In this document: in pieces, positions 1 to 64,000 of the stretch
Layout of the letters: every line of letters starts with the position of its first letter
How positions within the stretch are numbered: the stretch's first letter is position 1
Source of the DNA: Heterodontus francisci
Taxonomy: Eukaryota
Direction: 5' to 3'
Length of the DNA stretch: 64,000 nucleotides
NCBI RefSeq assembly: GCF_036365525.1
Contig: NC_090403.1
Location: 44,703,095 to 44,767,094, forward strand
Notes under the pieces: generated by a model
Seen by the model: the letters and a program-made list of their open reading frames with translations, nothing else
Told to the model about the DNA's origin: nothing
The model's database searches: none
Position numbers and translations under genes: made by a program

Positions 1-133
1 CATGAAGGTAGATAACAGCACAGTAGACATACAAGATGAAAAAAATTAACTTTCAGTATTATGACTTTACATTAATATCTCAGAAACTCATTTCTGGTTC
101 TTACATCTTACAAAAGATCATCGTAAATGAGTC

Positions 134-796
134 TTAAATGTCCATTTTTCCTTCCTCTGCTTTTGCGTTCCCTTCATCCTTTCCACTGTCCTGTTTCTGG
201 TCCTCTTTGCCAGGATTTAGCCGGGGAGTGGTTGTTATATCAGAGGTGATGTTGATGGGGATGGTTTGTTCGTTCACAGCTGGCAGTGCCAGGCGTGGGG
301 CCTGAACCTTTAACCGACCGTCCTGTGACAAACAGCAGTTAAGAGCTTGAGAATCGACATCTTCTGGCAGCTGAAATTCTCTCCTGAATTCTTCATATTT
401 GTAGCTGTAAGAGCCGCTACCATCGTCACTTTTCTTCTCGTGTTTTCCTGTCACCAGCACTTTTCTTCCAAGTACTTTCACCCTCAGTTCTTCTGGGGAG
501 AATCGCTGGACATTCAGGGACAGGGAAAAGCCATCTCCATCCTTGTCCTCTGATTGACTTTTACCTTCTTCATTGTCATCAGGTCTGTTGTCCTGATTTC
601 TTGGTCTTTCCTCCCAAAATTCTTTTGCCAGCTCCTCAAAAACTCGATTGATGAAGTTCTTGCTCTTTCTCGCTTCTTCCATCTGTTTCCACATGTTGCA
701 TTCAAGCGGCTCAAAGACTGTGTGTGGAACAGGCCACAATGTGCACACAGGCTGTTGGCACAGACGTGAAGGGTGGAAAGCCCGACAGCTCAGCAT
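134..796 (-). CDS. HSP30/HSPB9-like small heat shock protein, copy 1 (220 aa, intronless)
   Basis: ATG at 796 (MLSCRAFHP); alpha-crystallin domain (FSLSLNVQRFSPEELRVKV...VTGKHEKK...EFRREFQLPEDVD...LSQDGRLKVQAP) and C-terminal IPI motif; upstream TATA and HSE. Confidence 0.93.
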   Translation of the reverse strand: MLSCRAFHPSRLCQQPVCTLWPVPHTVFEPLECNMWKQMEEARKSKNFINRVFEELAKEFWEERPRNQDNRPDDNEEGKSQSEDKDGDGFSLSLNVQRFSPEELRVKVLGRKVLVTGKHEKKSDDGSGSYSYKYEEFRREFQLPEDVDSQALNCCLSQDGRLKVQAPRLALPAVNEQTIPINITSDITTTPRLNPGKEDQKQDSGKDEGNAKAEEGKMDI

Positions 797-889
797 TGTC
801 TCTGCCTCTTCTCTCACTTCTCTCAAAGCCGACTGATGTGAACTCCCAATCTTCAGTCTCTGATCTGCTGCAGCACTCAGAGCACACGC

Positions 890-1040
890 CTTATATATTC
901 TACTGCCAGAAATCCAGACACTTCCAGAATGAAGGTTGCTGAGTTCATATCACGTGAGCAGAAAAGAATGTCTCCACATCAACCTTGTATTAAACAAGAC
1001 TCACTTCACCAAATGACAGAGGGACAGTTCCAGAACTGTC
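890..1040 (-). promoter_or_regulatory. Heat-shock promoter of copy 1 (TATA, HSEs, E-box)
   Basis: Minus-strand TATATAA at ~891-897; TTCCAGAA HSE cores at ~922-929 and ~1028-1035; CACGTG at 951-956. Confidence 0.75.
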
Positions 1041-2280
1041 TAGCATGTACTGAAAGAGTGACAACACAGGTGGGAGGAGCCTACATGGAGCACTGCTTCA
1101 GATGATTTTGTTTTGAATATAATAACTGGAATAGAGGATCTTAAATCTCCCTAAATTCTCCATTTGTTCCAATAACTCCCTTGAATTCTCAGTAATCTTT
1201 ACTTCCCAATGAAAAATCAGAGTGTGACATAAACTGGACAGGATAGAGAATGGAGTTCTCTACTGCCTTTGTCACCAGATCGTTTCCTAAATTGTGTACG
1301 AAAATCGGTATTTATGTTCTTAAAGCATTGTAGGGAGCTGCGTAATGATATAGAATGAAGATATATTTTCATTTATGTAAGAAAAGCTAATTTCAAGAAG
1401 TTGTGTGAGGGAGGAGGCATGAAGAGAGATGTAACATCAACTTAAAAAATCAGCCACAACACAAAGAATATAAAGAAAATTACACTTGGAAAAAGATGAT
1501 TTGAGAATTAGGTCGACTCAAAACTGTCTGAGACAAGGAACTCAGCCGGCTGGGGACACTCACTGAGTGGTACAGTCCCTAGAAAGTGAATACCATAATG
1601 GGCACAGCTGGTAAAAAAAAACATTCGTCAGTCTTGGAGTCAGTGTTTAGCTGATTTTTCTGTGATTATGAGGATGAGAGGCTTTTAAACAGGATCAGCC
1701 TGTATAATTGCTGATAACAAAATACTGTCTATGAAATATCTCCTCCAGACTGTAGGAATTTGAAGACCATCACTCCATCATCTCGGAATACTGGACAGCA
1801 ACATATTACCATAGCAATGCATGGTGGCAGATTAAACAAAAGACAAGAGAACTGATGGCTCTCTGTGGGGTAGACTCAGAACTTCACTTCATTTAAACCA
1901 GACTGATTTGAATTTCACTCTATTTCACTCTGTTCTTCTGTTGCTAAATATCACTTTAACATCTTGACAGTGAATGAAAAGAGCAAAGCTCGAAAGCCAT
2001 GGACCGACTTCATCATAATGTTACTTTATACTTCATTAAGGAGAACACTTCCAGTTCTTAGCAAACATCACTTTACTACAGGCTCTGCCTCCTGCGAGGC
2101 TGTCAATCATTAACATTGCCCCTCCCATCTGTGCTGTCACTGACTGAGTACATTCCAGAAGTCTCTGGAATTAGTCCAGTGGGTGTCACTGAGCCGAGTC
2201 ATTCTTGTTTAAGGCAAGGCTGAGATGAAACGTCAGTTATTTTCTGCTCACGTGTAATAAACCCAGCAATGTTTAGCTAA
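940..2280. repeat. Intergenic spacer of divergent pair 1, near-identical to the reverse complement of ~7665-9015
   Basis: e.g. 940-1000 reverse-complements to ~8950-9010, and 2221-2290 to ~7655-7725. Confidence 0.92.
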
Positions 2281-2320
2281 TTCTGGAAGTGTCTGGATTT
2301 CTGGCAGTAGAATATATAAG
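2150..2320 (+). promoter_or_regulatory. Heat-shock promoter of copy 2
   Basis: TTCcaGAAgtcTCtgGAA at ~2153-2170, CACGTG at 2249-2254, TTCtgGAA at 2281-2288, TATATAA at 2313-2319. Confidence 0.8.
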
Positions 2321-2413
2321 GCATGTGCTCTGAGTGCTGCAGCAGATCAGAGACTGAAGACTGGGAGTTCACATCAGTCGGGTTTGAGAGAAGTGAGAGA
2401 AGAGGCAGAGACA

Positions 2414-3061
2414 ATGCTGAGCTGTCGGGCTCTCCACCCTTCACGTCTGTGCCAGCAGCCTGTGTGCACATTGTGGCCTGTTCCACACACAGTCTTTGAG
2501 CCGCTTGAATGCAACATGTGGAAACAGGTGGAAGAAGCGAGAAAGAGCAAGAACTTCATCAATCGAGCCTTTGAGGAGCTGGCAAAAGAATTTTGGGAGG
2601 AAAGACCAAGAAATCAAGACAACACACCTGATGACAATGAAGAAGGTAAAAGGCAATCAGAGGACAAGGATGGAGATGGCTTTTCCCTGTCCCTGAATGT
2701 CCAGCGATTCTCCCCAGAAGAACTGAAGGTGAAAGTACTTGGAAGAAAAGTGCTGGTGACAGGAAAACACGAGAAGAAAAGTGACGATGGTAGCGGCTCT
2801 TACAGCTACAAATATGAAGAATTCAGGAGAGAATTTCAGCTGCCAGAAGATGTCGATGCTCAAGCTCTTAACTGCTGTTTGTCACAGGACGGTCGGTTAA
2901 AGGTTCAGGCCCCACGCCTGGCACTGCCAGCTGTGAACGAACAAACCATCCCCATCAACATCACCTCTGATACAACAAGCACTCCCCGGCTAAATCCTGG
3001 CAAAGAGGACCAGAAACAGGACAGTGGAAAGGATGAGGGGAACAAGAAAGCGGAGGATTGA
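2414..3061 (+). CDS. HSP30/HSPB9-like small heat shock protein, copy 2 (215 aa)
   Basis: ATG at 2414; intact alpha-crystallin domain; TGA stop 5 codons earlier than copies 1/3; AATAAA at 3266-3271. Confidence 0.93.
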   Translation: MLSCRALHPSRLCQQPVCTLWPVPHTVFEPLECNMWKQVEEARKSKNFINRAFEELAKEFWEERPRNQDNTPDDNEEGKRQSEDKDGDGFSLSLNVQRFSPEELKVKVLGRKVLVTGKHEKKSDDGSGSYSYKYEEFRREFQLPEDVDAQALNCCLSQDGRLKVQAPRLALPAVNEQTIPINITSDTTSTPRLNPGKEDQKQDSGKDEGNKKAED

Positions 3062-3597
3062 AAAATGGACATTTAAGACTCATTTACAATGATCTTTTGT
3101 AAGATGTAAGAACTGTTTATATGCAGAAATGAGTTCCTGAGATGATATGAAGTTAAAATACTGAAAATTAATTCTTTTCCTCTTGTATGTCTGCTCTGAT
3201 GTTATTTGAATTCATGTGAATTATTTATATTCATGTGAACTATATATATATATATGTATTGAAAGAATAAATATTTTGGAAAAGTAATAGTGATGATTCA
3301 GTTGCTAATTTTAGAAAATGATAGTGACTTTATCCAATTCAAAGGTTAGGCACTTAATTCCCTTCACTCTCAGTAAAGGCACTTATTTTAATTTAAATTA
3401 AAATCCAGAGAACGGATTCTATACGTCAAAATCTGTCTCAAATGGAACTCAATCCAGCACAAAATATCAAAACATTGCACAGACCCAGTGCACCAATAGG
3501 TGAGTACATCTGTGTACGCAGAGGTATTCTCTGCAGCCTCACAATGATCAGTAACAACAGCTTGTCTTCCAACACAGGCACCAGACGGTACGCCAAA

Positions 3598-4903
3598 TCC
3601 ACTCGGGCAAATTACCACCCCATCAGTCTACTCTCAATCATCAGCAAAGTGAAGGAAGGTGTCATCGACAGAGCTATTAAACGACACTTACTCAGTGACA
3701 ACCTGCTCACTGATGCTCAATTTGGTTTCGCCAGAGCCACTCAGCTCCAGACCTCATTTCAGCATTGGTCCAAACATGGACCAAAGAGCTGCATTCCAGA
3801 GGTGAAGTGAGAGTCATTGGCCCTCGATATCAAGGCAGCATTTGACTTACTGTAGCAATAAAGATCTCTAACAAAACTAAAGATAATGGGAATCAGGGGG
3901 AAATCTCTCCACTGGTTGGAGTCATACCTAGCACCGAGGAAGATAGTTGTGGTTTTTGGAGGTCAGTCATATCACCCCAAGGCATTGCTGCAGGAGTTCC
4001 TCAGGGATGTGTCCTAGGCCCAACCATCTTCAGCTGCTTCATCAATGATCTTCCCTGTAACATAAGGTCAGAAGTGGGGATGTTTGCTGATGATTCTACG
4101 GTTTTTATTATAATTCACCGCTCCTCAGATACTGAAACAGATTGTGCTCGTAGGCAGCAAAACCTGGACAAGATTAAGGCTGGGGCTGATAAGTGGCAAA
4201 TAACATTCGCGGCACACAAGTGCAATGCAGTGACCATCTCCAAGAGATGGTCTAACCATCTTTCCATATCATTCTACAGCATTACTATCGCTGAATCCCC
4301 CACCATCAACATCCTCGGGGGTGTTAGCATTAACCAGAATCTTAACTGGACCAGCCATATAAATACTGTGGCTACAAGAGCAGGTCAGAGGCTGGGAATT
4401 CTGCAGCGCGTAACTCACCTCCTGACTCTGCAAAGCCTGTCCACCATGCACAAGTCAGGAGTGTGATGGAATACTCTCCACTTGCCTGAATGGGGGCAGC
4501 TCCGAAAACACTCGAAGTGACACCATCCAGGACATAGCAGCCTGCTTCATCAGTACCCCATCCACAACAATGTTCACTTCCTCCACCACCAGTGCACAGT
4601 GGCAGCAATGTGTATTATCTACAAGATGCAGTGCAGCAACTCACCAAGGCTCCGTCGACAGCACCTTCCATACCCATGGCGTCTACCACCTAGCTGGACA
4701 AGGGCAGCAAACACATGGGAACACCACCACCTGTAAGTTCCCCTCCAAGTCACACACCATCCTGAGTTGCAAATACATCATTGTTCCTTCACTGTCGCTG
4801 GGTCAAAAACTTGGAACTCCCTCTCTAACTACAATGTGAATGTGCCGACACCTCACAGACTGCAGAAGTTCAAGAAGCTGATTCACCATCACCTTCTCAA
4901 AGG
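3598..4903 (+). mobile_element. Non-LTR retrotransposon (CR1/L2-group LINE, 'family A'), decayed RT and 3' end
   Basis: RT fragments YHPISLLSIISKV, LLTDAQFGF, GVPQG, MFADDS, NWTSHINTVATRAGQRLGIL with frameshifts and stops. Confidence 0.85.
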
Positions 4904-5134
4904 CACATAATCTTGAAAATGAATTTTAAAAACTGAGAAGGACGAGGAGATTTTGTTTTTAAGCAGCTGTTAACTGGAATGGAATGTCTGAAAGAGTGGT
5001 GGAAGCAGATTCAATGGCAGCTTTCAAAAGTGAAATGTATATATATACCAACAAATAAATAATTTGCAAAGCTTTGAGCAAAGAGCAGGGGAGTGGGAAT
5101 AATTGGATAGGATTTTCAAAGAGGTGAGACCAGG

Positions 5135-5720
5135 GATGAGTTGCTCACCGCAGATTTCCCAGCCTCTGACCTCCTCTTATAGCCACAGTATTTATATGGC
5201 TGGTCCAGTTAAGTTTCTGGTCCAATGGTAACCCCCAGGATGTTGTTAGTGGAGGATTCAGCGATGGTGATGCTGTTGAATGTCAAGAGGTGATGGTAAG
5301 ATTCTCTCTTATTGGAGATGGTCATGGCCTGGCTTTTGTGTGGCACAGATATTACTTGCCACAAATCAGTCCAAGCCTGAACGTTGTGCAGGTCTTGCTG
5401 CATGGAGACACGGACTGCTTCAGCATCTAAGGAGTTGTGAATGGTGCTGCACATCGTACAATCATCAGTTCAGAAGCACAAGTCATCAGTACTAAAGTTG
5501 TGATATTGTCAGGGCCCTTAGCCTTTGCTATTTCCAGTGCCTTCAGAGTTTCAATTGTCTGAAGATGGTTGAAAATGCTTCAGCCGTGTCTTTTGCACTG
5601 ATGTACCAGACTCCGCCATCGTTGAGGATGGGAATGTTTTGCAGCTGCCTCCTCCAGTTAGTTGTTTAATTGTCAACCACGATTCATGACTGGATATGGC
5701 AGGACTGCAGAGCTTTGATG
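5135..5720 (-). mobile_element. LINE family A fragments
   Basis: Reverse-complement similarity to 4100-4420; ORF ...QAMTISNKRES...ITIAESS. Confidence 0.75.
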
Positions 5721-6868
5721 TATTAATATATTGACTGAGAACATCAACATTGACAACAGTTTATTGATGTCATGTAGCAATGTTTTACTTTACTTTTGTA
5801 TTATGAGATTAAATCAGTAATCGTGATGGCCCTACAATTAATGTTGGTTAAAGCTCCCAATATTATAACTTCCCTGAAAGGTTAAATGACAATTTCTATA
5901 ACACACAAGATTCTCCTACGAACTGCAACATGAATCTTTACTCCCTGCTGTGTTTTTGTGAGGGTAGCAATTAAATATATTCCAGGTTTATTAGAAGTTC
6001 ATTTTGAGTTTATGTTTATACATCATTTAATACTTCACTACTGGATCACTTGTGGCATTTCTTGTGTGTAGTCTGGGACCTGTGGTACGATTCTTCATGT
6101 TTCCCGCTGTCCTGCATCATAATGAACTCGGGCAGTTTGTCCGTCACTGTAATACCTTAAACTTACTGATGGAATAGAACTATTGAATGACACTGCGAAA
6201 AATATGACACATCTTACTGATACTGAAAGGTACAGACCTCAAGGGTAGAGGATTAGTCATACTGTTGAACAAAAACTTTATAAAACACCCTTATGATGCA
6301 AGTAACTTTGCTTTTTCCCCCAGTAATTTATATTGAACAGATATCCCAATGAAAGAGGCTTCCACCATCCAGTAAATGAATGGTGTACTGTCTGGCGCCT
6401 GTGTTGAAAGACAAGCTGTTCTTGCTTCTCATTGTGAGGCTGCAGGGAATACCTCTGGATAGAGAGATGTCCTCGTCTATTGGTGCACTGGGTCTGCACA
6501 ATAAATCTTTTTTAATGGATCGAGTTCAGTTTAAAGCAGATCATGACATATAGAATCCTTTCTCTGGCTTTTGAGTTAAATTAAACTGACTGTCTTTACA
6601 GAGAGTGAAGGGAAGTAAGTGCCTCGGTTTTGAATTCAATCATATTATTTTCTGTTTTTCAAGTTAACAAGCGGACTCATTGTCATTACTTTTCCAAAAG
6701 GTTTATTGTTTCAATAGATATGTATAAATAATTCACATGAAGGTAGATAACAGCACAGTAGACATACAAGATGAAAAAAATTAACTTTCAGTATTATGAC
6801 TTTATATTAATATCTCAGAAACTCATTTCTGGTTCTTACATCTTACAAAAGATCATCGTAAATGAGTC

Positions 6869-7531
6869 TTAAATGTCAATTTTTCCTTCCTCTGCTTTTG
6901 TGTTCCCTTCATCCTTTCCACTGTCCTGTTTCTGGTCCTCTTTGCCAGGATTTAGCCGGGGAGTGCTTGTTGTATCACTGGTGATGTTGATGGGGATGGT
7001 TTGTTCGTTCACAGCTGGCAGTGCCAGGCGTGGGGCCTGAACCTTTAACCGACCGTCCTGTGACAAACAGCAGTTAAGAGCTTGAGCATCGACATCTTCT
7101 GGCAGCTGAAATTCTCTCCTGAATTCTTCATATTTGTAGCTGTAAGAGCCGCTACCATCGTCACTTTTCTTCTCGTGTTTTCCTGTCACCAGCACTTTTC
7201 TTCCAAGTACTTTCACCCTCAGTTCTTCTGGGGAGAATCGCTGGACATTCAGGGACAGGGCAAAGCCATCTCCATCCTTGTCCTCTGATTGACTTTTACA
7301 TTCTTCATTGTCATCAGGTCTGTTGTCCTGATTTCTTGGTCTTTCCTCCCAAAATTCTTTTGCCAACTCCTCAAAAACTCGATTGATGAAGTTCATGCTC
7401 TTTCTCGCTTCTTCCATCTGTTTCCACATGTTGCATTCAAGCGGCTCAAAGACCGTGTGTGGAACAGGCCACAATGTGCACACAGGCTGCTGGCACAGAC
7501 GTGAAGGGTGGAGAGCCCGACAGCTCAGCAT
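6869..7531 (-). CDS. HSP30/HSPB9-like small heat shock protein, copy 3 (220 aa)
   Basis: ATG at 7531; intact alpha-crystallin domain; minus-strand AATAAA at 6702-6707; 3' UTR nearly identical to copy 1. Confidence 0.93.
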   Translation of the reverse strand: MLSCRALHPSRLCQQPVCTLWPVPHTVFEPLECNMWKQMEEARKSMNFINRVFEELAKEFWEERPRNQDNRPDDNEECKSQSEDKDGDGFALSLNVQRFSPEELRVKVLGRKVLVTGKHEKKSDDGSGSYSYKYEEFRREFQLPEDVDAQALNCCLSQDGRLKVQAPRLALPAVNEQTIPINITSDTTSTPRLNPGKEDQKQDSGKDEGNTKAEEGKIDI

Positions 7532-7619
7532 TGTCTCTGCCTCTTCTCTCACTTCTCTCAAACCCAACTGATGTGAACTCCCAGTCTTCAGTCTCTGATC
7601 TGCTGCAGCACTCAGAGCA

Positions 7620-7795
7620 CACGCCTTATATATTCTACTGCCAGAAATCCAGACACTTCCAGAATTAGCTAAACATTGCTGGGTTTATTACACGTGAGCA
7701 GAAAATAACTGACGTTTCATCTCAGCCTTGCCTTAAACAAGAATGACTCGGCTCAGTGACACCCACTGGACTAATTCCAGAGACTTCTGGAATGT
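7620..7795 (-). promoter_or_regulatory. Heat-shock promoter of copy 3 (copy-2-type spacer end)
   Basis: TATA ~7626-7632, TTCCAGAA ~7657-7664, CACGTG 7691-7696, distal HSE ~7774-7792. Confidence 0.75.
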
Positions 7796-9015
7796 ACTCA
7801 GTCAGTGACAGCACAGATGGGAGCTGCAGTGTTAATGATTGACAGCCTGGCAGGAGGCAGAGCCTGTAGTAAAGTGATGTTTGCTAAGAACTGGAAGTGT
7901 TCTCCTTAATGAAGTATAAAGTAACATTATGATGAAGTCGGTCAGTGGCTTCGAGCTTTGCTCTTTTCACTCACTTTCAAGATGTTAAAGTGATATTTAG
8001 CAACAGAAGAACAGAGTGAAATAGAGTGAAATTCAAATCAGTCTGGTTTAAATGAAGTGCAGTTCTGAGTCTACCCCACAGAGAGCCATCAGTTCTCTTG
8101 TCTTTTGTTTAATCTGCCACCATGCATTGCTATGGTAATATGTTGCTGTCCAGTATTCCGAGATGATGGAGTGATGGTCTTTAAATTCCTACAGTCTGGA
8201 GGAGATATTTCATTGACAGTATTTTGTTATCAGCAATTATACAGGCTGATCCTGTTTAAAAGCCTCTCATCCTCATAGTCACAGAAAAATCAGCTAAACA
8301 CTGACTCCAAGACTGACCAATATGTTTTTTTTTACCTGCTGTGCCCATTATGGTATTCACTTTCTAGAGTCTGTACCACTCAGTGAGTGTCCCCAGCCGG
8401 CTGAGTTCCTTGTCTCAGACAGTTTTGAGTCGACCTAATTCTCAAATCATCTTTTTCCAAGTGTAATTTTCTTTATATTCTTTGTGTTGTGGCTGATTTT
8501 TTAAGTTGATGTTACATCTCTCTTCATGCCTCCTCCCTCACACAACTTCTTGAAATTAGCTTTTCTTACATAAATGAAAATATATCTTCATTCTATATCA
8601 TTACGCAGCTCCCTACAATGCTTTAAGAACATAAATACCGATTTTCGTACACAATTTAGGAAACGATCTGGTGACAAAGGCAGTAGAGAACTCCATTCTC
8701 TATCCTGTCCAGTTTATGTCACACTCTGATTTTTCATTGGGAAGTAAAGATTACTGAGAATTCAAGGGAGTTATTGGAACAAATGGAGAATTTAGGGAGA
8801 TTTAAGATCCTCTATTCCAATTATTATATTCAAAACAAAATCATCTGAAGCAGTGCTCCATGTAGGCTCCTCCCACCTGTGTTGTCACTCTTTCAGTACA
8901 TGCTAGACAGTTCTGGAACTGTCCCTCTGTCATTTGTTGAAGTCATTCTTGTTTAATACAATGTTGATGGGGAGACATTCTTTTCTGCTCACGTGATATG
9001 AAGTCAGCAATCTTC
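7665..9015. repeat. Intergenic spacer of divergent pair 2 (inverted copy of 940-2280)
   Basis: Near-identity by eye to the reverse complement of spacer 1. Confidence 0.92.
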
Positions 9016-9060
9016 ATTCTGGAAGTGTCTGGATTTCTGGCAGTAGAATATATAAGGCGT
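8905..9060 (+). promoter_or_regulatory. Heat-shock promoter of copy 4 (copy-1-type spacer end)
   Basis: TTCtgGAA at 8911-8918 and 9017-9024, CACGTG at 8990-8995, TATATAA ~9050-9056. Confidence 0.72.
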
Positions 9061-9148
9061 GTGCTCTGAGTGCTTCAGCAGATCAGAGTCTGAAGACTGG
9101 GAGTTCACATCAGTCAGGTTTAGAGAAGTGAGAGAAGAGGCAGAGACA

Positions 9149-9772
9149 ATGCTGAGCTGTTGGGTTTTCCACCCTTCACGTCTGTGCCAGCAGCCTGTGT
9201 GCACATTGTGGCCTGTTCCACACACAGTCTTTGAGTCGCTTGAATGCAACATGTGGAAACAGGTGGAAGAAGTGAGAAAGAGCATGAACATCATCAATCG
9301 AGTCTTTGAGGAGCTGGCAAAAGAATTTTGGGAGGAAAGACCAAGAAATCAGGACAACAGACCTGATGACAATGAAGAAGGTAAAAGGCAATCAAAGGAC
9401 AAGGATGGAGATAGCTTTTCCCTGTCCCTGAATGTCCAATGATTCTCCCCAGAAGAACTGAAGGTGAAAATACTTGGAAGAAAAGTGCTGGTGACAGGAA
9501 AACACGAGATGAAAACTGACGATGGGAGCAGCTCTTACAGCTACAAATATGAAGAATTCAGGACAGAATGTCAGCTGCCAGAAGATGTCGATGCTCAAGC
9601 TCTTAACTGCTGTTTGTCACAGGACGGTCGGTTAAAGGTTCAGGCCCCACGCCTGGCACTGCCAGCTGTGAATGGACAAACCGTCCCCCTCAATATCACC
9701 AGTGATACAACAACCACTCCCCGGCTAAATCCTAGCAAAGAGGCCCAGAAACAGGATAGTGGAAAGGATTAA
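9149..9772 (+). pseudogene. HSP30-like copy 4, nonsense-disrupted
   Basis: ATG 9149; CGA>TGA at codon 98 (9440-9442) early in the alpha-crystallin domain; frame continues to a second stop TAA at 9770-9772 (Glu codon in paralogs); several private missense changes. Confidence 0.85.
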
Positions 9773-10199
9773 GGGAATTGCCAAGAAGCTGAAAAGAAAG
9801 TGGATGTTTTGGGCTCGTTTACAATCAACTTGAGCTTAAATGACAGAGTAATTTAATGCTAGCAGAAATAGATTCATGTGAATCTGAAGAATGTGAATTA
9901 TTTCTTTGCTGTATGTCTGAAACATTCCTTCTGTTCCACATATTTGTTTTTGATGAGTATTGTATTTAAAATGTTATATTTTGGCAATAAATTAAAAACT
10001 TCTCACTTTATGTTTGTTCATTTCAAAATAGACAATTGTGCAATTTTATCATTTATATCGAACTTCAAATTCTGTTGCAGGTTCATGTCTGAAGACAGTG
10101 TGATTTAAAGGAATTGTAGGTTTACATTAACATTCTGCAAAGCCGCTTTGAGTGGAAATGAATCTCGGTAAACTGTTGTTTTGGCAGTCCTCTGCATTA

Positions 10200-10935
10200 A
10201 GAAAAACCCTAATCCTCAAAAACCCACCCTGGACCTGTCTGTCTTCTCCTGCTACTGCTCGTCTTTAGCCTCTACTGACACTCTTGGGCCTTCAAATGTG
10301 TCATCACATCGCAGCGCTTTGCCCATCTCTGCCCATTAAAATCACTTCAGTCTGATTTCCACCCCTCTCACAGCATCAAGTCTGCCCTTACCAAAGACTC
10401 AAAGGATGTCCTCCGTGACTCTGATAAACTATCCTTCCTTGTCCTGAAATGATTGACTACGTATTTGTCCACCTTCACTTTTCAACCATTCTTCAACTCT
10501 GTGTGATGGTCTTCATTTAGCTGTACTCCTGTATGTTCAGATGGAGCCAGTGCACCTTCTGCAATTTATTCTCTTCCTGTTTCTGCAGTATAACTTTAGG
10601 AGACAGCACCCACCACCACCACACCCACCCCTCCAAGACTTCATCATGGTCTCCCTTTTCGTGTTGATCTACATGTTGGCCTTCAGTCCTGTAACTCAGA
10701 GATACAGGGTCAGCTTCCGTATCTATGCTGACGGCACCCTTAACCCCACATCTTTCTCTATGCTGTTGCATTGCTTGTATGACCATCGTAAATGAGTTAA
10801 AGCTTTCTCCAAATGAACATTGGGAAGGCTGAAGCCATTGTTTTCAGCCTCCGCCATAACCTGTATTCTTTGTCAAAGACTCCATTCACCAGCTGTTCGC
10901 AGGGTGAACTGAACCACGTGAATGAAACCTTGGCA
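10200..10935 (+). mobile_element. Old L2-like LINE fragment
   Basis: Degenerate RT text (...IYADGT..., LQMNIGKAEAIVF). Confidence 0.55.
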
Positions 10936-10967
10936 TTTTGTACAAGAGTTAGAATCATTGAATCAAA

Positions 10968-11300
10968 GGGCTCGATTTTTCAGCTCCATCCTGCTTCTGG
11001 GCCATTTATGCGGAGGCGGGATTGGGGCCGGCAGGGCCACCCGCCTGCATGTGGTGGGTAGCCGATCAGGCTCATTAAGGGCCTAATTGAGGCCAATTAA
11101 AGGAGGCCAACTGAAATTTTCCAGTCAGCCTCCAGATTCCTGCAGGTGAAGGCGGACAGTTTAGGTGCCTGGAGGCGGACATCTGGCAGCAAGCTGTGGG
11201 GGAGACCAGCACTCCAGGCAGGCCTAGAGGCCCTTCCTGCAGAAGTAGCCACAGGCCGCCAATTAGAGAAATTCCACACCACCCCACCCCCACCCAATCA
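10968..11300. mobile_element. GC-rich non-autonomous DNA transposon fragment
   Basis: Starts GGGCTCGATTTTTCA, like the TIRs at 16801 and 52830; right end not seen. Confidence 0.4.
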
Positions 11301-11396
11301 TTCTTTAAGGTAGGGAATTACACATTTTTTCTAATTTTTCATGTACCATGAGTCCTTGTTTCCAGCTTTATCTTTAATTAATATTTTAGGTGTGCT

Positions 11397-12021
11397 AGAG
11401 TCAGAGTCGTACAGCATAGAAACAGGCCCTTCAGCTCACCGGGTCCATGCCGACCATAATGCCTATCTATACTAATCCCACCTGCCTGCATTAATTCCAT
11501 ATCCTTCTATGCCTTGCTCATTCAAGTACCTGTCCAGATGCCTCTTAAATGTCGCTAGTGTTCCTGCCTCCCCCACCTCCTCTGGCAGCTCATTCCAGAT
11601 ACCCACTATTCTTTGGGAAACAGACTCTGGCTATCTACCCTAGCTATGCCTCTCATAATTTTATATACCTCTATCATGTCCCCTCTCAGCTGCCTTCGCT
11701 CCAGGGAAAACAGGCCCAGCCTATCCAATCTCTCTTTATAACTCAAGCCCTCCAAACCAGGCAACATCCTTGTGAATCTTTTCTGCGCCTCTCTAGCTTA
11801 ATCACATCTTTCCTGTAGTGCGGCGACCAGAACTGCACACAGTACTCCAAATGCGGCCTAACCAACGTTATGTACAACTGTAACAAGACGTCCCAACTCT
11901 TGTACTCAATGCCTCGGCCGCTGAAGGCAAGCATGCCATACGCCTTCTTCACAACCCTGTCTACCTGTGTTGCCACTTTCAGGGAACTATGCACTTGCAC
12001 CCCAAGGTCTCTGCTCAACAA
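11397..12021 (-). mobile_element. CR1 (HER1-like) LINE 3' fragment
   Basis: RDLGVQVH...LYITLVRPHLEYCVQFWSPHYRKD; CR1 3' tail with short repeats. Confidence 0.88.
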
Positions 12022-12522
12022 CAGTCCCCAACTATCTACATAGTCTAATATTTTATATTTAATTGATTAATGTTGATAGAGTTTTCGTTTTGACAATTTA
12101 ACGTGGTCACCTTGCAGATTCCTGACCCGAGTTGTTTCAACTCTAGATTAAACGTATAACCCAAGCCAGAAAGATCACAATCATTTACAGCAGGAAGGAA
12201 TTTTATAAACAAGTTCCAGTTGCTGGCCATTGTGAGATGGGCTGAATGGTCTCCTTGTGTTGTAAAATTCAATGAAATACCTGTAGCCTGAGGTATGTAC
12301 AGTAATTTTATTGCAAGTTGACAAATTTAATCAAATACCAATACATTTCTCCTGTTTCACTGTTTTAACGTACAGAAAAAGTTATCCAGAGTGACAGGAT
12401 ATTGAACAATATCAGATTTTCAACATTAAAACCAATTTCTCAGGTGCTCACTTCTGGCAGTATTTTTATTGTTCATTATAACCACAAGAATTTGTTGTAA
12501 ATAAGTTGACTTCCATTTTGTT

Positions 12523-13155
12523 TCAGCCTTTCTTGTTCCCCTCATCCCTTCCACTGGTCTCGTGGACAGGAGTTAGCCGGGGAGTGGTTGTTGTATCACT
12601 GGTGATGTTGATGGGGATGGTTCGTTCATTCACAGCTGGCAGTGCCAGGCGTGGGGCCTGAACCTTTAACCAACCGTCCTGTGACAAACAGCAGTTAAGA
12701 GCTTGAGCATCCACATCTTCTGGCAGCTGAAATTCTCTCCTGAATTCTTCGTATTTGTAGCTGTAAGAACCACTCCCATCATCACTTTTCTTCTCGTGCG
12801 TTCCTGTCACCAGCACTTTCCTTCCAAGTACTTTCACCTTCAGTTCCTCTGGGGAGAATCGCTGGACATTCAGGGACAGAGAAAAGCCATCTCCATCCTT
12901 GTCCTCTGATTGTCTTTTACCTTCTTTGTTATCACCAGGTCTTTTGTCCTGATTTCTTGGTCTTTCCTGCCAAAATTCTTTTGCCAGCTCCTCAAAAACC
13001 CAATTCATGAAGTTCATGCTCTTTCTTGCTGCTTCCACCCGCTGCTTCCACATGTTGCATTCAAGCGGCTCAGAGACTGTGTGTGGAACAGACCACACTG
13101 TGCACACAGGCTGCTGCCACAGACGTGAAGGGTGGAAATCCCGACAGCTCAGCAT
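12523..13155 (-). CDS. HSP30/HSPB9-like small heat shock protein, copy 5 (210 aa, most diverged)
   Basis: ATG at 13155; intact alpha-crystallin domain and IPI; 1-codon insertion (KQRV) and shorter C-terminus. Confidence 0.9.
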   Translation of the reverse strand: MLSCRDFHPSRLWQQPVCTVWSVPHTVSEPLECNMWKQRVEAARKSMNFMNWVFEELAKEFWQERPRNQDKRPGDNKEGKRQSEDKDGDGFSLSLNVQRFSPEELKVKVLGRKVLVTGTHEKKSDDGSGSYSYKYEEFRREFQLPEDVDAQALNCCLSQDGWLKVQAPRLALPAVNERTIPINITSDTTTTPRLTPVHETSGRDEGNKKG

Positions 13156-13244
13156 TGTCTCTGCCTCTTCTCTCACTTCTCTAAACCTGACTGATGTGAT
13201 CTCCCACTCTTCAGTCTCTGATCTGCTGCAGCACTCAGAGCATA

Positions 13245-13410
13245 TGCCTTATATATTCTACTCCCAGAAATCCAGACACTTCCAGAATTAGCTAAATATT
13301 GCTGGGTTTATTACACTTGAGCAGAAAATAACTGATGTCTCAGCCTTGTTTTAAACAAGAATGACTCAACTCAGTGACACCAATGTATTTTAGAAACTTC
13401 TGGAATTATC
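13245..13410 (-). promoter_or_regulatory. Heat-shock promoter of copy 5
   Basis: TATA ~13249-13255, TTCCAGAA ~13280-13287, distal GAAacTTCtgGAA ~13393-13405; E-box altered to CACTTG. Confidence 0.7.
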
Positions 13411-14919
13411 CTGTCCTCGTGGCATGTCTTGGATGAGAGCCAACAATTCCGTGCCAATATTGTATTACATGTTATGAAACAGTAAATAGTCTTAATTTCT
13501 AGTGGTTTGTTGGAGGGTAAATCATAGAAATAAAGTACTAAAACAGTGATCTGGAAATGTGCCTAGTGAAGTTGAAGTATTTAACAAGCAGGTGACAGAT
13601 ATGTGAAGGTCTGAAGGAGTGACCATGGTCTCTCTAGAGTTCTGAGACAGCTAAGACAAACATCTCTTACACTCTCCCACCTCATATCCAGATACTTGGC
13701 AATTTTTCTAACTGCATCAACATGCCACACATGGACAATTATTCGCCTCAGTACTCAACAGTCAATTCTAGTCACTTACAAATTTACCCTAACATTTTTG
13801 TTCTACTTAGTGCCTGACTATTTATTCCGCTGTAGAGGAACAGCAGTAAGTCAGAAATAGGCCAGCATTAGTCACATCAAAATAAATGTAGACAATGACA
13901 CCCTATCTCACCTTGTCGAGGGCAGCAGAACCAGTGATGTGGCCTGCGCTTGGTGGGGCGGGGGGCAGTAAATCTAAAACTAATCTGCAGAAATAATATT
14001 TCAGTGAGTGTTCAATCTGTTGAATAGACTCCCTGGGGAAATGGTGGAAGTAGTTAGTATTGATTTATTCAAATGCAAATGAGTATACGAGTAATTCGAC
14101 ATATCACAATGTGGTCAAGGGGGATAACGGTGACTTTGAATGTATGGTTCCCAATGCTCTCCACCACTGGGGTTTTCCTTGTGTCTTGTTGTAAACTAAT
14201 TGATAGACACAGATTGCTGTGATTAGTCAACAACTCCATTATCATTGTACATGTGATTATCAGGGTGGTAACAGGCAAACTAAAATCGACTCTGGCCTTT
14301 TATGTCCAGCAATTCCCATATTCTAATAGATTTGAGTACAATCCTGAGCCTGTGCTGATATTTGTAAACTTTTGTCATTTTGCTTTGACCTGATCAGAAT
14401 AATTTGATTAAGTTCCAGGTGCATTGCCAGCTATTGTTAGTACAAAAGGAACAAAGCTGAATAACTTTAATTCCACTGGACAAAGGAACGGCATTGATAG
14501 GTACCCACTGTGTTTATCAGTCTGAATTTGATATTTCTTGTATAAAAAAAAGCATGAGAAAAATCAGCACTGCAGAGGAATAGAAAGGTTCAAAAAGGGG
14601 AGGGTGTGACTGTTAGGAAGCCAAGTAGCGAGGCCTTAGGAGAGGTCATGAAGGAGGTCCCCCAGCCACTGGTCCTGTCCAACAGATACAGTGTACTCTC
14701 TACCTGTGAGGTAAAGGCAAACGACTGTCGGCATGACTGTCACAATACAGACCAAAGCACCATAGCTCAGAAGGCTGTCCAAAGGGGGTTGGGGGGAGAA
14801 CAGAACAGAAATGTGGTAGTGGTGGAGGATTGTACATTTAGGGGGAATAGATAGCATTCTCTGAAGCCACAAACAAGAGTCCCGAAGGTTGTGTTGCCTA
14901 ACCAGTACCAGGGCAACAT

Positions 14920-15050
14920 AAAAGCAAAATACTGCGGATGCTGGAAATCTGAAATAAAAACAAGTAACGCTGGAAATACTCAGCAGGTCTGGCAGAATCT
15001 GTTGAGATAAAAGCAGAGTTAACGTTGCAGGTCAGTGACCCTTCTTCAGA
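14920..15050 (-). mobile_element. Short Penelope-terminus insertion with 13-bp TSD
   Basis: Flanked by ACCAGGGCAACAT (14907-14919) and ACCAGGGTAACAT (15051-15063); same repeat as the PLE ends at 38490 and 42250. Confidence 0.72.
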
Positions 15051-15176
15051 ACCAGGGTAACATATCTCGAAGCAGCTGGAGAGGAATTTGGAAAAGGAGG
15101 GAGAAAATCCAGATGTTGTGGTCCATGTCAAAACAAACATAGATAGCAACGGGGAGGAAGTATCAGGAGTTAGGAG

Positions 15177-15319
15177 CAATATACCCTCTACTTTTTTTTT
15201 GTCGTGTGCAGCCAATTTGTTTAAGTGCGTGGGTCCTTTAAATATTTTTGCACGACCGCTTAAAGGGGCTGATGAGTGCAGGAACTTTAGAGATGCTGCG
15301 GGACTTAGAGGAAACGTTG
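15177..15319. mobile_element. hAT-type MITE (143 bp)
   Basis: 8-bp TSD GTTAGGAG (15169-15176, 15320-15327); imperfect TIR CAATATACCCTCTA / TAGAGGAAACGTTG. Confidence 0.8.
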
Positions 15320-15709
15320 GTTAGGAGCTACATTAAATAGCAGAACCGTGGGTAATAATCTTTGGATTATTGCCAGTCATTTGCAAATTGGTATAGAGAC
15401 TGATCAGGAGAATTAACATATGACTAAAGGGCTGGTGTAAGAAAGAGGGGTTTCTTTTAATGGGATACGGGTATGTACTGAACAGTGATGTATTCTTACA
15501 CTCAGTGCTGCCTGCAACAAATTATGCTTAGGACAATAGAGGAAAGAAGGAGTTTTATAAATCAGATGCCCCACAAATGATGCTGCAGCTATTTTAGTGC
15601 AAACTCTAGTTGTTCAAAAAACATCCTATGGCAAAGCTCATAGCAGCACTGTAAAGGGAGCAAATATGGGTCATCACCAGACATGAAGCAAGTTGCTGAT
15701 AGTGATTAA

Positions 15710-16210
15710 GCACACGACAGCCTGCCAGACTGAAATTGAGTTCAATAATTTCAGAGTATGACGGGCCCCCCTTTTTATTTTCAGTTTTTTAAAATTTTAG
15801 TTTGTTTCAGCATTCATTTTTCTTACCATGTGCCTGCCCACTTTTTTCATATTAGCGCTTTGGGCCAGGGCTGTTCATTTTTCTGTCCGTTAACACCCTC
15901 TCTGCACTAATGCTTTGTCTTTCAACACACCATTATCATACCATTTGCCTTTGCTCCATGACCTTCTGGTCAGTTATTCTCTGTGACCCTGTCCTTCAAC
16001 ACCTTCACTTTTGTTATCTCTTGCCTCACCCCTGCTTTACTTGCTTAAAACCTATGACATTTCTAACCTTTGCCAGTTCTGAAGAAGGGTTACTGACCTG
16101 AAATGCCATCTCTGCTTCCCTCTCCACAGATGCTGCCAGACCTGGCGTATTTCCAGCATTTCTTGTTTTTATTTAACATTTCCAGCATCTGCAGTATTTT
16201 GCTTTTATTA
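15710..16210 (+). mobile_element. Penelope-like element 3' end
   Basis: Ends in the recurrent terminal repeat (CTGAAGA...GACCTGAAA...CAGATGCTGCC...ATTTTGCTTTT). Confidence 0.6.
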
Positions 16211-16800
16211 TTATGCTGACAGTAGAAGGGGAGGGCACAGCCAAGAGAAAAAAAGGAATTTTTAGTTACAGGAATACACAATGATTATGGTTACAAACAT
16301 GAAAAGTAGGAAAGAATCAGATTGTCAAAATATGTCTCTAATTAGCCAGGACAATCTGTTACACGTGCAAGTACTGTGCTGGTACTGACAGCAATATAAT
16401 TCTATCAATTTTGTTGCCATACATTGTCATTTTTATACTTTCATCAAATTCCTACACCCACATTTGTGTTGTATAATTGCCTAAGTAAACTTGTCACATT
16501 AATTACACCCTCCTGCCTCAGAGCTTCAGTAAGACAAATTTACACAGACAATATCCATTATAAATATGGAAATAGGAATTTATAATGCAAAATAGTTGAC
16601 AGAATAAGATTTTTATTTATAAATTATAGGACAAAAATGATTCAGGAAATTAGTAAACACTGTAAAGTGGAACCTCTGTACTCATTCATAATGACAAAGA
16701 ACCATTCGGTAACTTTCAACAGGGAACTGAATATGCAAAAAGGGAAAAAATTGCAAGGCTCTGGGGAAAAGAGTAGTCAAAGAGCCAGCAAAGACACGAT

Positions 16801-17521
16801 GGGCTGGATTTTACAGCCCCTCCGCCATCAGGAATGGTGGTGATGGGGGTGGGGGTGCAACGAGGATCGGTACTGCAGAGACCCGCCACCGATCCCAGCC
16901 GCAAGGTCTTGTTGCGGCCGCTCCGCCACTTGGTGACGGGATCCGCATTAAAATATTCATCCCGCAGCGATTCTGCCACCTTCATTATTGCTGCCGACAA
17001 TGCCACACTTTTGAATCCCTGTTAGGGGAAACGTGTCGAGACACCTGCTGGGGGCGGGCGAGAGAAGGTTTTTTCTTTGTGCGGAGGGGTGGGGGGTGGG
17101 AGGGAGGGAAGCAGTGTTACAAGCCCTCAGATTGGTTGGAGGGGTAAAAGGACAAAGGTGCCAGACTTTGGGGGGCAGTGGGAAGAAAGGAGGTGGTCAA
17201 GGTTTCAATATTGAAATTCCGGGGGGAAAAGGGCAGGAATATTGTACAATGGGGAGAGAATGCCTGGAAAGCTCACTATTTATTTGAGCAAAACTTTCAC
17301 TTAACTTGCCTGTTAAATTTTAAACGTTCATTCAGGACTGTCAGCCCTTTAAAAATGGTGCCTATGCATTGGCACCGGACGCTGTTGCTGGCAACGACTC
17401 GCCCGCCCCCTCCACATCAGAAATGAGCCTCCGCGTTTGAAATAATGGTGGCTCCGTGACGTGGTGCTCGTGTGTACGGGCTGCATTTTTTTTATGTCGG
17501 CGGAGTCTTAAAATGCAGCCC
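16801..17521. mobile_element. Non-autonomous DNA transposon (PIF/Harbinger-like TIRs)
   Basis: TIR GGGCTGGATTTTA / TAAAATGCAGCCC (12/13); splits a CR1-like tail (GACACGAT...GGGCTGAATGGCC). Confidence 0.72.
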
Positions 17522-17624
17522 ATGATGGGCTGAATGGCCTTGCTGTGCTGCATCATTCTCACTCTTTTGGTGTGTATATTGGCAGTTTCTCATCTTTTAA
17601 CCTTGCACATAGGATATTAGAATA

Positions 17625-17835
17625 CAAAAGCAAAATAGTGTGGGTGCTAGAAATCTGAAATAAAAACAGAAAATGCTGGAAATATTCAGATCTGGCAGCA
17701 TCTATGGAAAGAGTTAATGTTTCAGGTCGATGACCTTTCATCAGAACTGGTCATTGACCTGAAATGTTAAAGATTTCTTTCTCCCTACAGATGCTGCCAG
17801 ACTTGCTGAGTATCTCTAGCATTTTCTGTTTATAT
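17625..17835. repeat. Inverted dimer of the Penelope terminal repeat with a hammerhead-like motif
   Basis: Left half reverse-complements the right half; HHR-like core on minus at 17712-17748. Confidence 0.72.
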
Positions 17836-18352
17836 TTGGTATAACAATACCCTTGGCACCAGGCAAGAAACTAAATTAAATCTTTCTTGGGCTTTGAGGG
17901 TGATTTAGGCTAGACAGACATGTATCAATGGGCTGTGCAACGTGGCGTTGTGCTATCACAAACTCTGATGGATAATCTGGATATCAAATAATACAAGTTC
18001 AACAGATTCTATATCAGAAATAGCTTCAGTATTTCGTTTGGAGAATAAATGGTAAAATTAAATTAATTTTAGAATCACTAGAAATGAGGAAAAAATAAAT
18101 TTGTCATAGTAAAACAATCATTCTATTTACTTGCCTTTCAAATCCACTCATCTAAATGTTTTTAAAAGTTTTCAAAACAAATAAATTTTATTTATTAAAC
18201 TGCACAAAAAACAGATTCCACAATAAAGTTCAGTAACTGATAAACGAACAGTTATTCCCTGAAACATGAAAGCTTAAATCTTCCGATCATCTCCAATGAA
18301 GCAGAACCCTAAAACAGCCACCAGGTGCCGTGGCCTTCCGCTCTTTAAGAGC

Positions 18353-18395
18353 TCACTTTGACCTGGCCCTCATCTTCCTCCGCTTGCGCTTCAAT
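18353..18395 (-). CDS. RPL41: RPL41 exon 3 ([13 protein letters not shown])
   Basis: Acceptor gtttctgttcctgtatag; TGA stop at 18355-18353. Confidence 0.95.
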
Positions 18396-21300
18396 CTATA
18401 CAGGAACAGAAACAACTGAGTTTGAAATGAACCATGAACTGCTAATTGCATTTGCTGAAATTAATGCAGCTAACACAAAGAGTGAAAATAGTTAAAATTT
18501 CTTTTATAGTATAGCACTGGTATGAGTGGAAGAGTTTTCCTCTTCTCACCTGTATTTGCATGTTACATTCTTTCTACACAATGCACTGTTCAAAAAAGAG
18601 AAAAAATGTTGTGTGTGTGTTTGAGCTGGCCTACTATGAAATGCTGGGGTACAACCAGAGGTCTGTAGGTATAACAATAGGGTTTTCCCTGTTTTTCAGT
18701 CACAGAAGTCTTTTTTTTTTTAAATTCATTCACGGGATGTGGGCGTCGCTGGCCAGGCCAGCATTTATGGCCCATCAGAAGGTGGTGGTGAGCTGCCTTC
18801 TTGAACCGCTGCAGTCCATGAGGGGTAGGTACACCCACAGTGCTGTTAGGAAGGGAGTTACAGGATTTTGACCCAGAGACAGTGAAGGAACGGCGATATA
18901 GTTCCAAGTCAGGATGGTGTGTGACTTGGAGGGGAACTTGCAGGTGGTGGTGTTCCCATGTATTTGCTGCCCTTGTCCTTCTAGTTGGTAGAGGTCGCGG
19001 GTTTGGAAGGTGCTGTCGAAGGAGCCTTGGTGCATTGCTGCAGTGCATTTTGTAGATGGTACACACTGCTGCCACTGTGCTAGTGGTGGAGGGAGTGAAT
19101 GTTTGTAGATGGGGTGCCAATCAAGCGGGCTGCTTTGTCCTGGATGGTGTCGAGCTTCTTGAGTGTTGTTGGAGCTGCACCCATCCAGGCAAGTGGAGAG
19201 TATTCCATCACACTCCTGACTTGTAGATTGTGGGGAGTCAGGTGGTGAGTTACTCGCCTCAAGATTCCTAGCCTCTGACCTGTTCTTGTGGCCACGGTAT
19301 TTATATGGCTACTCCAGTTCAGTTTTCGGTCAATGGTAGCCCCTAGGATGTTGATAGTGGGGGAATTCAGCAATTCTGGGATTCTGTGAAGCTTGGTTTG
19401 AGCCACAGTTCCAAACTTCAGTCACTGGGGAGCACTGTGGAGCAGCTGTCAAACCCCTGACAAATTTATCTGCATTTTTCTCACTAACAATCTTCTCAAT
19501 CCAAAAGGAATAGATGTGTGTATCCTCTCATCCTGTGAGGGTGAGATTCTTAAAAGTAAAGAAGAAATTCTCAAAGCTTTTTTTCTCCATTATTGTGCTG
19601 TGTTGTAACCACCAGAGTACAGCAACAGTACTTGGGAAACCAAACAGTAACTGAATATTGGGAAGATCAAAGCCATTGTTTTCGGTCCCACCACAAACTC
19701 GTTCCCTAGCTGATGCCATCCCTCTCCCTGGCAACTGTGAGGCTGAACCAGACTGTTCTCAAGCTTGGTGTCATATCTGACCAAGTTGAGCTCCTGACCA
19801 CATATCCGTGCCATCACTAAGACCACCTGTTTTCACCTCAATCATACCACCCAACCTCCCCTGCCTCAGCTCATCTGCTACTAAAGTTCTCATCTAAACC
19901 TCTAGATTTGGATCATTCCAATGCACTTCCACATTCTACCCTCCGTAAGCTAGAAGCCATCTAAAACTCAGGTGCAAGTTAGGGGATGAGTAGCAAAGTC
20001 CTGTTCGCCCATCATCCAGTTTGCTGACCTCCATTTAAAACAAAAGTTATTGCTTAACAGAGAGTCAAAGTTCTCATCCATGTTTTCAAATCCCTCCCCA
20101 TTTCTAATCTCCTGCAGCCCCACAATCCTCAGATACCAGCACTCTTCCAATTCTGACCTCACTCATATCCCTGATTTTAATTGCTCCATCATTGGTGGCC
20201 GTGCCTTCAGCTGCCAAGGGCCGAAGCACTGGAATTCTCTTGCTAAACCTCTCTCCCCTCGTTGCTCCTTTAAGACGCTCCTTAAAACCTAACTTTTTGA
20301 CCAAGCTTTTAGTCATCTGCCTGAATATCTCTTTACGTGGCTCTGTGTCAAATTTGTTTTGATAATGCTCCAGTGAAGGGCCAGGTTTTTTTTTTTTTAA
20401 AGTTAAGGGTGCTATATAAATATAACTTGTTTTCATTCCAAATTGATGCTTATTATGGTACTGCTAGTAAACAGCTGATATTCCATTGTGGAAAGATTAA
20501 GTAAACTGTTCAATTTTAACTTTGTAGTGGTCACTTTATGTCAAGTTATAAGTTGTTTAAAAGTTGCCATCATTTATGTTCCAATTCTTATTTGATTTAA
20601 ATGCTGCAAAGTTTTGTCATTGCCTCCAAAGCTGGAAGGAGGAGGCAACCAAACACATAACTGAACTTACACTATGTATTTGAACTTACACAGAAGTTTT
20701 TGGTTCATCGTTCCAGGCTTGCAGTCAGAAACATATTGGGGTGAGTGATGATACTCTTGTAATCATAGGCTGCCTAGATTCAGTTATGAGAGTAATCTAG
20801 GACACAGAGGCCTGAAGTATCGGAAGGAGGGCAAAAAAGTCTCAAAACGAAAACCCAGCCTACTGCACAAATTTGACTCCCTCCTGTCTGGAAGTCAAAT
20901 AAACTCCAAAGGGAATCAAAAAGGGTGCAGAAAGCAAAATAGGACAGGTAGCCAGGAAATAAGGCAAGAAAAAGCAACAGAACAAGGCTTCACTTTAAAT
21001 TTGATTTCCCAAAAAGGAATTGAATTAGGGAGACAACAGCTAGTCAGGAATGTGTTTGGGATTGAAGTAAAAAAAAAAAGGCCATCCCTCAATTCACCAA
21101 TTGAAATTAATGAAATAAAAAACCTGGAAAATTGAAGGTTTATACAGACCTGCGCATCCTTTTCTTCCTCCACTGGAGATTAAAGAGAGAAAAAAAATAG
21201 ACCATTAGAATTTTTGTCTTTTTCTTTCTAGAATGACATTTGTTCTTACATGTATTATTTATATTTGTCAGAAATTAAAGTGCACAGTTTACTACAACTC

Positions 21301-21723
21301 ACTAATATAGAGCAGCTCCAGACAAAGATTATGCTCAATAAAATGCAAGCTAATTTGGTTTGCAATCACTTCTCCTTTATATTAACAATCCACATTGTGT
21401 AGAGGATAGCCATCAGTCAGTTGTCCTGAACCCATATACCTGCTCTGTTCCCATTAACTATTCATCAAATTTCAAACATTAACATGGCCTCTGCTTCAAT
21501 CACTAACTCTGCAGTGATGGAATACACAGTCTTGCATAAAGGATGCTTCTCTTACTTCCCATTCCAAATCTTTAGCATTTAAGCTAATATCTATAGCCCC
21601 TCAAATCACCAGAAAGTGTTTTCATTTGTCACAGTTTTAAAGGACTCTCATCAAATCACCCCAGTCACTCTTGTTCGGGCAAAAACAGTTCTGATAAAAA
21701 GGTCCACACCTGAAACACCATTT

Positions 21724-21762
<39 letters not shown>

Positions 21763-22206
21763 AATTCGGAGTTTTAATGACAGCAGTTTGTTTTTTGGCT
21801 CACATCCAGTGTTTGGATGGTAATTAGAACGGTATCCAACTAGTAAACCCCACAATCAGCATGAGGGAAAAAGGCGAAAGGCCAACCACGTGTTACATAA
21901 ACCCAGTCGAATATATTTTTTCTAACTGAAATTAGTTCTGTCGGAATTAGAAACTTGAGTTTGTGCCCCCTTTTTTTTAATAAAATGGCACCAATAGTTT
22001 AAAATTCTCCCCATCTGAAGATTTAATCACCCTCATCGATTAAATAAAAATTAGAGGGGTGAGGCCCCAAATCCCCTCAACATGGCTGTAGCCTTCACCG
22101 GAAACACAATGGGGTTGAGGGGAGAATACCTTCCACACAACATTTAGCACTTGTTACTTTCTTTAAATTATATTGGGTTTATTCTTTTCCTCACCTTGGC
22201 TCTCAT
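18353..22206 (-). CDS. RPL41: Ribosomal protein L41 (eL41), 25 aa, three coding exons
   Basis: Exons 22206-22195, 21172-21150 and 18395-18353 with GT/AG sites splice to [25 protein letters not shown]; Kozak AAACCATG; minus-strand AATAAA ~18187-18196. Confidence 0.95.
18715..19368 (-). mobile_element. LINE family A 3' fragment in RPL41 intron 2
   Basis: SPTINILGATIDRKLNWSSHINTVATR...VRSVMEYSPLAW; A-rich tail at ~18710-18722. Confidence 0.85.
19650..20430 (+). mobile_element. L2-like LINE 3' fragment
   Basis: IGGRAFSCQGPKHWNSL...FKTLLKT.LFDQAF and tail GTGCTATATAAAT typical of L2 ends. Confidence 0.7.
21150..21172 (-). CDS. RPL41: RPL41 exon 2 (23 nt, WRKKRMR)
   Basis: Acceptor ttttctctctttaatctccag, donor gtctgt. 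Confidence 0.95.
21726..21757. repeat. (TA)n microsatellite
   Basis: Direct. Confidence 0.95.
22195..22206 (-). CDS. RPL41: RPL41 exon 1 coding part (MRAK)
   Basis: ATG AGA GCC AAG followed by donor gtgagg. Confidence 0.93.
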
Positions 22207-22562
22207 GGTTTATGAGCTGAGCAACTGTTGCTATCCCGCTCACTTCAAGGCTTCAGTCCTGGACTCTAGTGCGCATGCTCCAAATATACCAGCTAAAGAA
22301 ACCACAACTCCCATGATGCCACATTCCTGCTATAAATTAAAAATGTTATTTTTCATCAAGCACCGGGAGATGAGTCTTATTTAACTATTTCAATCTTAAA
22401 TTACTTGTTGAATTTTATTTTTATGGTGACTGGTGGAGGGGAGGGGGGGGTGTTGTGAAAGAGTTAGACTACATTTCCCAGAATGCTCCTGGCCCCGTGC
22501 CTGCGCATTGGCGGCTCCGGCTGGTTGTTATGGCAGTGGATGGGGGAGGGGCGGTCACGGTG
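22207..22562. promoter_or_regulatory. Bidirectional RPL41/KAT2A promoter region
   Basis: Start codons 356 bp apart; ZNF143/Staf-type motifs ACCACAACTCCCATGATGC (22301-22319) and ACTACATTTCCCAGAATGC (22468-22486); NRF1-like TGCGCATGC (22270-22278); ATTGG at 22507; CpG-rich KAT2A exon 1. Confidence 0.78.
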
Positions 22563-63241
<40,679 letters not shown>

Positions 63242-64000
63242 GTACGTTTCAGTAATTGCGCAAGTTTTTTATTTTAACTCTTTCATCTTTCTGTTGTAGA
63301 GGAGATATATGAAGTATTTAAATAATTGACTCTCCGTACAGTGTGATTTAATCTTTAATTAGCTATTTGCATTTGATCAGATTACTCTTGGGTGGCGTTT
63401 GAGCATTAATGCAGTTAGTTTCTATAATTATGATTGTGATGACCTGTAGCAGGTTCTATTTGATCTGACAGTAATCAGCTGGACCATACTGTCTTTTTTT
63501 TTCAAGCTATTAATGAGAGTCTACTGAGGAGAGTTTCAAAACCAATAGCCGTTTTATGAGCTAGCTTATCATAAGCTTTTGTTTTCAATCCACACCAATT
63601 CATTTGAATTTGAGCCAATATATGTTCTAGTGGTCAATTTTCCTTTTGATGAGCTTCATTCATTGGCTTTCTTTTTGAAAAGAGAGGATGATACTTAAAC
63701 TTCATTTTCATACTTGCTTCAGGTCAGTTTATACACGACCACAGCAACAGCTCTCTGGAAACCCTTCCTAAATTATAGCAGTTAATCAAAAATGGGGCAA
63801 TTCGACTAACTGCCTACAAGAGTGTAAATTTGGGGCTCTCATTGATTGGTGAATTCAGCGCATGTTAATTCATGTATCTTATTTTACATTGTGGAAACTG
63901 TTAGCTTGCACAAGCTGCAAACTTGATAAGTATTTACCACTCTTTGATTTTCTTATTCCCTATATTTTATTTTTGTATAAATTACAAAAGAAACTCATCC

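Follow-up and report, generated by a model that had tools for sequence, protein, structure and literature searches.

An oppositely oriented promoter spacer in the HSP30 gene cluster of the horn shark as a trace of recombination among near-identical copies

Two neighbouring head-to-head pairs of HSP30 genes of the horn shark, Heterodontus francisci, share a promoter spacer that is inverted in one pair relative to the other. This difference is real but is an ordinary trace of recombination among near-identical copies, as in worms and flies, and it requires no switch. The locus, analysed within 64,000 nt of DNA (hereafter the window), is an ordinary HSP30 paralogue cluster adjoining KAT2A. One of its genes, copy 1, is a chimera, with the promoter type of copy 4 (P1) on a copy-3-type body and 3' flank, joined near nt 42-114 of the coding sequence.

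Gene copies and their family

The window contains five HSP30 copies, c1-, c2+, c3-, c4+ and c5- (Table 1), the first four of which form two divergent pairs with a spacer between the partners, with the positions and strands given in the initial annotation of this DNA. Copy 2 carries an HSP20 (alpha-crystallin) domain (PF00011, E=1.5e-19, residues 85-182). Among 66 matches at E<=1e-20 the best named relatives were shark HSP30C-like/HSPB11-like proteins, at 83-85% identity. In a tree of 60 proteins the copies cluster by species or lineage, with 22 label changes against a shuffled mean of 45.5, and none of 200 shuffles gave a value as low. As in the horn shark, this family is multi-copy in most of the listed sharks and rays; within a species the copies (RefSeq/UniRef names HSP30C-like and HSPB11-like) mostly lie on a single record. 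We found no description of the shark HSP30 locus in the open-access literature, which does not show its absence from print.

The products of copies 1 to 3 differ from one another at 7-9/209 residues (copies 1 and 2 at 9/209, plus the C-terminal tail). The protein cluster has four members; P0069, a sixth copy, and copy 2 are different at 19/209 residues. Copy 5 is more diverged (about 93%) and served as the outgroup for the other window copies. In copy 4 the two stops are a TGA at codon 98 (9440-9442) and a TAA at codon 208 (9770-9772); it differs privately from copies 1 to 3 at 25 sites, 20 of them non-synonymous or nonsense and 5 synonymous.

Upstream of all five copies stand a TATA at -100/-101 and, within 270 bp, 3-4 matches to the general HSE consensus, against a background of 0.24 HSE-like matches per kb in the 14-64 kb part of the window. 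The genes probably encode heat-inducible small chaperones, with putative HSF sites at either end of the spacer driving them.

Table 1. Features of the horn shark HSP30 cluster (positions in the window)
Feature	Position	Strand	Remarks
HSP30 copy 1 (c1)	134..796	-	uninterrupted 220-aa ORF
HSP30 copy 2 (c2)	2414..3061	+	215 aa; stop 5 codons before that of copies 1/3
HSP30 copy 3 (c3)	6869..7531	-	uninterrupted 220-aa ORF, promoter P2
HSP30 copy 4 (c4), pseudogene	9149..9775	+	two in-frame stops, own 3' flank
HSP30 copy 5 (c5)	12523..13155	-	210 aa; P2-like proximal promoter; without spacer core
Copy 1 3' flank (type F)	1..133	-	1/133 mismatch against copy 3 flank; runs past left window edge
3' flank F' of copy 2	3062..3595	+	old inverted homologue of copy 3 flank
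3' flank F of copy 3	6381..6868	-	AATAAA-type signals 162 and 353 nt past stop
Centre between inverted arms	3596..6380	.	remnants of decayed repeats (probable LINE)
Promoter P1 of copy 1	797..1080	-	TATA -101; HSE-like -133, -239/-244; CACGTG -160
Unique spacer core, pair 1	1081..2117	.	sole other window copy 7830-8865, inverted, 98.4%
Promoter P2 of copy 2	2118..2413	+	TATA -101; HSE-like -133, -256 to -266; CACGTG -165
Spacer of pair 2 (P2 - core - P1)	7532..9148	.	inverted relative to pair 1; 31/1615 mismatches

The promoter spacer and the inverted arms

Each pair is head-to-head, with an ATG-to-ATG spacer of 1617 bp. The inversion of a spacer of about 1.35 kb in pair 2, reported in the initial annotation, was confirmed: 1349 nt lie between the 98%-complementary gene arms, and from ATG to ATG the two spacers align in inverted orientation with 31 mismatches over 1615 bases. 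The core of spacer 1 (1081-2117) scored 1982 against the spacer of pair 2 when inverted and 30 in direct orientation, so that the inverted match is far beyond chance. The two promoter types are 97.8% identical over their last 134 nt and 72.4% identical in the distal part (-283 to -135), where their HSE-like arrays differ.

The identity between the two spacers is patchy. At the P1 end, copy 1 (797-1009) differs from copy 4 at 13/214 positions, against 21/1404 elsewhere (p=0.0002; permutation 3/400), and the core contains an identical run of 449 bp (1127-1575). The length of this run was tested on the spacer without the divergent P1 end, which had inflated the result (p=0.0006), and gave p=0.006, or p=0.047 with clustered differences merged. 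Patchy identity and a long identical run are what conversion would leave.

A single inverted alignment (114-3595 against 9831-6381, 93.1%) runs past the genes into the 3' flanks of copies 2 and 3, extending about 530 bp beyond their stops; F' and F (6381-6868) align over 484 bases with 88 mismatches (81.8% identity). The centre has repeat matches between 3594-4855 and 56416-57663 and, inverted, between 4087-4417 and 5137-5468; a Pfam scan of two of its ORFs gave no hit, and its LINE label is putative. Inverted repeats bound spacer 1 (copies 1 and 2; 761 bp at 97.9%, longest perfect match 130 bp), spacer 2 (761 bp at 94.7%) and the centre (2032 bp at 98.2%). A scan of 700-2500 found five inverted pairs, all inside paralogous promoter/5' ends, and no dedicated short recombination sites in inverted orientation at the spacer ends.

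That a segment carrying promoters lies between inverted repeats is the one point in favour of a regulated invertible promoter switch active in somatic cells. We find such a switch hardly credible: the same TATA and candidate proximal HSE-like site stand at both ends, within the 97.8%-identical last 134 nt, and judging by sequence an inversion would not switch a gene on or off; the products differ at 7-9/209 residues only, one partner of pair 2 is dead, and the inverted repeats around spacer 1 are all paralogue-derived. In a Pfam scan for recombinases, translations of six stretches, drawn from six of 19 listed ORFs, gave HSP20 and RVT_1 only, a scan which a spliced or distant gene would escape. 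An assembly artefact, in which spacer 1 was misoriented between the copy 1 and copy 2 repeats, is very unlikely. Short reads leave the orientation of a unique segment between 761-bp repeats of 97.9% identity ambiguous, and the pattern does become simpler when pair 1 is un-flipped, but the window contains no N, the record holding the proteins is 60.4 Mb long, and copies 2% apart, with no perfect copy 1/copy 2 match above 130 bp, were resolved with private variants.

Coding variants and the chimeric copy 1

Promoter and flank types are coupled in copies 2 and 3 (P2, F) and in copy 4 (P1, own flank), and copy 1 alone is mixed. Its match to copy 3 in direct orientation, in which position 1 had been noticed to correspond to 6736, was recovered by blastn (1-1076 against 6736-7823), and the 3' ends of copies 1 and 3 are indeed near-identical (1/133 bases different), against 86.9% identity between the flanks of copies 1 and 2.

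The marker residues are distributed as originally described: codon 7 is Leu in copies 2 and 3 and Phe in copies 1, 4 and 5, and among the five window copies Met39, Ser80 (KSQ) and Arg105 (ELR) occur in copies 1 and 3 only. The proposal that codon 7 follows the spacer was right as to these states; Phe7, however, predominates among other sharks in an alignment of 15 proteins, so that codon 7 links only copy 2 with copy 3 and was discarded as a two-sided marker. In the same alignment one copy from the white shark also has Met39, and one from a sawshark has Ser80; single residues can therefore recur.

A switch point in the 5' coding sequence, predicted between codons 7 and 39, was seen. The best breakpoint for copy 3 lies at nt 42-114 (best summed breakpoint nt 19-114), and among copies 1 to 3 the odd one is copy 1 at -53, -32, +19 and +42 and copy 2 at seven sites between +115 and +314, both included. 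A runs test on this series, with the switch between +42 and +115, gave p=0.035; the contrast has a post hoc Fisher p=0.01, or p=0.11 with sites up to nt 627 counted, and the gain in total mismatches is small (44 with the switch, 50 without). Some sites track neither spacer nor flank: +137 and +553/554 join copies 1 and 2, and +566 joins copies 2 and 3, which share derived sites before and after the supposed switch point (+19 and +566). Because derived sites variously join copies 1 and 3, 1 and 2, and 2 and 3, no single crossover explains the coding sequence; the 1+2 and 2+3 sites downstream of the switch rule it out. The paralogues thus appear to exchange sequence by gene conversion; the sites are few, and single ones may be recurrent mutations.

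The initial annotation had derived this arrangement from a tandem duplication of the whole pair, followed by a crossover between copies 3 and 4 (codons 7-39) that inverted the spacer of pair 2 and swapped promoters. The youth of the copy 1/copy 3 flank and body and the best summed breakpoint agree with this scheme, and the swap stands for copy 1, which joins P1 to a copy-3-type body. It does not extend to copy 4, which does not look chimeric because its promoter end has aged like its coding sequence (13/214 and 35/627; p=0.86). The scheme fails because copy 4 should equal copy 2 after the crossover, yet after codon 38 they differ at 30/513 bases, against 31/1615 in the spacer (p=2e-5). Their flanks have in common only the first ~140 nt, at ~70% identity, and un-flipping pair 2 gives the poorer fit. 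We have rejected this history, on the copy 2/copy 4 bodies and flanks, as extremely improbable; the alternative given with it, inverted duplication with gene conversion, fits at least as well.

Recombination history and comparison with other heat-shock loci

We give about even chances to an old inverted duplication whose arms gene conversion has kept similar in patches, together with an exchange from copy 3 to copy 1. A head-to-head pair with a shared two-way promoter spacer would have undergone an ancient inverted duplication, and the 82%-identical F/F' flanks would be what is left of the resulting palindrome, centred on 3596-6380. Arm-to-arm conversion may then have renewed the spacer core, P2 and the genes of copies 2 and 3 in patches, while copy 4 and its promoter end would have dropped out of conversion and decayed. 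A direct-orientation conversion or unequal exchange from copy 3, starting at about nt 42-114, would have replaced the body and 3' flank of copy 1, a one-sided promoter swap leaving P1 on a copy 3 body.

This history is supported by the one continuous inverted alignment reaching past the stops of copies 2 and 3, by mixed types in copy 1 only, by the lack of a near-identical copy 2 twin among the four protein-cluster members, by the derived sites +19 and +566, by the species or lineage grouping of the tree and by the like layout of C. elegans hsp16, for which PMC3966223 reports conversion as the explanation. Against it, un-flipping pair 1 yields one even young tract (34/2201, 1.5%) followed by 47/840 (5.6%), and two conversion events of similar age would have to meet near the same place. 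Conversion would also have had to span roughly 1.4 kb of non-coding DNA between the genes, against a usual tract length of a few hundred bp (PMC3961182), and yet to spare the inner flanks. The bodies of copies 2 and 3 (14/547) are no closer than the spacer core (21/1404; p=0.13).

The even tract is better accommodated by a corrected form of the original idea, which we regard as possible and hold tentatively. Both pairs would once have had the same orientation; at least 2.2 kb (F, copy 3 body, P2 and core) would have been copied onto pair 1 by direct exchange, with the tract ending about 213-330 bp before the old start of copy 2, and a one-off crossover of the inverted copies 1 and 2 at nt 42-114 would have turned spacer 1 round, with a reciprocal exchange of the promoters. 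The flip would thus lie in pair 1, not in pair 2 where it had been placed: un-flipping pair 1 is better by 5.6 lnL units (2/150 permutations as large). The copy 1/copy 3 body and flank (12/716) and the core (21/1404) have the same apparent age (p=0.72), which together with the odd-copy switch and the 761-bp repeats agrees with such a flip; since copies 1 and 2 share derived sites, the pairing needed for it does occur. An earlier extra event is required, however, to set P1 on an F'-flanked gene, more patches are needed at +137, +553/554 and +566, and the switch gains little. Full unequal crossover predicts a twin of copy 2 to the left, and none was seen among the four cluster members, a search by protein that a pseudogene or an identical protein would escape; P0069 is too different to be that twin and was ruled out.

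A single round of replication in which the template changed twice between inverted copies, placing P2-core-P1 inverted and then the copy 3 body and flank direct, is distinctly unlikely. Duplication with an inverted segment by template switching is known from the human rearrangement literature, and it would give the observed order in one event, with young segments of similar age. The P1 of copy 1 should then be as young as the core, yet it differs from that of copy 4 at 13/214 positions (p=0.0002), and copy 1 should have the Leu7 of copy 3, yet has Phe.

The C. elegans hsp16-1/hsp16-48 locus was reportedly described by Russnak and Candido in 1985 (cited in PMC3966223 and PMC1584275). Like the favoured reading of the shark cluster, by old inverted duplication and conversion, it involves a head-to-head small HSP pair whose genes share one divergent promoter and which has been copied into an inverted repeat, and PMC3966223 puts its high arm identity and diverged flanks down to gene conversion. 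The shark module is likewise repeated inverted nearby (114-3595 against 9831-6381). The worm modules are 1.9 kb long, 100% identical and 416 bp apart (PMC3966223), whereas 2.8 kb separates the shark arms, whose divergence is patchy (0-6% within the spacer, 18% across the inner flanks); of the outer shark genes, one is a pseudogene and the other carries the inner gene's body and flank. Inverted heat-shock gene pairs also occur in flies: the review PMC3924832 describes the palindromic Drosophila pairs Hsp70Aa/Ab and Ba/Bb as homogenised by conversion, and states that breaks in such pairs lead to conversion or to crossovers giving inversions. For Stratiomys, PMC3071340 reports rearranged hsp70 clusters, an inverted S1/S3 pair in one phage clone, and 3'-UTRs converted over at least 300 bp. 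Unlike the shark genes, these are Hsp70 genes of insects, and several alleles with shared polymorphism are known there, against one haplotype here.

It is unlikely that spacer 1 is still flipping by recombination between copies 1 and 2, with both orientations segregating among horn sharks. Unique segments between inverted homologous repeats can invert by NAHR, often recurrently (11/16; PMC3961182). The repeats in that study measure 1.6-24 kb, a range which only the repeats bounding the centre reach among the three shark pairs, and its inversions are polymorphic, unlike that in the shark, known from one orientation of one haplotype. If flipping did take place, it would amount to a recurrent, gene-bounded promoter-swap polymorphism at a vertebrate stress locus. 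It would hand different induction strengths to proteins differing at 9/209 residues and in the C-terminal tail, because P1 and P2 differ distally (72%, distinct HSE-like arrays); the effect should be small, since core promoters and proteins are nearly alike. The locus would gain in importance if both orientations segregate and alter expression.

The cluster exemplifies the churn in head-to-head heat-shock pairs, in which one copy has gained a promoter type and another is dead, while a non-coding two-way promoter has been kept 98% identical between pairs. It extends the C. elegans layout to a vertebrate small-HSP cluster, and identity between copies is of no use for dating duplications in the shark HSP30 cluster.

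Gene copies, promoters and the inverted spacer

A small heat-shock gene was found in five uninterrupted copies (copies 1 to 5) within the first 13.2 kb of the window, copies 1 and 2 (pair 1) and copies 3 and 4 (pair 2) being arranged head to head. The spacer measures 1617 bp from ATG to ATG in both pairs, and its inversion between them, claimed in the initial annotation, was confirmed: only 31 of 1615 positions mismatch in inverted orientation, and the unique core (1081-2117 in pair 1) scored 1982 inverted against 30 direct, with no further copy of this core elsewhere in the window. The spacer length of ~1.35 kb put forward earlier corresponds to the 1349 nt separating the 98% identical gene arms, and the 3' flank noted as common to copies 1 and 3 is indeed so (1/133 mismatches). 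The inverted match is one alignment, also taking in the 3' flanks of copies 2 and 3 (81.8% identity, 88/484 mismatches).

Coordinates of features in the window
Feature	Position	Strand	Remark
Copy 1	796 to 134	-	HSP30 copy
Copy 2	2414 to 3061	+	HSP20 domain found
Copy 2, 3' end	3059-3076	+	TGA where copies 1 and 3 have Gly
Copy 3	7531 to 6869	-	HSP30 copy
Copy 4	from 9149	+	pseudogene
Copy 4, stops	9440-9442, 9770-9772	+	codons 98 and 208, both in-frame
Copy 5	13155 to 12523	-	HSP30 copy; outgroup of variant table
Copy 5 promoter	13156-13406		P2-like
KAT2A-like first exon	starts 22530	+	E=2.6e-7 to KAT2A
Inverted alignment	114-3595 vs 9831-6381		one alignment
Arms around the centre	1010-3040 vs 6905-8936		inverted
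Dispersed ~135-bp repeat	14915-15052, 16076-16208, 17621-17750, 36502-36637, 38487-38634, 49649-49846, 52402-52520, 58266-58407	both	75-88% alike
Decayed retroelement copies	53722-54845, 43536-44725, 26685-27466, 11397-12012		
ORF	53751		reverse transcriptase domain (PF00078)
Low-complexity region	42497-43243		GC-rich, proline-rich; open frames on both strands
Direct repeat in this region	42813-42967 vs 43023-43173		

The two promoter ends of the spacer, P1 (serving copies 1 and 4) and P2 (copies 2 and 3), are 97.8% identical in the final 134 nt, falling to 72.4% between -283 and -135. In each of the five copies TATATAA lies at -100/-101, with HSE-like sites around -133 and from -240 to -266. 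The copy 5 promoter resembles P2 (93-94% over about 250 bp), holds the sole 9-of-9 HSE match and lacks the CACGTG box of the other four copies.

The proteins of copies 1 to 3 differ from one another at 7-9 of 209 residues, and the best named relatives of copy 3 are shark HSP30C-like and HSPB11-like proteins (66 matches). In copy 2 KMDI can still be read in frame past the stop, and the tail is 5 residues shorter. Of the 25 sites at which copy 4 differs from copies 1 to 3, 20 are non-synonymous or nonsense. Despite two stops it retains the TATA box and the HSE-like sites, so that it may be a transcribed pseudogene. The 90% protein cluster holding copies 1 to 3 has four members, the fourth being the Heterodontus francisci RefSeq protein P0069 (XP_067869097.1), presumably a sixth copy lying outside the window. 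Its residues form a mosaic (Val6 and Ala199 like copy 4, Ser149 like copy 1, Arg105 like copies 1 and 3), with 10 extra residues at the N-terminus and a frame-shifted tail resembling the 3' UTR of the copy 1/copy 3 flank type (F) in another frame.

The KAT2A-like acetyltransferase gene faces copy 5 head to head across about 9.4 kb; in mammals HSPB9 adjoins KAT2A. The dispersed ~135-bp repeat is probably a SINE or LINE end.

Exchange among the copies

Copy 1 consists of P1 joined to a body and flank of the copy 3 type. The tandem duplication proposed earlier did not hold: if whole pairs had been duplicated in this way copies 2 and 4 would be twins, yet beyond codon 38 they differ at 30 of 513 positions, a higher rate than the 31 of 1615 seen in the spacer (p=2e-5). 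Past codon 209, their first ~140 nt are ~70% identical, with no flank homology found beyond. Divergence within the spacer is uneven, with 13/214 differences at the P1 end and 21/1404 elsewhere (p=0.0002; 3/400 permutations) and a 449-bp identical run (p=0.006; p=0.047 after merging clustered sites). The P1 end has aged like the copy 4 coding sequence (13/214 vs 35/627; p=0.86); copy 4, like its promoter end, predates the identity of the spacer core.

With derived states polarised by copy 5, sequence has been exchanged in more than one pairing: such states are common to copies 2 and 3 at +19 and +566, to copies 1 and 3 at +115 and +314, and to copies 1 and 2 at +137 and +553/554, while +156 and +240 set 1 and 3 against 2 and 4. 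Copies 1 to 3 have 24 two-state sites from -134 to +627, copy 3 being odd at 8; without these the odd-copy series reads 2111122222221112 (5 runs, p=0.035), which places a switch between +42 and +115. The switch in the 5' coding sequence, proposed between codons 7 and 39, was recovered: copy 3 taken as copy 2 followed by copy 1 has its best breakpoint at nt 42-114 (10 mismatches, the two extremes giving 12 and 15), with modest, post hoc support (p=0.01 if sites are counted as far as nt 314, p=0.11 as far as nt 627) and a second patch of copy 1-odd sites downstream, at +445 to +566. For copy 4 no breakpoint improved the fit (33 vs 34-35 mismatches). That copies 1 and 4 both have Phe7 is no evidence of exchange, because most other sharks have this residue too.

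Routes to the present arrangement

How the cluster came to its present form we infer from these patterns. An old inverted duplication giving a palindrome, of which F and the copy 2 flank (F') would be the remnant, may have been followed by gene conversion, a history to which we give an even chance. It agrees with the F/F' remnant, the patchy spacer, the linkage between promoter and flank types in three of the four genes, and the copy 2/copy 3 derived sites on either side of the switch. These same four observations speak against a flip of the pair 1 spacer, which we hold possible but less likely; both gradings are judgements, not computed values. The flip draws its support from the same 3041 aligned columns taken in two orders: turning the pair 1 spacer back yields a single tract of 34/2201 differences (1.5%) followed by 47/840 (5.6%), and turning back pair 2, where the inversion had been placed originally, is worse by 5.6 log-likelihood units (2/150 permutations as large), so any flip was in pair 1. 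Against it also counts that no twin of copy 2 was found among the four cluster members (P0069 differs from copy 2 at 19/209 residues), a weak point since a pseudogene or an identical protein would not show. Conversion within a palindrome and the pair 1 flip are one process, recombination between paralogues, the first resolved without a crossover and the second with one.

Spacer 1 is bounded by repeats of 761 bp (97.9%, longest perfect match 130 bp), and spacer 2 by repeats of 94.7% identity. The cluster's best recombination substrate is the pair of arms bounding not a spacer but the 3.9-kb centre (2032 bp, 98.2%, with the 449-bp perfect run); a flip of the centre would put copies 2 and 3 both behind P2. 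No short dedicated recombination sites were found around spacer 1, two tests, this one included, set the locus apart from recombinase-driven switches, and nothing in the sequence points to a regulated switch.

Known systems and HSP30 copies in sharks and rays

The inverted arrangement is real and of a kind already known. In the passages cited, C. elegans hsp16-1/hsp16-48 form a 1.9-kb head-to-head small-HSP module with an inverted duplicate 416 bp away, their identity being ascribed to conversion (PMC3966223); Drosophila Hsp70 genes form palindromic pairs whose breaks are resolved by conversion or inversion-causing crossovers (PMC3924832); and in Stratiomys hsp70 clusters are rearranged and 3'-UTRs converted (PMC3071340). 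As far as these accounts go, the shark locus works alike. Human inversions are described as recurrent between inverted repeats of 1.6-24 kb (PMC3961182), whereas polymorphic status is hypothetical for the shark locus, with its 761 bp around spacer 1.

Sharks and rays usually have several HSP30 copies; their clusters at 90% identity hold 7 to 27 members, and those listed, up to 15 for each cluster, come mostly from one species or a few related ones. In a tree built from 60 proteins (copy 4, read through with X, and 59 of 69 others; 7 short shark and 3 tortoise sequences left out), 22 changes of species label were needed, where shuffled labels gave a mean of 45.5 (0/200 as low), a count that cannot tell conversion from recent duplication because near-copies cluster by construction. 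A weakly supported branch (72/88; present in 68% of bootstrap trees) separates the six horn-shark copies from the rest of the tree. Judged from these sequences, the pattern fits a continual turnover and homogenisation of HSP30 copies.
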